Notes under the pieces: generated by a model
Told to the model about the DNA's origin: nothing
Database searches by the model: none
The model's input: only the letters and a program-made list of their open reading frames with translations
Translations under genes and position numbers: made by a program
Shown: in pieces, positions 1-64,000 of the stretch
Position numbering within the stretch: position 1 is the first letter of the stretch
How the letters are laid out: the number at the start of each line of letters is the position of its first letter
DNA from: an uncultured Pseudomonadota bacterium
GTDB lineage: Bacteria > Pseudomonadota > Alphaproteobacteria > Rs-D84
NCBI GenBank assembly: GCA_949292385.1
Contig: CASEZC010000010.1
Span: 7,432-71,431, forward strand
Reading direction: 5' to 3'
Length of the DNA stretch: 64,000 bases

Positions 1-1106
1 TAAACAGCCCGCCTGACTTTGCTCCATAATTAGATATAATCTTACCACGAACAGGCCAAGAAAATTTAGACGATGACCTAGCACTTATTTGAGGCAACTT
101 CTTAGTAGGATCAGAAGATATTTTCTGTTTTGGCTTAGCCGCAACGGTTTTATTTGCTTGTGTTGTATTCGTTTTTGTTTGAGTCTGATTTTTTGATGCT
201 GTTGATACGGTCGATGATTCCATAGAAGTTGAAGCAGCTCCTGCAACTTTTTTATCACCTGCCACACTAACCGTTTTTACTGGCGCATCACTTAAGTTAG
301 GAACTTTTATTTTTTGACCAACGGACAATACAAATGGCGCAGATAAATCATTCATAACGGCCAAGTCATTTACCGGAACAGAATATTTTCTTGATAAAGA
401 ATACAAAGTATCCCCTGCTCCAACGGTAATTTCTTTCAACTGAACCCTTGTTTTCGTTTGTTCAGGAACTTTCGTATATAACTTTTTTTCTGGAACTGTT
501 ATCGTTTGAACAACCGTTGTTTCTTTTTCTGATTTTATTTTCAGTTTTTGTCCAACAGATAACGCATACGGTTCTGACAATCCGTTTATTTTTGCGATAT
601 CTTCAACTGTCATATTATGTTCTTTTGCCAAAGAATATAATGTATCACCGGGCTTAACGATTATTTCTGATTCTGTAACAACAGTCTTTGTTCCTCCATA
701 CATAGGAACCTGTAAATATTCTTCACCCACATAATCTTCAGCAATATCAGTTTGCGCAATTATAGGTTCACCAGAATCAACACTGGTATCAGCGTAAGGT
801 TCATCTCCATACAAAACAGAGTTTTCATATTGTGGCGGAACAATATAGTCATCAACACTTGCATATTCAACATAATCCGAGCTTTCTACAGAACCATAAA
901 GATTTGGTGAAGCATACACCCCATAGTCAATTGCGGCAGAATTATAAATTTCTGGTTGCGTTTCCGGATCTGCCAACAAAGCAGGATAACGTGCAGATAT
1001 AAATTCACCGACAGAATCAGGCAAAGACACAATCTTAGGTTGCAAATCACATGCGACCAACATCAGCATAAATATACCTGCGAAATAACAACTAAATTTT
1101 TTCACA
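1..1106 (-). CDS. LysM-domain / M23 peptidase lipoprotein (NlpD-like). The 3' end runs off the window start.
   Basis: Minus-strand frame translates from GTG/ATG near 1106 as MKKFSCYFAGIFMLMLVAC (signal peptide plus LVAC lipobox). Two LysM-like repeats follow (GDTLYSLAKEH..., GDTLYSLSRKY...), then an M23 motif (FSWPVRGKIISNYG) at the window edge with no stop before position 1. Absent from the ORF track because it is incomplete. Confidence 0.7.
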
Positions 1107-1160
1107 CGAAAATTATACCATAAAAAACGATATAAATAAACTATCGAGGCATTGAAAAAA

Positions 1161-1868
1161 TCAATCTTTTTTCATAAATAAAATGCTTAACTCAAATAAC
1201 AGCCACATAGGCACAGCCAATAATATTTGCGAAACGACATCAGGTGGCGTTAAGACTGCAGCAACAACTACTATTAAAACGATTGCATAGCGTCTCATTT
1301 TAATTGCGCTATCTTTCGGCAAAATTCCAATTCTATTCAACAAAACCAAAATCAACGGCAACTGGAAAGCCAGACCAAAAACTTTTAATAAACCTATTGC
1401 AAAGCTTAAGTAATCCTTCGCAACGGGTAAAAGCACAGCCGGCACAGGTGCGTTTTGATTAAGCTCTATAAAAAAATTAAAAACAAACGGCAACAAGATA
1501 TAAAAAGCAAACCCTGCCCCCAATAAGAACAAAACAGGCGAACATATTAATATCGGCCATATAAAATTCTTTTCGTTTTTATGCAATCCTGGTGCGATAT
1601 ACGCCCACAACTGCCACAAAGCAAATGGCGTGGTTACGAATAAAGAAAAAAGAATAGATAAAGAAAACCGAATCATCAATCCATCTGTTAGACCACTATA
1701 AAGGAAACTTCCATCCTGCCAGATATTTAATAAAGGTTCTGTTAAAAAAGATTGCAACACAGGAGATATGTACCAGCCCAAGCAAACAGCACAAACGAAA
1801 ACAAACAACACCCACAGAATTCTGCGTCTAAGTTCTACAAAATGCTGTCCCAGTGTCATTTTTCTCAT
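1161..1868 (-). CDS. tatC: Twin-arginine translocase subunit TatC
   Basis: 235 aa, multi-pass membrane protein with a TatC-like N-terminus (HFVELRRRILWVLFVF...). Confidence 0.9.
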   Translation of the reverse strand: MRKMTLGQHFVELRRRILWVLFVFVCAVCLGWYISPVLQSFLTEPLLNIWQDGSFLYSGLTDGLMIRFSLSILFSLFVTTPFALWQLWAYIAPGLHKNEKNFIWPILICSPVLFLLGAGFAFYILLPFVFNFFIELNQNAPVPAVLLPVAKDYLSFAIGLLKVFGLAFQLPLILVLLNRIGILPKDSAIKMRRYAIVLIVVVAAVLTPPDVVSQILLAVPMWLLFELSILFMKKD

Positions 1869-2188
1869 TTTTTATTTTTCTTATTTTTACCCAGTTTTTT
1901 ACTGTTTGAATTTTTCTTTTTGTTTTCTTTTTTTATTTTTTTCAGTGGCGTAGAAAAGTCTGCCAACACATCGTCTGTTGTTGTTCTTATTAAATCATCA
2001 ATAGGTTTTTCTAAATCTATCTGTTGCTTTATATTTTCCGAAGCGTCAGAAATTTTCCATATAATCTTACGGACAAAATTTATTACCTGCGCCAAAAATC
2101 TTGCGACATCTGGCCACATTCTTGCCGGAATTACAACAACCCCGACCAACAATATCACTAAAAATTCTGCCCAACTTATTCCAAACAT
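1865..2188 (-). CDS. tatB: Tat translocase TatA/B-family protein, likely TatB. Start taken at the internal MFGISW.
   Basis: MFGISWAEFLVILLVGVVVIP (TatA/B N-terminal TM plus amphipathic helix), Lys-rich tail, immediately upstream of and overlapping tatC. Confidence 0.65.
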   Translation of the reverse strand: MFGISWAEFLVILLVGVVVIPARMWPDVARFLAQVINFVRKIIWKISDASENIKQQIDLEKPIDDLIRTTTDDVLADFSTPLKKIKKENKKKNSNSKKLGKNKKNKK

Positions 2189-2189
2189 A

Positions 2190-2804
2190 TTAATCGTAGA
2201 ATGAATCCCCGCCACTTGTGCTTACGGTTTTGTGTCTTTGAATTTGGAAGAAATCTTTTCCAAAATTTGTTTTAGTTTTTAAATCATTAAATGCTACATC
2301 CGTCGTTGCACCTGTTGCATCAACAACCGTCCAAGAATTCAGCTTTACAGGTTTCTTATCAAAAACCACCGTCATATTTCCTAAACCTTCTTGACCACGC
2401 AAATTCATTTTTAACGCAAATGTACTTTTACCATTCTGCGTTTCATATACGTTTATATCAGCATTTTTTAAATCTATATTCTTTCTTATCAAAATTCCAG
2501 CCGGAGTACTTGTCAATGGAACAGTTGTAATCTGATCCAAAGAACTATCAAAGAAATACAAATCCTTTCCGTCAGAAATCAACTGTATCGGCATATTATC
2601 ATAATCTAATCTAACTCTTCCTGGGCGCAGCATTGAAAAAACACCTTGTTCACTTTTTCCATTTGCAGTTTGCACGAACCCACCAGTTAATCCGGTAATA
2701 GAGTTTAAATATTTTTCAGCAGAATTAACCAAAGTTTCATCAACAGCTGCATAAGCAAAGCTGTTAAATAACAAAGCAAAAAATGCTATAAAAAACTTTT
2801 TCAT
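2190..2804 (-). CDS. lolA: Outer-membrane lipoprotein carrier protein LolA
   Basis: 204 aa with signal peptide; LolA-like core (GGFVQ...GVFSMLRPGRVRLDYD...QLISDGKDLYFFD). Confidence 0.8.
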   Translation of the reverse strand: MKKFFIAFFALLFNSFAYAAVDETLVNSAEKYLNSITGLTGGFVQTANGKSEQGVFSMLRPGRVRLDYDNMPIQLISDGKDLYFFDSSLDQITTVPLTSTPAGILIRKNIDLKNADINVYETQNGKSTFALKMNLRGQEGLGNMTVVFDKKPVKLNSWTVVDATGATTDVAFNDLKTKTNFGKDFFQIQRHKTVSTSGGDSFYD

Positions 2805-3754
2805 TTCTCCCCCTTAAATAACTCTAAAACTTTTTCACGTACGTTTTCTAATTTATCATAAACGACCGCCCCAGCAGCACATGGATGACCACCGCCCCCC
2901 AGCGCAGCAGCAATATGTTCTATTGGTTTTAATTTACTGCGTAATGATACACCAGTCTTATTTTCCTGCTGTCTTTTCAACAGTACTATATACTCCACAC
3001 CCTTTATTTGTCCCAGCAGATTTAAAATGATATCACCACGTCCATCCAAGTTTTTATAATCATTTTCATCAACAACAGCCAAAGCCAATCTATCATGATA
3101 GAAAAATTCCGTTTTAGCCGTAACCGCCGCCTCTGTCATAACAGTTTTTTTAGGCTTATTATTAAGTGAATTAGATATATTTTCTATATTCACCCCCATA
3201 TCGACCAGCGTGGCCATGATTCTTAAAACTTTACCACTACGCGCATATTTAAAATTACCAGTATCCGTAAGAATTGATACAGTCAATAAATCAAGCACAT
3301 CAGAATCTGTTTTCCACTTTAACTTATTTATAAATCTGTAAATAATTTCACCAACAGAAGACGCCTTTTCATCATTCAAGCATAAATCAGCAACAGTCTT
3401 TTCATTTTTATGATGATCAACCTCTACAACGAAATCAGACCTTTCCAATATATGTTTAAAACCACCGATATTATTTTCTGCCCCATAATCCAATAAAATT
3501 GCCAAATCAAATTTCTTGTTTAAATCTACACGTTGGAAATAAGTCATTTCTTTTCTATGCGGAACATTATCTAAAAAATCCGGTATATTACCATCGTATA
3601 CACAAATTGCCTTTTTATTAAAATTTAACTCTATCAAACGGGCAAGCGCCAGCACAGACGCCAAAGAATCACCATCTGGATTTTTATGTCCAGCAACAGC
3701 AATAGACTTTGCTTTTTTTATTTTTTCTATAAAAACATTCAATTTATCATTCAT
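2801..3754 (-). CDS. DHH/DHHA1 phosphoesterase (NrnA-like oligoribonuclease / pAp phosphatase)
   Basis: AVAGHKNPDGDSLAS and DHH motifs, C-terminal GGGH (DHHA1). Confidence 0.75.
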   Translation of the reverse strand: MNDKLNVFIEKIKKAKSIAVAGHKNPDGDSLASVLALARLIELNFNKKAICVYDGNIPDFLDNVPHRKEMTYFQRVDLNKKFDLAILLDYGAENNIGGFKHILERSDFVVEVDHHKNEKTVADLCLNDEKASSVGEIIYRFINKLKWKTDSDVLDLLTVSILTDTGNFKYARSGKVLRIMATLVDMGVNIENISNSLNNKPKKTVMTEAAVTAKTEFFYHDRLALAVVDENDYKNLDGRGDIILNLLGQIKGVEYIVLLKRQQENKTGVSLRSKLKPIEHIAAALGGGGHPCAAGAVVYDKLENVREKVLELFKGEK

Positions 3755-3765
3755 AATAAAGCCGT

Positions 3766-5529
3766 TTATATTGCAATATCTTCCAAGAAGAACTGTGCGC
3801 TTACGCGTCCGTTATATTCGTTTTCTTTTAATTTACCCAACATCATTATTTTAGTGTTTACATTGGCATCGTCCAGCAAAAAATCCCCCACTGGTGTGCC
3901 AACCAAGTTAAATCCTACGAAGGATAATTGATTTCCATTACTTGTTGTAACCACACCACGCAAATGATTTCCCTTTCCCATTACACTTGCATATTTTAAA
4001 ACCCCACCATATAAAACAAGCGTCGGTTCTGGATTCCCCTGCCCGAACGGTTCCAACGCAGACATTTTGTTAACAAGTTTCATATCTGCACTGCCGGCAT
4101 CTATTTCAGCATCAACCAAAACCTCTTGATGAGGCATTTCACCATTCAGCTGAGCTTTCACAGCCTGTTCTAAAAACGCACAAAAATCTTTTTCTTTTTC
4201 TGCCGGCAAAGAAAATCCTGCAGCCGCGGCATGCCCGCCACCTTCTGTAATAACGCCTGCAGCCAAAGCGTCATGAATTATCTTACCTAAATCAACACCA
4301 GGTATAGATCTTCCAGACCCATTAATAACACCATCACTTCTTGTTGCAACACATGATGGTAAATTATATTTATCTTTCAATCTTCCGGCTATAATTCCCA
4401 TTACGCCGCCATGCCAATTATCACCACAAACGAACAAACTGCAATGCCCACTGTCACAACACTTTTGAGCCAAATCAACGGCATTTATCATAATTGCATT
4501 CTGAATATCAATTCTTTCTTGATTCATCGTATGCAAACGTTGCGCTAAATCATTTGCAATCAAAGGATTATCTGTCAGTAATAAATCTAATGCTGGTGCC
4601 GCAGAATCAAGCCTGCCAGCCGCATTCAAACGAGGTCCCAACGCAAACCCCGCTGCATATACAGAAGGTTTCTTAATTCCAGCCACCTGCATTAATACAC
4701 GCAAGCCCAAATTATTACGCAACCCTAAAACCTTAAGTCCCGTTGCAACGAAAGCCCTGTTCAATCCAATCAAAGGCATAGTATCGCATATAGTCCCCAG
4801 CGCAACCAAATCTAAGAAGTTCATCAGGTTTGTATTTTCCAAACGCTCTTGCAAATCAGGATTTAAGTCACGATTTTTTAATTCTCTTCTTAACCCGACC
4901 AAAGTCAAAAAAGCAACACCAACACCTGCCATATAATTTAATTCAGAAGTATCATCGGCTCTCTTTGGATTTATAACCGCATCAGCATCAGGCAAAATAT
5001 TGTCAGGAGAATGATGATCTGTAACAACAACCTTTATTCCCAAAGCCCTTGCATGCTCAACTTCTTTTATACCGCTTATACCACAATCAACAGTGATTAA
5101 AAGTTTTGCACCAGATGCCGCTATTTCGTCTATTGCTGATACATTTAAACCATAACCCTCACCTTCACGGGTTGGCAAATGCCATATAACATCGACACCC
5201 AAAGCTTTTAAATATTTAACAAATACAGCAGTTGCGGTAATTCCGTCTACATCATAATCACCATAAACAGCAATTTTCTGTCCTGCCAAAATAGCATCAG
5301 CTATTATCGAAACGGCTTTATCTAAATCAGTTAAAACAGATGGATCAGGCATATAATCTTTTATACTTGGATTCAAAAACTTCTCTGCCATCGCCTTATC
5401 TGATATTCCGCGACTTGCGAGAATTCTTTCTAAAAAATTATCTGTCTGGCATAAACTATCTTCTTCACCTGTATACGTCGCCACCGTCCATGTTTTACCC
5501 AACATGGACTTATCTACAATATTTCTCAC
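3766..5529 (-). CDS. recJ: Single-stranded-DNA-specific exonuclease RecJ
   Basis: 587 aa; DHH (VVVTDHHSP) and DHHA1 (GGGHAAAAG) motifs, RecJ length and architecture. Confidence 0.9.
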   Translation of the reverse strand: MRNIVDKSMLGKTWTVATYTGEEDSLCQTDNFLERILASRGISDKAMAEKFLNPSIKDYMPDPSVLTDLDKAVSIIADAILAGQKIAVYGDYDVDGITATAVFVKYLKALGVDVIWHLPTREGEGYGLNVSAIDEIAASGAKLLITVDCGISGIKEVEHARALGIKVVVTDHHSPDNILPDADAVINPKRADDTSELNYMAGVGVAFLTLVGLRRELKNRDLNPDLQERLENTNLMNFLDLVALGTICDTMPLIGLNRAFVATGLKVLGLRNNLGLRVLMQVAGIKKPSVYAAGFALGPRLNAAGRLDSAAPALDLLLTDNPLIANDLAQRLHTMNQERIDIQNAIMINAVDLAQKCCDSGHCSLFVCGDNWHGGVMGIIAGRLKDKYNLPSCVATRSDGVINGSGRSIPGVDLGKIIHDALAAGVITEGGGHAAAAGFSLPAEKEKDFCAFLEQAVKAQLNGEMPHQEVLVDAEIDAGSADMKLVNKMSALEPFGQGNPEPTLVLYGGVLKYASVMGKGNHLRGVVTTSNGNQLSFVGFNLVGTPVGDFLLDDANVNTKIMMLGKLKENEYNGRVSAQFFLEDIAI

Positions 5530-5571
5530 GCTTTACTCTTTTTTATTATCGTAGATAATTATAATCGAAAA

Positions 5572-7197
5572 TCATTCAAATAGCAACGGCAGTATACTAT
5601 CAAGAATTTTTCCCGCAGTAGGAACGGCATTCCATGCAGCTGTTCTAAGACCAAAAGACTCTTTCGTTCCCTTTGGTTCATCTAAAATAACAAGTATTGT
5701 ATACTGTGGTGCGGCAACTGGGAAGATACCCGCAAACGCCGTTAAATTTTTTCTGTGGTCAACTCGTCCATTTACATATTTCTCTGCAGTTGCAGTTTTT
5801 CCACCGATTTGTATACCTGCGATTCGAGCCTTTTTACCGCTGGTTTCTTCAGCAATTCTTAACATAACACCACGCAAACGTTCTGAAATCTCATCTGACA
5901 GAACACGTTCACCGCGTACAACGCCGACGTTACGTTTTTGTATTGTAGGATATATATATATTCCGCCATTAGTCATAGAATTCACTGCCAATAACAGATG
6001 CATAGGAGTAACAGATATACCATGTCCGAAAGATACAGTAGCTCTCTCAACAGGTCCCCATTTAATCGGCATAAGTGGCTTTTCTGTTTTACCAAAATCT
6101 AATTTTAACGATTCGTCTAAATGTATTCTGTGAAAGAACTCTTGCTGCGTACCATCAGGTAAATCTAATGCAATCTGTGCACTTCCAGCATTACATGAAT
6201 GCAACATAATTTCTTCAACAGTAAGATTAGGACGCGGTGGTTTAAAGCTGCTAACGTCACCTATTCTTGCAGCAGTTCTTCCAAACTTGTCAGGTATTTT
6301 AAAAGCTTCAGCTATATAATATTCTTTATTTATACCATTTTCCATAGCCATGGCAGTATTAAATACTTTAAATATAGACCCCATTTCAAACACACCGCGT
6401 AACGGCTTAAACAAACGATTCGACGCAGGATCCAGGCTTAGATTTTCTGGATCAAAATCTGGCAAAGAAACCATAGCAATCATTTCACCGGTTCTTGAAT
6501 TCATCAATAAACCCATGGCAGATTTTGCTTGGTATTTCTGCATAGCAAAAGATAACTGCTCATAAAACACAGACTGTATTCTTGCATCTAACGACAACTG
6601 CAACGGATCTCTGTTTTCTGTAAGATAATCATCATAAATACGCTCTACCCCTTCCAAACCGTGTCCATCATTTCCAACGAACCCGACAATATGAGAAAAT
6701 AATCTACGCTTTGGATATCTTCTTGTCTGCACAGGTTCAATTTCTAACCCCTGCAGTTTTGCTTTTGTAACAATTTCACGTTGTGCATCACTTGCATACT
6801 TCTTTATGTATATAAACTTTCTAGAAGAATTAACCAATTTCAACGCGTCATTCAAAGAATATTGATAAGGCAACGCTTGATGTATTACAGCCGCGACTTT
6901 ATCTCTGTCCTTTACATAAGGAGGTCTTAAAGTTATATGCCCAGACATAACATTTTTAGCCAAGATATCACCATTTCTATCAATAATATCCGCACGTTGC
7001 GCAGTCCAAGCACCATCTGCACCTGCCAACCTAGACCTGTCTGTTCCTTGTATACCCAACCACAAGGTTCTAACTATAAAAATAAGGAAAGCAATAACGA
7101 ACAAAGAATAAACAAAGCGCAATCTACGACGTGCAGAAACATCTGCAACTACGCCATTAAAACCATGTTTAAAAATATCCTTTCCTACTTCAAACAT
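5572..7197 (-). CDS. ftsI: Peptidoglycan D,D-transpeptidase, class B PBP (FtsI-like)
   Basis: N-terminal TM, PBP dimerisation and transpeptidase domains (SIFK, KTAT motifs). Sits directly downstream of an ftsL-like gene. Confidence 0.8.
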   Translation of the reverse strand: MFEVGKDIFKHGFNGVVADVSARRRLRFVYSLFVIAFLIFIVRTLWLGIQGTDRSRLAGADGAWTAQRADIIDRNGDILAKNVMSGHITLRPPYVKDRDKVAAVIHQALPYQYSLNDALKLVNSSRKFIYIKKYASDAQREIVTKAKLQGLEIEPVQTRRYPKRRLFSHIVGFVGNDGHGLEGVERIYDDYLTENRDPLQLSLDARIQSVFYEQLSFAMQKYQAKSAMGLLMNSRTGEMIAMVSLPDFDPENLSLDPASNRLFKPLRGVFEMGSIFKVFNTAMAMENGINKEYYIAEAFKIPDKFGRTAARIGDVSSFKPPRPNLTVEEIMLHSCNAGSAQIALDLPDGTQQEFFHRIHLDESLKLDFGKTEKPLMPIKWGPVERATVSFGHGISVTPMHLLLAVNSMTNGGIYIYPTIQKRNVGVVRGERVLSDEISERLRGVMLRIAEETSGKKARIAGIQIGGKTATAEKYVNGRVDHRKNLTAFAGIFPVAAPQYTILVILDEPKGTKESFGLRTAAWNAVPTAGKILDSILPLLFE

Positions 7198-7497
7198 TTA
7201 TTGTTTTTCTTCTTCTCTATCAGGCAAATCGTTTATGGACACAGATTTATGAAAGCTAATTACTTCTGATTTTGGTGCGACACTTACCACAAGATTTCTT
7301 AATATTTCGGGTCTTACATAAGAAGCAAAATTAGCCTGAGCAACCGCGATTTCTTGTTGAGTACGAACTATTTCTGAACGAATTCTATTTCTGGCGCGAT
7401 TTTGCGTTCTATAACAAACCTGTAAAACGGCCGCCAATACCGAGACCAAAACGCATGCCCATAAACCTATTTGAAACATTTTTTCGTCTTCGCTCAT
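7198..7497 (-). CDS. ftsL: Cell division protein FtsL-like (bitopic membrane protein)
   Basis: 99 aa, single TM plus coiled-coil region, immediately 5' of ftsI with abutting stop and start. Confidence 0.5.
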   Translation of the reverse strand: MSEDEKMFQIGLWACVLVSVLAAVLQVCYRTQNRARNRIRSEIVRTQQEIAVAQANFASYVRPEILRNLVVSVAPKSEVISFHKSVSINDLPDREEEKQ

Positions 7498-7534
7498 ATC
7501 CGCTCCACCTATAAGAAACTTTTACTAAAGTTTA

Positions 7535-7906
7535 TCATAAATTTTTCAAAAAACGAATCATAGAATTTACACCCCCAAGCCTTCCTGTTCCAAGGTTAAG
7601 TTTTAAAGACGCAAATTCTGAATCTAAGTCCATTTTTTTTATTTCATCAGCTGTTTTTCCATCAACCATTGCTGTTATTATGGCAACGATTCCACGAACC
7701 AAAGCCGAATCGGCACGCCCATAAAAATTATTACCACTTATGCAAATTTCAGCGTACGAAGAACAACCTAAAATTTCATGACAAACAGCAGCATCTGGAA
7801 CACTTGGTAAAAGCCTTCCAAAGTCCATAACCAATTCTAATTTATCAACGGGGTCAGACACAACATCCAATGCACTTTTCATTTCTGCATAGTTCATAAT
7901 TACCAC
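7535..7906 (-). CDS. sufE: Cysteine desulfuration protein SufE
   Basis: 123 aa; SufE-like with the conserved Cys region (AAVCHEILGCSS). Confidence 0.7.
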   Translation of the reverse strand: MVIMNYAEMKSALDVVSDPVDKLELVMDFGRLLPSVPDAAVCHEILGCSSYAEICISGNNFYGRADSALVRGIVAIITAMVDGKTADEIKKMDLDSEFASLKLNLGTGRLGGVNSMIRFLKNL

Positions 7907-8214
7907 CCCTGCTCTGTTAAATCCAAGTCCAACCTAGCTGCCTCAGACATCCTAGATAAATCCCAAGGGGGGTCCCAAACAAGTTCAACTTTCACAATTC
8001 TTCCATTAGCAATCATTTCTACATTAGAACGTACCTGTTCCAACAAATCCTCCATCATAGGACAAGTTGGGCTTGTAAAAGTCATTGATATTAAAATTTC
8101 TTTATCATTTATAGAAATATTATAAATCAGCCCCAAGTCCCATATATTAACTGGAATTTCAGGGTCATATATATTTTTTAAAACAGCGATAATATCTTCT
8201 TTATTTGGTTCCAT
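7900..8214 (-). CDS. sufT: Fe-S assembly protein SufT / DUF59 (MIP18 family)
   Basis: 104 aa; DUF59 signature (IYDPEIPVNIWDLGLIY...TSPTCPM). Confidence 0.65.
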   Translation of the reverse strand: MEPNKEDIIAVLKNIYDPEIPVNIWDLGLIYNISINDKEILISMTFTSPTCPMMEDLLEQVRSNVEMIANGRIVKVELVWDPPWDLSRMSEAARLDLDLTEQGW

Positions 8215-8215
8215 C

Positions 8216-9325
8216 TTATTTCACTATACTTTCTATTATATCAGCAACAGCGACCATTTCATCCATAGTATTCCAAGAACCAACAGATATTCTGATTGAC
8301 CCCTGCATTCCCAGCAATTTATGAATCCAAGTAGCACACATATTACCAACACGCAAACAAACCCCTTTTGCACCAATCAATGCTCCAAAATCAATAACAT
8401 GCATATCTTTGACAATAAAAGTCAGCAAAGAAGAATCTCTTGGAGATATAATTTTTATTTTCGGATTTTTTGACAACCTATCATATAAATATTTTATTAA
8501 GTTCAAATCAGGTCTATTACTTTCTAAATAATCAATTGCGGACTCGATTCCAGAAATTTGAGTTAACGGCAAAGTTCCCGCTTCAAATTTATAAGGAGAA
8601 TCATTTAACAATAATTCCTTCTCTGGCAAAACTTTGCTTACCATTCCGCCACCAAGTTTATCCGGCATAAAATCATCGGAATTTTTAATGTACATTACCC
8701 CAAGGCCAGTATCTGTTCCTATTTTGTGTCCTGAAAAACATATAAAATCAGCACCCCAATCTGTCGCATCAATCTTCTGATGAACCACATACTGCGCCGC
8801 ATCAACAATGGTTATTGCCCCAGGATTTTTTTGCTTAGCAATTTTAATTATCTCTTTAACATCTTCTGGCATACCAATTACATTAGACATAGCAGTTATA
8901 ACAAATATATCCGCATAAGGTATCCTAGATAAATCAAAATTCATATTCTGATTTAAAGGCATCGTAATTAAATTTACGTCAGGAACATTATACCAAGGTA
9001 ATCTAGCACTATGGTGATCTAAATCAGAAACTGCAACAACAGTCCCATTTTTTATTTTCCCATTAATTCTTAATAAGTTAACAATTCTATTTAAACCATC
9101 AGTTGTACCAGAAGTAAAAATTATTTGTTCTGCTTTTTCTGCAGATATGAAATCGGCAACCCTTTTTCGTGCATTTTTTAAGATGCCATCAACATCGGCA
9201 GCCCTTGCACAAATGCCACGTCCAGCATTTGCATACTTGTTTTTCAAAAAATCTAATTGCGCGTTTATAACAGAATCTGGCTTTAAAGCACTCGCAGCTG
9301 CATCTAAGTATATGATTTTATTCAT
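8216..9325 (-). CDS. sufS: Cysteine desulfurase (SufS/CsdA class V aminotransferase). Start taken at MNKIIYLD.
   Basis: PLP lysine region (FSGHKIGTDTGLG) and class-V aminotransferase fold. The N-terminal 38 codons of the tracked ORF look like read-through of the upstream region. Confidence 0.75.
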   Translation of the reverse strand: MNKIIYLDAAASALKPDSVINAQLDFLKNKYANAGRGICARAADVDGILKNARKRVADFISAEKAEQIIFTSGTTDGLNRIVNLLRINGKIKNGTVVAVSDLDHHSARLPWYNVPDVNLITMPLNQNMNFDLSRIPYADIFVITAMSNVIGMPEDVKEIIKIAKQKNPGAITIVDAAQYVVHQKIDATDWGADFICFSGHKIGTDTGLGVMYIKNSDDFMPDKLGGGMVSKVLPEKELLLNDSPYKFEAGTLPLTQISGIESAIDYLESNRPDLNLIKYLYDRLSKNPKIKIISPRDSSLLTFIVKDMHVIDFGALIGAKGVCLRVGNMCATWIHKLLGMQGSIRISVGSWNTMDEMVAVADIIESIVK

Positions 9326-9399
9326 TTTATGTTTTCTCTTGCATTTTGGTCTGATTATAATACACTCGTGTGAAATATCAATAAAAGAAGGAGAAAAAG

Positions 9400-9717
9400 A
9401 TGGCTTTAGAACATGCAAATGATGCAAACTTTGAATCATTCATTGGTACAGGCATAACATTGGTAGATTTCTGGGCATCTTGGTGCGGTCCATGCAGAAT
9501 GTTTGGCCCTATATTCGAGTCTGCCTCAGATAAACTTACTGACGTAAAATTTGTAAAATTCGAAATTGATGAAACAAATAGAAGAACTCCTGCAAAATAC
9601 GGCATTCGCAGCATTCCAAGTGTTTTAGCATTTCGTAACGGAGAATTAATCGAAGCTCGTACAGGGTTAATGGACGAAGAAACATTAACACAGTGGGTTA
9701 ATGAATTGAAGGGTTAA
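9400..9717 (+). CDS. trxA: Thioredoxin
   Basis: 105 aa with WCGPC active site; AGGAG Shine-Dalgarno upstream. Confidence 0.9.
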   Translation: MALEHANDANFESFIGTGITLVDFWASWCGPCRMFGPIFESASDKLTDVKFVKFEIDETNRRTPAKYGIRSIPSVLAFRNGELIEARTGLMDEETLTQWVNELKG

Positions 9718-9721
9718 AAAG

Positions 9722-10150
9722 ATGTCAGATAAAAATTATAAAAATATAGAATTACCACCAAAATACGTTCCAAAGAAATCAGAACCTTATATGTGTCCGG
9801 AACAGTTGGCATATTTTTATCAATTATTAAATGCACAAAAAGAAGAATTGACTCATGACAGCGATTCTGTTCTTAACGCTGTAAGACTGGCAGACAAAAC
9901 AGAAAGCGCTGGTGTTGGTGATGATTCAGACAACGCAGTATTTGAACAAGAAATCACTATGAATTTACGTATGTCCGAACGTGACAATAATTTATTAAAA
10001 AAGATAAATAGTGCGTTGGAAAGAATAGAAAATGGTACATATGGTTACAGTGTAGTATCTGGCGAAGAAATTGGTTTATCTCGTATGCTTGCCAGACCAC
10101 TTGCAACAATGACTGTTGAAGAACAAGAAGAATACGAAAAAAGAAAATAA
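9722..10150 (+). CDS. dksA: DksA/TraR-family RNA-polymerase-binding protein (cysteine-less variant)
   Basis: 142 aa; coiled-coil with acidic tip (DDSD), DksA-like C-terminus (GTYGYSVVSGEEIGLSRMLARPLATMTVEEQ) in which the four zinc-finger Cys are replaced. Confidence 0.55.
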   Translation: MSDKNYKNIELPPKYVPKKSEPYMCPEQLAYFYQLLNAQKEELTHDSDSVLNAVRLADKTESAGVGDDSDNAVFEQEITMNLRMSERDNNLLKKINSALERIENGTYGYSVVSGEEIGLSRMLARPLATMTVEEQEEYEKRK

Positions 10151-10162
10151 AATATGAAAAAT

Positions 10163-10190
10163 AAAAAACGCCTAAAAAGGCGTTTTTTTA
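10163..10190. terminator. Bidirectional rho-independent terminator between dksA (+) and tatA (-)
   Basis: aaaaaACGCCtaaaaaGGCGTttttttt: GC stem flanked by an A-run and a T-run. Confidence 0.8.
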
Positions 10191-10203
10191 TTTAACTGTT
10201 TTT

Positions 10204-10428
10204 TTAGCTTTTACTTTTTTTTACAGACTTCTTAGTCTTAGCATCGGACTTCTTAACATTTTTTTCAGTCTGTTTTTTCTGACCATCAACGTTCTTAATT
10301 TCTTTCTTAAAAACGTTTATCCCATCCGCCAAATTTTTCATCATACCTGGTATTTTATTATGTCCAAACAGAATCAATACCAATACGACAATGACTAATA
10401 TTTCTGCCCAACCAAAACGTCCAAACAT
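10204..10428 (-). CDS. tatA: Twin-arginine translocase TatA/E
   Basis: MFGRFGWAEILVIVVLVLILFG...: TatA TM plus amphipathic helix, 74 aa from the internal Met. Confidence 0.75.
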   Translation of the reverse strand: MFGRFGWAEILVIVVLVLILFGHNKIPGMMKNLADGINVFKKEIKNVDGQKKQTEKNVKKSDAKTKKSVKKSKS

Positions 10429-10451
10429 ATCATAACTCCACAATATTTACA

Positions 10452-11273
10452 TTATTTTGCTACATAACAATCCAAACCATCTGACTTTGCGTTACGGCAA
10501 AAACCATTTGCTTCGTTTGAAGAATCAAACGCTATACGAAGTCTGTATGTAGTTGTTCCATTTGGTAAAACGGCTGCCAATATAACAAACTGCTTTCCAG
10601 CGAACAAATTCTTGTGTGCAGATTGAATTTGACTTTGAGCTTTTTCTGCGGCAGCTCTCGTGCTATAAGAACCAAACTGAACATACCAATTTGCCTTTTT
10701 AGCAATGTTCTGTGATTTTTTCACACTGGTCTTTTTTGTAACCTTCGCCTGTTGCGTAGTCGCACTTTTTGTTACTTTTTTAGGTGCTTCCGTTTTTACA
10801 ACTGGTTTTTCAGGATTAAAAGTAACGTCTTTTCTGTCTTCAACGACACGAACAGGCGTACCAAGCTTTTCCTGGACAGGTTCTTTCTTAACAACAGGAG
10901 CTTGCTTTTCAACAACTTTTACAGGTTGCTTTTCTACAACAGGAACTTTTACCGGCTGTGGTTTCTGTTGTGGCACCTCAACAACATTTACAGGCATACT
11001 TTCAGCACCAACGTTTACCGGTACCTCTGCCCCTTCACCATCAACAATTACAGCAGGCGCATCCAAATCTACTTCCATAGAAGAAGAAGAATCACCACCA
11101 ATTGCGCGAATAATGATGTAAGTTGCCAAAACTATGACCAACAATCCCAAACCCAACAAAAGCCATGGTTTCTTAGGACGAGGCGCCGCAAAAGGTGCAG
11201 CATCTGGTAAATTATCCATAGATTCTGTATCGTCGTTTAAATCTAATAAATCCAAATTATCATCATTATTCAT
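10452..11273 (-). CDS. SPOR-domain septal peptidoglycan-binding protein with Pro/Val/Lys-rich repeats
   Basis: N-terminal TM, repetitive PVKVPVVEKQPVKVVEK linker, C-terminal SPOR-like domain (WYVQFGSYSTRAAAEKAQSQI...YRLRI). Confidence 0.65.
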   Translation of the reverse strand: MNNDDNLDLLDLNDDTESMDNLPDAAPFAAPRPKKPWLLLGLGLLVIVLATYIIIRAIGGDSSSSMEVDLDAPAVIVDGEGAEVPVNVGAESMPVNVVEVPQQKPQPVKVPVVEKQPVKVVEKQAPVVKKEPVQEKLGTPVRVVEDRKDVTFNPEKPVVKTEAPKKVTKSATTQQAKVTKKTSVKKSQNIAKKANWYVQFGSYSTRAAAEKAQSQIQSAHKNLFAGKQFVILAAVLPNGTTTYRLRIAFDSSNEANGFCRNAKSDGLDCYVAK

Positions 11274-11352
11274 CAGGATTCTCCCATTGTTATTTTGTCA
11301 TATTATACCATAAAAAAGTCATATAACAAAGAATATCTAACAAAAAAATCCG

Positions 11353-11496
11353 TTTATTTAGGCATTTGCCCAAAATTTGGAGGAACTATTAATTTATGAT
11401 TTTGTTCAACAATAGGTTCTGTTTCGCATTTTTTAGCACATGCAGACAACACAACCGGAACAACAGCAATTAATAATAAAAGAAAAACCTTTTTCA
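11353..11496 (-). CDS. Small lipoprotein (47 aa), below the ORF-track length cutoff
   Basis: Hand translation: MKKVFLLLLIAVVPVVLSACAKKCETEPIVEQNHKLIVPPNFGQMPK. Lipobox LSAC; AAAGGA Shine-Dalgarno about 9 nt upstream. Confidence 0.45.
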
Positions 11497-11524
11497 TAAA
11501 CTCTTTCCTTTCTTATTCATTCAA

Positions 11525-11546
11525 GGCGCATAAAAACTTATGCGCC
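11525..11546. other. 9-bp perfect stem-loop between thrS 3' end and the small lipoprotein gene
   Basis: GGCGCATAAaaacTTATGCGCC. No clear U-run on the thrS sense strand, so it may be a terminator, attenuator or processing site. Confidence 0.35.
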
Positions 11547-11558
11547 CTGAGTTTGTTA

Positions 11559-13292
11559 TTATTTAGGCATTTTTACAGAGTTTTTCATCTGTTCTACAAA
11601 GTCAGCCAACGGCATAACTTCTTGTTTTTCTACGCCCAGTTTACGAAGCGTAACTGTTTTTTCTGCCGCTTCCTTTTCACCGACAACTGCAATGATAGGC
11701 GTTTTTGCCAAAGACAATTCACGAATCTTATAGTTAACTTTTTCATCGCGTAAATCTGCACGACAATAAACACCCGCATCACGCAATTCATCAACTATTT
11801 CTAACGCATAGTCTTTATACTTTTCAGAAATTGGCGTTACAACCACCGGTTCTGGAGACAGCCATAAAGGCAGATTTCCACCCGTTGATCCTAACAGAAT
11901 TCCCATAAAGCGTTCTATAGAACCAAGCATTGCGCGATGCAACATAATTGGACGATGTTTTTCACCATCTTCACCAATGTATGACAAGTCAAAACGTTCT
12001 GGCAAGTTCATGTCTAATTGAACCGTACCACACTGCCAAGTGCGTCCCAAAGCATCTTTCAAATAGTTATCAATTTTTGGTCCATAGAATGCAGCATCAC
12101 CTTCTGCAATTTCATATTCTATACCGTTCGCATCCAATGCATGTTTCAAAGCGCCTTCGGCCTTGTCCCAAATTTCATCTGACCCGATACGGAATTCAGA
12201 TTCTTTACGCGTTGCAAGTTTCATAGAAATTTTATCGAAACCAAACTTGCCATAAATATCTTTAATAAAGCGCAGAATCTTAACAACTTCTTCTTCCAAC
12301 TGTTCTTCCGTGCAGAAAATGTGAGCATCGTCTTGCGTAAATTCACGAACGCGCATCAACCCAGACAAACCACCTGCTGCTTCATAACGATTTACCTTAC
12401 CAAATTCTGCCAAATACATAGGCAAATCTTTGTAAGACTTAATACCCTGCCCGAACACCAGCATTCCACCAGGACAAGACATCGGCTTTACGCAGAAAGT
12501 TTTACCGTCTTGCGTTTTACCAGAATAATTATGTTCACCATATTTTGCCCAGTGACCACTGCGTTCCCACAAAGAACGGTCCATAACGGAAGGCGTAGAA
12601 ATTTCTAAATAACCTGCCTTTTCTTGACGACTACGTATATAATCTATCAATCTGCGATAAATTTTATATCCCTTATCGTGCCAAAAGACAGCCCCAGGTG
12701 CATAATCAGGTTCAAAATGGAACAAATCCATTTCTTTACCAAGTTTACGATTATCACGCAATGCGGCCTCTTCCTGCATTTTCAAGAATTCATCTAACTC
12801 TTCCTTGCTTGCAAACGCATCTACATAAATACGCTGCAACATTTTATTCTTAGAATCACCCTTCCAATAAGCCCCTGCGACATTACGGATTTTAAATCCG
12901 TCACGTGGCAAATCTTTAGAACTTTCAACGTGAGGTCCACGACATAAATCAACAAAATCGCGGAATTTATAAACAGACAAAGCCTCGCCTGCGGCATCAT
13001 AGTCGTTCAACCATTCCATTTTATAAGGTTGCTCTGCAAAAATTTCTTTTGCTTCATTTAAATCTACATAGCGCTGTTCAAACTTTCCATTAGATTTTAT
13101 TAAATCGCGCATTTCTTTTTCTATTTTTGCAAAATCTTCTTCTGAGAAACGGTGTTCTGTATCAAAATCATAATAGAACCCGTTTTCAATTGCGGGACCA
13201 CCTGCAAATTTAACATCTGGATACAATTTCTGTACGGCAGCAGCCATAACGTGTGCCAAAGAATGACGAATCGTTTCAATTGGATAAGACAT
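11559..13292 (-). CDS. thrS: Threonine--tRNA ligase (lacks the N-terminal TGS domain)
   Basis: 577 aa beginning at the editing domain (IRHSLAHVMAAAV...GFYYDFD); class II catalytic core and anticodon-binding domain present. Confidence 0.9.
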   Translation of the reverse strand: MSYPIETIRHSLAHVMAAAVQKLYPDVKFAGGPAIENGFYYDFDTEHRFSEEDFAKIEKEMRDLIKSNGKFEQRYVDLNEAKEIFAEQPYKMEWLNDYDAAGEALSVYKFRDFVDLCRGPHVESSKDLPRDGFKIRNVAGAYWKGDSKNKMLQRIYVDAFASKEELDEFLKMQEEAALRDNRKLGKEMDLFHFEPDYAPGAVFWHDKGYKIYRRLIDYIRSRQEKAGYLEISTPSVMDRSLWERSGHWAKYGEHNYSGKTQDGKTFCVKPMSCPGGMLVFGQGIKSYKDLPMYLAEFGKVNRYEAAGGLSGLMRVREFTQDDAHIFCTEEQLEEEVVKILRFIKDIYGKFGFDKISMKLATRKESEFRIGSDEIWDKAEGALKHALDANGIEYEIAEGDAAFYGPKIDNYLKDALGRTWQCGTVQLDMNLPERFDLSYIGEDGEKHRPIMLHRAMLGSIERFMGILLGSTGGNLPLWLSPEPVVVTPISEKYKDYALEIVDELRDAGVYCRADLRDEKVNYKIRELSLAKTPIIAVVGEKEAAEKTVTLRKLGVEKQEVMPLADFVEQMKNSVKMPK

Positions 13293-13476
13293 AATAAAAA
13301 CCTTTAATTTTATATAATTTTACTTTATTGAATATTTAGATTGATTATTACACTGCGCGGTCAAAACCGCAAATAGAATCTACACCCCCAAAGGGGTTGT
13401 TGTTGTAGTTGTAAAAGTAATAAAATATTTAATCATCTTGGCAATTATAGTACTTTTTATATAAAAAAGTCAAATT

Positions 13477-14235
13477 TTATATAACTGGTACATAATCTAA
13501 AATACAACCGAACAACACAGCGAAAAAGAAACACACACTGCCACCTATAACGAACAAGTGCCATACAACATGAGAGTACTTCATTTTTCTCCAAACATAA
13601 AATATAACCCCAACAGAATAAGACAAACCACCAGCCAAAATGAACCACAACCCTCTTTCAGGTATATTGCGTAACATAGCTGGCAATATAAACAATAAAG
13701 TCCATCCCATAATTAAATACAAAACAACCATCCATTTAGGTTGTTGTTTTGGGCTGCGCATTTTCATAACAGAGCCAAAAATAACAACTGCCCAAAGGAT
13801 TCCGAATACAGTCCACCCCAGCGCCCCCCTCAAATTAACCAGCAAAAAAGGTGTATACGTACCAGCTATCAAGGCATATATAGCAACACTGTCCCATACT
13901 TCAAAAAAACATTCACTTTTTTTACCAATTGTCGCATGGCACATAGTAGAACCAAAATACAACGTAAACATTGTTACGCCAAAGATTGCACATGAAACAA
14001 CAGACCAAGCATTTCCATAAATTGCCGCAAAAACAACCAACAAAGTCAACCCAGCAATCGCAAGCCCTATTCCGATACCATGAGTCAGAATATTCAGCAC
14101 TTCTTCTGATTTCGTGCTTGGACGTTCCCAGCGGAACAAACCTGTTGCACGCAAAATTCTCAACAATCGATTACTTCTTGGATTGTGTTTTACTTCTTTA
14201 AGCTTTCTACGAACTGCTTTTCCTGTTTTAGTCAT
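13477..14235 (-). CDS. Hemolysin III / PAQR-family membrane protein
   Basis: 7-TM protein with HGIG and Hly-III-like motifs; 4-nt overlap with the gltX stop. Confidence 0.75.
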   Translation of the reverse strand: MTKTGKAVRRKLKEVKHNPRSNRLLRILRATGLFRWERPSTKSEEVLNILTHGIGIGLAIAGLTLLVVFAAIYGNAWSVVSCAIFGVTMFTLYFGSTMCHATIGKKSECFFEVWDSVAIYALIAGTYTPFLLVNLRGALGWTVFGILWAVVIFGSVMKMRSPKQQPKWMVVLYLIMGWTLLFILPAMLRNIPERGLWFILAGGLSYSVGVIFYVWRKMKYSHVVWHLFVIGGSVCFFFAVLFGCILDYVPVI

Positions 14236-15809
14236 TTTAACACATCCTTTACACGTCCTATTACTTTATCTCCGCCCATAACCTGCATAATAGAATACAA
14301 ATCAGGTGTATTCGTTCTGCCTGTTAATGCGACGCGTAAATTCATAGCAACTTCGCCATTTTTTATACCTTTATCTGTGGCAACGGAAACAATTTTATTC
14401 CACCAAGAATCCTTATCATCACAAACATCAAAAGAATCTAAGAAAGCAGCCAAAGCATCTTTATTAAATTCATATTCCTTATTAGGAACGAACAAGTCAT
14501 CCCAAAAATAAGATACTTCCTGTAATGTTTGTTTCCAAGTTATAAAGTCTTTACGAATGCGCTTTGGATTATCACGTTCTATCGCCAAAATATTTTTTAA
14601 ATACTCTGGATTATCAGCGATTCGTGCTGTCCACTGTACATCATACTCTTCCGCCCAATTACGTACACGCTTTACTAATTCATCAACAGACAAAGACGCA
14701 ATAAATTCTTTCGCCCACCATTCCAATTTCTTCATATCAAACAACGCACCGGACATAGGTATTTTCTTCGGTTTCATTTCATAATCCCAAATAGATTTTA
14801 CCTGCCCTTTAGACTTTGCTTCTTCATAACCAGATGCAGCGATATTACCAAGATATTCTAATACAGCCTCAGTTGGCCAACCGTCTTGCAAGAAGAAAGC
14901 AACGTTCGCTTCTGGATCATGACGCTTTGAAAGTTTTCTTTGTTTTCCAGTTTCAGCGTCTATTTTATCTATTGTTGAAGTATGAATATACATTGGTGGC
15001 ATCCAGCCCATCATACGGAACAATTGTATATGCAGCGGAAATGATGGCAACCATTCTTCACCACGAACAACATGTGTTGTACGCATAAAATGGTCGTCAC
15101 ACAAATGCGCAAAATGATATGTAGGCAAACCATCGTTTGATTTTATCAAAACAATATCTTCATTATTTTCTGGGAATCCGATTGAACCACGAACAGCATC
15201 TTTACAAAAGATTCTATTTTCTGGATTACCAGTTGAATACAAACGAATTGAAGGCACTTCACCATTATCAAGGCGTGTAATAATTTCTTCTTCCGTTAAA
15301 TCTCTATCACGCGCAAACTCACCATAAATTCCAGTTGCGAAACCAGCAGCTTTTTGATTTTCACGAATTTTTTCCATGTCATCTGCCGTCAAAAAGCAAG
15401 GATATGCCAAACCACGCGCCAACAAATCAGCCACAACACTATGATAAATATCTTTACGTTTAGACTGATAATAAGGGCCGTATTTTTCATCATTATTATA
15501 TTTCAAGCCAAATCTGTGCATAGAATCTTCGATAATTTTTACGGCATCTGCGACTTCGCGCTTGGTATCAGTATCTTCTATACGCAACATAAAAACGCCG
15601 CCTGATTGTTGAGCCAACTTACAATCAACCAAGGCTTGATATAAACCACCAATGTGCATATACCCCGTAGGGCTTGGTGCAAATCGCGTAACGAATGCCC
15701 CATCCGGCAAAGAACGAGCTGGATATTTTTCTTCCAACTCTGCCAAAGTATATTTAGGTTGCGCACCAAGTATACGCGCTATTAAATCTTTACTTAAACC
15801 ATTACGCAT
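14232..15809 (-). CDS. gltX: Glutamate--tRNA ligase (class I), with an N-terminal extension of about 40 aa
   Basis: HIGG (YMHIGG) and KLSKR motifs; GluRS catalytic fold. Confidence 0.8.
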   Translation of the reverse strand: MRNGLSKDLIARILGAQPKYTLAELEEKYPARSLPDGAFVTRFAPSPTGYMHIGGLYQALVDCKLAQQSGGVFMLRIEDTDTKREVADAVKIIEDSMHRFGLKYNNDEKYGPYYQSKRKDIYHSVVADLLARGLAYPCFLTADDMEKIRENQKAAGFATGIYGEFARDRDLTEEEIITRLDNGEVPSIRLYSTGNPENRIFCKDAVRGSIGFPENNEDIVLIKSNDGLPTYHFAHLCDDHFMRTTHVVRGEEWLPSFPLHIQLFRMMGWMPPMYIHTSTIDKIDAETGKQRKLSKRHDPEANVAFFLQDGWPTEAVLEYLGNIAASGYEEAKSKGQVKSIWDYEMKPKKIPMSGALFDMKKLEWWAKEFIASLSVDELVKRVRNWAEEYDVQWTARIADNPEYLKNILAIERDNPKRIRKDFITWKQTLQEVSYFWDDLFVPNKEYEFNKDALAAFLDSFDVCDDKDSWWNKIVSVATDKGIKNGEVAMNLRVALTGRTNTPDLYSIMQVMGGDKVIGRVKDVLK

Positions 15810-15810
15810 T

Positions 15811-16350
15811 TTACAAACCCTTTCTAAATTTCACAAAAACTATATTGTCACGAGACTGACCATGCAGTATAAAAGAATGCTTTGCAACACTTTCTTTTTC
15901 AAAGCCTGCCCTTTCTGCGACAGCCTGTGACGCAAGATTCTCTGTATCCACAAGAATTTCTATTCTATCAAATTTTAACACATCAAAAGCAAAATCACTT
16001 AATGCCTTAACCGCCTTGGTCATAATACCACGACCTGTATAATCTTTAGACAACCAATAGCCAATTTCTGCTATTTTATGTGTTTCTGATATAATTCCAA
16101 GTCCTACACTACCAATAATTTCGCCGTTAATTACGATATAATAGCTGCCATTATTAGTTTTAGACGCTTTATTTAAATGGTCATACATATCTTCTGGCTT
16201 TTTTGATGCTTCTACCCATATAAGCCATTTTCCCAAATAATCACGCTGTGCATTAATTATTCCAAACAAATGTTTTGCAACATCAAACGAAGGTTCCACC
16301 TTTTCAAGATTAAAACCGTCACAATTAATTATTTTTGGAAACTCTACCAT
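15811..16350 (-). CDS. GNAT-family N-acetyltransferase (RimJ/RimL-like)
   Basis: 179 aa, GNAT fold motifs (IGYWLSKDYTGRGIMTKA). Confidence 0.75.
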   Translation of the reverse strand: MVEFPKIINCDGFNLEKVEPSFDVAKHLFGIINAQRDYLGKWLIWVEASKKPEDMYDHLNKASKTNNGSYYIVINGEIIGSVGLGIISETHKIAEIGYWLSKDYTGRGIMTKAVKALSDFAFDVLKFDRIEILVDTENLASQAVAERAGFEKESVAKHSFILHGQSRDNIVFVKFRKGL

Positions 16351-16395
16351 TTATATTTCCTTGTTTTCTTATTTTTCAAATTTTATACTAAATAT

Positions 16396-17031
16396 ATGGA
16401 AAAACAAGAAATAAGAACATTTGGTCGCCGACACGGCAAAAAGATATCTGCACGCCAACAATGGCTGATTGATAATATTTTACCCAAAATATCCCCGTTA
16501 AACGAATCGGATAACACGGTAAAAATACTTGAAATAGGCTTTGGCAGTGGCGAGCATTTAAGAGAACTTGCAAATCAAAACCCAGAAAAAATTATAGTTG
16601 GTGCAGAGCCTTTTATGAATGGCGTCGCGTCTTTATTGTCTGCAATTACAAACATAACAACCAACGAAGTTCTATCAGAATATAAAAACATCAGGATTTT
16701 TGCAGACGACGTTCGTGACTTATTACGTAACACCGATTCGAAATTCGAACAAATTTGGGTTCTTCACCCTGACCCATGGCCAAAGGCAAAGCACGAAAAA
16801 CGTAGACTTTTAAATGCAGAATTTTTAAAACTTTTATCTAACCACTTGACCAATTCGGGCGAGATAATAATCGGCACAGACCATTGGGAATATTTTGATT
16901 GGATTCAACAAGAGCTGCAAAAGACGAACTTAAAATTTAGCACGCCAGACATTGCGACTATTCATACCAGATACCAAGAAAAGAACAAAGCTGGAACAAT
17001 CGCGCCAAAGTATTTAGTTATAAAAAATTAA
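16396..17031 (+). CDS. trmB: tRNA (guanine46-N7)-methyltransferase TrmB. Start taken at the internal MEKQEI.
   Basis: SAM-binding LEIGFGSGEHL and TrmB core. The upstream 42 codons of the tracked ORF are low-complexity read-through. Confidence 0.85.
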   Translation: MEKQEIRTFGRRHGKKISARQQWLIDNILPKISPLNESDNTVKILEIGFGSGEHLRELANQNPEKIIVGAEPFMNGVASLLSAITNITTNEVLSEYKNIRIFADDVRDLLRNTDSKFEQIWVLHPDPWPKAKHEKRRLLNAEFLKLLSNHLTNSGEIIIGTDHWEYFDWIQQELQKTNLKFSTPDIATIHTRYQEKNKAGTIAPKYLVIKN

Positions 17032-17702
17032 ACATTCACAAAAAATTTTATTTTATCTAATAACTTTGGCCGCATAGTTTCGACCAATCTATACGCCTGT
17101 TCTATTCTTAAAAAATTTCTTCCAAAAGCAAAATGCAAATCACAATCAAGCTCAGGATTCCATGCATCAAGCGCCGCATATAGTCTTCCTATAAAATCAG
17201 ATTTATCACCCTTGTCTACTGGTAAAGCCAGCAACAAACCAGACGCACGAATTTTACGCAAAGCATCAAAAACATTTTTCCAATCGAATGCGTCCACATC
17301 TGAAATATCTAAGCCAATATACAAACTTTTATTAAAAAACAAATCATCTCTAATAATATATAACTTAGAAACAAAATTACTTAAATCAGATAACCTGATA
17401 AAAATTTGTACCCCATCAGCACCCTGTTTAAAAACATAATTTATATTTGATGTTAATTCAGATATTACATCATCAGATTTTGACTTTTCGCTTAAATAAA
17501 ACCTAGAAAATATATCTACACATTTACCTTCCAGCCAAGGCCATAATACAGAAACAGCCGACGAAACGACAGACACCGCATCAAAATGTTCTGTTACAGC
17601 TTGATTTGCAACATAAGCCAAATCAGTTGAATCCGATTCGGCATTACACCACAATGCCAGCTTATAAGAGTTTTCATCAAGAATATTATCCACGTTTATC
17701 AT
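17028..17702 (-). CDS. Hypothetical protein with divergent DeoC/LacD-aldolase-like (TIM-barrel) features
   Basis: 224 aa. Segments can be aligned by eye to deoxyribose-phosphate aldolase (HFDAVSVVSSAVSV...GKCVDIFSRF ~ FASVCVNP...GVDVCTVIGF; GADGVQIFIRLSDL ~ GATEVDMVINIAAL), but the FVKTSTGF Schiff-base lysine motif is not conserved. Confidence 0.3.
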   Translation of the reverse strand: MINVDNILDENSYKLALWCNAESDSTDLAYVANQAVTEHFDAVSVVSSAVSVLWPWLEGKCVDIFSRFYLSEKSKSDDVISELTSNINYVFKQGADGVQIFIRLSDLSNFVSKLYIIRDDLFFNKSLYIGLDISDVDAFDWKNVFDALRKIRASGLLLALPVDKGDKSDFIGRLYAALDAWNPELDCDLHFAFGRNFLRIEQAYRLVETMRPKLLDKIKFFVNV

Positions 17703-17745
17703 AACTCTTTTTACTTTATCATAAATATGATATAATCAAAGACAA

Positions 17746-18672
17746 ATGAAAATAAGAATTGATAACATATTACTTGGAACCTTATGGTTACTAGCTGTAA
17801 CGCTGGGGGCAAGCTTTTGGTTTAACACAATATTTGGTTTTAATATATTATCCGTAAAACACTGGGAATACGTTTCTTATTTGCAGGCAGCAAAAACACC
17901 TATAAATTCTATGTTTTATGTATCTTTTGTAATAACGGTATTTGTTGCAATCCTAGGCTTATACGTTCTTATACGTCCAAGATTAAGAAAAATTAGACTA
18001 CCAATAGTACGAATATCAAACAATAAACCTGTTCAAACATCACAACCAGAAAAAAACACACAAACAGACGCATCTACACTGGATGTAACTAAAAGCGCTG
18101 AAATACAAAAAACAGTCCCAACCGCCCCAAGTGTTCCACAGCATATAACAGTCAGACCACCTAGGTTAAATTTACCGATAGCAAGCAATATGTCGACACC
18201 TGTAATCAACAAACAACCGACAAACAACACTTTTAACAACCAACCAAAACCAGTAGCCAAGGAATATCCAGAAATACAAGAAATATTTGCATCTGCTGGC
18301 TATACAGTAAAAAAGAACCCTATAATAAACGGCATAAAAACCGCATTACTGGCAATTGGTTCTGACGAAGTGCTCTGGATTGGGGCCGTTGGAATAAAAA
18401 CGACAGAATTAAGAGCAATGATAGATAAACTATCACAAGTATTTTCTGACACGTTGGATGATATATACATAAATATAAATGGTTTTGTTCTTTTTGCACC
18501 AGATGAAGCAACGGCAGAATTTCAAAACATATTAATGTTTAATTCTATAACGCAGTTAAAAGAATACATGGAAACGCGAAAGAATCCAACGCTGCCAGAA
18601 GAAGAGAAAGATAATTTTGATGCATATTCAGAATATATTGATACAGTAATAAACTATATAGGTAAAATTTGA
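17746..18672 (+). CDS. Membrane protein of unknown function: two N-terminal TM helices, Pro/Gln/Thr-rich linker, about 130-aa C-terminal globular domain
   Basis: 308 aa; TM1 LLGTLWLLAVTLGASFWF, TM2 FYVSFVITVFVAILGLYVLI. The C-terminal domain (GYTVKKNPIINGIKTALLAIGSDEVLWIGAVGIKT...) loosely resembles a NERD/YraN restriction-endonuclease-like core. First gene of a four-gene operon. Confidence 0.5.
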   Translation: MKIRIDNILLGTLWLLAVTLGASFWFNTIFGFNILSVKHWEYVSYLQAAKTPINSMFYVSFVITVFVAILGLYVLIRPRLRKIRLPIVRISNNKPVQTSQPEKNTQTDASTLDVTKSAEIQKTVPTAPSVPQHITVRPPRLNLPIASNMSTPVINKQPTNNTFNNQPKPVAKEYPEIQEIFASAGYTVKKNPIINGIKTALLAIGSDEVLWIGAVGIKTTELRAMIDKLSQVFSDTLDDIYININGFVLFAPDEATAEFQNILMFNSITQLKEYMETRKNPTLPEEEKDNFDAYSEYIDTVINYIGKI

Positions 18673-19178
18673 TGCAATTAACAAAAGAAGCAGCTGAGCA
18701 AAAATTATCTGAATTAAAAATGGACGATTTGCCATTAATAAACATAACGCCCCAAAAAGCCAGCTTGTCTTCTGATTGGTTTATAAAATATAAAAAAGCA
18801 TGTCATGAATTCGCCTTATCTTTAACAGATTCAATAGAAGAACTTGCTTTTATGAATTTGTCTCAAGACGACTTTATGAATTTAATTATGGGCAAAAAGA
18901 TACCTACAAACTTGTCAATAAGATTTAGAATACCTTTACTTTATGGTGGCGAAATAAGTCCAGATAATATGTTTATGTGTTGGACATTTCCTAATTCTTA
19001 CAGATTAGACAAATTTATTGCGGACCAAGCAGGCAGTCAAACAATATGGTTACCTAACCCTACAAAAAAGATATATATTTCTGCACACACAGCATCTGGC
19101 GGGGATGGTGGTAACGCAACGTCTGACAGACTGTCCCAGCTGGCCGCACAACTTTCACAAAATCGTGGCATGGAATAA
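18669..19178 (+). CDS. Hypothetical protein (169 aa), no signal peptide
   Basis: ATGA start/stop overlap with the upstream gene. No family recognised by eye; C-terminal Gly/Ser-rich segment (HTASGGDGGNATS). Confidence 0.45.
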   Translation: MMQLTKEAAEQKLSELKMDDLPLINITPQKASLSSDWFIKYKKACHEFALSLTDSIEELAFMNLSQDDFMNLIMGKKIPTNLSIRFRIPLLYGGEISPDNMFMCWTFPNSYRLDKFIADQAGSQTIWLPNPTKKIYISAHTASGGDGGNATSDRLSQLAAQLSQNRGME

Positions 19179-19189
19179 GAGAAACAAAA

Positions 19190-19618
19190 ATGACCCAAGA
19201 AGAATTCTTACTTGAAATGAAAAAAAACGGTGCAACTTTTGCCCCTGCTTCATCTGGTCAATCAATAAATTTAGCAAACACCAAATTGCAACAAAATCAA
19301 TCTGCAATGCTGCCTGAATTTATGATAAATTTATATCAAAAAACAGGCGGAATAAATCTTGGTAACGGTTATATATTTGGTCCAAGCGAATTTTCTGTAG
19401 ACGGTAAATTCCCTGTTCCAGATTTATTAAAAGTAAACAAAGATTTTAATAAAAACATGCGTGGAAAAACGATATTCGGTCGCAACGATTTATTCTTTTT
19501 TGCGTTTGATTGCTTTGGCACATGTTTTATGCTGAACAATCTGACATTAAACCCATTAAAAAAGTATGATGATTGTTACAGAGCATTAACAGATTGTTTA
19601 ATTGCAGGAAAAAACTAA
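19190..19618 (+). CDS. SUKH-1 / SMI1-KNR4-like protein (immunity-protein-type fold)
   Basis: INLANTKLQQNQSAMLPEFMINLYQKTGG matches the SMI1/KNR4 consensus (I.e.e.kLg..LPedykefl.kyNGG); distal aromatic/Asp motif (RNDLFFFAFDCFGTCFMLN). Confidence 0.5.
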   Translation: MTQEEFLLEMKKNGATFAPASSGQSINLANTKLQQNQSAMLPEFMINLYQKTGGINLGNGYIFGPSEFSVDGKFPVPDLLKVNKDFNKNMRGKTIFGRNDLFFFAFDCFGTCFMLNNLTLNPLKKYDDCYRALTDCLIAGKN

Positions 19619-19620
19619 AC

Positions 19621-19839
19621 ATGAAAAAACTATCAGTATCTTTATCTGGCCATCAAACAAGTATATCATTAGAAAAAGAATTCATAGATTGCCTGCATGA
19701 ACTTGCGAACGAAAAGAAATGTTCTGTTGCATCAATAATATCAGAAATAGATTCTGCACGTAACCCAGACACAAATTTATCATCTGCAATACGTATATGG
19801 ATTTTAAAAGAAATACAAAATAAAAAAACCGCTATATAG
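19621..19839 (+). CDS. Small ribbon-helix-helix DNA-binding protein (alphaproteobacterial RHH_4-like family)
   Basis: MKKLSVSLSGHQTSISLEKEFIDCLHELANEKKCSVASIISEIDSARNPDTNLSSAIRIWILKEI matches the conserved S.SLSGH.TSISLE..F...L...A...G.S...LI..ID..R...NLSSA.R pattern. AGGA Shine-Dalgarno upstream; last gene of the operon. Confidence 0.6.
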   Translation: MKKLSVSLSGHQTSISLEKEFIDCLHELANEKKCSVASIISEIDSARNPDTNLSSAIRIWILKEIQNKKTAI

Positions 19840-19845
19840 CGGTTT
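19828..19845. terminator. Bidirectional rho-independent terminator (palindrome AACCGCTATATAGCGGTT)
   Basis: Perfect 18-nt palindrome flanked by an A-run (19822-19827) and TTTT (19846-19849). Lies between the RHH gene (+) stop and the ybeY-lnt (-) stop. Confidence 0.8.
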
Positions 19846-19852
19846 TCTGGTA

Positions 19853-21862
19853 TTATTTTAACTTATTAAACTTTCCCAAAGGCACACATAAAAATATAGA
19901 AAACAATAAAATTATAATCATCCACCCATCACGTCCGATAGTCCTATATACAGTATTATGCGCCCCCCAGACAAATCCATCCAAACAACCAGCCTGTCCA
20001 ACAGATAAGTAAGATATAATTTCCCCGTCAGACGAAATAAAAGCACTTATACCTGAATAATTGGCCCGCACAATCGGCATACCTGATTCTATTGCATATC
20101 TGCGAACCATATCAAGATGCTGATAAGTTCCAGGTGTATTACCAAACCAAGTATCATTAGTTATATTTATAATCATATCTGGGTTCCGCTGACTTGGAAT
20201 CAAGGAATCAGAAAAAATAATTTCATAACAAATGGCCGGTGCAAAAGCGAACGAACCTGTATTTAAATTTAAGCTCATAAGTTCCGCCCCTGCCCCCTTA
20301 GACAGTTGCCCAGGTGTCGGGATAATATCACCTAACGGTCTGTATTCGCCAAAAGGTACTAAATGCGATTTACTGTAAATCTTATTTATTTTTCCTGAAT
20401 CATCAGCAATAACCATAGAGTTAAACATCTTACCAGCAGAATAATATTGCGCCCCTATTATAACAGGTTTATTCAGGTATTCCGCAATCGGCATACTATC
20501 GCCATCTAAAACAACAAAAGGATATGATGTTTCTGGAAATACCAACAAATCAAAATCACCTGGTGCAGATGCAAGTTCAACCAAGTTTCTTATATTAATT
20601 TCAGCATTTCTCAAAGCCTCTTGTCTTGAATGAGTAGCTTTCTGTACGGCGCTTTCTGCCGGCTGCACGATACGAATAACATAATTATTATCTGATTGTA
20701 AATGCGCAGCTTGGATATTTTTATAACCAACAAACGCACCCAAAGCAAATAAGAAACAGAAGATAAAGAACACCGCCCAAGAAAGTTTTGACTTATAATT
20801 AGTCAGCAATTCTACGACGGCCGCCACTAATCCTATTGTTATAAAAGAAAGCCCCAATGCCCCCCACAACGACATAGAATTTGCAATTACTGGAAACGGC
20901 ATAAAAATATTAGCCACAGGGTTCCAAGGGAATCCCGTCAAAAACCATTCTCTCAACCACAAAACAAACGTCCAAAACGAAGCAAATAAAATCGGTCTAC
21001 ATGGCGGAAACGTGCACATACGTGAAATTAACACAAAAGGAATTGCGAATATAACCCCACCTAAAATTCCTATACCAAACAGTGCTGGAACAGTCCATAT
21101 TGCAAACTCAGCTGCAAGTTCTGGAACCACATATATAGAGTTTAAGACCCACCAAAACATCGCCATTGAATACGCAACACTAAAAGGCAAAATTCTTAAA
21201 AAAGATTTTATCCAACTTACCTTATTAGCACGCACAACAAATTTATAAGCAGCAGCAACAGCTATTAATGTTGCCCACCACATATTAAAAGGCGCAAATC
21301 CCAAAGAAGCTACAGCACCTAAAGCGAACAAAATAATATTTTGAAAAAGTCCATCTTCTTTTATTTTTATCTTTTTAAAAAATGATAAAAACTTACTTCC
21401 AGGACAACAAGAAGAATCGCTGCATATAGGCAAATCCGGCATATATGGATTTTTTATACCAAGTTTTTTTAATATTTTTATTTCTGTTTTTTCCATTACT
21501 TCTGCTTCGTCATCTTTTATATGATCATAACCTAATAGATGTAATATCCCATGAACAACCATATGTGCAGTATGTTCTTCAACAGAAATATTTAAATCTT
21601 TTGCTTCACGTTTTACTGTATCCAAAGAAATAAAAATATCACCCAACAAAATATCATCTTGCAATTCAAACGATAATACATTCGTAGCTTTATCAATACT
21701 ACGATAATCTTTATTCAGCTTATGAATTTCTTTATCATCAATTAACGTTATAGAAACTTCAGAGTTTTTATAATTCCTACCAACAACTGCATTTGCAATT
21801 TTTTCAAAATCAATTTTATACTTCTTCCAACGAGAATCTTGATAATTAATATAAACTTTCAT
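19853..21862 (-). CDS. ybeY-lnt: In-frame fusion (or same-frame overlap) of endoribonuclease YbeY (N-terminal, about 140 aa) with apolipoprotein N-acyltransferase Lnt (C-terminal, about 528 aa)
   Basis: Residues 1-140 carry the YbeY H..HG.LHL.GYDH motif (HMVVHGILHLLGYDH). From Met141 (coords 21442-21440, MPDLPI...) onward it is a multi-TM Lnt with a CN-hydrolase domain (E...K...C catalytic region, AICYEIIF). No stop codon separates the two parts. Confidence 0.75.
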   Translation of the reverse strand: MKVYINYQDSRWKKYKIDFEKIANAVVGRNYKNSEVSITLIDDKEIHKLNKDYRSIDKATNVLSFELQDDILLGDIFISLDTVKREAKDLNISVEEHTAHMVVHGILHLLGYDHIKDDEAEVMEKTEIKILKKLGIKNPYMPDLPICSDSSCCPGSKFLSFFKKIKIKEDGLFQNIILFALGAVASLGFAPFNMWWATLIAVAAAYKFVVRANKVSWIKSFLRILPFSVAYSMAMFWWVLNSIYVVPELAAEFAIWTVPALFGIGILGGVIFAIPFVLISRMCTFPPCRPILFASFWTFVLWLREWFLTGFPWNPVANIFMPFPVIANSMSLWGALGLSFITIGLVAAVVELLTNYKSKLSWAVFFIFCFLFALGAFVGYKNIQAAHLQSDNNYVIRIVQPAESAVQKATHSRQEALRNAEINIRNLVELASAPGDFDLLVFPETSYPFVVLDGDSMPIAEYLNKPVIIGAQYYSAGKMFNSMVIADDSGKINKIYSKSHLVPFGEYRPLGDIIPTPGQLSKGAGAELMSLNLNTGSFAFAPAICYEIIFSDSLIPSQRNPDMIINITNDTWFGNTPGTYQHLDMVRRYAIESGMPIVRANYSGISAFISSDGEIISYLSVGQAGCLDGFVWGAHNTVYRTIGRDGWMIIILLFSIFLCVPLGKFNKLK

Positions 21863-21873
21863 TTTTTATTTTC

Positions 21874-23784
21874 CTATATATCTTTAACGTTGTTCTTTAA
21901 CAAATTAACGATATCTTTTTCATTAGATTTTTTATTAACAATTTCCATTGCATCACTAAAAGACAAAGTTTTAGATTTCATTTTTTCTTTAAGTCTTTCT
22001 ACATCTTTTTTTACATTAAGATTTCCATTTGCAACAGACAATTCATAATTCTTTAAAGCCTTTTCCAAATCTCCGATTTGTTCGTATGCAAAACCAGCAT
22101 TATACTGAGCAGCCGCATACTGGCTTTTATCGCCAATTCTATGAAGAATTTCTTTAGCTTGATTTATAGCCTCTTGATACATACCAAGTTTATTATAAGT
22201 TGCAGCCAAGTCATTATATAATAACGCATTGTCTTTATGAACAGATATAAGTTCTTTATACTTGATTTCTGCCTTTTTATAATCTCCACTTTTATAACAA
22301 TTTAAAGCCTCTTCATATGCATCGGCATATTCTAGGGTGTAAGTACTTTTTTCTATTTTTTCTTGTTTTTTTGTTTGTCTGACTAAAGCTTTACCACTAA
22401 ACTCGCATTCCCCCATTTCACAATATGCCAAAACATCGGCTGGCAAATAATCTTTAACACATTTCCAATGTTTTATAGGACGACCATTCTTATCAATAGG
22501 ATTATTCAGCCACATTTTAAATTTTGCATAAGTATCCTTGTTAACTTTTCTATCACCGGATTTTCCAGTAAAGAAAGCTTCTTCTTTCTGTCCCATATAG
22601 CAAAAGAATTCATACATTCCATTTACCGGACAATTTAATAACATATCTGGTGTTATATCACCAGACAGCACTCCTGCCTCTAGCCAACGGCGCCAATATA
22701 GCCCCTTGCCACCGGCCAAGAAACCACCCAACTTATCCGACACGTCTGATTTTTTATCATACCCGAGCCACACCTTACCAAAACTAGTTGGCTTAACTAT
22801 CGGATATTTTTGAAACAACTTTATTACTAAATCATCAGGTACTGCATATCCATATTCTTTGTATATCCTTCTTAATTCAGTGAAACGATTCTTGACGTTT
22901 TTATCTTGTTTATTTTCTATCAATTTAGAATATGAATTATATATAATAGACCCCATTCCCAGGGCTTCTTTAGTATCATTCACATCTACATAATCACTTG
23001 CAACATCATAACAATATAAAACGAAATAAGTTTCACCCTCCTCTAAATGCCAACGTGCCAACTCATAGGCTTCTTCCGTAGTGATAGGTTTTGTTTTCAT
23101 AGTTACCCTTGAACCATCTTTTAGCATGGTAGAGCCAAAACCTATTGTAGGAATCCCCTTTGAATCAAGATAAGGTACATGCAGCCCAGTTTCAGGGTCC
23201 ACTTTAACGCCCTCTTTTGCAATTAAATCAGCAATAAGATAAGGTGTTATAGGACGCATTTTTTTCAAGAATTCCGCATATGTACCCTTTATTCGTTTAT
23301 TTTCTTCTCTGTCTTTTCGCCACTCTTTATAAGCATCTACTGCCAAAGGCCCTTTTTCAACGGCTGCCTTTCCTCCAAACCCTAAAACCCCTAACAGCAT
23401 ATACCACGATACATACGCAGATAAATTAGGATTACTTTTAGAAAAGCGTCTTAAAGTCTGAGATTGAAATTTTTTCTTTTCGTTTAAATTTATTTTCTTA
23501 TTTTTTTCTTCAAGCTTTCTTAAAAAGACATTATCCAAAGCCAACCATCTGGCCATAGTTAGTAAAAACTGCGCACCGCCAGCAGTCAACCAAGCTGCCC
23601 CTTTTGCAGTTTCCAAACCTACCAACATTGCTGAATCTTTATAAGCAGCATATTTTTCGTCATCGCCCTTTTTCTGTCGTCTTTTTTTTACAAAATCTCG
23701 CGGGCTTTGCTTTTCTATAAGTTTACGTAATTTTTCTGCAAGTTGTTCAGGTTTAGCAACAGCCTTTCTAAAAGAATCTTTCAT
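21874..23784 (-). CDS. Membrane-anchored GH24 (T4-lysozyme-like) muramidase with a C-terminal TPR-repeat region
   Basis: 636 aa. Charged N-terminal segment of about 110 aa, one TM (YVSWYMLLGVLGFGG), then PETGLHVPYLDSKGIPTIGFGST, which aligns residue-for-residue with the T4 lysozyme E11-x8-D20-x5-T26 catalytic region ([21 protein letters not shown]). Cys-containing middle region; at least 3 TPR repeats near the C-terminus (YNKLGMYQEAINQAKEIL, AQYNAGFAYEQIGDLEKALKNYELS). AAGGA Shine-Dalgarno 8 nt upstream. Confidence 0.6.
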   Translation of the reverse strand: MKDSFRKAVAKPEQLAEKLRKLIEKQSPRDFVKKRRQKKGDDEKYAAYKDSAMLVGLETAKGAAWLTAGGAQFLLTMARWLALDNVFLRKLEEKNKKINLNEKKKFQSQTLRRFSKSNPNLSAYVSWYMLLGVLGFGGKAAVEKGPLAVDAYKEWRKDREENKRIKGTYAEFLKKMRPITPYLIADLIAKEGVKVDPETGLHVPYLDSKGIPTIGFGSTMLKDGSRVTMKTKPITTEEAYELARWHLEEGETYFVLYCYDVASDYVDVNDTKEALGMGSIIYNSYSKLIENKQDKNVKNRFTELRRIYKEYGYAVPDDLVIKLFQKYPIVKPTSFGKVWLGYDKKSDVSDKLGGFLAGGKGLYWRRWLEAGVLSGDITPDMLLNCPVNGMYEFFCYMGQKEEAFFTGKSGDRKVNKDTYAKFKMWLNNPIDKNGRPIKHWKCVKDYLPADVLAYCEMGECEFSGKALVRQTKKQEKIEKSTYTLEYADAYEEALNCYKSGDYKKAEIKYKELISVHKDNALLYNDLAATYNKLGMYQEAINQAKEILHRIGDKSQYAAAQYNAGFAYEQIGDLEKALKNYELSVANGNLNVKKDVERLKEKMKSKTLSFSDAMEIVNKKSNEKDIVNLLKNNVKDI

Positions 23785-23793
23785 GTTCGTTCC

Positions 23794-24156
23794 TTACTTT
23801 TTCCCAAGACCTGTTTTCTTAGCTATTTTTGATCTGCGTTCAGAATATTTAGGTGCAACAAAGGGATAATCATCTGGCAGTCCCCATTTTTCTCGATATT
23901 GCTCTGGTGTCATATTAAACTTTCTTTTCAAATACCGGCGCAACATAATGTGCCAAGTACCATCTTCCAAGCATTGAATTTTATCTGGTTGTACAGAATT
24001 TGCGATTTTTTGTGGGCTGATTGTTGTGCCACGCAAGCTTTCCCTGGCCTCTTTAACTGCTGCCTGCATAGAAAGCTTGGGATTATTAGCCATAGCTGCT
24101 GCTGCCAAGTTTGCAACAGCCAATGCAAACTCTGAATTTTTATTTTCACTTACCAA
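23794..24156 (-). CDS. mucR: Ros/MucR-family transcriptional regulator with a non-canonical (Cys-poor) zinc-finger region
   Basis: C-terminal TPEQYREKWGLPDDYPFVAPKYSERRSKIAKKTGLG is the Ros/MucR signature. The finger reads IQCLEDGTWHIMLRRYLKRK instead of CLECG...KRHL..HH, so the second Cys and two His positions are substituted. Confidence 0.7.
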   Translation of the reverse strand: MVSENKNSEFALAVANLAAAAMANNPKLSMQAAVKEARESLRGTTISPQKIANSVQPDKIQCLEDGTWHIMLRRYLKRKFNMTPEQYREKWGLPDDYPFVAPKYSERRSKIAKKTGLGKK

Positions 24157-24233
24157 TTGATAAACCTTTGTTTATTTAATACAATCAATTATATCACAAA
24201 TAAGTTATAAATAAAATCAAAGTAAAATCTAAT

Positions 24234-25514
24234 ATGAAAAACGAGAACAGACCTCTTGCCGACTTAATGCGCCCTTCAGTAATAGAAGACGTAGTCGGAC
24301 AAACACAATTACTTGGTGAAAACGGTCTTGTTCGTCGCATGGTAGATAACCATAAATTATCAAATCTTATATTATGGGGACCTCCAGGATGCGGAAAAAC
24401 TACCATTGCGCGCGCCCTTGCAAAATCCGTTGACATGGACTTCGTTCCAATGTCCGCTGTATTTTCCGGCACGTCAGATATAAAGAAAGCAATGGAAGCA
24501 GCAAAAATGAATCGCGAAATCGGCAGAAACACTTTGCTGTTCATAGATGAAATACACAGATTTAATAAAACACAACAAGACACATTGTTGCCATATCTGG
24601 AAGACGGCACGGTTGTTTTTATGGGTGCAACGACAGAAAACCCAAGTTTTAATTTAAACAACGCGTTGCTTTCCCGCTGTCACGTTGGCGTATTACAACC
24701 ATTATCAACAGAAGATTTATTAACGTTAACACAACGTGCAGAAAAATTTTTAGATAAAAAATTACCACTGGATGATTCCGCAAGAATACACCTTGCAAAG
24801 ATGGCAGACGGCGATGCCCGCTTCTTATTAAATACAATAGAATATTTATTATCAGCAAATTTTAAAAAAGATTTAAGCCCAGACAAATTAGATGAAGCAA
24901 TACAAAAGCGTTCACCCCTATCTGACAAACATGGTGACGAACACTATAATCTAATATCAGCCGTGCATAAATCACTTCGCGCCAGCGATACGGATGCAGC
25001 TTTATATTGGACTGCCAGAATGATGACATCTGGTCAAGACCCAATGTATTTATTTCGCAGACTCAGTAGATTTGCAATGGAAGACATAGGACTTGCAGAC
25101 CCAAACGCTATGCAAATGGCATTAACTGCATGGCAGCTTTATGAAAGAATGGGCAGCCCCGAAGGCGACCTTGCGCTGACAGAACTTGTAATATACCTTG
25201 GCACCGCACCGAAAAGCACAGCTAATTATCGCGCACAAAAAGCTGCATATCAAGCAGCCCAAGAAACAGGTAGCTTAATGCCACCAAAGAACATATTAAA
25301 CGCCCCAACAAAAATGATGAAAGAATTAGGCTATGGCGCAGGATACATTTACGAACCAGATACAAAATCCGGTTTCAGCGGTCAAAACTGCTTTCCAGAA
25401 AAAATGGAAAGACAGACGTTTTACCAACCAATAGAACGTGGCTTTGAACGAGAAATAAAAAAGCGCCTAGAATACTGGAATTCGTTAAGAAAAAAATTGA
25501 ACAAAAATAATTAA
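24234..25514 (+). CDS. rarA: Replication-associated recombination protein A (RarA/MgsA AAA+ ATPase)
   Basis: Walker A GPPGCGKTT, AAA+ and MgsA C-terminal domains. Confidence 0.9.
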   Translation: MKNENRPLADLMRPSVIEDVVGQTQLLGENGLVRRMVDNHKLSNLILWGPPGCGKTTIARALAKSVDMDFVPMSAVFSGTSDIKKAMEAAKMNREIGRNTLLFIDEIHRFNKTQQDTLLPYLEDGTVVFMGATTENPSFNLNNALLSRCHVGVLQPLSTEDLLTLTQRAEKFLDKKLPLDDSARIHLAKMADGDARFLLNTIEYLLSANFKKDLSPDKLDEAIQKRSPLSDKHGDEHYNLISAVHKSLRASDTDAALYWTARMMTSGQDPMYLFRRLSRFAMEDIGLADPNAMQMALTAWQLYERMGSPEGDLALTELVIYLGTAPKSTANYRAQKAAYQAAQETGSLMPPKNILNAPTKMMKELGYGAGYIYEPDTKSGFSGQNCFPEKMERQTFYQPIERGFEREIKKRLEYWNSLRKKLNKNN

Positions 25515-26476
25515 CGTACTTTTGCTGAATTCAATTCATTCAACATATTTGTTACGTTTTTCAAATTGTCCGTAACCCCAGCAACACAACCAACATTAGC
25601 CCTATTAATCAAACCAGTTAAAACTTTTCCAGGTCCCAACTCATAGGCTTTCGTTATATTATATTCTGGAAATTTTTTCATTATTTCATACCAGCGAACA
25701 CCGTGCGTCATTTGATTTGCTAACGCATCTTTTACGTCTTGAGGATTATTCATAACGTTTGCTGTTTGGTTAGAAAACCAGTTTGTTTTAGGAGATTCTA
25801 CATTTATCGTTTCCAAACGTTTTCTTAATAAAATCTCTGCGTTCTGCATCAAAGCACAATGTGCAGGTATAGCGACATTTAAGCGTTTTGCAATCTTTGC
25901 GCCCTTCTCTTTTGCACGCGCGACAACGGCATCTAACGCTTCGTTCTGTCCACTGATAATAAATTGGTCAGCAGCATTATGATTAGAAATTGCGGCATAC
26001 CCATGACCCGTTGCAGCAAACAAAGTCTTTTCTACTTCTTCTTTTGGCAAGCCAACTACGCAAGCCATTCCACCACCCATTTGATTTGTCATAGACATAT
26101 AAGAAGAACGTGCTGACAGTAAATGTACTGAATCTTCAACAGACAAACTACCCGCACAACACAATGCAGAATATTGTCCCATAGAATGCCCAGCAATTGC
26201 ATAGCCAAGATCATACAAAGGCTTGTTATATTCATATTCTATGATTCTTGCGATAGAAACAGAATGCGCAAAAGTTCCCAGCGAAGTATATTCTGGTTTA
26301 TTCAATAAATCCTTTGGACCGTTAAAACAAGCATCAGCAATATCTTTATGAGAAATATCTGAAACTTGCTGGAAAGTATGTCTAACTACAGCAAAATTAT
26401 CAAATAAATCTTTTCCCATTCCAACGTACTGTGCCCCTTGTCCAGGGAAAACAAAAGCAATTTTTTCATTAAACAT
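25511..26476 (-). CDS. fabD: Malonyl-CoA:ACP transacylase
   Basis: FPGQGAQYVGMG and GHSMGQYSAL active-site serine motif. Confidence 0.9.
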   Translation of the reverse strand: MFNEKIAFVFPGQGAQYVGMGKDLFDNFAVVRHTFQQVSDISHKDIADACFNGPKDLLNKPEYTSLGTFAHSVSIARIIEYEYNKPLYDLGYAIAGHSMGQYSALCCAGSLSVEDSVHLLSARSSYMSMTNQMGGGMACVVGLPKEEVEKTLFAATGHGYAAISNHNAADQFIISGQNEALDAVVARAKEKGAKIAKRLNVAIPAHCALMQNAEILLRKRLETINVESPKTNWFSNQTANVMNNPQDVKDALANQMTHGVRWYEIMKKFPEYNITKAYELGPGKVLTGLINRANVGCVAGVTDNLKNVTNMLNELNSAKVR

Positions 26477-26520
26477 AGCTCGAAAACACTAACACAAAAA
26501 GTAAAAATGTCAACACAAAA

Positions 26521-26550
26521 AACTGCCTATTTAATAATAAATAAGCAGTT
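26521..26550. terminator. Terminator-like imperfect hairpin downstream of the OMP gene at 26568-27281
   Basis: AACTGCCTATTTA-ataa-TAAATAAGCAGTT (13-bp arms with 1 mismatch), flanked by A-run and T-run. Confidence 0.5.
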
Positions 26551-26567
26551 ATATTTTTAATTACTAA

Positions 26568-27281
26568 TTAGAACAAAATGTTTACTTTTGCACCAATTTG
26601 GAAATTATCACTTTCGAACTCATAGTCAAGATGACCGATATATTGAGTACGTCCGTATTGACGAATTACCTTTCCACCCAACCATTCTTGGTTATATTTT
26701 GGATTTGTGGCTTTACGTATCATAAAAGAAGTCCCCAGACGCCAATCTTGACTGACACGGAAATAAGCCTCTGGTTCAAAATCTATATAAGCCATTCCAC
26801 GAACGTCATCAAAAATCCAGCTAGATTTTATTGTTGCCGCCAACGTAAGCCCTGCCCACTGACGACCAAACCTATAACCAGCATAATAAGTAGAATCTGC
26901 AAAATAAGGTGTTCTTACATGAGAACTGCCACCAAACTTTAAACCGAACAAAACATCTGAAATGATTCTTGCACTGTTACCATCAGCTGTACTTACACGA
27001 TAAACACCGCCCAAATCTATACTAGAAAAACCATCTTCCGTACCATCAAAATCTTGCTGAAAATGAACGTTTGCAGCAATGGTTAATCTGTTATTTAATC
27101 CATAAGACACTGTCTGTCCAAGGCGCAAAATACTATCCCAATAAGTAAGAGATGTTTCTGATAAAAAATCTTCAAATCCTAACATATACAAAGGATCCGA
27201 AGTATCCCTATCTAAGACGTTAGCAAGCGCCCCATTGCAAAAAAAACAAGAAATTAAAAATACAGAAAAAAATTTGCGCAT
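26568..27281 (-). CDS. Outer-membrane beta-barrel protein, smaller paralog (signal peptide, C-terminal Phe)
   Basis: Start taken at MRKFFSVFLISCFFCNGALA (signal peptide); alternating amphipathic beta-strand pattern; ends ...GAKVNILF (aromatic C-terminus typical of BAM substrates). Confidence 0.6.
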   Translation of the reverse strand: MRKFFSVFLISCFFCNGALANVLDRDTSDPLYMLGFEDFLSETSLTYWDSILRLGQTVSYGLNNRLTIAANVHFQQDFDGTEDGFSSIDLGGVYRVSTADGNSARIISDVLFGLKFGGSSHVRTPYFADSTYYAGYRFGRQWAGLTLAATIKSSWIFDDVRGMAYIDFEPEAYFRVSQDWRLGTSFMIRKATNPKYNQEWLGGKVIRQYGRTQYIGHLDYEFESDNFQIGAKVNILF

Positions 27282-27317
27282 AATCCCTCTCCAACAAACC
27301 AAAGCACTAAAACATAT

Positions 27318-27343
27318 TAGAACTCTTGCCAACAAGAGTTCTA
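27318..27343. other. Perfect 11-bp-stem hairpin between the two tandem OMP genes
   Basis: TAGAACTCTTG-ccaa-CAAGAGTTCTA. No strong U-run on the OMP-sense strand, so it may be a partial terminator or attenuator between paralogs. Confidence 0.5.
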
Positions 27344-27357
27344 ATATTCGTATTCAA

Positions 27358-28554
27358 TTAAAACAAGAACGTTGCTTGCAATCCAACAGAAGTTTCAGAG
27401 TAATTATCTAAATCTGCTGTACCCATTTTAACAAAGTTTCCTGTATCAATATCCGTTCCCCAGAAAGTCAAATTCTTTCCGTCTGCAGAATCATAAACAG
27501 CTGTTTTTGCATACAAGTTCAAAGCAACCCAATCATTTGGCTGCCAACCAATTGCAGCTTTCAAACTCGCTTGGTTATGCCAATCATAGTTACCTATTAC
27601 GCCTTCGAAATTCAGCGTCCAATCTTCATCTAATACGCTGAATATACCAAGACCGCCTTCTACATAAAATACGCTGCTTACATCCGTATTATATGCCAAG
27701 AATATTGTTGACTTTGCACCATCTTCTGTAACGCCTTCTATACCATTACCATAAGAATTTCCATCAAAATCAACATACCAACCACGGGCTAATCCATATA
27801 TTGTAGAAGAACCTACTTTATAACCGCCCTTTAAATCCAACAAAATATTGTTAGAAATATCTTTCTGATACTGATAGTAACCAGACAAAGTAGCAATCCA
27901 CTTGTCGTTATCTACGAAGCGCCACTGAGCACCAACACCGAACAAGTTCAAACCGTTATCGTCCATAGTATCATCTGGTGCAGTTGACCAATCAAATTCA
28001 TAACTTGAAATATCATATTTCAACATTGCCAAAACTGCGATACGGTCTGTAATACCATAACTGAAGTCTTCTTTGATAGAAAACTGGTCCATATTCCATT
28101 TTCCGTTTACATCTGAAACAGTACCTGTCGGCAACAGTTTAATATCATAAGAATTCATTGTATAAGACAAATCTGTAACAGAGCCAAACTTACCTTTCAA
28201 AGGTTGGAAGAAAGGATGCGCCAAGAAATACTTACGCTTTAATTCACTGCTGTATGTTTCAGCGCGTGTTGTACGAACAGTTGTAGAATTATTACCCGCA
28301 TATTGCTTATACAACTGACTGCGGTTAGCAGGCTGAGTGTAATACAAATTTTTTGCATCTTTTTCATCATATGTTTTCGTAGAAGTACGAGTTTCATATT
28401 TCTGATAATTAACCTGCGTACGTTCACGAACAGCAGGCTGTCCAGTTAAGTCAACGCTTGATGCGGCACGAGTGCCAGAATTTGTTGCAGCAAACGCAGG
28501 CAACACACCGAACAAAGCAAGTCCACACATAAACAAAGAAACTTTATTTTTCAT
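27358..28554 (-). CDS. Outer-membrane beta-barrel protein, larger paralog
   Basis: Start taken at MKNKVSLFMCGLALFGVLPAFA (signal peptide); ends ...VGLQATFLF; beta-strand periodicity throughout. Confidence 0.6.
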   Translation of the reverse strand: MKNKVSLFMCGLALFGVLPAFAATNSGTRAASSVDLTGQPAVRERTQVNYQKYETRTSTKTYDEKDAKNLYYTQPANRSQLYKQYAGNNSTTVRTTRAETYSSELKRKYFLAHPFFQPLKGKFGSVTDLSYTMNSYDIKLLPTGTVSDVNGKWNMDQFSIKEDFSYGITDRIAVLAMLKYDISSYEFDWSTAPDDTMDDNGLNLFGVGAQWRFVDNDKWIATLSGYYQYQKDISNNILLDLKGGYKVGSSTIYGLARGWYVDFDGNSYGNGIEGVTEDGAKSTIFLAYNTDVSSVFYVEGGLGIFSVLDEDWTLNFEGVIGNYDWHNQASLKAAIGWQPNDWVALNLYAKTAVYDSADGKNLTFWGTDIDTGNFVKMGTADLDNYSETSVGLQATFLF

Positions 28555-28657
28555 ATTAAATTCTCCTTTGACGAGAATTATACCACAAAAAGCACCCATA
28601 AAAAAGGAATTAATAAAAAAATCCCTATAAAACCAATATATAGGGATTTTTACTTAT

Positions 28658-30910
28658 TTATAATATATGACGTTTATTATTGGCGTCTGGCGGACTAACG
28701 ATACCCTCTTCTTCCATACGTTCCATAAATCCAGCAGCCTTATTATACCCAACGCCCAATCTTCTCTGTATATAAGAAATAGTCGGTTTTTTATCGCGTA
28801 AAACATATTCTTTTGCCTGCGTATAAAGGTCTGCGTCCTTATCCGACTTAGAAGGCGCCATTCCAGGTATTGCCGCACCTGCCCCAGCAAAAGAGCTGTC
28901 TTCAGACTCTGATATACCCGCAACATATTCTGGTTCGCCCTGTTCACGCAAGAAATCGGCAACGCGATTTATTTCCGTATTTTCTATGAACGCACCATGT
29001 ATACGTACCGGCACACGTCCCGCCTCACTAAACAACATATCTCCACACGCCAACAGTTGTTCTGCCCCCTTTTCACCAAGTGTAGTCATAGAGTCTATAG
29101 CACTTCGTGCCTGGAAAGAAATACGCGTTGGGAAGTTAGCCTTAATAACACCAGTTATAACAGATGTATCAGGTCGTTGCGTTGCGGCAACAAGGTGTAT
29201 ACCAGCAGCACGCGCTTTTTGTGCCAAACGCTGAACGCACGCTTCAACTTCTTTACGTGCAACAGACATAAGGTCTGCTACCTCGTCTATTATGATTACC
29301 AAATAAGGCATATCAGACAAATCAACTTCTTGCGTTTCAAATTCTAATTCGCCAGTTTCTGGATCTGTACCGACAGCAACTTGCCTTGTTAATTTTTCAC
29401 CGTTTGCACGTTTTTTACCAACCGCTTCATTATAACCTTCTATATTCTGTACCCCCAACAGCTGCAAACGTTTATATCTTTCTTCCATTTCACGAACGGA
29501 CCACTTCAACGCATTCACAGAAGCATTCGCATCAGTTAAGACAGGCGTTATTAAATGAGGTATATTATCCCACAGCGTAAAATCAACCCCCTTTGGGTCG
29601 ACAATCATAAGCTTGCATCTGTCAGGTGTAAAATGATACAAAATTGACATTATTATAGACTGAACGAAAACAGACTTACCAGACCCTGTACGACCAGCAA
29701 TCAAAACGTGTGGCATCTTAGCCAAATCAAAATACATTGGATTTCCACCAATATCCACGCCCAGCGCGAGCGGTATTCTGTATTTAGAATTAATAAATGT
29801 CTCGTTATCGACAAGCGACTGATATCGTACCATCTGACGATTCAAATTAACCATTTCAACGCCAATTAATTGTGTACTTGGTATATGAGCAATACGTATA
29901 TTTTCCGTAGCCATCGCACGCGTCATATCCTTTACAGTCTTGTTAATATCAACCATACGCACGCCGCTTTCTGGCATAAATTCATACAACGTAACAATTG
30001 GTCCAGGTCTTATACCAACAACACGACCACGAACGCCATATTCTGCAAAATGAATCTCCATTGCAGAAGCATTTCTTTTCAATTCAGGAGTAACAACATT
30101 CTTTCCAAAGCTAGAACGTTCTAGGAAAGCCGGATCTGGCAATTCATATTCATGTTCACCAGTTTCAACAACTGGAGCCTTAACGGATTTTACTTTTTTC
30201 TTTTTAGAAGCTTGCTTTTTTACTACTTTTTGAGGTTCTTCTTCCTCTTCTTCAACAACTTCCTCATCATATTCTGGTTCTTCTTCATACTCTGTCGCAG
30301 AATAATTTGCCCCACCTCCTAAATGGAAAATAGACATCAACCATCTAAAAGACTTTTTAATAAAACTTATCAAGTTTTTAACATGTTCCCACTTTATATG
30401 TAGCAGCTTTGCAGACAAAACAAGAAACAGCCCGACGAAAACAATTCCTAAAACAAGCCCCCAAGACCCGATAATGGAAGAAACGTCTTCTGCAACCAAG
30501 AATCCCATAAAACCACCGAAGTTAGCACTTGGCATAATTAATCCCATACCAGCCGCACCAACGCACAACGTTACAAATCCACGCAAGAAATTATATTCCG
30601 GGGCAAATTCTTCTTCCCAACCAACCAGCCAAGTCAATCCCAGACGAGCAACACAAAAGAACACAAACATTGCAGGAATAAAACCAACTGCATACTTAAA
30701 GAAACCTGCCACCTGCCCCATTATAGACTGATTACCAAAACTACTTGCCGTAGAAAATCCGTCTAAATAAGGATTATAAAAAATCAACGCCAAGAAAGCC
30801 CACAGTCCTAATAAAACCAGCACCCCACCCGAGATGCGTTTTATCATACTCTTCAAAGCACCAGAAACCCTGTCTGGTAAAAATTTAGATTGTTTTTCCA
30901 TGCCAAGCAT
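28658..30910 (-). CDS. ftsK: DNA translocase FtsK
   Basis: N-terminal 4-TM domain, acidic EEEEE linker, C-terminal motor with Walker A (GRTGSGKS) and gamma domain. Confidence 0.9.
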   Translation of the reverse strand: MLGMEKQSKFLPDRVSGALKSMIKRISGGVLVLLGLWAFLALIFYNPYLDGFSTASSFGNQSIMGQVAGFFKYAVGFIPAMFVFFCVARLGLTWLVGWEEEFAPEYNFLRGFVTLCVGAAGMGLIMPSANFGGFMGFLVAEDVSSIIGSWGLVLGIVFVGLFLVLSAKLLHIKWEHVKNLISFIKKSFRWLMSIFHLGGGANYSATEYEEEPEYDEEVVEEEEEEPQKVVKKQASKKKKVKSVKAPVVETGEHEYELPDPAFLERSSFGKNVVTPELKRNASAMEIHFAEYGVRGRVVGIRPGPIVTLYEFMPESGVRMVDINKTVKDMTRAMATENIRIAHIPSTQLIGVEMVNLNRQMVRYQSLVDNETFINSKYRIPLALGVDIGGNPMYFDLAKMPHVLIAGRTGSGKSVFVQSIIMSILYHFTPDRCKLMIVDPKGVDFTLWDNIPHLITPVLTDANASVNALKWSVREMEERYKRLQLLGVQNIEGYNEAVGKKRANGEKLTRQVAVGTDPETGELEFETQEVDLSDMPYLVIIIDEVADLMSVARKEVEACVQRLAQKARAAGIHLVAATQRPDTSVITGVIKANFPTRISFQARSAIDSMTTLGEKGAEQLLACGDMLFSEAGRVPVRIHGAFIENTEINRVADFLREQGEPEYVAGISESEDSSFAGAGAAIPGMAPSKSDKDADLYTQAKEYVLRDKKPTISYIQRRLGVGYNKAAGFMERMEEEGIVSPPDANNKRHIL

Positions 30911-30955
30911 TTTATCACAAAAAAGGTAAAAATGTTAGTAATGGTTAAAAATTTA

Positions 30956-31654
30956 TTATCTATCAAAATCCAAAGATTTTGACTTCAATGCAGCCTTTAC
31001 TAAATCAGCCATTGCCATACCAATAAACGCACCAAAGATTACGTCTGTTGGCCAATGTGCACCATAAAACACGCGTGATGCTCCGATTACTATTGCCAAA
31101 AACCATGTAAACCATTTTACCTTTGGCGCCAACAGTCCCAACATAACTAGTCCTGCAAAAGATGCAATCGTATGACCTGACGGCATAGAATTAAATGCCC
31201 ATTCTGTAGAAAAAGGGAAAAATCCCGTCATATCCAACGCCTCGTAAAAAATAGGTCTTGCACGTCCAATTATTATTTTCAGAACTTTACCGACAATGCT
31301 TGCCGCTAAAACAGAACAAAATACATAAAAAGCATAGCTATTACGAACTTTGTGCAAAGTATCTTTAAAAAGAACAATGAAACTAAACTTATGTTTTTCG
31401 TTTTTAAAAACAGTTTTTTCTTTTAAAGCTTTCTTTATATAAAAGAATAACATTACAACGGCAGATGCAATCAACCACATTTTTGCATCAAAAATTACAT
31501 CAAAGTATCTCCACAAACCTAAATCATAATTTCTCATAAACAAGTACAACGGCTTGTCGAACCAAAAGATTCCAAGAAACACTAACCCCAACGTCAGCAA
31601 TACACCATAACCCAAAACATTCCATTTTATTTTATTATCTTTTGTTAAAAACAT
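30956..31654 (-). CDS. PAP2-family phosphatase (PgpB-like membrane phosphatase)
   Basis: PAP2 motifs KxxxxxxRP (KIIIGRARP), PSGH and SRxxxxxHxxxD (SRVFYGAHWPTD). Confidence 0.75.
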   Translation of the reverse strand: MFLTKDNKIKWNVLGYGVLLTLGLVFLGIFWFDKPLYLFMRNYDLGLWRYFDVIFDAKMWLIASAVVMLFFYIKKALKEKTVFKNEKHKFSFIVLFKDTLHKVRNSYAFYVFCSVLAASIVGKVLKIIIGRARPIFYEALDMTGFFPFSTEWAFNSMPSGHTIASFAGLVMLGLLAPKVKWFTWFLAIVIGASRVFYGAHWPTDVIFGAFIGMAMADLVKAALKSKSLDFDR

Positions 31655-31673
31655 TTTTTCCCCGTTATACTTT

Positions 31674-33179
31674 TTATTCTGCGATTAACTTGTTATATAC
31701 CTTTTTATCCGTAAGAATTTTTACAGAAACTGCTGCCGACAAAGCATCTTCGTCATTTCCATTTGTTATAACAGGACACCCACGTCTTATATCAGCGGCA
31801 TCAATATCTTCATTTTTATTAAAATCTTGTGCGTTAAAATCATTGTTTATAACGTTCAGGAAAAAAGCATTCTGCTGCGATGAGGAACGTATATTAGACA
31901 AACAAACTATTGGAAAAACTCCGCGCCCATCTATTCTTCTGCCATTACCTGTTTTTATAGATTTATTCAGCAGTTCCAACGCACCGCCATTATCTAAATT
32001 CACCCGTGTTGCAATACGAGCATTTCCAGCAGTTGGCGTACCAACTAAAACGCCTCGCTGATTTTCATAAAACGCCGCAGCAATTGCTTCAGCAGTACCA
32101 CGTGTCATATTAGACATTAAAACCACAACCGGAACATCAGTAACAGCGTCACCACCAGGCAAAACTTCTACTTCATCACGAGCAGTTTCAACTATACGCA
32201 AAACAGGAGTTTTTCCTATAAACAGCCCCGCAAGTTTTGCAGCTGCTTTTTCATCGTCACCATTTGCAGCGCGCAAATCTAAAATAATTCCTGAAACATC
32301 AGTATATTTACTCAAAGCATCGTTTATTATAGCAACTGAACTATCTGAAACTTTATGTATTATAATTTCTAAAATACCACCGTTTTCCGCATCACTGCGA
32401 TGAACAACATCAGCATCAGCTAAAACTATCGTTGCACGTCTTAAAACAACATCTTTATTACCAGCCGGCGTCAGCAAACGTAATTTAACTGTTCCAGAAT
32501 TAAACCCAGACATAGTATTTGCTAAATCAGCATCTGATATTTTTTTAACAGCCATACCATTAATATCTGATATCAAATCGCCTTCTTTGATACCTGCTAT
32601 ATCTGCCGGAGAATCTTTATAAACACCACTTACTCTATAATTTCCACGCTTATCACGCATCCCCTCTAAACCAACACTAGTTAAAATTCTGCCATCTTCT
32701 GTAATTTCTGCCTGTCTAGAATAAATATATCTGCCATTTTCATCAATTCCACGCATCAAACTATCAACGACCATTTGATACATTTCACTTTCTGTCGCAT
32801 TCTGCAAAGAAGAATCATTTGCACGTAATTTTAAAACCAAAGCAGTTGTTATTTCACCAAACCCTTTCCAATCTTTAGGTTCTGGTCTTGGATAATTAGC
32901 AATTATAGCATCTTTCCAAACTAAAACGACGCGTTCATCAGTCGCAGCGATATGAGCATTTTTATTTAAGTTTTCCAAACTTTCAATTGCAATATTTATA
33001 TTTTTACCGCCCCAGCTGACGCTGTCCAACTTTTCATATATATCCGCAAAAGTTTCAGAAACTTCAAAAACATTTAAGCCGTCTTGCACAGGCTCATCTT
33101 CAAAGAATAAACTTTCTGCATGTAGTGGCAAAATACCAAAGGATAAAAAAGCACAGAAAAAGAATTTTATAATTCTCAT
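31674..33179 (-). CDS. ctpA: S41 carboxyl-terminal processing peptidase (CtpA-like) with PDZ domain. Start taken at MRIIKFF.
   Basis: Signal peptide, PDZ domain (GDLISDINGMAV), S41 catalytic region (GIILDLRAANGDDEKAAAKLAGLFIG). Confidence 0.75.
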   Translation of the reverse strand: MRIIKFFFCAFLSFGILPLHAESLFFEDEPVQDGLNVFEVSETFADIYEKLDSVSWGGKNINIAIESLENLNKNAHIAATDERVVLVWKDAIIANYPRPEPKDWKGFGEITTALVLKLRANDSSLQNATESEMYQMVVDSLMRGIDENGRYIYSRQAEITEDGRILTSVGLEGMRDKRGNYRVSGVYKDSPADIAGIKEGDLISDINGMAVKKISDADLANTMSGFNSGTVKLRLLTPAGNKDVVLRRATIVLADADVVHRSDAENGGILEIIIHKVSDSSVAIINDALSKYTDVSGIILDLRAANGDDEKAAAKLAGLFIGKTPVLRIVETARDEVEVLPGGDAVTDVPVVVLMSNMTRGTAEAIAAAFYENQRGVLVGTPTAGNARIATRVNLDNGGALELLNKSIKTGNGRRIDGRGVFPIVCLSNIRSSSQQNAFFLNVINNDFNAQDFNKNEDIDAADIRRGCPVITNGNDEDALSAAVSVKILTDKKVYNKLIAE

Positions 33180-33223
33180 TTTAACCTTCCTTCTTTTTGA
33201 ACCAATGGCATTTGCCAACAAAT

Positions 33224-34087
33224 TTATTTATCTTCATCCCTTAAATTAAAGTGATACAAGATAACGTTTGAAATATAAATACTTGTCAATGTTCCCATTA
33301 CGACCGAGAAAGTCATAGCCAATGAAAATTCTTGCAACATTGTACCGCCAAACAAATACAACGCAACCATAGCCAAAATAGTTGATAAACCTGTCATGAT
33401 AGTTCTGCGCAACATTTCGTTAACAGACAAATCAATTAAATCGTTCATTGGCATCTTATGATACTTATTTATATTTTCTTCTATTCTATCATAATTTACA
33501 ACTTTATCATTTATAGAATAACCAACCCCCATCAAAATTACAGCAATTGCTGTCTGATTAAATTCTAATCCTGTTACAGAGAAGAATCCGAACATTATTA
33601 TAAAATCCAAAATCAAAGACAAAAATGCACCAATAGCATATCCCCCACGATAGCGAACCCAAACATATACAGCCATCAAAACGAACGAGAACAACACAGC
33701 TAAAATACCGCCACGTACAAGTTCGCCCCCAATTTTAGGTCCAACTATCTGTACCTGAGAATATTCTACATTATCGCCCAAGATATTTTTTATCTCTGCA
33801 ACTCTTTGATTTTGTTGCGCATCTGTTGCGCCTTTTGGTAATCCCACACGAACCAAAATAGACTTGTTATCAACAGATTGTAATTCTGGACTAAATTCCG
33901 CCAACGCATGACGCATTTTATCAATAGTATAATCAGCTGTTACAGGTGTAACTTCCATAGAAATACCACCTGCAAAATCAATACCATAATTCAGTCCGCG
34001 CGTAAGCAAAGACAATATAGATAACCCAACCAATAATCCGGATATCCAATATGATAATTTACGATATTTCATAAATTTTAATTTCAT
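33224..34087 (-). CDS. secF: Protein-export membrane protein SecF
   Basis: 6-TM SecF fold, adjacent to secD. Confidence 0.85.
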   Translation of the reverse strand: MKLKFMKYRKLSYWISGLLVGLSILSLLTRGLNYGIDFAGGISMEVTPVTADYTIDKMRHALAEFSPELQSVDNKSILVRVGLPKGATDAQQNQRVAEIKNILGDNVEYSQVQIVGPKIGGELVRGGILAVLFSFVLMAVYVWVRYRGGYAIGAFLSLILDFIIMFGFFSVTGLEFNQTAIAVILMGVGYSINDKVVNYDRIEENINKYHKMPMNDLIDLSVNEMLRRTIMTGLSTILAMVALYLFGGTMLQEFSLAMTFSVVMGTLTSIYISNVILYHFNLRDEDK

Positions 34088-34103
34088 AACACTATCCCTT
34101 TAA

Positions 34104-35660
34104 TTAATTTCTTACATATCCGATTTTTTTATTTTTTCCATTCATATACCAATCGATGATAACTTTTGACAAAGACACACAAGTGAACAATGTTGTCAAA
34201 ACACCGACAGATAAAGTTACAGCAAATCCACGAATAGGACCTGCACCGAACTGGAATAGAACTAACGAACAAATTAAATTAGTTAAGTTTCCGTCTAACA
34301 CAGCTTTCATAGAGCGATGGAAACCAGCCTCTACCGCACGTAATGGCGTTGCCCCTGCTCTGATTTCATCGCGAATACGTTCGAATGGCAAAATATTTGC
34401 GTCCACTGCCATACCAAGCGTTAAAACGATACCTGCGATACCTGGCAAAGTCAACGTTGCCCCCAGCAAAGCAGACACACCTATAATCATAGCAAGATTG
34501 ACAACCAAAACGATACTTGCAATTACACCAAAACCACGATAGCAAACAATCATAAATATCATTATGAAAATCATTCCTGCCAAAGATGCTATCTTACCGG
34601 CTTCAATAGTATCAGCACCAAGTCCAGCACCAACAGTACGTTCTTCGATTACCTGTAAAGGTGCAGGCAACGCACCGCTGCGCAACAACACAGCCAAATC
34701 TTTTGCACCCTGCAATGTAAATCCACCAGAAATCTGACCGCGTCCCCCAGGAATAGGTTCACGAATTGTCGGTGCAGACAAAACCTTTCCATCTAACACA
34801 ATGGCAAAACGTTCATTTACATGTTCTGTTGTTAATTTAGCAAACTTACGTGCACCGGTTGCATCAAACGTAGTTGTAACAACTGGTAAATTATGCTGGT
34901 CAAAATCTGCCTGAGAATCCTTTAACGATTCCCCAGAAACTTCTACACGAGAATAAACTGGAATCTTTTGTTCAGGCGCATCCATAAAAGGCAAAAATTC
35001 TGTTCCCTTTGGTGCACGACCAGATTGCATTTGTTCCTGTGTGACATTTTCATTTACCAAATGAAAAGTCATTTTTGCTGTTTGACCAATAAGTTCTTTG
35101 ATACGTTCTGGATTATCAACACCAGGCAACTGAACCAATATATATTTACCACCTTGACTTTGGATAGAAGGTTCTTTTGTACCCAGCGCATCGATACGAC
35201 GACGAACGATTTCTATACTGCGAGACAAAGCATCTTGAACCATTTCTGTCTTAGCTTTTTCTGAATAAGAAACACTTATATTTTTTCCATCAGAAGAAAT
35301 ATCTACTACACTACCCAAGACACTTTTCAAACGTCCTTTTGCATCTGAAACCTGATTTTCATCACGAACAACAAAAGAAACAACGCCATCAGAATTACGT
35401 AAATTAGAAAAACGTATAACGCCTTTATCACGATCAATCAAAGTACTGCGCACGTCGTCATATAACTGAGCAGACTTTTCATGAAGCATAGTATCCGTAT
35501 CTACTTCCAACAACAGTTGTGCCCCACCCTTTAAATCCAAACCAAGTGGAATTGGCTGAATCCAAGAAGGAAAATACGGTGCCAATTTTGGAGACAACGT
35601 CGGTACAGCCAACAAAACTCCAAAAACAGCAACAAAAATTATTGCCAGCTTTTTAAACAT
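34104..35660 (-). CDS. secD: Protein-export membrane protein SecD
   Basis: 518 aa, SecD periplasmic and TM domains. Confidence 0.9.
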   Translation of the reverse strand: MFKKLAIIFVAVFGVLLAVPTLSPKLAPYFPSWIQPIPLGLDLKGGAQLLLEVDTDTMLHEKSAQLYDDVRSTLIDRDKGVIRFSNLRNSDGVVSFVVRDENQVSDAKGRLKSVLGSVVDISSDGKNISVSYSEKAKTEMVQDALSRSIEIVRRRIDALGTKEPSIQSQGGKYILVQLPGVDNPERIKELIGQTAKMTFHLVNENVTQEQMQSGRAPKGTEFLPFMDAPEQKIPVYSRVEVSGESLKDSQADFDQHNLPVVTTTFDATGARKFAKLTTEHVNERFAIVLDGKVLSAPTIREPIPGGRGQISGGFTLQGAKDLAVLLRSGALPAPLQVIEERTVGAGLGADTIEAGKIASLAGMIFIMIFMIVCYRGFGVIASIVLVVNLAMIIGVSALLGATLTLPGIAGIVLTLGMAVDANILPFERIRDEIRAGATPLRAVEAGFHRSMKAVLDGNLTNLICSLVLFQFGAGPIRGFAVTLSVGVLTTLFTCVSLSKVIIDWYMNGKNKKIGYVRN

Positions 35661-35672
35661 AACCCAACCTCT

Positions 35673-35975
35673 TTACTCTACACTTGCAACAGCGTTTTTG
35701 CTGACTTCTACAACAACACCTTTTGCAATTTCTATTTCCAATGTATTTTCATTAACCTTCTTTATAGTACCATAAATACCAGCGGCCAGAACACGATTAC
35801 CAACCTTTAAAGAGTCTATCATTTTCTGATATTCTGCCATACGCTTTTTATTTGGGCGCACCATAAAGATATAAATAATTGCGAAAACAACCACACAGTA
35901 CAACAACAGCCCCATCCAATCTCCCCCAGCAGGTGCAGTTTGTGCAACGTTATCTATAACAGCTGTTTCTTCCAT
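35673..35975 (-). CDS. yajC: Preprotein translocase subunit YajC
   Basis: 100 aa, single TM plus YajC motif (MVRPNKKRMAEYQKMIDSLKVGNRVLAAGIYG). Confidence 0.85.
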   Translation of the reverse strand: MEETAVIDNVAQTAPAGGDWMGLLLYCVVVFAIIYIFMVRPNKKRMAEYQKMIDSLKVGNRVLAAGIYGTIKKVNENTLEIEIAKGVVVEVSKNAVASVE

Positions 35976-36056
35976 AGTTTTCTCCTTATATTAATGTCAT
36001 CAGAATAGTAAAAAAAGCCAATTATGTAAAGAGAATAGTTATAAAAAGCAGATAAA

Positions 36057-37814
36057 TCAAATACGTTCAAACCAAGTATCTATTTCTGTCAAAGGAATGA
36101 TTTTATAAACGGGTCTGCCGTGATTACATTCACCGCCACGTGTAGTTTTTTCAATATCTCGCAACAAGGCATCCATCTGGTTTAAATCTAACTTTTGTCC
36201 AGCCCTTACACTGTGATGGCAGGCATAGTTAGCCAATTTTAAATGCAGCCTTTCACCAAGTTGAGAAGAATGCCCATACTCTCTTACTTCATCTGCGACA
36301 CAATGGAATAAATCCGCCCAATTCAAATCCCAGTCTGCCGGCTTTTCAAAGATAGCAATTGCATCATCACCAAAAGCATCTATATGTAATCCAGACTTTT
36401 TCATATCGTCTGCCACAGAAAGAACAGCCACAACATCTTCTTCCCGCATACTTATAACTATTGGTGTCAATAAAGGTTGAGTTTTTATATCATGCAATCT
36501 CAGTTTTTCATAAGTAATACGTTCATGAGCAGCATGCTGGTCAACAACAACCAAATTATCACCACTTTGTGCCAAAATATATTTATTAGCAACCTGCCCT
36601 ATAACCCTACCCAACGGAAATTCATTTTCTTCTGAATCCGTTTGTTTTATTTCTTCTTGCGGTTTATCGAAATTTAAAATGACTTCTTCTTTTTTAGGAA
36701 ACATAAAGGCAATATCAGGCGCCTTGTGATTTAAACTTGGCGAAGCCACATATGAACGCAATCCAAAATCTAATTTCTGACCAACTGGCGAAGAAGTATT
36801 TTTCACAGGAAATTCAGGAACAACAACATCTACCTTTTCAGTTAAGGTCTGAGCCAGAACCTTTCTTAAATTTTTTATTATGAAGCTACGTATATGAGAA
36901 GGCTCTAAAAAATGCACTTCTGTTTTTGCCGGCGATACGTTAACGTCAACATTACGAGGATTTAAATTAAGATACAACGCACACAACGGGAACTCTCTGG
37001 CATGCATTACATCCATATAAGCCGCGCGCAATGCACCAACCAGAACCTTATCTTTAACAGGTCTGCCATTAACGAATAAATATTGATCAACAGACGAAGC
37101 CCTTCTTAATGTTGGTTCTGAAATAAAACCAGTCAGCATTAAATCATTACTGGATTCTGATATCGCATTTACTTCCAACATTCTGTCACGAACATCATCG
37201 CCCATAACAGCAACTATACGACTTCCCATTTCTTGATTTTTCGGAAAGCGCCACTTGTTGTTTAAAACAAAACCTACATCAGGTCGCGCCATTGCAAGTC
37301 TTTTAATAACATCCAAAACAGAAATCATTTCTGCCCTGTCTGCACGTAAAAATTTTAAGCGCGCAGGCGTTTTAGAAAAAAGATTTTTAACACGAATTCT
37401 TGTGCCAGCTTCCCAATCAGACGGTTTTATTTCACCTGTTTCACAATTTAAAGTCCAACCGTTTTCATCCGTACCGTTACAAGTATCTATTGTCATATCA
37501 GAAACAGAAGCAATAGAAGGCAACGCCTCGCCTCTGAATCCCATAAAATTAATATTTAATAAATCGTCATCTGGTAATTTTGACGTAGCATGGCGCGTAA
37601 CACTTTTTGCCAGATCTTCTTTTGACATACCAGACCCGTTATCGACAACAGATATAAGCGTACGCCCACCATCAACAACATCTACCATAATTTGGTCGGC
37701 CCCAGCATCCAGCGCATTTTCGACCAATTCTTTAACAACACTTGCGGGACGCTCTACAACCTCACCGGCGGCAATTTGATTAATTAAAAAATCAGGCAAT
37801 ACGCGAACCGGCAT
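36057..37814 (-). CDS. mutL: DNA mismatch repair protein MutL
   Basis: GHKL ATPase N-terminus (VVKELVENALDAGA...DNGSGM) and MutL C-terminal dimerisation domain. Confidence 0.9.
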   Translation of the reverse strand: MPVRVLPDFLINQIAAGEVVERPASVVKELVENALDAGADQIMVDVVDGGRTLISVVDNGSGMSKEDLAKSVTRHATSKLPDDDLLNINFMGFRGEALPSIASVSDMTIDTCNGTDENGWTLNCETGEIKPSDWEAGTRIRVKNLFSKTPARLKFLRADRAEMISVLDVIKRLAMARPDVGFVLNNKWRFPKNQEMGSRIVAVMGDDVRDRMLEVNAISESSNDLMLTGFISEPTLRRASSVDQYLFVNGRPVKDKVLVGALRAAYMDVMHAREFPLCALYLNLNPRNVDVNVSPAKTEVHFLEPSHIRSFIIKNLRKVLAQTLTEKVDVVVPEFPVKNTSSPVGQKLDFGLRSYVASPSLNHKAPDIAFMFPKKEEVILNFDKPQEEIKQTDSEENEFPLGRVIGQVANKYILAQSGDNLVVVDQHAAHERITYEKLRLHDIKTQPLLTPIVISMREEDVVAVLSVADDMKKSGLHIDAFGDDAIAIFEKPADWDLNWADLFHCVADEVREYGHSSQLGERLHLKLANYACHHSVRAGQKLDLNQMDALLRDIEKTTRGGECNHGRPVYKIIPLTEIDTWFERI

Positions 37815-37823
37815 TATGCACAC

Positions 37824-38294
37824 CTAGTCTTTAAACTTTACTTCCAATATTTCATATTCTTTTTCGCCACTAGGCAGCTTAACGATACAAGTATCACCAA
37901 CGCATCGACCAATCAACGCACGTCCAACTGGCGACGTACAAGAAATAACCTGCTTACCATCTGATTCTATATCAGACAATATACGACATTGCATTCTATT
38001 ACCGTCTTCGTCTTCTGCGACTACGCGCGCACCGAAAACGACTCTATCCCCTGATAAAGAGTCTATATCTATGATAGCTGCGTTATTTATAACTTCTTCT
38101 ATAAACTGTATACGCTTATCAATTTGACGTTGTTTTTCTTTTGCAGCACTGTAATCAGCATTTTCAGACAAATCACCCAAAGAACGCGCCCATTGAACTG
38201 TTTTTAATATTTCTGGTCTTTGAACTTCTTTCAAATCTTTCAATTCTTTTATCAAGCTGTCAAAACCAGCCCTTGAAATTGGCCTTTTTTCCAT
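37824..38294 (-). CDS. greA: Transcription elongation factor GreA. Start taken at MEKRPIS.
   Basis: GreA coiled-coil plus FKBP-like C-terminal domain, 156 aa. Confidence 0.85.
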   Translation of the reverse strand: MEKRPISRAGFDSLIKELKDLKEVQRPEILKTVQWARSLGDLSENADYSAAKEKQRQIDKRIQFIEEVINNAAIIDIDSLSGDRVVFGARVVAEDEDGNRMQCRILSDIESDGKQVISCTSPVGRALIGRCVGDTCIVKLPSGEKEYEILEVKFKD

Positions 38295-38399
38295 AGTATA
38301 ACCCTCATAATTTTTATGGAAATTATAAGCATTCATTTTAATTTTGCAATTGTGAATTGAACAAGGTATACTTTTTAAGTTAATATATGGAATATATAC

Positions 38400-39458
38400 A
38401 TGTTTAGACTTAATATAATAAACAGATTTTTAATGCGCCGCTTTTTTTCCGGTTTCGGCTTGGTGATGCTTGTAGTTTGCGGAATAATACTTGCGGTAAC
38501 ATTTGTAGAAAGATTGCCATCTAACCCTACTGTTATGGCAGCACTATCGGAATCTTGGGTTAGACTCCTAGAATACGTTCCTCTATTTTTGCCGGTTGCT
38601 GTGTTTATGGGAACCCTGCTCTCGTCTTATAATTTAACGAAGTCCAGCGAAAAAATAATTATTGCCAGTGCTGGCCTATCTCCGTACCAAATGGCTAGGC
38701 CCTTTTTAATCGGTGCGGCACTGATTGGTATAATCGCAACAACTTTAATTAATCCGTACTCGGTAAAACTAAGCGAACAAAATATCACGCCTGACCACCT
38801 TGTATTAATAGACAATACCATATGGTTACGTGAATCATCTGATAATGGTTATATAACAATGAATGCAAAAAACATGCATAAATCTGGAAATATATTGTTA
38901 TTCGAAAACGCAACTGTATACATTCAAAACCAGCAATTCAAATTAATAGAACGCGTAGAAACAGACACTTTAACTCTTTCTGACGCAGGTTTAGACGCAA
39001 CAAAGGCAGAGACTTGGGATGAAAATGGGGTACGCAAAATAACAAGCTGGCACGCAGACACATTGTTAAGCCCGCAAACTGTATTGGACAGATATCTGCA
39101 ACCAGATCAAATATCTTTCTGGAACTTACCAAGCTTTATAAAAAAGATGCAAGAAATTGGTGCCCCGATTCGCGGTCATCTTGTTCAGTTCTGGACATTA
39201 CTGTTTTTACCACTTTCTATGATAGCAATGGCAACGCTTGGAGTCGCATTTTCGCAAACACGTCAACGTCGAAATTACAGCTTCGGTTTAAAATTCAGTG
39301 CTGGGATAATAACATGCTTTGCGGTATATTTTCTGACTAACCTTTTTAATGCACTTGGCTCAACGGGCACACTGCCACCATTACTTGCAATCATTGCACC
39401 ACCTTTAATAATTATTGCTGCAGCTGGCGCATTTATAGCAAGCTTTGACACAATATAA
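38400..39458 (+). CDS. LPS export ABC permease, LptF/LptG (YjgP/YjgQ) family
   Basis: 352 aa, 6 TM with a large periplasmic loop, YjgP/YjgQ topology. Confidence 0.7.
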   Translation: MFRLNIINRFLMRRFFSGFGLVMLVVCGIILAVTFVERLPSNPTVMAALSESWVRLLEYVPLFLPVAVFMGTLLSSYNLTKSSEKIIIASAGLSPYQMARPFLIGAALIGIIATTLINPYSVKLSEQNITPDHLVLIDNTIWLRESSDNGYITMNAKNMHKSGNILLFENATVYIQNQQFKLIERVETDTLTLSDAGLDATKAETWDENGVRKITSWHADTLLSPQTVLDRYLQPDQISFWNLPSFIKKMQEIGAPIRGHLVQFWTLLFLPLSMIAMATLGVAFSQTRQRRNYSFGLKFSAGIITCFAVYFLTNLFNALGSTGTLPPLLAIIAPPLIIIAAAGAFIASFDTI

Positions 39459-39471
39459 AAAAGGAAAAAAT

Positions 39472-39603
39472 ATGCCAATAAAGAAAAAAAACACAACCAG
39501 AAATAAAATAATAATATGGGCAATTGTTATTATATTGCTGGTATTAATGATAGTATCCTTCCCTGCTGCGCAGAACGTTACAGAAATAGTATTGTATCCA
39601 TGA
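39472..39603 (+). CDS. Tiny membrane protein (43 aa), translationally coupled to xerD
   Basis: MPIKKKNTTRNKIIIWAIVIILLVLMIVSFPAAQNVTEIVLYP. AAGGA Shine-Dalgarno 7 nt upstream; stop TGA overlaps the xerD ATG (ATGA). Confidence 0.4.
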   Translation: MPIKKKNTTRNKIIIWAIVIILLVLMIVSFPAAQNVTEIVLYP

Positions 39604-40466
39604 ACTATATAGATGTTTTTTTAGAAGCACTATCCGCAGAAAAGGGACGCAGCAAAAAAACACTGGAAAGCTATTCCAGCGACTTGCATCATGCTGATGA
39701 AAGTATATCTGGTGGCTTGATGAACGCTACATATGAAGATATACAAAACTATCTATCACAATTATCTGAAAAACCATCTTCTATTGCCAGAAAAGCAAGT
39801 GCTTTGCGCGGTTTTTATAAGTTTTTGATGCTGGAAAAAATAATAAAAGAAAACCCAATAGCAAATATTGAACTGCCAAAAAGAACACGTAACTTGCCTA
39901 AATTTTTATCAGTTGAAGAAATAGAATTATTAATATCTTCCGCAGGTGATATAAAAAATTCCGTACGTTTGCGCGCTATGATAGAGCTTCTGTATGCATC
40001 TGGACTACGCGTATCTGAATTATGCGAATTGCCAATGACAGCAATACTTGGCAACAAACTGTTAATTCATGGCAAAGGCGCAAAAGAACGAATCGTCCCA
40101 ATGCACGAACGTGCAATAGAAGCACTTGAAAAATGGATAAGTTTACGTGGTGATGAAAAATCTAAATACGTATTTCCATCAAACGGAAAAGATGGGCATA
40201 TAACAAGAGATGGATTTTTTAAAATTCTAAAAAAATGTGCAGTTCTTTCTGGCATAGAACCAAATCGTGTAAGTCCGCACGTATTAAGACATTCATTTGC
40301 TTCGCACCTTCTTGCAGGTGGCGCAAATTTACGTGCAATACAAACGATGCTTGGCCACGAAGATATATCAACAACGCAAATATACACACATGTACTGCCA
40401 GAAAAACTTCGTGAAACAGTACAAATGCATCATCCGTTAGGTTATAAAAAGGATTCCGAAATATGA
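39600..40466 (+). CDS. xerD: Tyrosine recombinase XerD (start taken at MNYIDVF)
   Basis: XerD N-terminal core-binding domain and catalytic R...HxxR...Y (HVLRHSFASHLL...TQIYTHV). Confidence 0.8.
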   Translation: MNYIDVFLEALSAEKGRSKKTLESYSSDLHHADESISGGLMNATYEDIQNYLSQLSEKPSSIARKASALRGFYKFLMLEKIIKENPIANIELPKRTRNLPKFLSVEEIELLISSAGDIKNSVRLRAMIELLYASGLRVSELCELPMTAILGNKLLIHGKGAKERIVPMHERAIEALEKWISLRGDEKSKYVFPSNGKDGHITRDGFFKILKKCAVLSGIEPNRVSPHVLRHSFASHLLAGGANLRAIQTMLGHEDISTTQIYTHVLPEKLRETVQMHHPLGYKKDSEI

Positions 40467-40966
40467 TAAAAAAATGTGATCACCCTGGTTGCACCAAGGC
40501 GGGGACTTGTCGTGCCCCCAAAACCCGAGAATTAAAAGACTATTGGTTTTTCTGTAAAGAGCACGCTGCCGAATACAATAAAAACTGGAATTATTACGCA
40601 GATATGACGCCAGACGAAATAGAAGCAGACTGGGAAAGACAAACCTTTGGTGCGCCCCTAAAAGATAAAGCCGCCGCAAATTCGGATGAACAAGATTATA
40701 TAAACTTTTTAAATGATTTTATAATGGGGCGCAGCACATTTGATAAGACTCCTCCAAAAAGCAAAATGCCAGGTAATGTAATATCTGCATTAAAAACATT
40801 CGATTTACCACTAAGCGCATCTTGGCGTGAAATTTCTGCAAAATATCGTGCACTGGCAAAAAAGTATCACCCAGATACAGCACAAAACAAGGATATTGCA
40901 ACCGCAGAATTTACAAAAGTTTCTACTGCATATGAAATATTAAAGAAACATTTTGGTAAAAAATAA
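40463..40966 (+). CDS. J-domain protein with N-terminal Cys-rich (zinc-ribbon-like) segment
   Basis: CDHPGC...CRAP...CKEH at the N-terminus; C-terminal J domain (YRALAKKYHPD). ATGA overlap with the xerD stop. Confidence 0.6.
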   Translation: MIKKCDHPGCTKAGTCRAPKTRELKDYWFFCKEHAAEYNKNWNYYADMTPDEIEADWERQTFGAPLKDKAAANSDEQDYINFLNDFIMGRSTFDKTPPKSKMPGNVISALKTFDLPLSASWREISAKYRALAKKYHPDTAQNKDIATAEFTKVSTAYEILKKHFGKK

Positions 40967-40969
40967 AAA

Positions 40970-40987
40970 GCTCTGAAAACAGAGCTT
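40970..40987. terminator. Bidirectional rho-independent terminator between the J-domain gene (+) and trxB (-)
   Basis: aaaaAGCTCTGaaaaCAGAGCTtttt. Confidence 0.8.
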
Positions 40988-40993
40988 TTTATT

Positions 40994-41905
40994 TTACCCC
41001 CTAGAATTTAAATACGCAATTGCATCCATTGCCGAACTGCACCCCGTACCAACGGCTGTTGCAATTTGCATTTTTAGTTCTGACTGAACATCGCCTGCGA
41101 CAAACATGCCTTCTGGCAACTCGGACGGAATTAATCTCCCCATATTATCACGGCGAATATCTTCTGATAAATAATCAGTATTTGCTTCATGACCGATAGC
41201 CACAAACAAACCATCACAAACAATTTCCGCATCATCCGTAGTTGTTACAACCAATCTATCAGAATCTGGTAACTGTGCGATTTTTTTCAAATCTGTGTTA
41301 AATAGACATTCTATATTTTCGCGTTCTGCAACACGGTTACGTAAAACAGCCTCTGCACGAGTAAAGGCACCTTTACGATAAACAATTTTAACGCTTTTTG
41401 CGATATCAGCTAAATACAATGCATCATTTAAAGCGGAATTACCGCCACCCATAACGATTACATCTTTATAAGCATAGAAGAAACCATCACAAGTCGCACA
41501 ATAAGAAACGCCCTTACCGAATAATTCACGTGCTCCTTCTATTTCTAACTTTCGTGGAGAAGCGCCCGTTGCAATAATAACAGTCTTTCCAACGTATCTT
41601 TTACCATCTGTTGCGGAAATATTAAAAGCACTTTCTGCATCACCAGATATATTTTTCGCAGATGTGAAAATTATTTCTGCTCCAAAAGTTTCAGCTTGCT
41701 TTTTCATAAATTCAGCAAGTTCTTGTCCACTGCCTTGCCATCCTGGATAATTTTCCAACACAGCAATTCCTGCGGTCTGCCCCCCTAACCTGTCACCGCC
41801 AAGAACCAAAGTCTTCTTACCTGCACGCGCACAATACAATGCGGCCGTCAGTCCTGCAGGACCAGAACCCAAAATAATAACATCATGCATAATGATATCG
41901 TTCAT
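40994..41905 (-). CDS. trxB: Thioredoxin-disulfide reductase
   Basis: FAD site GSGPAG, redox-active CATC, NADPH site GGGNSA. Confidence 0.9.
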   Translation of the reverse strand: MNDIIMHDVIILGSGPAGLTAALYCARAGKKTLVLGGDRLGGQTAGIAVLENYPGWQGSGQELAEFMKKQAETFGAEIIFTSAKNISGDAESAFNISATDGKRYVGKTVIIATGASPRKLEIEGARELFGKGVSYCATCDGFFYAYKDVIVMGGGNSALNDALYLADIAKSVKIVYRKGAFTRAEAVLRNRVAERENIECLFNTDLKKIAQLPDSDRLVVTTTDDAEIVCDGLFVAIGHEANTDYLSEDIRRDNMGRLIPSELPEGMFVAGDVQSELKMQIATAVGTGCSSAMDAIAYLNSRG

Positions 41906-42181
41906 AAGAATCTCCTCGTTATCTTTTCTGGCTCAGCATATCACAACAAGTATATGTTCGCAAATCATTTTGTATTCAGCATATCTACCCTAAAAAATTT
42001 GATTTTTTTAATCATCTTATATATAATTATCAACATGATGTTGTTGAATATAAACTTTTTCAAAAAATCTTCATCCCCTGTGTGGGGGCTAATTTAATTA
42101 TAAAAAGTATATAAAAGTTGCGAAAACATTCGCTTACTATTAAAATCAACAAAAACAATCAATTATAAAAGGACATAAATC

Positions 42182-43462
42182 ATGTTGGACATCAGATTTA
42201 TTCGTGAAAATCCTGACGTAGTAAAAAACGCCTGCAAAGTAAAAGGTTTTGAAGACCACGTAGACGAAATACTTAACTTAGATTCCAGGGTACGCGAATT
42301 AAAAACAATCACGCAGAATATGACAGCGGAAAAGAACAAAGTAACGCGCGAAATACCAACTGCTGCGGATAAAGCACCTTTGATAGCTCGTTCAAAACAA
42401 ATCAGCGAAGAAATTGCCGCAGATATGGCAGAACTTGCAGAAAAAGAATCTTTATTAAATGATTTGTTACACCGCGTTCCACAGATTCCAAGTCCTGACG
42501 CGCCAATCGGTCCAGACGACAGTGCGAACGTAGAAGTTCGCCGCGTTGGAACACCACGCACGTTTGATTTTACGCCACGCGCACAGTGGGATTTATTAGA
42601 TATGAACAATTGGTGGGCACCAGAAAAGATTGCTAAAATTTGTGGGACTCGTACATATTGCTTAATGGGCGAAGCTGCCGAATTGCAACTTGCAATTGAA
42701 ACATATGTAATACAGAAACTAATTTCAAAAGGATTTACTTTTGTAGAATGCCCTTCTATTACAAAACCACAAACTATTTTTGACGCAGGTCATTTTATGG
42801 GTGCTGACTTATCTATAATGAACAATGATGTTTTCATGCTTACGGATACAGACAGATGCTTGGCAGGTACTGCAGAAATCGTTTTAAATTCGCTACACAG
42901 CGGTGAAATATTATCAGAAAACGCTTTGCCTATAAAATACGCAGGTTTTTCTCCATGCTTCCGCAAAGAAGCTGGTGCTGCAGGCCGTGACACCAGAGGT
43001 TTAGCAAGATTCCATCAATTTAATAAAGTAGAACAATACATATATTGCAAACCAGAACAGTCTGACGAAATGCATGAACACATATTGAATAACTTGTGCG
43101 AAATAATGGAAGACCTAGAATTACCATACCGTGTAATAGCAAATTCTACTGGTGACATGGGATTTAACAAAGTTAAAATGAACGATGTAGAAGCATGGGT
43201 TCCAAGTGAAAACTCGTATAAAGAACTTGGCAGCTGTTCATCAATTGGTACATTCCAAGCCCGCAGAACAAACACCAGATACCGTGAAAATGCAACCGGT
43301 GATGTAAAATATGTTGCGACATTAAACAACACAGGTATCGCAGTTCCACGTGCTCTGGTTCCAGTTCTTGAAAATCACCAGAATGCAGACGGTTCTGTAA
43401 ACATACCTAAAAAGTTACAACCATTAATGGGTGGCAGAACAAAAATTGGTGGAAAACATTAA
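42182..43462 (+). CDS. serS: Serine--tRNA ligase
   Basis: N-terminal coiled coil (MLDIRFIREN...), class II catalytic core; 426 aa. Confidence 0.9.
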   Translation: MLDIRFIRENPDVVKNACKVKGFEDHVDEILNLDSRVRELKTITQNMTAEKNKVTREIPTAADKAPLIARSKQISEEIAADMAELAEKESLLNDLLHRVPQIPSPDAPIGPDDSANVEVRRVGTPRTFDFTPRAQWDLLDMNNWWAPEKIAKICGTRTYCLMGEAAELQLAIETYVIQKLISKGFTFVECPSITKPQTIFDAGHFMGADLSIMNNDVFMLTDTDRCLAGTAEIVLNSLHSGEILSENALPIKYAGFSPCFRKEAGAAGRDTRGLARFHQFNKVEQYIYCKPEQSDEMHEHILNNLCEIMEDLELPYRVIANSTGDMGFNKVKMNDVEAWVPSENSYKELGSCSSIGTFQARRTNTRYRENATGDVKYVATLNNTGIAVPRALVPVLENHQNADGSVNIPKKLQPLMGGRTKIGGKH

Positions 43463-43468
43463 AAAAAA

Positions 43469-43488
43469 AACGGGGATTACCCCGTTTT
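43469..43488. terminator. Bidirectional rho-independent terminator after serS
   Basis: aaaaaaaaaACGGGGattaCCCCGTttttttt. Confidence 0.85.
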
Positions 43489-43489
43489 T

Positions 43490-43966
43490 TTAATATTGTT
43501 TGTTTCTAATAGATTCCAAAGAAACCTTTGTTGCAAAAGCTTTTTCTGATTTAAATGAAAATACAATATCTTTAAAGAACGAAGTCGATTTTGCATAATT
43601 CCATTTCTTTATTGCCAACAACAAATGTTCTTCCTTATCAAAAATAGTATTACCATTGTAATATTCATCTATGGCGTGCAAAACCTGAGAGAATGCCAAC
43701 CATACAGAATTATCGACTACAATCCCCTTTGCATTTTTTTTGCAAAAGACTTCCGCATCAGGCTCTAAATTTTGATTTATGCGAGTCCCATAATCAGACA
43801 ATCTTTTAGGGTCTTGCGCAATTTTATTGATAACATCAATATTTTTAATGATAGCTTCGTATTCTTTTTTATCTTTTGCTTTTTCTGTTCTTTTTTTCAA
43901 AAACTCGTTAACAGATGTAAAAAAATCTTTTATTGTTAAATCATAGTCAATAATAGTTTTTTTCAT
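43490..43966 (-). CDS. Hypothetical protein (158 aa), Lys-rich, no signal peptide or TM
   Basis: Clean ORF between two strong terminators and promoter regions; no family recognised by eye. Confidence 0.4.
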   Translation of the reverse strand: MKKTIIDYDLTIKDFFTSVNEFLKKRTEKAKDKKEYEAIIKNIDVINKIAQDPKRLSDYGTRINQNLEPDAEVFCKKNAKGIVVDNSVWLAFSQVLHAIDEYYNGNTIFDKEEHLLLAIKKWNYAKSTSFFKDIVFSFKSEKAFATKVSLESIRNKQY

Positions 43967-44123
43967 TTTTTCCCTCTTTTTATTATCTCACGAATAATTA
44001 TAGTACAAAAACACAATATGTCAATAAAAATATTAAAATATTTAAAATGTATATTTCTTGAAAATCGGAATTTATGTTATAATCTATAAAATACGAAAAA
44101 TTAGTAACTTATAGGGTAAAAAT

Positions 44124-45956
44124 ATGAAAATTCGCAATATAGCAATAATTGCACACGTTGACCATGGAAAGACAACATTGGTTGACAACATGTTAAAACA
44201 AGCAGGAACATTTCGTGAAAATGAAAAAGTTGCAGAACGCGTTATGGACAGCGGTGATATTGAACGCGAACGCGGTATTACGATATCCGCAAAGCCTACA
44301 TCTATTTTATGGAACGGTTATAAGATAAACATTGTGGACACACCGGGGCACGCAGACTTTGGTGGTGAAGTAGAACGTATTTTATCAATGGTAGACGGTG
44401 TTGTTTTATTAGTTGATTCTGCCGAAGGTCCATTACCACAAACAAAGTTCGTTTTATCAAAGGCATTAAAACTTGGCTTGCGTCCTATTGTTTGCATAAA
44501 CAAAGTAGACCGTGCTGACGCAAGACCAGAAGAAGTATTAACAGAAACATTTGATTTATTTGATAAATTGGGCGCAACTGATTCTCAGCTGGATTTCCCA
44601 TATTTATATTCTGTTGGTCGTGACGGTTGGGCTGTACGCGATTTAAATGACGAACACAAAGATTTAACACCTTTGTTTCAATTAATCGTAGACCATGTTC
44701 CTGCCCCAGATTGCAATGGAACGCGTTGTCAATTAGATGCCCCATTTAAAATGTTGGCAACAACATTGGAAGCAGACCCTTACGTTGGCAGAATTTTAAC
44801 TGGCAAGATTGAATCTGGAACTGTAAAAGTTGGTCAATCCGTAAAAGCTATCAACATGAAAGGCGAATTCATAGAAAACGCAAAAATAACAAAGATTATT
44901 GAACACCGTGGTGTTGAGAAAGTATCTTTAGATTCCGCATCTGCTGGTGACATTGTTGTTATTGCAGGTTTTTCAAAAGCAACTGTGGCTGATACGCTTT
45001 GCGCACCAGAAGTAACAGAACCGATACCGGCAATGCCAATTGATCCACCTACCCTAACGATGACATTCTTTGTAAACACATCACCACTTGCAGGAAAATC
45101 TGGAAAGAAGTTAACATCTCGCATGATAGGTGAAAGATTGTTTAAAGAAGCAGAAACAAACATTGCTTTAAAAGTCACACAAAGTGAAAATAACGAAGCA
45201 TTTGAAGTATCTGGTCGTGGCGAATTACAGCTGGGTATTTTAATTGAAACAATGCGTCGTGAAGGTTTTGAATTATCTGTATCACGTCCACGCGTTGTTA
45301 TGCACGACGGTCCAAACGGTGAAAAGTTGGAACCAATTGAAGAAGTTGTTATTGACGTAGATGATGAATTCAGTGGTGTTGTTATTGAAAAAATGACTAA
45401 ACGTAAAGCAACAATAACCGAAATGAAATCATCAGGTGCAGGCAAAACAAGAATTGTATTTTCTGCGCCATCACGTGGTCTTATCGGTTATTTATCAGAA
45501 TTCAGAACAGATACCAGAGGAACAGGTATAATGAACCGCGTCTTTTCAGGTTACGAACCATACCGCGGTCCAATACAGCAGTACAGACCGGGTGTACTTG
45601 TATCTATGGAAAACGGTTCTGCTGCAACATATGCATTGTTCAACCTGCAACCACGTGGAACTCTATTCATAGGGCCACAAACAGAAGTATATTCTGGGAT
45701 GATTATCGGTGAACACAGCAAAGAAAATGATTTGGAAGTAAATCCAATAAAAGGTAAAGAACTTACCAACATACGTTCTGTTACGGCTGATGAAAAATTG
45801 TTCTTGGCACCACCTCGTAAAATGTCTTTGGAAGAAGCACTTTCTTACATACAAGACGACGAATTGGTTGAGGTAACACCTGCAACAATACGCTTACGTA
45901 AAAAAGAATTGGACAGCAACGTACGTAAAAAGACCAGAAAGAATACCGAAATTTAA
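44124..45956 (+). CDS. typA: Translational GTPase TypA/BipA
   Basis: G-domain (AHVDHGKTTL, DTPGH, NKVD) and BipA C-terminal domain; 610 aa. Confidence 0.9.
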   Translation: MKIRNIAIIAHVDHGKTTLVDNMLKQAGTFRENEKVAERVMDSGDIERERGITISAKPTSILWNGYKINIVDTPGHADFGGEVERILSMVDGVVLLVDSAEGPLPQTKFVLSKALKLGLRPIVCINKVDRADARPEEVLTETFDLFDKLGATDSQLDFPYLYSVGRDGWAVRDLNDEHKDLTPLFQLIVDHVPAPDCNGTRCQLDAPFKMLATTLEADPYVGRILTGKIESGTVKVGQSVKAINMKGEFIENAKITKIIEHRGVEKVSLDSASAGDIVVIAGFSKATVADTLCAPEVTEPIPAMPIDPPTLTMTFFVNTSPLAGKSGKKLTSRMIGERLFKEAETNIALKVTQSENNEAFEVSGRGELQLGILIETMRREGFELSVSRPRVVMHDGPNGEKLEPIEEVVIDVDDEFSGVVIEKMTKRKATITEMKSSGAGKTRIVFSAPSRGLIGYLSEFRTDTRGTGIMNRVFSGYEPYRGPIQQYRPGVLVSMENGSAATYALFNLQPRGTLFIGPQTEVYSGMIIGEHSKENDLEVNPIKGKELTNIRSVTADEKLFLAPPRKMSLEEALSYIQDDELVEVTPATIRLRKKELDSNVRKKTRKNTEI

Positions 45957-45973
45957 ACCTATAAGGAAATGCC

Positions 45974-46912
45974 ATGAAACAAATCGACATTTCAAAAAAA
46001 GATTATTTTTGGCCTAAACTGCTAACTTGTTGGATTCCGTCAAGAATATATCGTCGTGCAATTCGTGGCATTTTAACAATCGGTGTAACCAATTATTTTA
46101 GAATTTTACGCGAAGACAAACGTAAAAAATTTGACTACGAGTTTGCAATTGGCGCAATTATGAAAAATGAAGGGCCATACTTAAAAGAATGGCTGGACTT
46201 TCATATACTTGTAGGCGTACAAAAATTCTATCTTTATGACAACGATTCCACAGACAATACAGAAGAAATACTTAAACCCTATATTAAATCTGGAATAGTT
46301 GAATATAAAAAAATTCACGGACGCGGCAAACAACGTGAAGTATATCTTGAAATAGTAAATAATCATCGCGATAAAATGCGTTGGCTTTGCTTACTTGATT
46401 TAGACGAATTTTTAGTTCCTGTTAAACACAAAACTGTACAAGAATTTTTACACACTCTTCCAACATTCAGTCAGTTAATTATTGGTTGGGTAATTTATGG
46501 TTCATCAGGTCATGAAGAAAAACCAGATGGGTTAGTAATAGAAAACTACAAAAAACATGCAAAAGTAAACTGGGGAATAAAATCAATTATAAACCCAAGA
46601 ATGATGGTATATTTAAGCAGTCCACACAGTAACTATGTTGCAGGATTTACCATTGATGAAACTGGCAGAAAGCGTGGTTTTGTTAACCAAGAAAAAGAAC
46701 CGACTACTCATGATTTTATAAGATGTAATCATTATATAACAAAATCACATGCTGAATATATCGCAAGATGTAATCTTGGCGATGCAGGCAGTGGTGAAAA
46801 AGTAAAAACATTTGGCAAAGACCCAGAAACGAATTTCAAAAAATTCGACAAAAGCGAAGTTTATGATTCAATAATGGATAAATATATTGAAGAATTAAAA
46901 AATGACAAATAA
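45974..46912 (+). CDS. Glycosyltransferase, GT92/DUF23-like (GT-A fold)
   Basis: AIMKNEGPYLKEWLDFHILVGVQKFYLYDNDSTD signature of Glyco_transf_92-like enzymes. Confidence 0.55.
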   Translation: MKQIDISKKDYFWPKLLTCWIPSRIYRRAIRGILTIGVTNYFRILREDKRKKFDYEFAIGAIMKNEGPYLKEWLDFHILVGVQKFYLYDNDSTDNTEEILKPYIKSGIVEYKKIHGRGKQREVYLEIVNNHRDKMRWLCLLDLDEFLVPVKHKTVQEFLHTLPTFSQLIIGWVIYGSSGHEEKPDGLVIENYKKHAKVNWGIKSIINPRMMVYLSSPHSNYVAGFTIDETGRKRGFVNQEKEPTTHDFIRCNHYITKSHAEYIARCNLGDAGSGEKVKTFGKDPETNFKKFDKSEVYDSIMDKYIEELKNDK

Positions 46913-47750
46913 AAGACTATTCTTAATTGCTGGCTATGATGCAAAAAAACAAATAGATGAATCTTTAATACATCTAGTTCGTTCTATGTCAAGACTTGGT
47001 GATACGGTTGTTTATATGGATAGTGACTGCAATGAACAACAAATATCAAAGCTTAGTAAATACACATTATATTGCGCTGCTTCACGTCATGAAGAATATG
47101 ATTTTGGTTCTTATAAGCTTGCATATATTTGGGCAAAAAATAATTTAAATTTATCTGACTATGATTTTTTATATTTACTAAATGATTCTGTATATGGACC
47201 TCTGCAAGACATAGAGCCGTTTTTAATAAAAATGGAATCACTATCTTCTGACGCATTTGGTCTGGTTTGCAATCCACATAAAAATCATCCTCATATTCAA
47301 TCTTGGTTTATCGGATGCAAACAATCTGTATTTCTAACAAACTGGTTTGACGATTTTATGACAAGCATAACCAAGGTTGCAGATAAAGGTTGTGTTACTA
47401 AATTATACGAGCAAGGTTTTTCCAATATGATAATAAATCATGGATTAAGCTGGGAGTGCCTGTATACCGTATCTGGCAGAAAGATATATAACGACGTAAA
47501 AAAGTTATACAAACGCAACCTGCCCTTTATAAAAAAAGCCGCCTTTATAAGACATAATGGAAGACTTGGCAAACAGATTTTATATGTATTAGATAATGTA
47601 AACAAAGAAATAAAAGACAGCATACTAATAAACGCCAAAAGAACTTGGGGCAAAGAATATATAAACTGGCTTTTAACAAAAAATCCGATTAAAATACTGT
47701 ACAGAAACATTACATACGTAATAAAAAAACTCTTTAAAGAGGGAATATGA
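46902..47750 (+). CDS. Putative glycosyltransferase (rhamnan-synthesis RgpF-like)
   Basis: 282 aa; overlaps the upstream GT by 11 nt; distant resemblance to the RgpF family (by eye, uncertain). Confidence 0.35.
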   Translation: MTNKRLFLIAGYDAKKQIDESLIHLVRSMSRLGDTVVYMDSDCNEQQISKLSKYTLYCAASRHEEYDFGSYKLAYIWAKNNLNLSDYDFLYLLNDSVYGPLQDIEPFLIKMESLSSDAFGLVCNPHKNHPHIQSWFIGCKQSVFLTNWFDDFMTSITKVADKGCVTKLYEQGFSNMIINHGLSWECLYTVSGRKIYNDVKKLYKRNLPFIKKAAFIRHNGRLGKQILYVLDNVNKEIKDSILINAKRTWGKEYINWLLTKNPIKILYRNITYVIKKLFKEGI

Positions 47751-48592
47751 CAAAAAAAACTTCACATACAAAAAAAATTGCTGCCATAACTATGGCCCGC
47801 AATGATGAGTTCTTTCTAAACCGTTGGATAAAATATTACGGTTCACAAATTGGCGAAGAAAATTTATATATATATTTAGATGGCCTTGATCAAAAGACTC
47901 CAGCAGGCGCAGTAAAATCAAACATAACAAAATTACCTCATAAAGAAGAACAAGTACAAAAAGGCGACAAAACCAGAATACTGTTATTATCTGATTTGGC
48001 CAAAAAATTATTTTCAAACGGTTATGATATTGTAATCGGTTGCGATTGTGACGAATTTTTAATTATTGACCCTGCCCTTAAAATATCTTTACCAGAATAT
48101 TTATCAAACATAAAAAATAGAACATCGGTTTCTGGTTTAGGTTTAGATATAGGCCAAGATTTAAATTCCGAAGCAACACTAAACCAAGCAAAACCATTTT
48201 TAACGCAAAGAAAATTTGCACTACTTTCTACCAGATATACAAAACCCATTGTGCTATTTAAACCGGCAATTTGGGGCAGCGGTTTTCACAGTGTAAAAGG
48301 TCATAATTTTCATATAGATAAAAATCTGTACTTATTACACTTTGGCAGCGTTGACTTTGACATGATAAAAAACAAAGTTGGCGACAGAAATCCTTCTTGG
48401 AAAAAGCACTTAAAAAAACGTGCCAGAACAATAGAATTGATAACAAAATCGAAAAAACGTAATCACTCAAAAACAGTTGCACGTTTTATGCAGACCTTGC
48501 TGCGCCCTATATACGACTTAAACAAACCAGCAATGCTTGGATTAAAATGGATTACAGAAATACCGGAACGTTTTAAAGAAACAGGTATATAA
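47747..48592 (+). CDS. Glycosyltransferase, GT92/GT2-like (GT-A fold)
   Basis: AAITMARNDEFFLNRWIKYYGSQIG...LYIYLDG and CDCDEF(L) DxD-like motif; ATGA overlap with the upstream gene. Confidence 0.5.
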   Translation: MTKKTSHTKKIAAITMARNDEFFLNRWIKYYGSQIGEENLYIYLDGLDQKTPAGAVKSNITKLPHKEEQVQKGDKTRILLLSDLAKKLFSNGYDIVIGCDCDEFLIIDPALKISLPEYLSNIKNRTSVSGLGLDIGQDLNSEATLNQAKPFLTQRKFALLSTRYTKPIVLFKPAIWGSGFHSVKGHNFHIDKNLYLLHFGSVDFDMIKNKVGDRNPSWKKHLKKRARTIELITKSKKRNHSKTVARFMQTLLRPIYDLNKPAMLGLKWITEIPERFKETGI

Positions 48593-49738
48593 TTATTTAT
48601 AACTTTTTATCAAATCAACTATTTGAAGTGACACATTTTCTGCATCAAATCTTTTTAAAGATTTTGATGCATTTTTTATCATCGTTTTTATATCTACCTG
48701 CCCGTTCCAAACAGCAGTCAAACAATCAGATAATTGTTCTGCGTTTCCAGGCTCAAATAATAATCCAGCTTTTCCATCAAGTAATATTTCACGTGGGCCA
48801 TTTCTGCAATCAGAAGAAATATTCAATACATCCAGAGCAGACGCCTCGGTTAAAACAGTTGGCAAACCTTCAGCCCTACTAGACAAAATATTTGCAATCG
48901 AATTTTTCATATATCCAAATGGATTTGACATAGCCCCTGTAAAAATAACATTGTTTTTTACGGGCAAACTTTCTGCATATTCTTTATATCTTCCAGCAAA
49001 ACTTCCGTCACCTATTATATATAAGTTAACTTTTGGCTTTTTATTTTTAAGCCAGAAATCATTAAAAGCTTTTATCAAAGTATTAATGTCTTTATCCGCA
49101 TACAATCTGGACAAACATACAAAATAATTTTTATCGTTTGGCACACTTGCCAAATCAGCTTTTTCCTTTATAGCAAGAATATCTACAGGATTATAAATTC
49201 TTATTAGTTTATTTTTATATTCAGGCCATTTTTCTGTTACCTCGTCCATAAAGCCATCAGTCAAAGCAACCAATCTATCATAATCTTTCATATATCTTAT
49301 ATAATTACCAGATAAAAAAACATCTACAGAAGAATGCCACCAAACTAATTTCGGTTTATCTATATTTTTCAATTCGTTATCAAAAGAAAAGTTATAATAA
49401 TCTACAAAAACATCTATATCTTTAAAGTATTTTTTATTCACAAATTTTCTTCTAAACCAACGATAAACATCGCGCAAAGAATGTTGAATTAATCTTGTTA
49501 AAAAGAAGTGCGCCAAATCAGTGCCAAGCCAACGACAAGGATACAAAACTTTTACCGTAACCTCTGGATGTTTATTAAACCAATCTGCATATAACGGTTC
49601 TTTAATTTTTACATATGAAATAAACTCGATATCTAAATCTTTACGCGATATAAGCTTTTCAAGCGTTCTTATAAAAACACTTTCGACCCCACCTATTTTC
49701 ATATCACGCAAACAAAACGCGACCTTAACTTTTTTCAT
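48593..49738 (-). CDS. Glycosyltransferase family 4 (GT-B, retaining)
   Basis: C-terminal EGLPTVLTEA (E-x7-E) motif of GT4 enzymes. Confidence 0.75.
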   Translation of the reverse strand: MKKVKVAFCLRDMKIGGVESVFIRTLEKLISRKDLDIEFISYVKIKEPLYADWFNKHPEVTVKVLYPCRWLGTDLAHFFLTRLIQHSLRDVYRWFRRKFVNKKYFKDIDVFVDYYNFSFDNELKNIDKPKLVWWHSSVDVFLSGNYIRYMKDYDRLVALTDGFMDEVTEKWPEYKNKLIRIYNPVDILAIKEKADLASVPNDKNYFVCLSRLYADKDINTLIKAFNDFWLKNKKPKVNLYIIGDGSFAGRYKEYAESLPVKNNVIFTGAMSNPFGYMKNSIANILSSRAEGLPTVLTEASALDVLNISSDCRNGPREILLDGKAGLLFEPGNAEQLSDCLTAVWNGQVDIKTMIKNASKSLKRFDAENVSLQIVDLIKSYK

Positions 49739-49756
49739 AAAAACACCTTAAAGCAT

Positions 49757-50776
49757 TTATTTGTTATTTATAAAACAAACGATATCGCAACGAATTTTCT
49801 TTGCCCACTTTGTGCAAGGATTGTCCAAAGCACCCATCTTTTCTAATTCACGAAAAGCCTGACGCGCGACTTCCATATCTTCGTTATTATCAATATATTT
49901 AACTTTTCTGTACGCCCACTTTATAAAATACCATTTGAACTTTTCAGACCATTGTTGCATTTGATAGCAGTTCGCTTTTTCTTTATACAGCAAGAAAGAA
50001 TTTTTTATTCCCACGCACAAACTCTGCAATATCTTTAATTGCTTTGCAGACAAAACAATTCCACCAAAATTAGGTATATAAAAATATAATGGTAAAGGAC
50101 AAATTGTAATCTTAGGATTTTTTAACATGACTTCGCTCCACCAAGGGAAGTCTTCAAACAAAATGCCTTTTATAAAAGGTACATCTTCTATCAAAGATTT
50201 TTTATACAAATTTTTCCAAACCTGACAATGTTTAATCAGCCATTTTCTTTTAGGATTAAACGGATTGTGGGCACTTTCCGTTGCATACTCAAAAACATTA
50301 TCTGTAACTAATGTCTTTACCTGGGCTGGATTATATCTTTTATTTATGCGTCCTGGCACAACATCATCTGTACTCAACCCCAGTTTATGACGAACCATTA
50401 ATTGAGGTCTGTAAATTCTGTCATAAGTAAAAGAGACTATATCAGACGCATCACGTTTAGCCAGAAACATTGATATTTCTAATGTCTGAGGATGTATAAA
50501 GTCATCACTATCAAGATATAAAACATATTCACCGGTTGCGACTTTCATCCCCGCATTACGCGCATCCGAAAGCCCTCCATTTTTCTTATCAACAATCTTA
50601 AACCTAGAATCTTTTGCACAGTATTCTTTAAGAATCTCCATACAATTATCAGGACTGCCATCATTAACGCAAATTGCTTCCCAATCTGAAAAAGTCTGAT
50701 TTAAAACGCTATCCAGACAACGACGCAAATATTTTTCAACGTTATATATAGGTATAATGATGGAAACAGCCGTCAT
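49757..50776 (-). CDS. Glycosyltransferase family 2
   Basis: SIIIPIYNVEKYLRRCLDSVLNQTF...VNDGSPD...LDSDD GT2 signature. Confidence 0.85.
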   Translation of the reverse strand: MTAVSIIIPIYNVEKYLRRCLDSVLNQTFSDWEAICVNDGSPDNCMEILKEYCAKDSRFKIVDKKNGGLSDARNAGMKVATGEYVLYLDSDDFIHPQTLEISMFLAKRDASDIVSFTYDRIYRPQLMVRHKLGLSTDDVVPGRINKRYNPAQVKTLVTDNVFEYATESAHNPFNPKRKWLIKHCQVWKNLYKKSLIEDVPFIKGILFEDFPWWSEVMLKNPKITICPLPLYFYIPNFGGIVLSAKQLKILQSLCVGIKNSFLLYKEKANCYQMQQWSEKFKWYFIKWAYRKVKYIDNNEDMEVARQAFRELEKMGALDNPCTKWAKKIRCDIVCFINNK

Positions 50777-50790
50777 GAATAATCCTTTTT

Positions 50791-51687
50791 TTACATTTTC
50801 AACATTTCATCAGCAAAAGAGCCTTTTATTGGATTTTTAGCTTGTTTATATGTAGTTTTTTGAAAGAACGCCCCAGATGTAACTTCATCAAAAACTTTTT
50901 TATCAAAAGGTTTATCCGCATACGCCCACCACAAAGCATGCGTTGGGTCCTGATCAACATGAGGCATTTTTGCGAAATATTTTTTAGCCCGTGGGTCATT
51001 CATTACCAACGTTCTAAATAATAATTGATGCATAAAATAATCAAAGCTGTGATTCTCATGCATCCAGTAATCCAAAATCATTGCGCGCCATGCGTCTAAT
51101 AAGTAAGCTCCCTTTCTAGCTCTTATAAAGCAATTTTGCATAAAGCTATATGGACTGCCCACTTTTTGTCCAGCCATATAAACAAAGAAGTCTTCATCAA
51201 CAATCCATTGTGGTATTGCGGACGTTGCAAAACCTGTTGAATCCAACCAAAAACCACCATGTTCATATAATAACTCTACCCTACAAATATCCGCAAAATG
51301 AGCATTTTTTATTTTACCCTGCTTGCGCTTTTCTATAATTTCATCAGGTAAAGTTATATAATCGAACAAAGTATTTTCATCTAACACAACTAATTCTTGC
51401 GAACAATGCTTGCGAATATTGCGAAAGCAAGCCTTTACCAATTCAGGTGCATTTTTTTCACCTTGCAACCAGATAGAAAAAATCTTTTCATTTTTATCAT
51501 CTTTTATTGGTTTTCTTTCTTTCACAGCTGCAGCCGCAGGCAAATATCTTTTAAAATATTTTGGTATAACATCCAAGATTACATCGCAACGTACAGCCCG
51601 TCTAACTTCCCTTGGACGCCAAAACCAATTTAAAACATGCCCACGAATGATAATTTCAGTCATCGCCCAGCATCTTGCAAGATTCAT
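50791..51687 (-). CDS. Glycosyltransferase with DXD sugar-binding region (capsular-polysaccharide-synthesis / GT32-like). Possible alternative start at 51663.
   Basis: ADICRVELLYEHGGFWLDST matches the Gly_transf_sug / Caps_synth motif. Confidence 0.6.
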   Translation of the reverse strand: MNLARCWAMTEIIIRGHVLNWFWRPREVRRAVRCDVILDVIPKYFKRYLPAAAAVKERKPIKDDKNEKIFSIWLQGEKNAPELVKACFRNIRKHCSQELVVLDENTLFDYITLPDEIIEKRKQGKIKNAHFADICRVELLYEHGGFWLDSTGFATSAIPQWIVDEDFFVYMAGQKVGSPYSFMQNCFIRARKGAYLLDAWRAMILDYWMHENHSFDYFMHQLLFRTLVMNDPRAKKYFAKMPHVDQDPTHALWWAYADKPFDKKVFDEVTSGAFFQKTTYKQAKNPIKGSFADEMLKM

Positions 51688-51701
51688 GATTTATCCTTTT
51701 T

Positions 51702-52787
51702 TTATTCTTCATCAGATAAAACTTCGACGGCACTTTCATCATCTACCGGCCCAGTTGTCATTTCTTCTGCGATACCTGATGACTTTGCCATAATTTTATC
51801 TAACAATTCTTGTTGTGCTTCTGGGTGGTCTTTCAACCATGCACGTGCATTCGCTTCACCCTGCCCCATACGTTCATTATTGTAAGAATAGAAACTTCCA
51901 GCCTTTTCAATAAAGTCATATTTAACGCCCATATCCAATATTTCACTAATTCTTGAAATACCTTCACCATACATAATTTTAAAATCAACTGTACGGAAAG
52001 GAGGCGCAACTTTATTTTTTACAATCTTTACGCGTGTTTCATTACCAACGATATTTTCTTTATCCTTAATTTGCCCTGTACGGCGAATATCAAGACGTAC
52101 AGACGCATAGAACTTTAACGCATTTCCACCCGACGTAGTTTCTGGGTTACCAAACATAACGCCAATTTTCATACGAATCTGATTAATAAATATCAATAAA
52201 GTATTACTGCGGGAAACACTTCCTGCCAATTTCTTTAAAGACTGGCTCATCAATCTTGCGGTTGTACCTACAAAAGAATCACCGATATTACCTTCTAATT
52301 CAGCCTTTGGTACCAAAGCAGCAACCGAATCGATTACCACAACATCAACAGCACCAGACTTAATAAGAGTATCTGCAATTTCCAACGCCTGTTCACCAGA
52401 ATCCGGCTGAGAAATAATTAAGTTAGCAACATCAACGCCTAACTTTTTAGCGTAAGACGGGTCCAATGCATTTTCAGCATCAATATAAGCGCAAGTACCG
52501 CCTTTTTTCTGAGCCTCTGCAACGGCATGCAACGCCAATGTAGTTTTACCAGAACTTTCCGGTCCATAAATTTCAACAATTCTTCCCCTAGGATAACCAC
52601 CGATACCAAGCGCGATATCAAGTCCCAAGGAACCTGATGAAATAGCTTCTATATTTTGCTGACTGCCATCACCCATTTTCATGATGGCTTCTTTACCGAA
52701 TTGCTTTTGAATTTGAGCCAGCGCAGATTCCAATGCAGGATTTTTTGCCGGTGCGCCATTTTCTTTTACTGCTTCTTTCTTTGCCAT
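51702..52787 (-). CDS. recA: Recombinase RecA
   Basis: GPESSGKTT Walker A and RecA core; short N-terminal extension and acidic C-terminal tail. Confidence 0.95.
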
Positions 52788-52876
52788 AAAATTTCCCCTT
52801 TTCTTTTTTAAAAATCATACAAGGAAAAACCAATTTACGCAACGAAAATAAAGCGCCCAACTAACAAGTATATTAT

Positions 52877-54061
52877 TTATTTTTTAGCCAATAAAACTAA
52901 TGCAGAAAAGACACCAATTACAGCCGTAACCAACCAAACAGCAGATGTTGTTCCAAATGCAGTTATACAAACAGCCCCCAATATTGGTGCAATAACATTC
53001 GGTAAATTAACACTGGTTCTAAACACACCATAAAATTTTGTTTGTTCTGATTTTTTTGTATTATCAAAGAACAATAAATCATGCACAGATTCCATCAACG
53101 CCCCTGATATTTGCCACATAACAAATATAGCAAGCAACGGGAATCCTGTTACAAACGTGGCTAAAGCAGAAAAAGCCGCAAAAGATAAGAATCCAATCAG
53201 CAACCACAACTTTTTACCATACTTTCTGACCAACTTCGCCATCATTTCGGATAAAATAAGATAAGGAATAATACCCAGCGTCAACACCCAACCAAGAGTA
53301 TCTTTCGAGAAGCCATTTTCTATAACAACGATTGGCACATAAAGATATCGCATTGCACGCAAAGAATAATAACCAAAATTCACGGCATACGCTCTTAACA
53401 TTCCAGCCTTAGAAAAAAATGCAATTGAATTTTTCCATAACGCCTTAAAAGTTCTTCTTGGGTCAACCGGGCTAATTTTTTTATCTTCTTGAACAACTTT
53501 AAACAATTTAAACGACATCCAACCCGCCAAATAAATTAATGCAGACGCAAAGAATGCCGCCCTATTAGTGAACTGACCAGCAATCGCCACAGCTATCATT
53601 GGAGCAAACAATGCACCAATATTAAGCCACAAATGGTACCTAGAATTAAGTTTAGCCATACCTATATTTTTTGAAAAGTCTGACATAAATAAAGGAATCA
53701 GTACTCCAACCAACGTTACGGCTATACCAGTTGTATAATCTAAAATAATAAAAGTGCTTGGACGAATAGAAAAGCTCATCATAGCATAACCTATTGCCAG
53801 CAACAACATTACCGAATAAAAAACTTTTACTTTAGAAAATCTGCGAAACAGCTCGTTTGCAAACAAGCCAACTATCATACAAAACGCCGCATATATAGCC
53901 ACATAAATACCAACGACGGCAGAACTTTGAAATATTTCTAACAAAACCAAAGAGTAAACAGCATTATAAATACCATCTGCAAAACCGGTAAACAAACCAA
54001 GATTTGCAAATGAAAAACCACTTATACCACTTTTTACAGAAATATATTTATCCTTAGCCAT
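52877..54061 (-). CDS. MFS transporter
   Basis: 394 aa, 12 predicted TM helices, MFS topology. Confidence 0.7.
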   Translation of the reverse strand: MAKDKYISVKSGISGFSFANLGLFTGFADGIYNAVYSLVLLEIFQSSAVVGIYVAIYAAFCMIVGLFANELFRRFSKVKVFYSVMLLLAIGYAMMSFSIRPSTFIILDYTTGIAVTLVGVLIPLFMSDFSKNIGMAKLNSRYHLWLNIGALFAPMIAVAIAGQFTNRAAFFASALIYLAGWMSFKLFKVVQEDKKISPVDPRRTFKALWKNSIAFFSKAGMLRAYAVNFGYYSLRAMRYLYVPIVVIENGFSKDTLGWVLTLGIIPYLILSEMMAKLVRKYGKKLWLLIGFLSFAAFSALATFVTGFPLLAIFVMWQISGALMESVHDLLFFDNTKKSEQTKFYGVFRTSVNLPNVIAPILGAVCITAFGTTSAVWLVTAVIGVFSALVLLAKK

Positions 54062-54137
54062 AGCCAGAATATTTTATCACAAAAAAGTAATATTTCAAAG
54101 TGCAACAAAAAACCTGCTTTCCAGCAGGTTTAGTTTT

Positions 54138-54572
54138 TTATTGTTTATTTTGATTTTGTCTATCTTCATAAAGTTTTGCAAAATCAACCGGCTGCATAAC
54201 AAAAGTTGGGAAACCGGATTCGCTTGTCAATCTTGCAATCAAAGCACGAACAGCTGGGAACAATAAAGTTGGAACATCTATTAACAAAGTACGTTTTTTA
54301 ACTTCTTCGTCTTTTTCTTCGCCCATCTGAACCAATCCAGAATAAGTAGATTCAATCAAGAAGATAGATTTATCCCCTGCTTCCAATTTCGAGTGAACTT
54401 TTGTAATCAAATCAACCATAAACAAATTGTTTTCTGCGCCTTTGATTTGAATATCAATATTGATTTCCAATTTAGCCTGACCATTATCTTGCTTAAAAAA
54501 CAATTCAGGAACATTTGGACTTTCAAAAGAAATATCCTTTAAGAACTGAGATATTATATTAAAATTAGCCAT
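54138..54572 (-). CDS. secB: Protein-export chaperone SecB (start taken at MANFNI)
   Basis: SecB core (LKDISFESPNVPELFF...). Confidence 0.8.
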   Translation of the reverse strand: MANFNIISQFLKDISFESPNVPELFFKQDNGQAKLEINIDIQIKGAENNLFMVDLITKVHSKLEAGDKSIFLIESTYSGLVQMGEEKDEEVKKRTLLIDVPTLLFPAVRALIARLTSESGFPTFVMQPVDFAKLYEDRQNQNKQ

Positions 54573-54679
54573 TATATTTACTCCTTTTTGGCGGGACAAA
54601 AAACCCATCTGGACTTAGCACCCCATTTTATGATAATATAGCATTATAAAAATATTTTACAAGTGGGGGAATAGAGATT

Positions 54680-55783
54680 ATGTCACACTGGTTTAAACAG
54701 TATATAAGTCATGTAATTATTGGCCTCTGTTGTGCTTTTACGCTTACATCTTGCGATTTATCAACTCCGACGCACAGCGGTGACAATTCAGTTATACCAT
54801 CTAATTTAAGAAAAGTTTCTTACAGTGAACTTCCTGGCTGGGATAATGACGATGTAAGATACGCTTTGCAAGCGTTTCGTAATTCTTGTAAGGCGAAAAT
54901 ACAATACACGGGTCGCGTAATACCAGACAAGGCTTTATTTGAAGAAAAATGCAGAATGTTACCAAGTGCCAGTGCTAACGTTGCAACAGTCCGTGCATGG
55001 TTTGAATCCAACTTTCAACCATACCAAGTATATAATGATGATGGCGGAAAACGCGGTACATACACAGGATACTATTCTCCTATAATTCCTGCTTGCAGAA
55101 CAAAAACCGCACAATGCAACGAACCATTAATGGGTGTACCAACAGACGGCAGAAAATATAAAGGCGTAGATAAAAAGACAATTGTAGAGAACAGAATTGG
55201 TCGCGTTTTATATTGGGCAAACATTGTTGATGTACAAAACATACAAATACAAGGCAGCGGTATGTTAGAACTGGAAGACGGTACTAATGTAAAATTAAAT
55301 TTTGCTGCTGTAAATGATATGCCATTTAAATCTATAGGGGAACAATTACGTAATCGTGGAATAAGGCCAGATGGCGGATATTCTGCTGACGCAGTATGGA
55401 AATACCTGAAGAAGAATCCATCTCTTGCAAAAGAAGTTATATACAGCAATCCGCGCTATGTATATTTCTATGAATCAGTTCCACCAGATGTAATCGGGAA
55501 GCTTGGCACACCACTATCAAAGATACGTTCAATTGCAATGGACGATGATATATATACACTTGGAATGCCGGTATATATAGATACAAACCTGTCCGACGGA
55601 CGCAGATTCAGTCGTCTTATGATTGCACAAGACACAGGCAGTGCTATACGTGGCTGGATACGTGCAGACATATTCTTTGGCAAAGGTGACGAAGCATATA
55701 AATTTGCACACGGTCAACATGCTCAAGGTCAGATGTTCATTTTGATGCCGAAAGAATATAGTTATGTCAAACCAACAAGATAA
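54680..55783 (+). CDS. mltA: Membrane-bound lytic murein transglycosylase A
   Basis: Lipoprotein signal (LTSCD), MltA and 3D domains (GSAIRGWIRADIFFGKG). Confidence 0.8.
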   Translation: MSHWFKQYISHVIIGLCCAFTLTSCDLSTPTHSGDNSVIPSNLRKVSYSELPGWDNDDVRYALQAFRNSCKAKIQYTGRVIPDKALFEEKCRMLPSASANVATVRAWFESNFQPYQVYNDDGGKRGTYTGYYSPIIPACRTKTAQCNEPLMGVPTDGRKYKGVDKKTIVENRIGRVLYWANIVDVQNIQIQGSGMLELEDGTNVKLNFAAVNDMPFKSIGEQLRNRGIRPDGGYSADAVWKYLKKNPSLAKEVIYSNPRYVYFYESVPPDVIGKLGTPLSKIRSIAMDDDIYTLGMPVYIDTNLSDGRRFSRLMIAQDTGSAIRGWIRADIFFGKGDEAYKFAHGQHAQGQMFILMPKEYSYVKPTR

Positions 55784-56093
55784 ATTTAATCATCGCTTAT
55801 CTCGTCCGCAAACAGTTGCGGGCGCGATGGGCGGGCTGTTAAAAATCTTTGGAATACGCGCATCAGATTCGGACTTAGTCGCCAGATGGCCAGAAATAAT
55901 GGGTTCTGATATTTCGCGCGTAGCAAACATAGTTGCAGTAAAAAAAACAAAAACAAATAAGTTCAATATTGTTTTACGTCCGACTAACCCTGCTCTAACA
56001 TTACAACTATCATATATGTCTGAAGAGATAAAACAGCGGATAAATAAATATTTTGGACGTGACGCTGTTGAAAAAATAAGTTTTAGAAAATAA
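55764..56093 (+). CDS. DUF721-family protein (alphaproteobacterial mltA-linked small protein)
   Basis: 109 aa; overlaps the mltA 3' end by 20 nt. This is the conserved alphaproteobacterial position of DUF721 genes downstream of mltA. Confidence 0.5.
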   Translation: MSNQQDKFNHRLSRPQTVAGAMGGLLKIFGIRASDSDLVARWPEIMGSDISRVANIVAVKKTKTNKFNIVLRPTNPALTLQLSYMSEEIKQRINKYFGRDAVEKISFRK

Positions 56094-56103
56094 CGAGAAA
56101 AAA

Positions 56104-56123
56104 ATACCGGTAAAAACCGGTAT
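56104..56123. terminator. Bidirectional rho-independent terminator
   Basis: aaaaATACCGGTaaaaACCGGTATtttt. Confidence 0.8.
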
Positions 56124-56128
56124 TTTTA

Positions 56129-56407
56129 TTATTTCAACATTTTTCTTTCCCACCACACAGCAAGTGCTGGAACCAAGAAAAATACAACCCCTGCCAACTT
56201 CCAAATAGCCAAGAAACTTATCGCGGAAACATATAAATACGGCAAAGAAATTCCTGTTATACGAACTGCAAAATACATAAACGCTGGCCATAAAGTTAAA
56301 AGCCAAACCAAAACGACCATTAATAAATTTATCAAGAAGGCCCTGAAATATACACGTTGTTTAGACAACAATTTAAGTTCTAACATTTCTTTATATTCTT
56401 TTTTCAT
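56129..56407 (-). CDS. Small hypothetical membrane protein (92 aa, 2-3 TM)
   Basis: Hydrophobic helices (FLINLLMVVLVWLLTLW, VSAISFLAIW, GVVFFLVPALAVWW). Confidence 0.4.
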   Translation of the reverse strand: MKKEYKEMLELKLLSKQRVYFRAFLINLLMVVLVWLLTLWPAFMYFAVRITGISLPYLYVSAISFLAIWKLAGVVFFLVPALAVWWERKMLK

Positions 56408-56458
56408 TAGTGCCCCCTTTGGCTTTTACATTCTAATTATAACATATCATAAACAAAG

Positions 56459-56938
56459 TTAGAAATTAAATTTGCTCATATTAGCATGCGCCAAAGCAAT
56501 TGCGATAGCATCACTCTCGTCTGGCGTTTTCGGTTGCGCTGCCGGCAACAACATTCGCACCATTTTATAAACTTGATCTTTATCAGCATGCCCAGCAGAA
56601 GTTAACGCTTTTTTTATTTTATTCGGTTCATATTCAAAAATAGGAATATTTTTATCGGCCACTGCAACAATTGCTGCTGCACGTGCATGCCCCAACGCCA
56701 ACGTAGTCTGAGGATTTTTATTAACAAACGTAATTTCTATACTACATTCATCTGGGCAAAACGTATCACAAAGTTTTGATACTTCACGAAAAATGAAAGC
56801 CAAACGATTTGGCAAATTTTCTGACCTTGGTGGCAAAACAACACCACTACTAATATACTTACGATTATTACCAACAGTTTCTATTATAGACCACCCAGTA
56901 TGCAAAAGTCCTGGATCTATACCAATTATGCGTGTCAT
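56459..56938 (-). CDS. ruvC: Holliday junction resolvase RuvC
   Basis: MTRIIGIDPGLLHTGWSIIE (catalytic D in the IGIDPG motif). Confidence 0.9.
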   Translation of the reverse strand: MTRIIGIDPGLLHTGWSIIETVGNNRKYISSGVVLPPRSENLPNRLAFIFREVSKLCDTFCPDECSIEITFVNKNPQTTLALGHARAAAIVAVADKNIPIFEYEPNKIKKALTSAGHADKDQVYKMVRMLLPAAQPKTPDESDAIAIALAHANMSKFNF

Positions 56939-56974
56939 AAACAATCCTTTCTACACAGATTATAAAATAAAAAA

Positions 56975-56990
56975 TGTCGCCAAAGCGACA
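56975..56990. terminator. Rho-independent terminator between yebC and ruvC (TGTCGC-caaa-GCGACA with flanking A/T runs)
   Basis: aaaaaaTGTCGCcaaaGCGACActttttattt. Confidence 0.7.
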
Positions 56991-57014
56991 CTTTTTATTT
57001 ATAAACGAATCTAT

Positions 57015-57731
57015 TTATGCAGCTGCCGTAAATACTTTCTGAACGTCATCATTATCATCCAAAGCATCTACTAACTTTTCTATTTTTGCATAAGTTTCAT
57101 CATCCAAGTCCATTGGCATATTTGGTATCCAAGTAAGCTCTGCGCTTTCTGGTTCACCAAGTTTATCACTAAGAACTTTCTGAACATTCATAAAATCGTC
57201 AGGTTTAGTAGTTATGATAAAGCCTTCTTCTGAAGTTTCTAAATTATCTGCATTTGCATCCATAATGATTTCCATCATTTCATCTTCGTTTTTACCAATA
57301 GAAGCTGGATAAAATATTTGACCTGCACGTGTAAACATAAATACAACGCTGCCCTCTTCGCCCATATTTCCGCCATTTTTAGCAAAGATATTACGAACTT
57401 CAGGAACTGTACGACGTGGATTATCAGTCAAAGCTTCAACGATAACAGGAACAGCCCCAGGGCCATAACCTTCGTAACGTACTGCAACATAGTTTTCTGT
57501 ATTAGAACCAGATGCCTTTTCGATTGCGCGCTTGATATTATCATTTGGCATAGAGTTTTTACGAGCATTCAAAACCGCCAAACGCAAACGAGGGTTATTA
57601 TCTGGATTTTTATCACCCAACTTTGCAGCCATTGTTATTTCACGTGCCAGCTTCGTAAACAAACCGCTACGAGCCGCGTCATTCGCACCCTTTTTGTGCT
57701 GAATATTATGCCATTTACTATGTCCGCTCAT
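57015..57731 (-). CDS. yebC: YebC/PmpR-family transcriptional regulator
   Basis: MSGHSKWHNIQHKKG... canonical YebC N-terminus, 238 aa. Confidence 0.9.
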   Translation of the reverse strand: MSGHSKWHNIQHKKGANDAARSGLFTKLAREITMAAKLGDKNPDNNPRLRLAVLNARKNSMPNDNIKRAIEKASGSNTENYVAVRYEGYGPGAVPVIVEALTDNPRRTVPEVRNIFAKNGGNMGEEGSVVFMFTRAGQIFYPASIGKNEDEMMEIIMDANADNLETSEEGFIITTKPDDFMNVQKVLSDKLGEPESAELTWIPNMPMDLDDETYAKIEKLVDALDDNDDVQKVFTAAA

Positions 57732-57781
57732 ATTTGACCTTTTACTTTTATTAGATTAAAATTACCTCAAAAGGATAACAA

Positions 57782-58366
57782 ATGATTGGAAAATTGCAAG
57801 GAGTTGTTGATTATATTGGTGATGGTTTTATTATCTTAATGACCGGTGGGGTTGGATATAAAGTTTTCACTCCGGAATACTTAACCCCTAAATCAACAGT
57901 ATCACTTTGGATAGAAACAGTTGTTCGCGAAGATTCGATACGTTTATTCGGCTTTTCAACAATCGCCAGTCAGACCTTATTTAATCAACTGACGGGCGTA
58001 TCTGGCGTTGGTCCAAAAGTAGCGTTGGCAATAATGGGCACAATAAAGACAGATACATTAATGTCTGCCATTGCAACCGGTGACGCAAAAACGATTGCCA
58101 CTGCACCTGGTGTTGGGAAAAAGATGGCCGAAAAAATAATTGTAGAATTAAAGAACAAAATTGGTGGGTCTTCATTTGATATATTCAATCAAGACAGTAC
58201 AAGCCAATCTTCTGCACTATCTGATTTGCTCTCTGCGCTTGAATCATTGGGATACAGAAGATTAGATATAATAGACATGGCACAAAAATTGGTATCAAAC
58301 AATCCAACAGCAGACGTTACAAAACTTGTACCAATGGCATTAAAAGAAATAAGTGGTAATAAATAA
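57782..58366 (+). CDS. ruvA: Holliday junction DNA helicase RuvA
   Basis: MIGKLQGVVDYIGDGFIILMTGGVGYKV and HhH motifs (GVGPKVALAI). Confidence 0.9.
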   Translation: MIGKLQGVVDYIGDGFIILMTGGVGYKVFTPEYLTPKSTVSLWIETVVREDSIRLFGFSTIASQTLFNQLTGVSGVGPKVALAIMGTIKTDTLMSAIATGDAKTIATAPGVGKKMAEKIIVELKNKIGGSSFDIFNQDSTSQSSALSDLLSALESLGYRRLDIIDMAQKLVSNNPTADVTKLVPMALKEISGNK

Positions 58367-58367
58367 A

Positions 58368-59675
58368 ATGAATAACGAAACTATTTTTGCATTATCAAGT
58401 GGTCATGGAAAATCCGGCGTTGCCGTTATAAGAATAAGCGGTATAAACCTTGGACAAACATTTTCTAAATTCATAAATAAAAAAGATTTTTTTCCGCGCC
58501 GTGCTTACTTTACGAATTTAAAAGATTCTGAAAATTATTTAATAGACCAAGTTATTTGTATTTATTTCCAAGCCCCCCACTCTTTCACAGGTGAAGACAT
58601 AATAGAAATTCATAGTCACGGTGCACCGGCTGTCATAGAAAAAATATTTTCTTATTTAACAGAACTTGGGTTTCGTATGGCAACTCCTGGTGAATTTTCA
58701 AAACGCGCATTTTATAACAATAAAATGGACCTTGCCGATATTGACGGTCTTGCTGCTCTGCTGGACGCCCAAACAGATAAGCAAAGAAAAAGTGCACTTA
58801 AATCTATGATTGGTACAGACAGCAAAAACTATGAAAACTGGCGCAGTCAAATGATTGAAATTTCTGCCTATGCTGCCGCGATATTAGACTATTCAGAAGA
58901 TGAATTACCACAAAACATCGAAGAAAAAATAAAAGAAAAAACAAAAATTTTATACCAAGAAATAAATGATACAATTTCGCGCTATACGGCGGTACGCGCT
59001 ATCCGCAGCGGTTTTAATATAGCATTAATTGGAGAAGTAAACGTTGGAAAATCATCTTTATTTAATACGCTTGTTGGTTCTTCTCGTGCAATAGTGTCAG
59101 ACGTTCCTGGTACAACCCGCGACGTTGTATCAGCTCAACTAGATGTTGATGGTTATCTTGTAAATCTTTCAGACACGGCTGGAATTAGAGACGCGACAGA
59201 CACCGTTGAAAAAATAGGTATAGAAAAAACAAAGACAGAAATTGAAAACGCAAATTTAATTCTACATGTTTTTGATGCAACAAAGACATTACCAACAGAT
59301 ATAAAAAAACAAGATAATGAAATTGTAATATTTAATAAATCAGATTTAATAAATTCTGTTCAATCCAAAAGTGCTATATACATATCTACAAAGACAGGAC
59401 AAGGCATTAAAGACTTGATGAACGCAATCAAGCACGAAATACACAAATTAACTGATAACGCAGAATCAAGCATAGCAGTAAATGCCAGAACGAAAAAATT
59501 ACTTACAGATTCAGCCTCAGAATTAAACAACGCGTTAAATGCGCCCACAGGACACTATGATATATTTTCCGAACACGTACGACGTGCAGCAGACAATATA
59601 GGAAAAATATTGGGGACAATAACAGCTGCCGAAGTAATGGACGCAACATTTTCTCAATTATGTCTTGGTAAATAG
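58368..59675 (+). CDS. mnmE: tRNA modification GTPase MnmE (TrmE)
   Basis: G-domain (GEVNVGKSSLFN, DTAG), C-terminal CxGK (CLGK). Confidence 0.9.
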   Translation: MNNETIFALSSGHGKSGVAVIRISGINLGQTFSKFINKKDFFPRRAYFTNLKDSENYLIDQVICIYFQAPHSFTGEDIIEIHSHGAPAVIEKIFSYLTELGFRMATPGEFSKRAFYNNKMDLADIDGLAALLDAQTDKQRKSALKSMIGTDSKNYENWRSQMIEISAYAAAILDYSEDELPQNIEEKIKEKTKILYQEINDTISRYTAVRAIRSGFNIALIGEVNVGKSSLFNTLVGSSRAIVSDVPGTTRDVVSAQLDVDGYLVNLSDTAGIRDATDTVEKIGIEKTKTEIENANLILHVFDATKTLPTDIKKQDNEIVIFNKSDLINSVQSKSAIYISTKTGQGIKDLMNAIKHEIHKLTDNAESSIAVNARTKKLLTDSASELNNALNAPTGHYDIFSEHVRRAADNIGKILGTITAAEVMDATFSQLCLGK

Positions 59676-59691
59676 CCCCATAAAAATGGGG
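59676..59691. terminator. Rho-independent terminator after mnmE
   Basis: CCCCATaaaaATGGGGttattt. Confidence 0.8.
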
Positions 59692-59695
59692 TTAT

Positions 59696-60286
59696 TTATT
59701 CCGATTTAGTACACCGAAAATATTCATTTCCGTTTACTTTCAATATATATTCAGCATCTTTATAAATATCTCCAACGCCCTTATCTTTAATTACAAAGCC
59801 AACCATAGCATCACCTGATAAAAACGAGTAGTTTGCCTGTGAATAAAAATCTCTATCCGTACCTAAAACATATTGAGTATCATTTATATTCAAAATTACC
59901 CGGTCATCACAAACTGTCGCAGTTACTAAATAATTCTTACAATCTAAACTCATTTTAGAAATAATATTTTCACATTTCGCCTCTAAATCAGTTTTACACC
60001 GATACCATATTTCTTCATTCATAGATTTATCTAATATCATATATTCTCCAGAATTTTGATTATAAGTAAATTCCCAGTTTTCATTAATCCAATAATCATT
60101 ATATATAGATTTCAATGTATTTTTCTGACCATTTATAACCAATTCCGCCACAGAATCATTAATACTAAAAATGCTTACATCATGATTAAAACAAGATAAA
60201 CTAACAGAATCTGCTTCACCGCAACCCAACAAAGAAACAGATAAAATAAAAAGCGAAATATATTTTATTTTGAAAAATTTTTTCAT
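59696..60286 (-). CDS. Cys-rich lipoprotein of unknown function with an internal duplication
   Basis: Signal peptide plus lipobox (LLGC); two similar segments (VAELVINGQKNTLKSIYNDYW... and RVILNINDTQYVLGTDRDFY...); 8 Cys. Confidence 0.5.
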   Translation of the reverse strand: MKKFFKIKYISLFILSVSLLGCGEADSVSLSCFNHDVSIFSINDSVAELVINGQKNTLKSIYNDYWINENWEFTYNQNSGEYMILDKSMNEEIWYRCKTDLEAKCENIISKMSLDCKNYLVTATVCDDRVILNINDTQYVLGTDRDFYSQANYSFLSGDAMVGFVIKDKGVGDIYKDAEYILKVNGNEYFRCTKSE

Positions 60287-60428
60287 TTTATATCCTTTTC
60301 TTACATATATGAATTATACCATACAATTAGAAGATTTAAAAAATCTGCATCATTTATCTATTTATATTAAAAGAAATTTTATACAAGCTAAGCCAAAAAG
60401 CTTTGGCCTCTTCTTATAATAAAAAAAC

Positions 60429-60446
60429 ACCCGCCAAAAGGCGGGT
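60429..60446. terminator. Rho-independent terminator downstream of the acyl-CoA synthetase gene
   Basis: aaaaaaacACCCGCCaaaaGGCGGGTtaat. Confidence 0.8.
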
Positions 60447-60467
60447 TAATAAATTACTTTGCAATAA

Positions 60468-62048
60468 TTATTCTTTTCTTATTGGGTATTTACCATCAAT
60501 TAAGTTTTGACGAACTACGTGATGTTTTACCTTTTGTGTACTTGTCATCGGCAAATCTTCCGTAGTCATTGCAAAGTGCGTTACCCACTTATAAGACGCA
60601 ACTTTCTTATTAGCCTGTGCAACTGCAGCTGCTAATTTTTCAAGTGTCATATCTGGTTCAACGCTAAATACACCATATGTTACTGTTTTATCTTTTACTT
60701 TATGTTCAAATACAGCAACATTTTTTACACCAGGTATAGTTATAAACAAGCCTTCCAATTCATCTGGATATACGTTCTTACCAGAATCAAGAACAATTAC
60801 CTGCTTTTTACGTCCAGCAAAATGCAATTCACCATTCTTATCCATAGATACCATATCACCAGTATTAAAGAAGCCACGTTCATCAAACGAATCTTCGTTT
60901 GCACCAGGATTATTTAAGTAACCACCAAAAACTTGGTGACCGCGTAACCATAATACGCCAACGCCATCTTCGTTTTTATCACGAATTTCACATTCATTAT
61001 TTGTTGTAGGTCCACCAAAAGCAAATGGCAAACGCTTTTTCGTTGGTTTAGAAATACAGATAGGTCCGACAGTTTCTGTCATACCGTAACCCTGTATAAA
61101 GGTCAAACCAAGGCGTTCATAGAAAGTTTCAACTTCTGGTTTTGTTGCGGCCCCACCTGCAATCAATAATCTTGCACGACCACCGAAGACAGCCAATACA
61201 GGTTCTTGAACTTTGCGAACCAAAGCGCCCAATCCGATTTTCTTCAAGAAGTTACCATACTTTAAAACGATAGAAGCCAACCACCATTTATGTTGAGACT
61301 TTATATTATCTATAATTTTATTTCTGAAAACTTCCCATAAACGCGGAACGGCCGGTATAACATGAGGTCTATACTGTTTAAAGTCAGCCAAAATTTCTTT
61401 TGGATTAACAGTTGGCTGCAACAACACGCCTGCCCCATAATGCAGCGTCGCCAATAATTCTACTGCGAACCCAAAGATATGATACATTGGTAAAAAGCCA
61501 TACATTATGAAACCAGGCTGAATCCATTCATGCATATCTTCCAAAGAATTAGAACATTCAATCAAGTTAAAGTGTGTCAAAGGTACGACCTTTGGAGTAC
61601 CTGTTGAACCAGATGTGAAAGACATCGTTGCAACATCCAAAGATTCTGTCTGTGCAGGTTTTAAGTTTGGATTTATTTTACCGTCTTTTTTAGTTATATC
61701 ATAAAACTCGAATTTATCTGTTTTATAAAAGAAAGACTTTTCTGCGCAAACCAAATGACAATCTGTTGTAGAAGTCATATTGTCATATTCAAACGGTGTC
61801 AAATTAGTATCTAATAATAAAGCAGTTCCGCCAAGATACCATATAGCGAACAAAGTTATAGGAAATTCAGGAATATTATGTGCCAAGACACCGACAATAT
61901 CCCCTTTCTTTACGCCATGAGCATGCAACGAAGCCGCACGAGCTTTAACTAAATCAACAAATCCTGTAAACGTAACATTTTCACGAACCAAGAATAAATT
62001 ATCCGGCCATGTATTTGCAGCACGTTCCAGTAACTGATACATATTCAT
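60468..62048 (-). CDS. AMP-dependent synthetase / long-chain fatty-acid--CoA ligase
   Basis: AMP-binding motif MSFTSGSTGTPKVV, adenylate-forming enzyme fold. Confidence 0.8.
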   Translation of the reverse strand: MNMYQLLERAANTWPDNLFLVRENVTFTGFVDLVKARAASLHAHGVKKGDIVGVLAHNIPEFPITLFAIWYLGGTALLLDTNLTPFEYDNMTSTTDCHLVCAEKSFFYKTDKFEFYDITKKDGKINPNLKPAQTESLDVATMSFTSGSTGTPKVVPLTHFNLIECSNSLEDMHEWIQPGFIMYGFLPMYHIFGFAVELLATLHYGAGVLLQPTVNPKEILADFKQYRPHVIPAVPRLWEVFRNKIIDNIKSQHKWWLASIVLKYGNFLKKIGLGALVRKVQEPVLAVFGGRARLLIAGGAATKPEVETFYERLGLTFIQGYGMTETVGPICISKPTKKRLPFAFGGPTTNNECEIRDKNEDGVGVLWLRGHQVFGGYLNNPGANEDSFDERGFFNTGDMVSMDKNGELHFAGRKKQVIVLDSGKNVYPDELEGLFITIPGVKNVAVFEHKVKDKTVTYGVFSVEPDMTLEKLAAAVAQANKKVASYKWVTHFAMTTEDLPMTSTQKVKHHVVRQNLIDGKYPIRKE

Positions 62049-62117
62049 AATAAAAAACCCTTGTTTTTTTTATATTGGACAGGAATCATTATACTCAGAA
62101 GGAGACAGATTGCAAAT

Positions 62118-62888
62118 ATGAAAATACTAACTCTAAACATTAACTCCATTCGTGCACACGCAGAAAGTTTTATAGACATTTTACGTGCTGGCGAATATGA
62201 CACTATCATGGTTCAAGAGCTGAAAGTTGAAACAGCCAGTTTCCCGCACAATTTATTTGACGAATACGGTTATAATATAAAGGTATTCGGCCAAAAAAGC
62301 TGGAATGGTGTGGCAACATTTTCAAAAAATTCTATTGAAGATGTTACTACAGGCTTGCCAACCTACCCTGATGTTAACTCTCGTTTCTTAGAGTGCGTCG
62401 TTGACGGTCGCATAAGACTAATAAACGTATACATGCCAAACGGAGATAATATCGAATCGCCAAAATTCCCATATAAATTGGAATGGATGAAATCTTTCAC
62501 GCAATACATTTCACAATATTTAAATTCTGAAGAACCTGTAATAATCGGTGGGGATTTTAACGTCGCGATAGAAGACAGAGACGTATGGAAACCACAAAAT
62601 TATGTAGGCATCGCAATTGCTGCACCAGAAGCGCGCGAGATTATGAATCAGTGGTTAAACGCCGGTTGGAAAGACGTTTGGCGTGAAATGCACCCTGATG
62701 CAGTTGACTTTACTTGGTACGGATATCGCGGTGGTGATACTGTTGGTAAAAAGCAAGGACTGCGTCTGGATTATTTCTTAGCAAACCCTGCTGCAATGCA
62801 GCTGATAAAAGATTGTCAGATAGACATCAAACCAAGACTTGCAAACAAACCAACCGACCATTGCGGTTTGGTTTTAGACTTGAATTAA
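62118..62888 (+). CDS. xth: Exodeoxyribonuclease III (AP endonuclease). Start taken at MKILTLNINS.
   Basis: EEP nuclease motifs (LNINSIR, QELK, GDFNV, ...TDHCG). Confidence 0.85.
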   Translation: MKILTLNINSIRAHAESFIDILRAGEYDTIMVQELKVETASFPHNLFDEYGYNIKVFGQKSWNGVATFSKNSIEDVTTGLPTYPDVNSRFLECVVDGRIRLINVYMPNGDNIESPKFPYKLEWMKSFTQYISQYLNSEEPVIIGGDFNVAIEDRDVWKPQNYVGIAIAAPEAREIMNQWLNAGWKDVWREMHPDAVDFTWYGYRGGDTVGKKQGLRLDYFLANPAAMQLIKDCQIDIKPRLANKPTDHCGLVLDLN

Positions 62889-64000
62889 TCATCGCATCTT
62901 GCCAAGTCATCATAGGCTTTATATTTTCTGTCGTTGGTTTCTCTATATTCATAAGGTGCGCCACCGGCAGAAAATATATTTACTAAATTTTCAGTTTTTT
63001 CTACTGCTGCCGCAATCATTTTAGAAGTCGTTTCCGCATCATACTCTATTGGTCTTACATCAGCATTTCTTAATTGCAAAAACAACATAACTGGCGTACG
63101 TGATTTTTCGGTTGTATAAAGCGGAAATCCGCCATTTTGTAAGATATATGCCTCTAACGGTAATTGTGGCATATTACCTTCTAAAAGTTGCTTTTCACTT
63201 GGGGCAGCACCTGTTTTTATATCCATTACCCCGCCATCCCAGATTCTGTCTGCTCGCGCACGAACATTGCGACCAGCTATATTAATAACACCGCCTATTT
63301 CTGCCTTGGAATTTTTTATATCTGAAAGAACATTTGCTACAACAGGGGCAATTTCAACAAAACGCTTATGCCAGAAATGGAATATCACACTACCCTCGCC
63401 TAAAATCTTACGTGCACGAGAATCCATTTCTTGAACAAGTATGTCTGGCGATAAATCTTTCGCGTTTTCTATAACTTCGTGTACAAGATTTCCAAACTGT
63501 CTTGCATCAGGTAACGCCCAATAGTCATCCATAGGATATAAGCGTAGTATATGACGTACATAAAAAGCATAAGGATTATGAATTAATAACTCTAGTTCCG
63601 TAACGTATACATCAGACCAATCAGCCGGAGGATTTGGTGCAGAATAATCAAGTGGATTATATTTCACATTATCTAAATCACGAACCGCACGCAATACATC
63701 TTCTGCAACTTTTTTATCGCCATTCCAACCACGCGCTGAAACACGAGACAAAAATCTAGATTCTATTGTTTGAACCCCGCCAGAAATTAAACTACGTAGC
63801 CAATAAACTTCTTTACCGCAAGATAAATTCATAAAATCCAATGCCTGCAAAGAAACTTTTCTATCAGGCGACGGCAGCCCTATTTTCGTTGCTAAATCAC
63901 GTGGCAGCCAAGAATTTTCGTATCCACGTGCAGGAAACATTCCTTCATTTAACCCTGTTAGTATAACAACGTCTGCTGTCTGCATTCTTGATTCTATTGT
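62885..64000 (-). CDS. addB: Double-strand-break repair protein AddB, C-terminal PD-(D/E)xK nuclease part. The 5' end runs off the window.
   Basis: Frame stays open upstream of the tracked Met to the window end (..TIESRMQTADVV..). C-terminal nuclease region with Fe-S-like Cys (..RCDD at the C-terminus). Confidence 0.65.
   Translation of the reverse strand, partial: TIESRMQTADVVILTGLNEGMFPARGYENSWLPRDLATKIGLPSPDRKVSLQALDFMNLSCGKEVYWLRSLISGGVQTIESRFLSRVSARGWNGDKKVAEDVLRAVRDLDNVKYNPLDYSAPNPPADWSDVYVTELELLIHNPYAFYVRHILRLYPMDDYWALPDARQFGNLVHEVIENAKDLSPDILVQEMDSRARKILGEGSVIFHFWHKRFVEIAPVVANVLSDIKNSKAEIGGVINIAGRNVRARADRIWDGGVMDIKTGAAPSEKQLLEGNMPQLPLEAYILQNGGFPLYTTEKSRTPVMLFLQLRNADVRPIEYDAETTSKMIAAAVEKTENLVNIFSAGGAPYEYRETNDRKYKAYDDLARCDD

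Follow-up and report, generated by a model that had tools for sequence, protein, structure and literature searches.

Introduction

The omega-epsilon-zeta system is a tripartite toxin-antitoxin system in which a separate ribbon-helix-helix (RHH) protein, omega, serves as the repressor. In Legionella, the type IV coupling complex (DotL-DotM-DotN-IcmSW) is of the VirD4/TraG type. Fusions of Hcp and HNH domains have been proven to act as T6SS DNase effectors, and cognate immunity proteins accompany them (PMC6730261). In E. coli, YhhZ combines a T6SS_HCP domain with a weak HNH match, and yrhA lies directly downstream of yhhZ with a 4-nt overlap. [quoted passage not shown]

Toxin-immunity pairs are usually fast-evolving, mobile weapons. 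Here we describe a pair that is instead fixed in the core genome of a whole order, in a four-gene operon of a small-genome gut alphaproteobacterium of the order Rs-D84 ("Ca. Enterousia"; genomes <1 Mb). The operon lies in a window of 64,000 nucleotides, which is the whole stretch of DNA that we analyzed. We favor the reading, with a probability of about 0.5, that the operon encodes an exapted complex derived from a toxin-immunity pair, sitting at the cytoplasmic face of the inner membrane and serving a core function rather than conflict.

Results

Gene boundaries and conservation of the operon

An earlier, sequence-only reading of this DNA had delimited four co-directional ORFs, and all four are confirmed as genes where it placed them (G1 to G4; Table 1). 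They are not chance ORFs, since 86 to 87 of 87 related loci have them intact and identically ordered, with dN/dS of 0.11 to 0.20. The proposed gaps of 11 nt between G2 and G3 and of 2 nt between G3 and G4 stand, but the proposed 4-nt overlap of G1 and G2 does not. It is 1 nt, because homologues and public gene calls begin at the ATG (MQL..., 168 aa) of the junction sequence TGATG; a 4-nt overlap requires a TTG start at 18669. The G1 stop and the G2 start overlap in most loci, and translational coupling of the two genes is conserved. The ATG of G4 falls within a longer ORF that starts with TTG. The perfect palindromic terminator said to close the operon is present as well, A and T runs included. 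A terminator scan scored this hairpin as a minus-strand terminator with 11 pairs; lying between the convergent G4 and ybeY::lnt, it is probably bidirectional. Housekeeping genes flank the operon (gltX, trmB, ybeY::lnt, mucR, and rarA). Gene packing is tight across the whole window.

Table 1. Features of the operon and its surroundings (positions in the 64-kb window)
Feature	Position	Strand	Description
G0	17028-17702	-	224 aa, divergent from the operon, family not known
Control element	17707-17736	.	CTTTTTACTTTATCATAAATATGATATAAT, 30 nt; two back-to-back extended -10 promoters
G1	17746-18672	+	308-aa inner-membrane protein
G1 residues 1-80	17746-17985	+	Conserved two-helix membrane hairpin; loop motif FGFNIFSxxHWxYLxYLQA
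G1 residues 81-169	17986-18252	+	Variable T/P/N/Q-rich linker with conserved RPPRL (18154-18168)
G1 residues 170-308	18253-18669	+	Cytoplasmic PD-(D/E)xK/NERD-like fold, no canonical catalytic motif
G2	18672-19178	+	168-aa cytoplasmic protein; YhhZ-type HNH toxin-like domain without catalytic histidines
G2 residues 80-117	18909-19022	+	Beta-beta-alpha (HNH-like) core, NLSIRFRIPLLYGGEISPDNMFMCWTFPNS
G2 residues 142-160	19095-19151	+	C-terminal tail, ASGGDGGNATSDRLSQLAA; low model confidence, then helix
G3	19190-19618	+	142 aa, YrhA family (immunity-type, SUKH-like)
G4	19621-19839	+	72 aa, RHH_4 ribbon-helix-helix protein
Hairpin	19823-19848	.	Palindrome ACCGCTATATAGCGGT between A-run and T-run; overlaps the G4 stop codon

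The linkage of the four genes, which the sequence-only reading had left to be checked in relatives, is conserved in order across related loci (85 to 87 of 87): G1 and G3 are each present in 87, G4 in 86, and the divergent gene G0 in 85, with order and strands constant. A one-genome-per-species collection contains 302 pattern-matching stretches, of which 261 encode a G2 relative; the 80 loci listed come from 80 different contigs. The locus is single-copy and syntenic throughout Rs-D84, whose genomes are 0.7 to 1.0 Mb. Values of dN/dS are 0.11 for G2, 0.14 for G3 and G4, and 0.20 for G1, a level similar to that of the neighbors TrmB (0.10), YbeY-Lnt (0.20), and GltX (0.08), although all are rough because dS is near saturation (1.2 to 1.9).

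G4 had been read as a small RHH DNA-binding protein. Indeed, it scores 78.9 bits with PF13467 (RHH_4), for which the cut-off is 25 (E = 2.9e-22), and the match spans positions 2 to 66 of 67. G4 follows G3 in 86 of the 87 related loci and also in the more distant operons L090, L094, and L102. RHH_4 is a pan-alphaproteobacterial family, found elsewhere after SspB-DUF4169, fumC-DUF4169, and cobST. This tendency of RHH_4 to follow unrelated genes, together with the tight packing of the window, would suit four unrelated, lineage-specific genes that share a compact operon and have no joint function, an arrangement common in streamlined genomes. We consider this very improbable, given that the pairing of G2 and G3 is kept from E. 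coli yhhZ-yrhA to all alphaproteobacterial versions, that the G1/G2/G3 trio is seen in five or more different chromosomal settings, and that the G1 and G2 reading frames so often overlap at their junction.

A conserved control element shared with the divergent gene G0

Two further observations of the sequence-only reading hold: the intergenic region ahead of G1 is 43 bp long (17703-17745), and it has no Shine-Dalgarno sequence for G1. It contains a 30-nt element in which the extended -10 of G1 reads TGATATAAT and that of G0, on the other strand, reads TGATAAAGT; together, the two -10 elements form the inverted repeat TATCA-N6-TGATA. Of 80 unique Rs-D84 loci, 75 have the element without gaps, at a mean identity of 93.6%, compared with a consensus frequency of about 59% at third codon positions beside it. 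It ends 8 to 10 nt before the G1 ATG in 72 of the 75 loci that hold it, and 9 nt upstream in the window. Since the element ends 9 nt from the ATG, the G1 mRNA is probably leaderless, and a leaderless mRNA from this back-to-back element would account for the missing Shine-Dalgarno sequence. We infer that the element is a promoter and possibly an operator too; its palindrome is fully accounted for by the two promoters, and an operator is unnecessary. In the distant operons L090 and L094, which also contain RHH_4, the element is not conserved.

G0 shares this control element with the operon. It is adjacent and divergent in 85 of the 87 related loci, and also in L090, with a dN/dS of 0.28. We found no match for it in Pfam, NCBIfam, PADLOC, or PDB. 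It had been described as DeoC-like; however, TIGR00126 reaches only E = 0.089, and hhalign against E. coli DeoC gives a probability of 0.6%. With no significant profile match, a DeoC/aldolase family is unsupported for G0.

The G2-G3 pair

The G2 family aligns with the HNH toxin domain at the C terminus of E. coli YhhZ (residues 253 to 387, 132 columns) with an hhalign probability of 98.2% (E = 5e-14). We mapped its HNH positions against YhhZ and colicin E9, the sequence of which we checked. R84 of G2 corresponds to H102 of colicin E9, F85 to H103, N99 to N118, and N108 to H127. Both the general-base His and the two metal-ligand His are thus substituted, leaving no His at any of the three catalytic/metal positions and only Asn99 kept. 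N99 is invariant; R84 is invariant within Rs-D84, and relatives linked to VirD4 have His at this position. A non-canonical active site is possible, since G2 retains invariant polar residues (R84, R86, N99, D113, and Q119) and a near-invariant H139. As a stand-alone protein of 168 aa, G2 shows no Pfam domain, no match to a named family, and no trafficking or secretion domain. Teneurin-2 is among the structural neighbors of the G2 model. The ancestor of G2 is a YhhZ-type HNH DNase toxin domain. Its C-terminal tail is missing from YhhZ, since the alignment stops at G2 residue 141. Within the tail, pLDDT is below 50 at residues 143 to 147, and G146 and G147 are invariant, with D152 nearly so, throughout the G2 family, VirD4-linked members included. 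The tail is probably a docking motif.

For G3, the YrhA family model NF038335 matched 14 of 16 diverse members (best E = 1.5e-20). G3 of the window matches it over nearly its full length at 24.1 bits (E = 2.8e-5), below the curated cut-off of 55 bits. In hhalign, G3 matched a reconstructed E. coli YrhA with a probability of 93.5% (E = 2e-7), and G3 genes always lie immediately downstream of G2-like genes. G3 descends from a YrhA-type immunity partner of a YhhZ-type toxin. The sequence-only reading had proposed a SUKH/SMI1-like immunity protein: the immunity type is borne out through the YrhA family, but the SUKH assignment finds only sub-threshold Pfam matches. G3 of the window scores 15 bits with SMI1_KNR4 (PF09346) against a gathering cut-off of 25.4, its orthologues show weak matches to SMI1_KNR4 in 11 of 34 and to SUKH_6 in 4 of 34, and distant members match SUKH_5, SUKH_6, or SMI1_KNR4 at E = 0.006 to 0.09. 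There is no PDB sequence match for G3, and E. coli YrhA itself has no Pfam match.

The toxin-immunity ancestry of G2 and G3 is therefore supported. We then considered that the operon might still be an addiction module of the toxin-antitoxin or effector-immunity kind, in which G2 would be toxic without its HNH histidines, G3 would neutralize it, the RHH_4 protein would repress the operon in the manner of omega, and G1 would be an accessory. Two tightly spaced genes, the first homologous to a toxin domain and the second to its immunity partner, are what such a module would show, as are the small RHH protein within the operon and the invariant Arg, Asn, and Asp kept in G2; furthermore, the His-84 relatives adjoin a type IV coupling protein, which fits secreted effectors. 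We nevertheless regard a working module as unlikely. Apart from the replacement of all three histidines, the locus is not patchy, mobile, multi-copy, or polymorphic: its position and order are constant in 86 to 87 of 87 loci at a dN/dS of 0.11 to 0.14, and the operon is kept in genomes as small as these. G1 to G3 have neither a PADLOC match nor a toxin-antitoxin Pfam family, and the conserved coupling of G1 and G2 is not predicted by a simple module.

G1, a membrane protein with a nuclease-like domain

The architecture described for G1 by the sequence-only reading is there: two hydrophobic segments (residues ~8 to 26 and 51 to 80), a linker, and a conserved C-terminal domain of 139 aa. The linker is disordered and varies in length and sequence among species around the invariant residues R137, P138, and L141. 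Residues 77 to 95 contain seven K/R and no D/E, which places the C-terminal part in the cytoplasm by the positive-inside rule. G1 homologues form 319 clusters, and none of the 120 listed among them has a Pfam domain. G1 matches no named family. The same is true of G2 and G0.

The C-terminal domain has the alpha-beta-beta-beta-alpha-beta fold of restriction endonuclease-like proteins. The D...(D/E)xK motif is absent from it, and strands beta2/beta3 read LLAIG/LWIGAVG. K189, E208, D235, and D253 are kept, and here too a non-canonical active site is possible. NERD (PF08378) did not match G1 of the window; three of 10 distant homologues gave E = 0.016 to 0.03, below the Pfam threshold. Both nuclease-type folds of the operon, the G1 C-terminal domain and G2, thus lack canonical catalytic residues.

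Nuclease-like folds at a membrane raise the idea of anti-phage defense, with G1 as a membrane-anchored sensor or effector, G2 as its HNH-like partner, and a regulator. Fold matches of the two domains include the defense effectors Can2, Card1, Cap4, Shedu, and Cas8-HNH, and a housekeeping annotation is lacking for all four proteins. However, the catalytic motifs are missing from both domains, and with the defense models of PADLOC-DB 2.0, the check proposed earlier, we found no match for G0, G1, G2, or G3 and only a marginal one of G4 to REase_II (E = 0.014, 12.9 bits). Defense islands vary, whereas this operon is fixed and syntenic across the order, under purifying selection at housekeeping levels. 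We consider a defense function very improbable.

G1-like genes beside VirD4-type coupling ATPases

In other uncultured Alphaproteobacteria, a VirD4-type coupling ATPase lies directly downstream of G1-like genes in 62 of 62 loci, and G2/G3-like genes lie directly downstream of the ATPase in 32 of 53. hhalign relates G1 to the genes directly upstream of these ATPases with a probability of 99.3% (E = 3e-20), and a G1 profile built from Rs-D84 alone retrieves the VirD4-linked proteins. Our searches of the 64-kb window and of the 87 related 12-kb loci of Rs-D84 turned up no VirD4 homologue, and no secretion genes were found among the scanned ORFs of the window. Any tie between the Rs-D84 operon and a coupling ATPase would therefore be one of ancestry or of genomic context. 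Four divergent lineages, with differing flanks, have G1, G2, G3, and RHH_4 without the ATPase. All four of these operons carry RHH_4, and all lack the His kept by the VirD4-linked versions. The presence of RHH_4 in place of the ATPase, together with the loss of the His, suggests a functional shift.

This genomic context and the G1 homology also fit G1, G2, and G3 being adaptor or accessory subunits of a type IV coupling complex, with VirD4/VirB genes elsewhere in the genome, that would recruit substrates for contact with a partner cell. Such an arrangement would loosely resemble that of DotM, DotN, and IcmSW around DotL. Dependence on a partner cell has been proposed for Rs-D84 bacteria (PMC12306168). 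We consider this unlikely. Apart from the missing ATPase gene in the window and the 87 loci, in none of 80 metagenomic VirD4 loci are there housekeeping genes with identity at the Rs-D84 level, secretion systems go unmentioned in the Rs-D84 genome paper, and the four operons with RHH_4 instead of an ATPase point to a changed function.

Discussion

The sequence-only reading had proposed a toxin-immunity, contact-dependent, or defense-type module. Its effector/immunity element survives as the descent of G2 and G3, but a working module of any of these kinds is unsupported, because G2 lacks the HNH histidines and a trafficking domain, the G1 C-terminal domain is cytoplasmic and lacks the PD-(D/E)xK motif, and there is no convincing PADLOC match to a locus that is single-copy, syntenic, and under purifying selection. 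Since the cutting residues are gone and the operon is present in every sampled relative, a weapon has apparently been reused for a core cell function.

In such an exapted complex, G3 would bind G2 as an immunity protein binds a toxin, and G1 would recruit the pair to the membrane. The invariant G2 tail (GGDGGNATxDRLSQ) and the RPPRL motif of G1 are candidate docking elements. The dead nuclease folds may serve to bind nucleic acid or a translocation substrate, as they possibly did already when working beside the coupling ATPase. Transcription would start at a leaderless extended -10 promoter, back to back with that of G0, and its likely regulator is the RHH_4 protein encoded last in the operon.

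A bolder version, which we hold tentatively and think rather unlikely, is that G1, G2, and G3, joined in relatives by the VirD4-type ATPase, form an undescribed inner-membrane machine built from inactivated conflict parts that handles DNA or protein substrates. In partner-dependent Rs-D84, it would be an essential core apparatus, ATPase-independent or re-wired. Possible roles of such a machine are acquisition or exchange of nucleic acid with a partner cell and tethering of the chromosome to the membrane.

If exaptation is correct, the operon would show plainly, for bacteria, how a weapon can be domesticated into cell machinery; the teneurins are the example known from eukaryotes. This study defines three protein families without a Pfam match (G0, G1, and G2) and shows that, in uncultured gut Alphaproteobacteria, G1-like proteins have a conserved partnership with a VirD4-type coupling ATPase. 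The operon also offers a tractable experimental entry to an uncultured, probably partner-dependent gut lineage.

Among known systems, omega-epsilon-zeta shares with the operon a toxin-like gene, a neutralizer-like gene, and a small RHH protein in one transcription unit. Its gene order is different, however, and it is mobile, whereas the operon is vertically inherited, has a G2 without catalytic residues, and includes the additional membrane protein G1. The likeness to VirD4/TraG complexes lies in the relatives, where a two-helix G1-like membrane protein and small soluble G2/G3-like proteins flank the ATPase; DotM, DotN, and IcmSW have no sequence relationship to the operon proteins, and the ATPase gene is absent from the operon and was not found in the lineage. 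Membrane-anchored, nuclease-related NERD/PD-(D/E)xK proteins (PF08378) have a fold in common with the G1 C-terminal domain. Distant G1-like proteins retain the GxW...W...SP insert along with their weak PF08378 matches, but every such match is below the Pfam threshold, D...(D/E)xK is missing, and G1 of Rs-D84 has lost the NERD-like insert of about 28 aa.

Among the closest known systems is E. coli YhhZ-YrhA, where the toxin domain is homologous to G2 and YrhA to G3, in the same gene order and nearly overlapping. YhhZ keeps the HH...H histidines (NVHHKLS...PYH), whereas G2 has SIRFRIP...PNS, no Hcp or other delivery domain, and an invariant C-terminal tail that is missing from YhhZ. YhhZ-YrhA is an island cassette; G2-G3 is part of a fixed core operon with a membrane protein and an RHH gene. 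In its apparent fate, G2 resembles the teneurin domain: both have the HNH toxin fold and have lost the catalytic residues, and G2 would likewise be kept for a non-toxic role. The teneurin domain, however, belongs to a giant RHS-type protein of eukaryotes and is extracellular, whereas G2 is small, bacterial, and cytoplasmic and still has its immunity-type partner beside it.

Architecture of the operon and its flanks

The genes G1 to G4 run in the same direction and are tightly packed. The 11-nt and 2-nt intergenic gaps described in a sequence-only reading of this DNA are present, as are the 43-bp region that separates G1 from the divergent gene G0 and, where the operon ends, the perfect palindrome ACCGCTATATAGCGGT. 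G1 and G2 do overlap, by 1 nt at a TGATG junction rather than by the 4 nt first given, because homologues and public gene calls begin G2 at the junction ATG; a 4-nt overlap requires an upstream TTG as the start of G2. Since the palindrome separates G4 from the convergent ybeY::lnt gene and scores as a minus-strand terminator in our scan, it is probably a terminator acting in both directions.

Features of the operon and its surroundings (window positions)
Feature	Coordinates	Strand	Length
trmB, mechanical ORF	16270-17031	+	
trmB, start in public gene calls	16396	+	211 aa
G0	17028-17702	-	224 aa
Divergent intergenic region	17703-17745		43 bp
Conserved intergenic element	17707-17736		30 nt
G1	17746-18672	+	308 aa
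G2	18672-19178	+	168 aa
G3	19190-19618	+	142 aa
G4	19621-19839	+	72 aa
ybeY::lnt	19853-21862	-	669 aa
TPR-repeat protein	21874-23784	-	636 aa
MucR/Ros-type regulator	23794-24156	-	
RarA	24234-25514	+	

The other genes of the window are housekeeping genes (FtsK, SecD, MutL, BipA, RecJ, PBP and others). Among 87 related loci of the order Rs-D84, the operon is usually flanked by trmB on the upstream side (83 loci) and by ybeY::lnt on the downstream side (82 loci). The mechanical trmB ORF runs into an upstream GNAT acetyltransferase gene. The fused gene encodes the rRNA-maturation RNase YbeY and the apolipoprotein N-acyltransferase Lnt in one ORF (Pfam YbeY, LNT_N and CN_hydrolase) and also occurs in L090, a distant RHH_4-containing operon; ybeY and lnt are usually separate genes within one operon. 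The stretch between G4 and ybeY::lnt is a variable insertion site in L022, L024, L036, L037, L055-L057, L064, L065, L080 and L084. The ORFs found there (240-670 aa) have N-termini that resemble signal peptides, contain regions rich in Cys or in Gln/Ala, and may encode surface or secreted proteins. The TPR-repeat protein, whose orthologues give a faint phage-lysozyme match, the MucR/Ros-type regulator and RarA are kept as a trio beside the operon in many relatives.

The operon is a conserved core locus in Rs-D84

Rs-D84 is an order of reduced-genome gut bacteria that are probably partner-dependent (PMC12306168). G2 has 484 homologous clusters; among the 120 listed, all are 166-176 aa long, show 58-87% identity (the identical match excepted) and come from uncultured Alphaproteobacteria or "Rickettsiales" gut MAGs. 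When each GTDB species was scanned through one genome, 261 pattern-matching stretches were confirmed to hold a G2 relative. The 80 loci returned include many that bear the name Candidatus Enterousia, as well as chromosome-level records 0.72 and 0.96 Mb long. By tblastn across the 87 loci we found G1 in 87, G3 in 87, G4 in 86 and G0 in 85, with constant gene order and strands wherever found. Nei-Gojobori dN/dS over 153-216 pairs, with dS near saturation and the values therefore rough, was 0.11 for G2, 0.14 for G3 and for G4, 0.20 for G1 and 0.28 for G0, and 0.10 for TrmB, 0.20 for YbeY-Lnt and 0.08 for GltX. Though these ratios are rough, it is clear that the operon genes are core, vertically inherited and under purifying selection, and that they form no island.

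G1 is a putative membrane anchor

The three-part architecture first described for G1 holds: two hydrophobic segments (about residues 8-26 and 51-80) are followed by a T/P/N/Q-rich linker and then by a C-terminal domain, G1C (residues 170-308), which is conserved over 139 aa. Because a stretch with 7 K/R and zero acidic residues comes after the second segment, the positive-inside rule places everything beyond it on the predicted cytoplasmic side. G1C has LLAIG and LWIGAVG as its beta2 and beta3 strands, and the D...(D/E)xK motif, which we looked for in this domain, is absent. K189, E208, D235 and D253 are invariant polar residues. Scans of G1 against Pfam, NCBIfam, PADLOC and PHROGs gave nothing usable, and a profile search of the G1-like alignment against PDB sequences gave chance-level matches only. 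We considered a ZipA-like protein (membrane anchor, P/Q linker, globular domain); fold matches gave this no support.

G2 and G3 resemble a toxin and its immunity protein

G3 had been read as a SUKH/SMI1-like protein of immunity type. It may be SUKH-like, with Pfam SUKH matches that are all sub-threshold: 15 bits for the window protein, SMI1_KNR4 in 11/34 and SUKH_6 in 4/34 orthologues, and E = 0.006-0.09 for distant members against SUKH_5, SUKH_6 or SMI1_KNR4. The immunity-type kinship stands. NF038335 (YrhA family) is matched by 14 of 16 diverse G3 members, with a best E of 1.5e-20, and hhalign of G3 with a reconstructed E. coli YrhA gives 93.5% (E = 2e-7). Membership of G3 in the YrhA family is solid as a sequence assignment. 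The best 120 hits of a word-indexed search with the G3 alignment are close family members only, none Pfam-labelled, and profile searches of the G3 and broad-G3 alignments against PDB sequences gave chance-level matches only.

For G2, no family model matched (Pfam, NCBIfam, PADLOC and PHROGs gave nothing usable), profile searches with the G2 and broad-G2 alignments against PDB sequences again stayed at chance level, and among 1.84 billion representatives an exhaustive HMM search turned up only 75 relatives, the distant ones being 180-430 aa long. Residues 253-387 of E. coli K-12 YhhZ match the broad G2 profile with 98.2% probability (E = 5e-14, 132 columns); the narrow profile gives a non-significant 0.5%, and significance comes only with the distant relatives added. 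YhhZ itself combines an Hcp domain with a weak match to HNH, is annotated "putative endonuclease", and is directly followed by yrhA with a 4-nt overlap. [quoted passage not shown] Because G2 resembles the toxin region of YhhZ, G3 resembles YrhA and the two E. coli genes adjoin, the suspected effector-immunity pairing holds as ancestry: by profile comparison, G2 and G3 descend from an HNH-toxin/immunity pair.

The HNH motif of colicin E9, checked against the PDB, is E-L-H102-H103-D-K-P ... G-G ... N118 ... H127. In this enzyme H103 acts as the general base, the metal is bound by H102, H127 and H131, and N118 has a structural role. The corresponding motif is NVHHKLSLDDGGTNDFENLVLIENEPYH in YhhZ, NVHLKIPLEYGGTNDFSNLVLIQTHPYH in G2-like proteins of VirD4-linked loci and SIRFRIPLLYGGEISPDNMFMCWTFPNS in the window G2. 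Anchored on Pro and Gly-Gly, R84 maps to H102, F85 to H103, N99 to N118 and N108 to H127. All three His positions are thus replaced in the window, and the general-base His is absent in every alphaproteobacterial G2-family member compared. Because these positions are replaced in G2 and the D...(D/E)xK motif is absent from G1C, both nuclease-type folds are very probably catalytically dead. Given the invariant polar residues of G1 and those of G2 (R84, R86, N99, D113, Q119), either protein may have a non-canonical active site.

These residues and the toxin ancestry would suit an addiction or effector module that is toxic still, an alternative we find unlikely. The first proposal, a possible toxin-immunity or defence-type module, was not borne out: we looked for the hallmarks of a functioning module of the polymorphic-toxin, toxin-antitoxin or defence kind (residues for catalysis, a domain for delivery, polymorphism with mobility, defence-model matches) and they are missing. 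A defence system is the least likely alternative of all, and the PADLOC scan returned no convincing match to known defence models. Teneurins are a precedent for an inactive HNH toxin domain retained in another role (PMC3482391).

Related genes flank a VirD4-type ATPase in other lineages

Distant G2-like genes were traced to their source contigs and their neighbourhoods read. In five unrelated chromosomal contexts (L089, L091, L092, L093, L095) the order is one or two G1-like genes, a VirD4/TraG-type coupling ATPase (PF02534, PF10412 and PF12696), a G2-like and a G3-like gene, with no other annotated secretion genes within 6-10 kb. Local profile searches at these loci gave 4e-14 to 1e-5 for G3-like and 2e-9 and 4e-5 for G1-like proteins. 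A G1 profile built from Rs-D84 only detects the L093 and L095 proteins (9e-10 and 1e-5), and hhalign of Rs-D84 G1 with ten distant G1-likes gives 99.3% over the full length (E = 3e-20). The genes upstream of VirD4 in L091, taken by size for virB8-B11, are G1-like paralogues.

Scanning metagenomes with the alignment of the ATPase yielded 80 loci at 53-69% identity. In all 62 with enough sequence, a G1-like gene is directly upstream of the ATPase; G2-like and G3-like genes are directly downstream in 32 of 53, the others having ordinary housekeeping genes there. Hosts of this ATPase subfamily (L103-L182 and the five loci above) are uncultured gut and rumen Alphaproteobacteria, and at the loci examined for content it sits amid housekeeping genes with no recognised secretion genes near. 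We found no literature relevant to VirD4 with SUKH and HNH, or to Rs-D84 and secretion systems, and no paper describing the G1/G2/G3 trio or its VirD4 link.

This association could mean that G1 to G3 serve as accessory subunits in a coupling complex, with the ATPase encoded at another place in the genome. Neither the window nor any of the 87 loci from Rs-D84 contains a VirD4 homologue, and the 80 metagenome loci carry no housekeeping genes at Rs-D84-level identity; we regard this reading as improbable too.

The ATPase-free order G1-G2-G3-RHH_4 is found in Rs-D84 and in three other divergent lineages (L090, L094, L102) with differing flanks, and G2 position 84 is there R, K or M, never His. G4 is indeed a small RHH protein (RHH_4, PF13467, 78.9 bits). 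Because RHH_4 trails unrelated genes in other Alphaproteobacteria, namely SspB-DUF4169 (S. meliloti, L097), fumC-DUF4169 (Paracoccus, L098) and cobS-cobT (Sphingomonas), it is a general small DNA-binding protein of this class and no toxin-antitoxin marker. Such company would suit an operon of convenience, its genes without joint function. All four lineages keep G3 followed by RHH_4 in different surroundings; RHH_4 as a mere ancestral neighbour, a reading prompted by the AsmA gene beside it in both S. meliloti and L094, was thus rejected, and the linkage looks functional. An operon of convenience is very unlikely. The S. meliloti order is SspB-DUF4169-RHH_4-AsmA, and a convergent AsmA-family gene also follows RHH_4 in L094; this hints at an old conserved neighbourhood around the regulator. 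Our literature search on PF13467 (RHH_4) yielded nothing relevant.

The intergenic element and G0

The 43-bp region contains a 30-nt element, CTTTTTACTTTATCAYAAATATGATAYAAT. Of 80 unique Rs-D84 loci, 75 have it without gaps and with 93.6% identity, and 19 of 30 positions are invariant or divergent in one locus only. In 72 of these loci, 8-10 nt separate its end from the G1 ATG, and adjoining third codon positions reach a consensus frequency of only ~59%. It is 94% conserved in the same position in L004-L087, although the species' proteins are only 40-60% identical. The element reads as two putative back-to-back extended -10 promoters, TGATAYAAT for G1 and TGATAAAGT on the opposite strand for G0, each 9-10 nt from its own start codon. 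G1 lacks a Shine-Dalgarno sequence, as reported; a -10 so near the ATG would explain this through leaderless or near-leaderless transcripts, which we infer for G1 and G0. The start sites predicted in this way fall near 17743-17746 on the plus strand and near 17712 on the minus strand. The inverted repeat TATCA-N6-TGATA was considered as an RHH operator; the two extended -10 elements explain it in full, and it is unconserved in L090 and L094. RHH_4 may still bind the 30-nt element as a candidate operator.

G0 is conserved and matches nothing in Pfam, NCBIfam, PADLOC or PHROGs; its profile search against PDB sequences gave chance-level matches only. The DeoC likeness once claimed for it is below significance. 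It consists of local motifs (ISVxP, GAxGAQVF, SDFVGR), with Gly at the position of the DeoC Schiff-base Lys, and G0 may be another catalytically altered fold.

A domesticated toxin pair as the best reading

Our best reading, at a probability of about one half, is that the operon encodes an exapted complex located at the membrane, on its cytoplasmic face. In it, G3 would hold G2, and G1 would tether both; the G2 tail GGDGGNATxDRLSQ, which is invariant and modelled with low confidence, and the RPPRL motif in the linker of G1 are candidate docking elements. As binding modules, the dead nuclease folds would have kept a role that goes back to joint action with a VirD4-type ATPase. Such an operon would be a clear example, open to testing, of a weapon domesticated in a gut lineage that is poorly known and has a reduced genome.

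In our Pfam and NCBIfam scans, G0, G1 and G2 matched no family. The two Aravind-group toxin papers do not mention YhhZ or YrhA. The parts are of known kinds: an HNH toxin, YrhA/SUKH-type immunity, a NERD-like fold and RHH_4. G2 differs from YhhZ in its GGDGGNATxDRLSQ tail, which the E. coli protein lacks.

Follow-up and report, generated by a model that had tools for sequence, protein, structure and literature searches.

A Degenerate HNH-Like Gene and a SUKH-Fold Gene in a Conserved Core Operon of Rs-D84 Alphaproteobacteria: A Candidate Exapted Toxin–Immunity Pair

The Operon and Its Genes

The gene under study, g142, lies on the forward strand at positions 19190–19618 of the window, meaning the whole 64-kb stretch of Rs-D84 DNA that was analysed. 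It runs from an ATG at 19190 to a TAA at 19618 and encodes 142 amino acids, predicted to form a SUKH-fold protein of the YrhA lineage. Two genes precede it on the same strand. The first, g308 (17746–18672), encodes a membrane protein with two N-terminal transmembrane (TM) helices, recognized from a hydropathy scan and from synteny. The second, g169 (18672–19178), encodes a degenerate HNH, or His-Me-finger, protein according to synteny, an AlphaFold2 (AF2) model and hhalign comparisons. The true start of g169 is the ATG at 18672, which gives 168 aa rather than 169 and overlaps the stop codon of g308 as TGATG. In the window, g169 and g142 are separated by 11 nt. The last gene of the operon (19621–19839, forward strand) encodes a 72-aa ribbon-helix-helix protein of the RHH_4 family (PF13467; Pfam E 2.9e-22), presumed to be the operon's DNA-binding regulator.

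The RHH_4 and ybeY-lnt genes converge, and between them, at 19823–19848, is a GC-rich hairpin with flanking A/T runs, ACCGCTATATAGCGGT. A terminator scan picked the hairpin up on the reverse strand, and it has a T-run on the forward strand too; it probably serves as a terminator in both directions and marks the end of the operon. A promoter scan found no more sites than in shuffled sequence and none in the intergenic interval 17703–17745. The rest of the 64-kb window is given over to housekeeping genes, among them tatC, lolA, recJ, a PBP gene, thrS, ftsK, secDF, mutL, recA and glycosyltransferase genes, and no secretion-system genes occur within it.

The arrangement was compared across 80 species-genome loci of 12 kb each, drawn from the 226 matched genomes of a g142 scan. 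Their labels read Candidatus Enterousia or uncultured Alphaproteobacteria, and a complete 716-kb chromosome is among them. The g169, g142 and RHH_4 genes were adjacent and in the same order at every one of these loci (80/80), preceded by g308 in 79, with gltX, trmB, a ybeY-lnt fusion, a MucR-like gene and rarA as neighbours. The TGATG overlap of g308 and g169 recurs in 61 of 74 loci, and the median gaps among the loci are 14 nt between g169 and g142 and 2 nt between g142 and the RHH_4 gene. Identity to the window ranges from 53 to 70% for g169 and from 52 to 70% for g142, as against 59–80% for trmB and 53–70% for ybeY-lnt, so the two genes evolve like their housekeeping neighbours. The pair is a non-polymorphic, strictly vertical core operon of Rs-D84, an order whose genomes are smaller than 1 Mb and whose members are thought to depend on partner cells (PMC12306168). 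The hallmarks of polymorphic toxins, namely variable cassettes, orphan modules and a patchy distribution, give way here to one pair in one order in 80/80 genomes.

The SUKH-Fold Protein g142

The two motifs that had drawn attention to g142 in the initial annotation are present as described, and the coordinates and an alignment of 33 homologues (54–85% identity) bear out both the ORF and the motifs. The first, LPEFMINLYQKTGG, occupies residues 41–54 (19310–19351), and the distal aromatic/Asp motif, FFFAFDCFG, occupies residues 102–110 (19493–19519). Together they form the most conserved columns of the alignment, with no or almost no variation at P42, G53/G54, F102, F104, D107, F109 and G110. 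The protein thus carries the SUKH hallmarks, an N-terminal LP..h..hh...GG and a C-terminal aromatic-x-D-x-x-G motif. Homologues at E<=1e-3 number 363, none of them with a precomputed Pfam domain, and the handful with a source name trace to uncultured Alphaproteobacteria or to "Rickettsiales" MAGs; the genome scan placed g142 in 226 species-representative genomes. Identity at the first, second and third codon positions is 0.73, 0.82 and 0.52, that is, second above first and both far above third, a pattern that points to purifying selection. On the strength of the homologues, the genomes and the codon-position pattern, g142 is a genuine gene and not a chance frame.

The assignment to SUKH (SMI1/KNR4) made by the initial annotation stands by fold and falls short by family profile. 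The AF2 model (pLDDT 90.6, pTM 0.84) retrieved 3d5p, 2icg, 2pag and the Knr4 core at ranks 1–4 of a Foldseek search of the PDB, with probabilities of 0.96–1.00 and TM scores of 0.5–0.73. Because the model matches solved SMI1/KNR4 structures, the SUKH call holds, and the predicted alpha/beta fold can be taken as confirmed. PF09346 (SMI1_KNR4), on the other hand, scored 15 bits (E 0.038), under the Pfam cut-off of 25.4, and weakly matched 7 of the 33 homologues, at best with E 3.3e-4. Nothing meaningful emerged when alignments of g142, of g169 and of the g308 C-terminal domain were used as profiles against the PDB sequence set.

Within the SUKH proteins, g142 is linked to the YrhA family. The NCBIfam model NF038335 aligned to residues 9–133 of the 142, nearly the full length, at 24.1 bits (E 2.8e-5), under its cut-off of 55 bits, and direct hhalign comparisons of the g142 family with a single YrhA were not significant for either the E. 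coli protein (E 0.15) or a plasmid one (E 0.12). The connection runs through intermediates. The g142 family matches the partner proteins of distant loci at 97.5% (hhalign, E 6e-12), these in turn match E. coli YrhA at 96.8% (E 2.9e-10), and the distant orthologues in loci L097 and L095 exceed the NF038335 cut-off, with 66.8 and 68.5 bits. Membership of the YrhA lineage is therefore supported for g142 as a transitive link, through these intermediate relatives, at the level of sequence comparison.

In its fold, its hallmark motifs and its site directly downstream of a nuclease-type domain, g142 resembles the SUKH immunity proteins. It differs from the SUKH proteins of polymorphic toxin systems in being non-polymorphic, vertically inherited, free of arrays and below the Pfam gathering score. 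Zhang, Iyer and Aravind (2011, cited in PMC5714182) reportedly described SUKH proteins as typical immunity proteins that often occur without a full toxin. A role for g142 as an orphan immunity gene, guarding the cell against HNH toxins injected by competitors and functionally unrelated to its neighbours, would fit with the typical immunity role of such proteins and the frequent lack of a full toxin beside them. It is a very improbable explanation here, as g169 accompanies g142 in 80/80 loci and at each distant locus for which sequence was available. Moreover, g142 is present as a single copy and not as an array, and it no longer has the acidity that typifies nuclease immunity proteins.

The Upstream HNH-Like Partner g169

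The initial annotation had named the upstream ORF, counted there as 169 aa, as one possible cognate partner of g142, and this proposal proved sound, its family being homologous to the HNH DNase domain of the YhhZ type. Pfam and NCBIfam scans of g169 and g224 gave no family, and the Pfam HNH model had no match to g169. A weak Tdi1_C match in 2 of 33 g169 homologues is likely noise. The AF2 model (pLDDT 84.9) has a beta-beta-alpha core (E81-85, E100-104, H105-117), and its Foldseek matches, individually weak (E 0.5–10), are mostly HNH domains, including Cas8-HNH, ZRANB3, Gme and an Rhs2-CT toxin.

A profile search of 1.84 billion representatives yielded 77 relatives of g169, some of them proteins of 180–433 aa with the domain at the C-terminus. 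The broad family alignment matched the last 161 residues of YhhZ at 98.7% (hhalign, E 2.8e-16, 129 columns). This broader alignment was needed, the profile of the window clade by itself being only suggestive against YhhZ (E 0.049); between the window clade and the distant subfamilies, the match is at 98.8% (E 5e-17). The same window-clade profile also matched a plasmid HNH endonuclease (hhalign 82%, E 1e-5), with R84-F85 of g169 opposite the HH dyad. In the alignments, and in a residue tally over 251 family members, the HNH-like core of g169 (18903–19028, forward strand) reads P78-x-N80 ... R84-F85-R86-x-P88 ... G92G93 ... N99 ... P107 ... F115 ... Q119, and R84/F85 again sit at the HH dyad positions of YhhZ. 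By these alignments, g169 is a descendant of a YhhZ-type HNH (His-Me finger) DNase toxin domain.

The relatives of g169 are found next to relatives of g142. A tblastn search with a distant g169-family member matched genes annotated "HNH endonuclease" on 458 plasmids of enterobacteria, most of them conjugative (E 1e-14 to 3e-16), and in both of the two regions inspected a "YrhA family protein" gene lay 10 nt downstream. Such plasmid HNH endonuclease and YrhA pairs occur, for example, on the IncHI2A plasmid p2481359-1 and on a Kosakonia plasmid, and the HNH domain there is 33–35% identical over ~80% of its length (E to 3e-16) to that of the ATPase-linked relatives described below. The plasmid proteins retain VHHKIPLDDGG...PYH and lie on mobile DNA, whereas the window genes have no plasmid or viral relatives: a plasmid search with the window's g169 gave no match, and viral contigs scanned with the g142 and g169 profiles gave no relatives.

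The chromosomal counterpart is the E. coli YhhZ–YrhA pair (b3442–b3443), which like g169 and g142 is a closely spaced two-gene unit with the HNH gene first and a SUKH-like gene of the YrhA lineage second. In E. coli K-12, yrhA overlaps the end of yhhZ, which is Hcp-fused and labelled a "putative endonuclease". YhhZ forms group 32 in the classification of His-Me fingers (PMC5714182), and Hcp-ET1 is an HNH DNase with a cognate immunity protein, ETi1 (PMC6099711); YhhZ would belong with the Hcp-ET1 class of T6SS effectors, to go by its Hcp+HNH architecture. The homologies on the HNH side and on the YrhA side make g169 and g142 homologous, as a pair, to the HNH-DNase/YrhA pair, and since the HNH toxin relatives are each followed by a YrhA-family gene, the two can be regarded as a former toxin–immunity pair. 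The initial annotation remarked that no obvious polymorphic toxin adjoins g142. The locus does not resemble an active polymorphic toxin system, and the 168-aa ORF just upstream is derived from a toxin.

Loss of Catalytic Residues, Charge Polarity and Delivery

The tally compared 251 g169-family members aligned to YhhZ, 163 of the window type and 88 others, at the catalytic positions. At the position of the general-base His, the second H of the HH in YhhZ, not one of the 251 has a His; the residue is always hydrophobic, being F, L or M (with one W) in the 163 window-type sequences and L, V, I, F or M in the other 88. The first His of YhhZ is replaced by Arg in 157/163 window-type sequences and kept as His in 64/88 of the others, and the His of PYH is Ser in 142/163 as against His in 60/88. 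The central Asn of YhhZ is retained in both groups. Relatives encoded next to an ATPase gene keep three of the four His residues together with the basic/acidic polarity of the pair, and such HNH-like proteins could, from their sequences, still bind metal or DNA or act as secreted effectors. Canonical HNH chemistry is disfavoured by a hydrophobic residue in place of the general base, although toxicity by another route would be formally conceivable.

The electrostatic complementarity of DNase and inhibitor has gone the same way. The net charge is +7.8 for YhhZ-CT and -12.5 for YrhA, +1.8 and -6.4 for the HNH and SUKH sides in distant relatives, and -4.1 and +0.7 for the g169 and g142 families of the window clade; the polarity fades in this clade. 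Furthermore, Pfam and NCBIfam found no trafficking or delivery domain of the Hcp, Rhs, LXG or CdiA type in the 168-aa g169. Set against YhhZ, then, the window protein lacks the Hcp or delivery domain, has R-F for the HH dyad and Ser for the last His, and has lost its polarity, and the pair resides in a core operon with membrane and RHH proteins, not in an island.

These observations bear directly on the idea, put forward in the initial annotation, of a live toxin neutralised by g142. That idea is probably wrong, given a catalytic His in 0/251 sequences, no trafficking domain, and a non-polymorphic core operon. In its strongest form it would make the locus a toxin–immunity or addiction module, in which g169 is toxic by a non-canonical route, g142 neutralises it, the RHH_4 protein regulates as in type II toxin–antitoxin (TA) systems, and loss of the module kills the cell. 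The ancestry from a DNase/immunity pair, the immunity gene directly downstream of the toxin-derived gene, and the tight operon ending in a ribbon-helix-helix gene all speak for such a module. Still, it is improbable. The general-base His is absent from 251/251 sequences, and the window clade has, in addition, lost both the positive charge and the remaining His positions. Mobility and a patchy distribution characterize TA and polymorphic toxin loci, whereas the synteny here is fixed among housekeeping genes in 80/80 genomes and reaches as far as the distant loci L085 and L092. Co-conservation and translational coupling also tie a membrane protein to the pair, and PADLOC, the viral contigs and the plasmids gave no match. 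PADLOC, run on the operon proteins and their relatives, recognized no defence system, its only result being a weak mad8 match to the ATPase of the relatives, and no known TA or defence family was found among the operon proteins by Pfam, NCBIfam or PADLOC. The fixation in a core operon and the lost catalytic residues together suggest that the pair probably no longer works as a weapon.

The Membrane Protein g308

The TM helices of g308 span approximately residues 8–26 and 51–80 by hydropathy scan and are followed by a P/Q/T-rich linker. The C-terminal domain (18223–18669) comprises ~150 aa and is acidic, with a median pI of 4.3, cytoplasmic, and weakly NERD-like without the catalytic triad. Pfam gave no match for the g308 of the window, and NCBIfam likewise gave no family; two distant orthologues gave weak NERD matches (E 0.016 and 0.007), so the NERD assignment is a weak one at the sequence level. 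Homology was found to a 357-aa protein encoded upstream of a coupling ATPase (tblastn 23% identity, E 6e-7; blastp E 9e-7). A reading of g308 as a truncated coupling protein was rejected, its homologue being a separate gene upstream of that ATPase, and the g308 C-terminal domain has no similarity to the ATPase itself.

The initial annotation had also offered the membrane protein as a potential cognate toxin, and here the evidence turned out otherwise: g308 is a co-conserved third component of the operon, not a toxin candidate. Its co-conservation with the pair would be expected if g308 were, for instance, a pore-former and g142 its immunity protein. That arrangement is scarcely credible for a two-TM anchor with a cytoplasmic, acidic, weakly NERD-like domain. 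Moreover, the YrhA lineage of SUKH proteins pairs with HNH domains elsewhere, and in relatives the ATPase gene and the HNH-like gene separate the g308 homologue from the SUKH gene.

Relatives Linked to a VirD4/TraG-Type ATPase

In distant relatives, profile searches found the gene for a VirD4/TraG-type ATPase directly upstream of the HNH-like gene in five loci (L082, L086, L091, L095 and L097), and tblastn added ~25 further metagenome loci with an ATPase gene in this position, which amounts to practically all metagenome loci whose sequence reached upstream of the HNH-like gene. The ATPase has intact Walker A and B motifs and is recognized by PF02534, PF10412 and PF12696 as well as by the VirD4/TraG models of NCBIfam. 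Wherever a metagenome locus extended far enough, a g308 homologue lay directly upstream of the ATPase gene, in the form of one or two paralogous proteins of ~350 aa. Like g308, these have an N-terminal TM hairpin and a C-terminal domain with weak NERD matches (E 0.007–0.016), and they are also homologous to the product of the gene that precedes the pair in L092 (34%, E 1e-13 to 1e-15).

Other relatives are free of the ATPase. The ATPase-free form with an RHH_4 gene occurs outside Enterousia in L085 (GC 56%, with the same ybeY-lnt neighbour) and L092, where the RHH_4 gene also follows the HNH-like/SUKH-like pair, and L087 has the HNH-like/YrhA-like pair alone. The 94-aa gene product that follows the pair in L082 has no similarity to RHH_4. 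The conserved set across these loci is therefore the membrane protein, the HNH-like protein and the YrhA-like protein, with the ATPase either between the first two or absent. A tblastn search with the coupling ATPase against the window and the 80 Rs-D84 loci found none, and the ATPase link may be irrelevant to the window's organism.

The proximity to a coupling ATPase raises another prospect, that g169 is an effector of a type IV secretion system (T4SS), with a C-terminal tail read by the VirD4-type protein and the SUKH partner as its chaperone or immunity protein, in which case the Rs-D84 copy would be a remnant or would use a T4SS encoded elsewhere. Several features invite this explanation. 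The coupling ATPase gene is directly upstream in many relatives, a VirB6/TrbL-like gene lies near the pair in L097, the basic/acidic polarity is retained in relatives, and the protein has a conserved Gly-rich C-terminal segment, GSGGKxKHDRSVYAGF...GR, that is basic at its end, in a g169 tail that appears flexible (AF2 pLDDT <50 at residues 142–147). An effector is nonetheless as unlikely as the addiction module. T4SS genes are absent from the window, and g169 of the window clade is acidic and, at 168 aa, has no extension. Variation would be expected of an effector, yet g169 evolves like the housekeeping genes, and not even the ATPase-linked relatives have the catalytic His.

A Proposed Role at the Membrane

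The best reading of the locus, and one to which we attach an about even chance, is that of a toxin–immunity heterodimer exapted for a non-catalytic task at the membrane. According to this proposal, g169 and g142 would retain the tight heterodimer of their toxin–immunity ancestry, with recognition kept and chemistry discarded. The dimer would then have a structural or adaptor role, free of catalysis, at the inner membrane on its cytoplasmic side. It would be made in fixed stoichiometry with the two-TM g308 and dock onto it, and the RHH_4 protein would autoregulate the operon. The membrane, HNH-like and YrhA-like proteins would probably be accessory subunits or partners of a VirD4/TraG-type ATPase, since they are encoded around the coupling ATPase in related Alphaproteobacteria, relatives whose placement comes from one NCBI label, "Alphaproteobacteria bacterium". 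A more far-reaching version makes the trio an accessory module of the VirD4/TraG-type ATPase in Alphaproteobacteria, one not described before and passed on vertically. Built from an exapted DNase toxin–immunity pair, the module would have become indispensable in Rs-D84 without the ATPase gene and with RHH_4 added, and it may serve cell-to-cell or envelope-associated transport; this is a tentative suggestion, and less likely than the reading it extends.

Known systems offer partial parallels for such a role. The His-Me finger scaffold has been retained after loss of the catalytic His in the Smad MH1 domain and the ENPP nuclease-like domain, which persist as binding modules (PMC5714182). Both are eukaryotic and have no immunity-type partner, and MH1 binds DNA while g169 is acidic. 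A second parallel concerns translocases and their ATPases. The adaptors of Legionella DotL, namely DotM, DotN, IcmS/IcmW and LvgA, are accessory subunits of a type IV coupling protein, and Syd, a member of the SUKH superfamily, binds SecY. As small cytoplasmic proteins that work with a translocase or a coupling ATPase, they may be functional analogues of the window trio; no sequence or fold match to them was seen, however, and the window has no coupling ATPase. HNH/YrhA pairs, SUKH immunity proteins and dead His-Me fingers are each already known. An inactivated HNH/SUKH pair kept as a vertical core operon of an order with reduced genomes, next to a NERD-like membrane protein and, in relatives, a VirD4-type ATPase, was not found in the literature searched.

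Significance

Toxin–immunity pairs are usually regarded as fast-evolving and dispensable weapons. Here, a pair that clearly derives from a DNase and its immunity protein has shed the chemistry and yet ranks among the genes never lost in a lineage with genomes of less than 1 Mb. In relatives, it is connected with an ATPase of the secretion type. For annotation, the locus is a caution that a SUKH fold alone is insufficient for the label "immunity". If confirmed, the proposed role would provide a clean bacterial case of a conflict system turned into a part of the cell's core machinery and would suggest that VirD4-like ATPases have a set of partners overlooked so far. It would also assign a function to three genes now listed as "hypothetical" and present throughout an abundant group of uncultured gut Alphaproteobacteria.

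Gene neighborhood of the operon

The g308 operon (the membrane protein gene g308, g169, g142 and RHH_4) is adjoined on the minus strand by a 669-aa single ORF (window 19853-21862), in which a YbeY domain (PF02130) is joined to Lnt (LNT_N plus CN_hydrolase). YbeY is an rRNA maturation endoribonuclease and Lnt an apolipoprotein N-acyltransferase, and their genes normally lie side by side as two separate genes; their joining in one ORF is unusual. The fusion is kept throughout the Rs-D84 loci and also in the more distant locus L085 (7088-8878).

Between ybeY-lnt and a MucR-like gene, also on the minus strand, lies a 636-aa protein (window 21874-23784) with weak TPR matches only. It was matched in 43 of the 80 compared loci, often at 25-35% identity, and in many related genomes it is variable or absent, a variability that contrasts with its neighbor genes. 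Farther along, two conserved and adjacent ORFs sit beside ftsK, one on the minus strand (window 27358-28599) and the other of 237/255 aa (window 26568-27335), and neither belongs to a Pfam family.

The locus also occurs in public records labeled "uncultured Muribaculaceae bacterium" or "Lachnospiraceae bacterium OttesenSCG-928-E19" (L039, OZ246409.1; L078, CAZJGX010000010.1; and P0025/P0236), though it is alphaproteobacterial. Synteny with Enterousia loci suggests that these labels are wrong.

Relatives linked to a coupling ATPase

In distant relatives, a VirD4/TraG-type coupling ATPase gene directly precedes the HNH-like gene. The HNH-like proteins of this arrangement (L097 10001-11077; relatives including P0280, P0286, P0300, P0302 and P0318) open with the conserved motif MWDWS, and between it and the conserved domain run long low-complexity repeats rich in P, Q and Y, such as PQPYAPQPYAPQ in many copies. 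The g308 linker is likewise P/Q/T-rich and carries a conserved RPPRLN motif.

The DNA around the ATPase (L097 3107-7541 and 297-2939; also L110-L114) encodes, upstream of it, four ORFs of 342-367 aa without a Pfam match, two of them paralogous 2-TM NERD-like proteins and another extremely K/P/E-rich, and, on the opposite strand near dnaA-dnaN-recF-gyrB, a protein of 880 aa that matches TrbL/VirB6 weakly. After the HNH-like/YrhA-like pair, one ATPase-linked lineage has, in the place of RHH_4, an unrelated 94-aa protein (L082 6017-6301), which contains four Cys and a signal resembling that of lipoproteins (…LSAC…).

A divergent gene beside g308

Divergent from the g308 operon is a 224-aa gene (window 17028-17702, minus strand), for which a profile search returned no family match except a negligible one to deoC. 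The gene adjoins g308 in 72 of the 80 loci, and a homolog with 27% identity occurs in L085. The divergent promoter region may be common to this gene and the g308 operon.

Follow-up and report, generated by a model that had tools for sequence, protein, structure and literature searches.

Few bacterial proteins are as conserved as YbeY, and how exactly it works is still under debate. The locus described here raises the question whether the gene for this protein has been joined to lnt, its neighbour in many Proteobacteria, into a single gene encoding a single polypeptide. The initial annotation of the window, that is, the whole 64-kb stretch of DNA that was analysed, had placed ybeY and lnt in one 669-codon frame with no intervening stop, and had offered three explanations: a genuine fusion, production of Lnt from an internal in-frame start, or a sequencing error at the junction. 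The ORF listing and the sequence read-out agree on that frame, which runs from an ATG start to a TAA stop with zero internal stops. Along its 669 amino acids, a complete YbeY (residues 1-140), a linker of ~30 residues and a complete Lnt follow one another. The locus comprises the following features.

19853..21862, minus strand: whole ybeY::lnt ORF, from the ORF listing; the best 120 homolog clusters share its three-domain layout.
21443..21862, minus strand: YbeY domain, residues 1-140, complete to its natural C-terminus (...KNPY), from Pfam, NCBIfam and the 1XM5 alignment.
21350..21442, minus strand: linker, residues 141-171, made up of six variable residues, a Cys motif and a Lys-rich amphipathic helix.
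21440..21442, minus strand: in-frame ATG (M141), lineage-specific according to homolog residue counts and the L082 codon.
21398..21424, minus strand: Cys motif CSDSSCCPG, residues 147-155, consensus C-x-D-x-x-C-C-P-G.
19856..21349, minus strand: Lnt part, residues 172-669, from Pfam, NCBIfam, structure alignments and the AF2 model.
21872..21875, minus strand: Shine-Dalgarno (SD)-like AGGA, 9 nt upstream of the ATG at 21862, from the sequence read-out.
19823..19848, minus strand: intrinsic-terminator-like hairpin with an 11-bp stem, followed by a T-run, directly past the stop codon.

By profile and motif, the N-terminal domain is a YbeY protein of the UPF0054 metallo-endoribonuclease family, with a predicted single-strand-specific endoribonuclease activity and a predicted part in maturing the 16S rRNA 3' end and the 30S subunit. 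Residues 14-134 match PF02130 with 128.2 bits (cut-off 25; profile positions 6-129 of 129), residues 12-137 match TIGR00043 with 136.5 (cut-off 45), and phmmer aligned residues 21-152 of the 155 residues of E. coli YbeY (1XM5) with E=1.5e-29. The HGILHLLGYDH motif pointed out in the initial annotation is present at residues 104-114, and the H-x3-H-x5-H zinc triad within it (H104/H108/H114) aligns with H114/H118/H124 of the E. coli protein, as does R54 with the conserved R59. The triad and R54 are invariant in homolog alignment A1, and the triad was found in 129/129 fused-length proteins. The YbeY part ends at residue 140 with ...LGIKNPY, and the MPDLPI that had been taken for the beginning of Lnt follows directly, its ATG being codon 141 (21442-21440).

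The Pfam and NCBIfam matches and the helices of the AF2 model agree with the earlier claim that a complete Lnt, with eight transmembrane (TM) segments and a CN-hydrolase domain, lies in the ybeY frame. LNT_N (PF20154) covers residues 182-345 with 66 bits, CN_hydrolase (PF00795) covers residues 460-620 with 76.3 bits, and TIGR00546 (lnt) covers residues 228-615 with 228.7 against a cut-off of 132.9; within the one ORF, each domain scores above its own curated cut-off. The AF2 model contains two confident domains separated by a low-confidence linker, and its eight TM helices give the predicted layout TM1-TM7 (residues 172-386), periplasmic CN-hydrolase (~387-643) and TM8 (644-668). The P. aeruginosa Lnt structure 5N6M aligns to residues 174-632 and the E. 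coli structure 5XHQ, from its own residue 15, to residues 176-619, with the homology to Lnt starting at TM1. The catalytic triad, E444 (FPETSYP), K498 (YSKSHLVPFGEY) and C545 (APAICYE), matches the motifs of P. aeruginosa Lnt, is invariant in alignment A1 and is present in 129/129 fused-length proteins. Judging from the solved Lnt structures and the Lys-rich segment before it, TM1 probably has its N-terminus in the cytoplasm (N-in). With dN/dS at 0.15 (YbeY), 0.34 (linker) and 0.12 (Lnt), both halves are under purifying selection, and so is the linker, as coding sequence.

Apart from the AGGA before the ATG at 21862, which overlaps the TAG stop (21874-21876) of an upstream gene of 636 aa, no SD-like element is associated with the fused ORF. 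The terminator-like hairpin past the stop codon, with 4 GC pairs in its stem and then TATTTTGTAT, sits within the 3' end of a convergent RHH_4 gene (19573..19839, plus strand), and no comparable site was found between the YbeY and Lnt halves. The 636-aa TPR/phage-lysozyme-like upstream gene was considered as a conserved operon partner and rejected, because the window, L081 and L082 are the only places where it is present and L002 has just a weak and partial match; the fused gene is directly abutted by mucR in L004 and by mgsA in L003.

The arrangement is real and is conserved in an uncultured group of gut Alphaproteobacteria. PF02130, PF20154 and PF00795 are present together in each of the best 120 homolog clusters (58-97% identity, 650-686 aa), and at least 120 fused protein clusters were counted from independent assemblies. 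Fused single ORFs are also present in GenBank MAGs, with identities of ~56-60% in L001-L005, 41% in L006 and 39% in L007, and ~8 fused clusters occur among the 50%-identity representatives, the lowest at 34% identity (P0134, P0138). Both the junction and the synteny of the window recur in two independent assemblies, L081 (SRR29449373) and L082 (SRR21898927). One relative, P0146 (219 aa), is truncated and apparently frameshifted after the linker. Public annotation calls the fused proteins only "apolipoprotein N-acyltransferase", so name-based inventories would miss ybeY in these genomes. A full-text literature search gave no description of a YbeY-Lnt fusion; a mention in the YbeY review of Liao et al. 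2021 is possible.

Of the three explanations, the first is the one that the evidence supports. It is likely that the locus encodes a genuine, evolutionarily fixed fusion, producing one bifunctional 669-aa polypeptide in which a cytoplasmic YbeY is anchored by the N-in TM1 of Lnt. We infer an uncleaved polypeptide with both activities in use, which would be the sole YbeY of the cell.

The linker bears on whether the polypeptide stays intact. Among 124 fused homologs, its length takes 17 different values from 6 to 40 aa, every one in frame. For the window, the model predicts disorder (pLDDT ~46-56) apart from a short helix at residues 156-164, and the Lys-rich amphipathic helix of the linker, KFLSFFKKIKIK, lies directly before TM1. 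The CxDxxCCPG motif is kept in most of an Enterousia-like subclade and is enlarged to a run of 14 Cys in L001; at least one Cys is found in 118/124 linkers and exactly three in 76/124. The Cys-rich motif is absent from distant fused forms. A lipobox cysteine was considered for the linker Cys and rejected: the Cys is preceded by V, I or T, where a lipobox would have G, A or S, the N-terminus of the protein (MKVYINYQDSRWKKYK) is hydrophilic and has no signal peptide, and the segment is predicted to lie on the cytoplasmic side. If a protease cut such a linker, one precursor would give a soluble YbeY and a normal Lnt, with expression coupled and YbeY not localised. Both the predicted disorder and a variability greater than that of either domain would be compatible with cleavage, and the conserved CCPG core could in principle be a recognition element. 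However, the distant fused proteins P0122, P0126 and P0129 have only 6-11 residues between ...NPY and TM1, which leaves little space for a cleavage site, and their linkers share no motif with that of the window. To our knowledge, there is no known protease site with a sequence like the window linker, which also counts against cleavage. In addition, the Lnt-Ppm precedent (Rv2051c) is described as a two-domain protein (PMC3850990). Considering these points together, cleavage of the linker appears unlikely.

The second explanation was that Lnt begins at M141. In a form that can coexist with the read-through fusion, Lnt would also, or mainly, be made in this strain from the ATG at codon 141 (21442). 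In the window, and likewise in L081 (97% identity), this codon coincides exactly with the domain boundary, and the region around it is A-rich and could be weakly structured. The initial annotation had given the letters before it as AAAAAATTAGGTATAAAAAATCC, where the sequence reads AAAAAAACTTGGTATAAAAAATCC; its remark that no obvious SD precedes the codon was right, with no SD-like motif within 18 nt upstream. No SD-like motif was found before in-frame junction start codons in the window, L001, L004 or L005 either, and all that L002 and L003 show is one weak AAGG each, ahead of a non-conserved in-frame codon within the C-terminal helix of YbeY. The residue equivalent to M141 varies widely (V33/A22/T21/E19/K9/M7... 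in the 124 fused homologs), so that Met is present in just 7/124 and lacking in 117/124; 96/124 linkers are entirely free of Met, and in L082 (80% identity) the codon is GTA. A conserved Lnt start at M141 was rejected on these grounds, and an additional start restricted to this strain is quite improbable. Moreover, since no stop codon separates the two halves, every ribosome on ybeY must run into lnt, and the fusion product would be made even with an internal start. The third explanation, an assembly or sequencing artefact in which a missed stop or a frameshift hides two separate genes, was rejected and is hardly credible, because the same in-frame junction recurs in independent samples and assemblers (Logan, ENA, JGI and NCBI; 34-97% identity; L081, L082 and L001-L007 among them), many linker indels all keep the frame and the linker is itself under purifying selection, the truncated P0146 being the only hint in its favour.

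How the fusion may have arisen can be read from gene order in related genomes. The initial annotation regarded ybeY-corC-lnt as the usual alphaproteobacterial order, and the canonical phoH-ybeY-corC-lnt order was indeed seen in many Alphaproteobacteria (L014, L017, L021 and others). It also reported tlyC/corC as missing from this locus, in agreement with an HMM made from canonical-locus corC ORFs, which matches nothing in the 64-kb window. Neither corC nor phoH was found in the window or within ±6 kb of the fused gene in L001-L007, and a move of either gene to a nearby position was therefore rejected. A stop at the junction, which the initial annotation had named as the sign of separate genes, was found only in the distant L008 and L011 (~31-33% identity) and in none of the relatives inside the fused clade. 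These two loci, whose junctions read NPYQE*RMLVKLK and NPYQDEE*ENFMH (asterisk, stop), respectively, have phoH upstream and lack corC, and only a single stop interrupts the frame that ybeY shares with lnt; they represent the pre-fusion state. ybeY and lnt are also adjacent or overlapping, without corC, in L038, L059 and L067. From their gene orders, the related genomes appear to form an evolutionary series from phoH-ybeY-corC-lnt through phoH-ybeY-lnt to the fused gene. In the most likely scenario, corC would first have been lost from between ybeY and lnt of the proteobacterial phoH-ybeY-corC-lnt operon; ybeY and lnt would then have been brought into the same frame, one stop codon apart; loss of this stop codon would have joined them; and the Cys-rich insertion in the linker would have been added later, in the Enterousia-like subclade. 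Strict monophyly of the fusion was not supported by a rough NJ tree, in which the unfused Lnt proteins P0136, P0137 and P0139-P0141 fall inside the fused cluster; no ybeY was found beside the unfused lnt of P0136 and P0137, the two contexts examined. These unfused proteins imply that the fusion is reversible or has arisen more than once, and that it is not indispensable.

In the genuine fusion that we favour, translation from a single start (the ATG at 21862 with AGGA before it) would give one 669-aa polypeptide. Its N-terminal 140 residues would form a complete and catalytically competent YbeY metallo-RNase in the cytoplasm. The flexible linker of ~30 residues would end in the Lys-rich amphipathic helix, where the positive-inside rule would keep the N-terminal side cytoplasmic, and TM1 of Lnt would insert N-in, as in the solved Lnt structures. 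The other seven helices and the periplasmic CN-hydrolase would make up a normal apolipoprotein N-acyltransferase. Because one polypeptide with an N-in TM1 carries both enzymes, YbeY would be made 1:1 with Lnt and be held on the cytoplasmic face of the inner membrane. The tethered YbeY would have to perform 16S rRNA and 30S maturation there, and a tether of 6-40 residues from the membrane might hinder its access to 30S particles.

The locus can be compared with the ybeZ(phoH)-ybeY-ybeX(corC)-lnt operon of E. coli and most Proteobacteria (for E. coli, bioRxiv 10.1101/2023.03.20.533420). The order and orientation of ybeY and lnt are the same, whereas corC, phoH and the ybeY stop are missing from the window locus and two proteins have become one. 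In E. coli, sigma-E control is predicted for lnt, whereas ybeZYX is under sigma-32 (bioRxiv 10.1101/2023.03.20.533420); in the window, by contrast, expression of ybeY and lnt is obligatorily coupled.

YbeY-Lnt belongs beside two known types of fusion, YbeY-Era and Lnt-Ppm. YbeY-Era fusions occur in Clostridia, Selenomonadales and Thermoleophilum and have been read as a Rosetta-stone sign of functional coupling (PMC10582724). As in YbeY-Era, an N-terminal YbeY is joined here to the product of a syntenic neighbour gene. Unlike Era, which is a soluble 30S assembly GTPase that physically binds YbeY, Lnt works in lipoprotein maturation as a polytopic enzyme of the inner membrane, and for this reason the fusion to Lnt would also alter the cellular location of YbeY. 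We know of no link between Lnt and the ribosome. In Rv2051c, Lnt is fused to a Ppm synthase and both activities are kept, and M. smegmatis encodes the two halves in neighbouring but separate genes (MSMEG_3860/3859) (PMC3850990). Rv2051c resembles the window protein in that Lnt is joined to a cytoplasmic enzyme encoded by an operon neighbour and acts in effect as a membrane anchor. In contrast, the partner in Rv2051c is at the C-terminus of Lnt and belongs to a related pathway, envelope glycolipid synthesis, whereas the partner in the window, an RNase of ribosome biogenesis, is attached at the N-terminus.

A bolder reading, which we regard as rather doubtful, is that these bacteria have no ybeY but the fused one and that the inner membrane is the site of late 30S maturation and quality control, in physical coupling with lipoprotein maturation. 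The Cys-containing juxtamembrane linker (CxDxxCCPG, or the metallothionein-like run of 14 Cys in one rumen lineage) would then act as a metal-binding module and modulate the Zn-dependent RNase, and it might take over the function of the divalent-cation protein CorC, which was lost.

Genes for membrane and metal-homeostasis functions persistently lie in synteny with ybeY, which has been called enigmatic (PMC10582724). By Rosetta-stone reasoning, the fusion argues that ybeY and lnt are linked functionally or spatially, and a clade with its YbeY attached covalently to a polytopic enzyme of the inner membrane provides a natural experiment, where YbeY presumably works while tethered 6-40 residues from the membrane. 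If a sole, membrane-bound YbeY with a metal-binding linker were true, it would give a mechanistic meaning to the synteny of ybeY with corC, lnt and dgkA. If the fusion merely reflects neutral operon compaction in small gut-associated genomes, it would still be a clean, stepwise-documented case of gene fusion by loss of a stop codon.

The ybeY and lnt genes, which the initial annotation had placed in one 669-codon frame, do form a single uninterrupted ORF matching both family profiles, and the landmarks it had listed (HGILHLLGYDH, ...LGIKNPY and the MPDLPI ATG at 21442) were confirmed by strand read-out.

Features of the fused gene
19853..21862, minus strand: ybeY::lnt fused ORF, 669 codons, start ATG, stop TAA (ORF listing)
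aa 104-114, minus strand: HGILHLLGYDH motif (strand read-out)
up to aa 140, minus strand: ...LGIKNPY, end of the YbeY part (strand read-out)
21442-21440, minus strand: in-frame ATG (MPDLPI), codon 141 (strand read-out)
21398-21424, minus strand: linker Cys motif C-x-D-x-x-C-C-P-G, aa 147-155, conserved in most of the Enterousia-like subclade (the close fused relatives, window included)

Judged by sequence, each half is a member of its own family. Pfam places YbeY at aa 14-134 (128 bits; gathering score 25), followed by LNT_N (182-345) and CN_hydrolase (460-620), and the NCBIfam equivalogs TIGR00043 (YbeY, 12-137) and TIGR00546 (Lnt, 228-615) score far over their cut-offs. In comparisons with solved structures, the YbeY half aligns with residues 21-152 of the 155 in E. 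coli YbeY (1XM5), and is therefore complete as far as its native C-terminus; Lnt homology starts at TM1, with residues 174-176 aligned to roughly residue 15 of E. coli Lnt (5XHQ), and the ~30 residues in between match neither family. In the 39-sequence alignment A1 there is no variation at the YbeY His triad H104/H108/H114 (E. coli H114/H118/H124), at R54 (R59) or at the Lnt triad E444/K498/C545, and the catalytic residues of both halves are present in 129/129 fused-length proteins examined, the few regex misses being conservative variants of residues beside the Glu.

Among the three alternatives initially proposed, a genuine fusion is the correct one, given the conserved open junction, the lack of a conserved internal start and the completeness of both domains. 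The product is most likely a single bifunctional polypeptide, in which cytoplasmic YbeY would be anchored through the N-in TM1 of Lnt and both halves would obligatorily be co-expressed in equimolar amounts. An AF2 model built on the same alignment (mean pLDDT 79.5) shows YbeY as a confident α/β domain, aa 143-170 at low confidence with a single short helix (156-164, the Lys-rich amphipathic KFLSFFKKI), seven TM helices within aa 172-386, then a β-rich CN-hydrolase domain and a last helix at 644-668; as modeled, the Lnt part has the Lnt fold. The lysine cluster ahead of TM1 agrees with the positive-inside rule, and in the solved Lnt structures (5N6H, 5XHQ, 5VRG) both termini are cytoplasmic. 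By this analogy, the fusion would thus be topologically permissive, leaving YbeY in the cytoplasm with its RNA and ribosome substrates, yet tethered to the membrane. Cleavage of the linker, which would separate YbeY from Lnt, is improbable.

The linker Cys motif, a putative metal site that may lie in the cytoplasm beside the membrane, is absent in distant fused forms and unfused relatives. In a sheep-rumen MAG (L001, about 6420-6510) it is enlarged to a metallothionein-like run, ADECNCGCGGKCNCVDCKCKNCSCCNCPG, with 14 Cys, and the clusters P0061 and P0073 carry CACGCG...CPG variants.

Because no stop codon intervenes, ribosomes starting at codon 1 must enter Lnt. M141 as a conserved Lnt start is not supported: across 124 fused homologs this position holds V 33, A 22, T 21, E 19, K 9 and M 7 times, the linker lacks any Met in 96, codon 141 is GTA in the relative L082, and no SD-like motif precedes M141 in the window, in contrast to the true start with AGGA 9 nt upstream. 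The missing SD-like motif had been correctly reported, although the hexamer quoted from that stretch was mis-transcribed, which leaves the conclusion unchanged. No conserved in-frame ATG, GTG or TTG was found at the junction in DNA of the window and L001-L005. That Lnt is additionally initiated internally in this strain is more improbable still than cleavage, given the rarity of Met at this position and the lack of an SD-like motif. The linker takes 17 different lengths (6-40 aa) in the 124 homologs with the frame kept in every one, and dN/dS between the window and L082 (Nei-Gojobori) is 0.15 in the YbeY part and 0.12 in the Lnt part, with 0.34 in the linker.

In a search space of 5.8 billion proteins, the best 120 homolog clusters (58-97% identity, 650-686 aa) all contain PF02130, PF20154 and PF00795. 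Exhaustive HMMER searching of 1.84 billion 50%-identity representatives gave some eight full-length fused clusters, the most divergent at 34% identity (P0134, P0138), versus 18,120 relatives of either half (E<1e-10), and the architecture is therefore rare overall, while fixed in a sizeable host-associated clade. When GTDB species genomes were scanned and every ORF of the 80 loci returned was searched with HMMs, a single fused ORF was found in the rumen and gut MAGs L001-L005, one named Candidatus Enterousia (a genus placed in Alphaproteobacteria incertae sedis), in L006 ("Rickettsiales" MAG, 41% identity) and in L007 (39%). Two independently assembled close relatives, L081 (SRR29449373, 97% identity) and L082 (SRR21898927, 80%), have a junction and gene neighborhood identical to the window's. 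The suspected sequencing error is contradicted by this recurrence in independent assemblies and in clusters at 34-97% identity, and the junction is almost certainly no artefact. P0146 (219 aa, YbeY part 60% identical) is normal through the Cys motif and then continues into unrelated sequence, the sole such case seen among relatives; a frameshift in the assembly or a pseudogene is the probable explanation. The fused protein P0073 is labeled 'Muribaculaceae bacterium' and the related locus L008 'Lachnospiraceae bacterium'; both contigs are probably mis-binned, since their gene content (phoH-ybeY-lnt or ybeY::lnt) is of alphaproteobacterial type.

Gene orders, obtained from ORF maps and HMMs of ORFs flanking ybeY in canonical loci, form a graded series and suggest how the fusion arose. 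Many Alphaproteobacteria, e.g. L014 and L017 (Rhizomicrobium), have phoH-ybeY-corC-lnt, the order of E. coli ybeZYX-lnt, and several gut and rumen MAGs have phoH-ybeY-lnt without corC. As had been noted from the sequence, corC (tlyC), usual between ybeY and lnt, is missing here: HMM searches turned up no phoH or corC in the ±6 kb around the fused gene of L001-L007, nor anywhere in the 64-kb window. A stop codon at the junction in relatives, initially named as evidence against the fusion, is lacking in L001-L007, all fused, and present in the unfused L008 (...NPYQE*RMLVKLK) and L011 (...NPYQDEE*ENFMH), both of the corC-less order, where ybeY and lnt share a frame one stop codon apart; in the likewise corC-less L038, L059 and L067 the two genes are neighbors or overlap in a different frame. 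One substitution in an L008-like stop codon would give a linker sized as in distant fused forms (6-22 aa), and the Cys-rich insertion would have been added later, in the Enterousia-like subclade. Extra sequence is tolerated at the Lnt N-terminus, since the unfused Lnt of two related gut MAGs, L059 (6483-8246) and L011 (6523-8244), carry long cytoplasmic extensions of about 70 aa, Lys/Ala-rich and histone-H1-like in L059 (MAKSVKKETTGKTKKKAAVKKSASKK...) and Ser/Gly/Lys-rich in L011. In a rough NJ tree of Lnt domains the fused forms cluster together, with unfused Lnt P0136, P0137 and P0139-P0141 falling among them, which therefore points to fission and relocation or to more than one fusion; no ybeY lies beside lnt in the two contexts examined, P0136 and P0137. 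A Cas9 gene (HNH_4, Cas9_RuvC; 990 aa, running past the locus end) lies ~2 kb downstream of the unfused lnt of the P0136 lineage (L083, 5195-7080; L084, 5106-6991).

Elements flanking the fused gene
19848-19823, minus strand: intrinsic-terminator-like hairpin after the fused stop codon, inside the 3' end of the convergent RHH_4 gene
19573-19839, plus strand: RHH_4 (ribbon-helix-helix) gene, convergent, ending 14 nt from the fused ORF's stop
21874-23784, minus strand: 636-aa gene ending 11 nt before the fused ORF, its TAG overlapping the SD-like AGGA

No comparable hairpin was found separating the YbeY and Lnt halves; the one at 19823-19848 is palindromic enough to work on both strands. Synteny across the subclade extends to the downstream block RHH_4-142-169-308-224 aa, in which RHH_4 alone has a Pfam match; the RHH_4 stop-to-stop ORF also overlaps the preceding 142-aa ORF (19190-19618). 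Between mucR and ybeY::lnt lies a slot of variable content, filled here by the 636-aa gene, which has weak matches to phage-lysozyme (aa 203-252) and TPR (aa 498-584); the window, L081 and L082 all have this gene, L002 has just a weak, partial match to it, and L001 and L003-L005 lack it.

Fusions of this kind have precedents: some Firmicutes have YbeY fused N-terminally to Era, the product of a syntenic gene (PMC10582724), and Lnt is fused to its operon neighbor Ppm synthase in M. tuberculosis Rv2051c, the two remaining adjacent genes in M. smegmatis (PMC3850990). No mention of a YbeY-Lnt fusion was found in a full-text literature search that excluded a 2021 YbeY review possibly listing architectures. 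The fused proteins are already in public databases, but named solely as Lnt: fused clusters, where named, are just "apolipoprotein N-acyltransferase" from MAGs labeled Alphaproteobacteria, and ybeY would seem absent from name-based inventories of these MAGs. Localization of 30S maturation at the membrane, with a metal-binding linker, is a doubtful though conceivable consequence, and the tether itself may be either adaptive or a neutral product of operon compaction.
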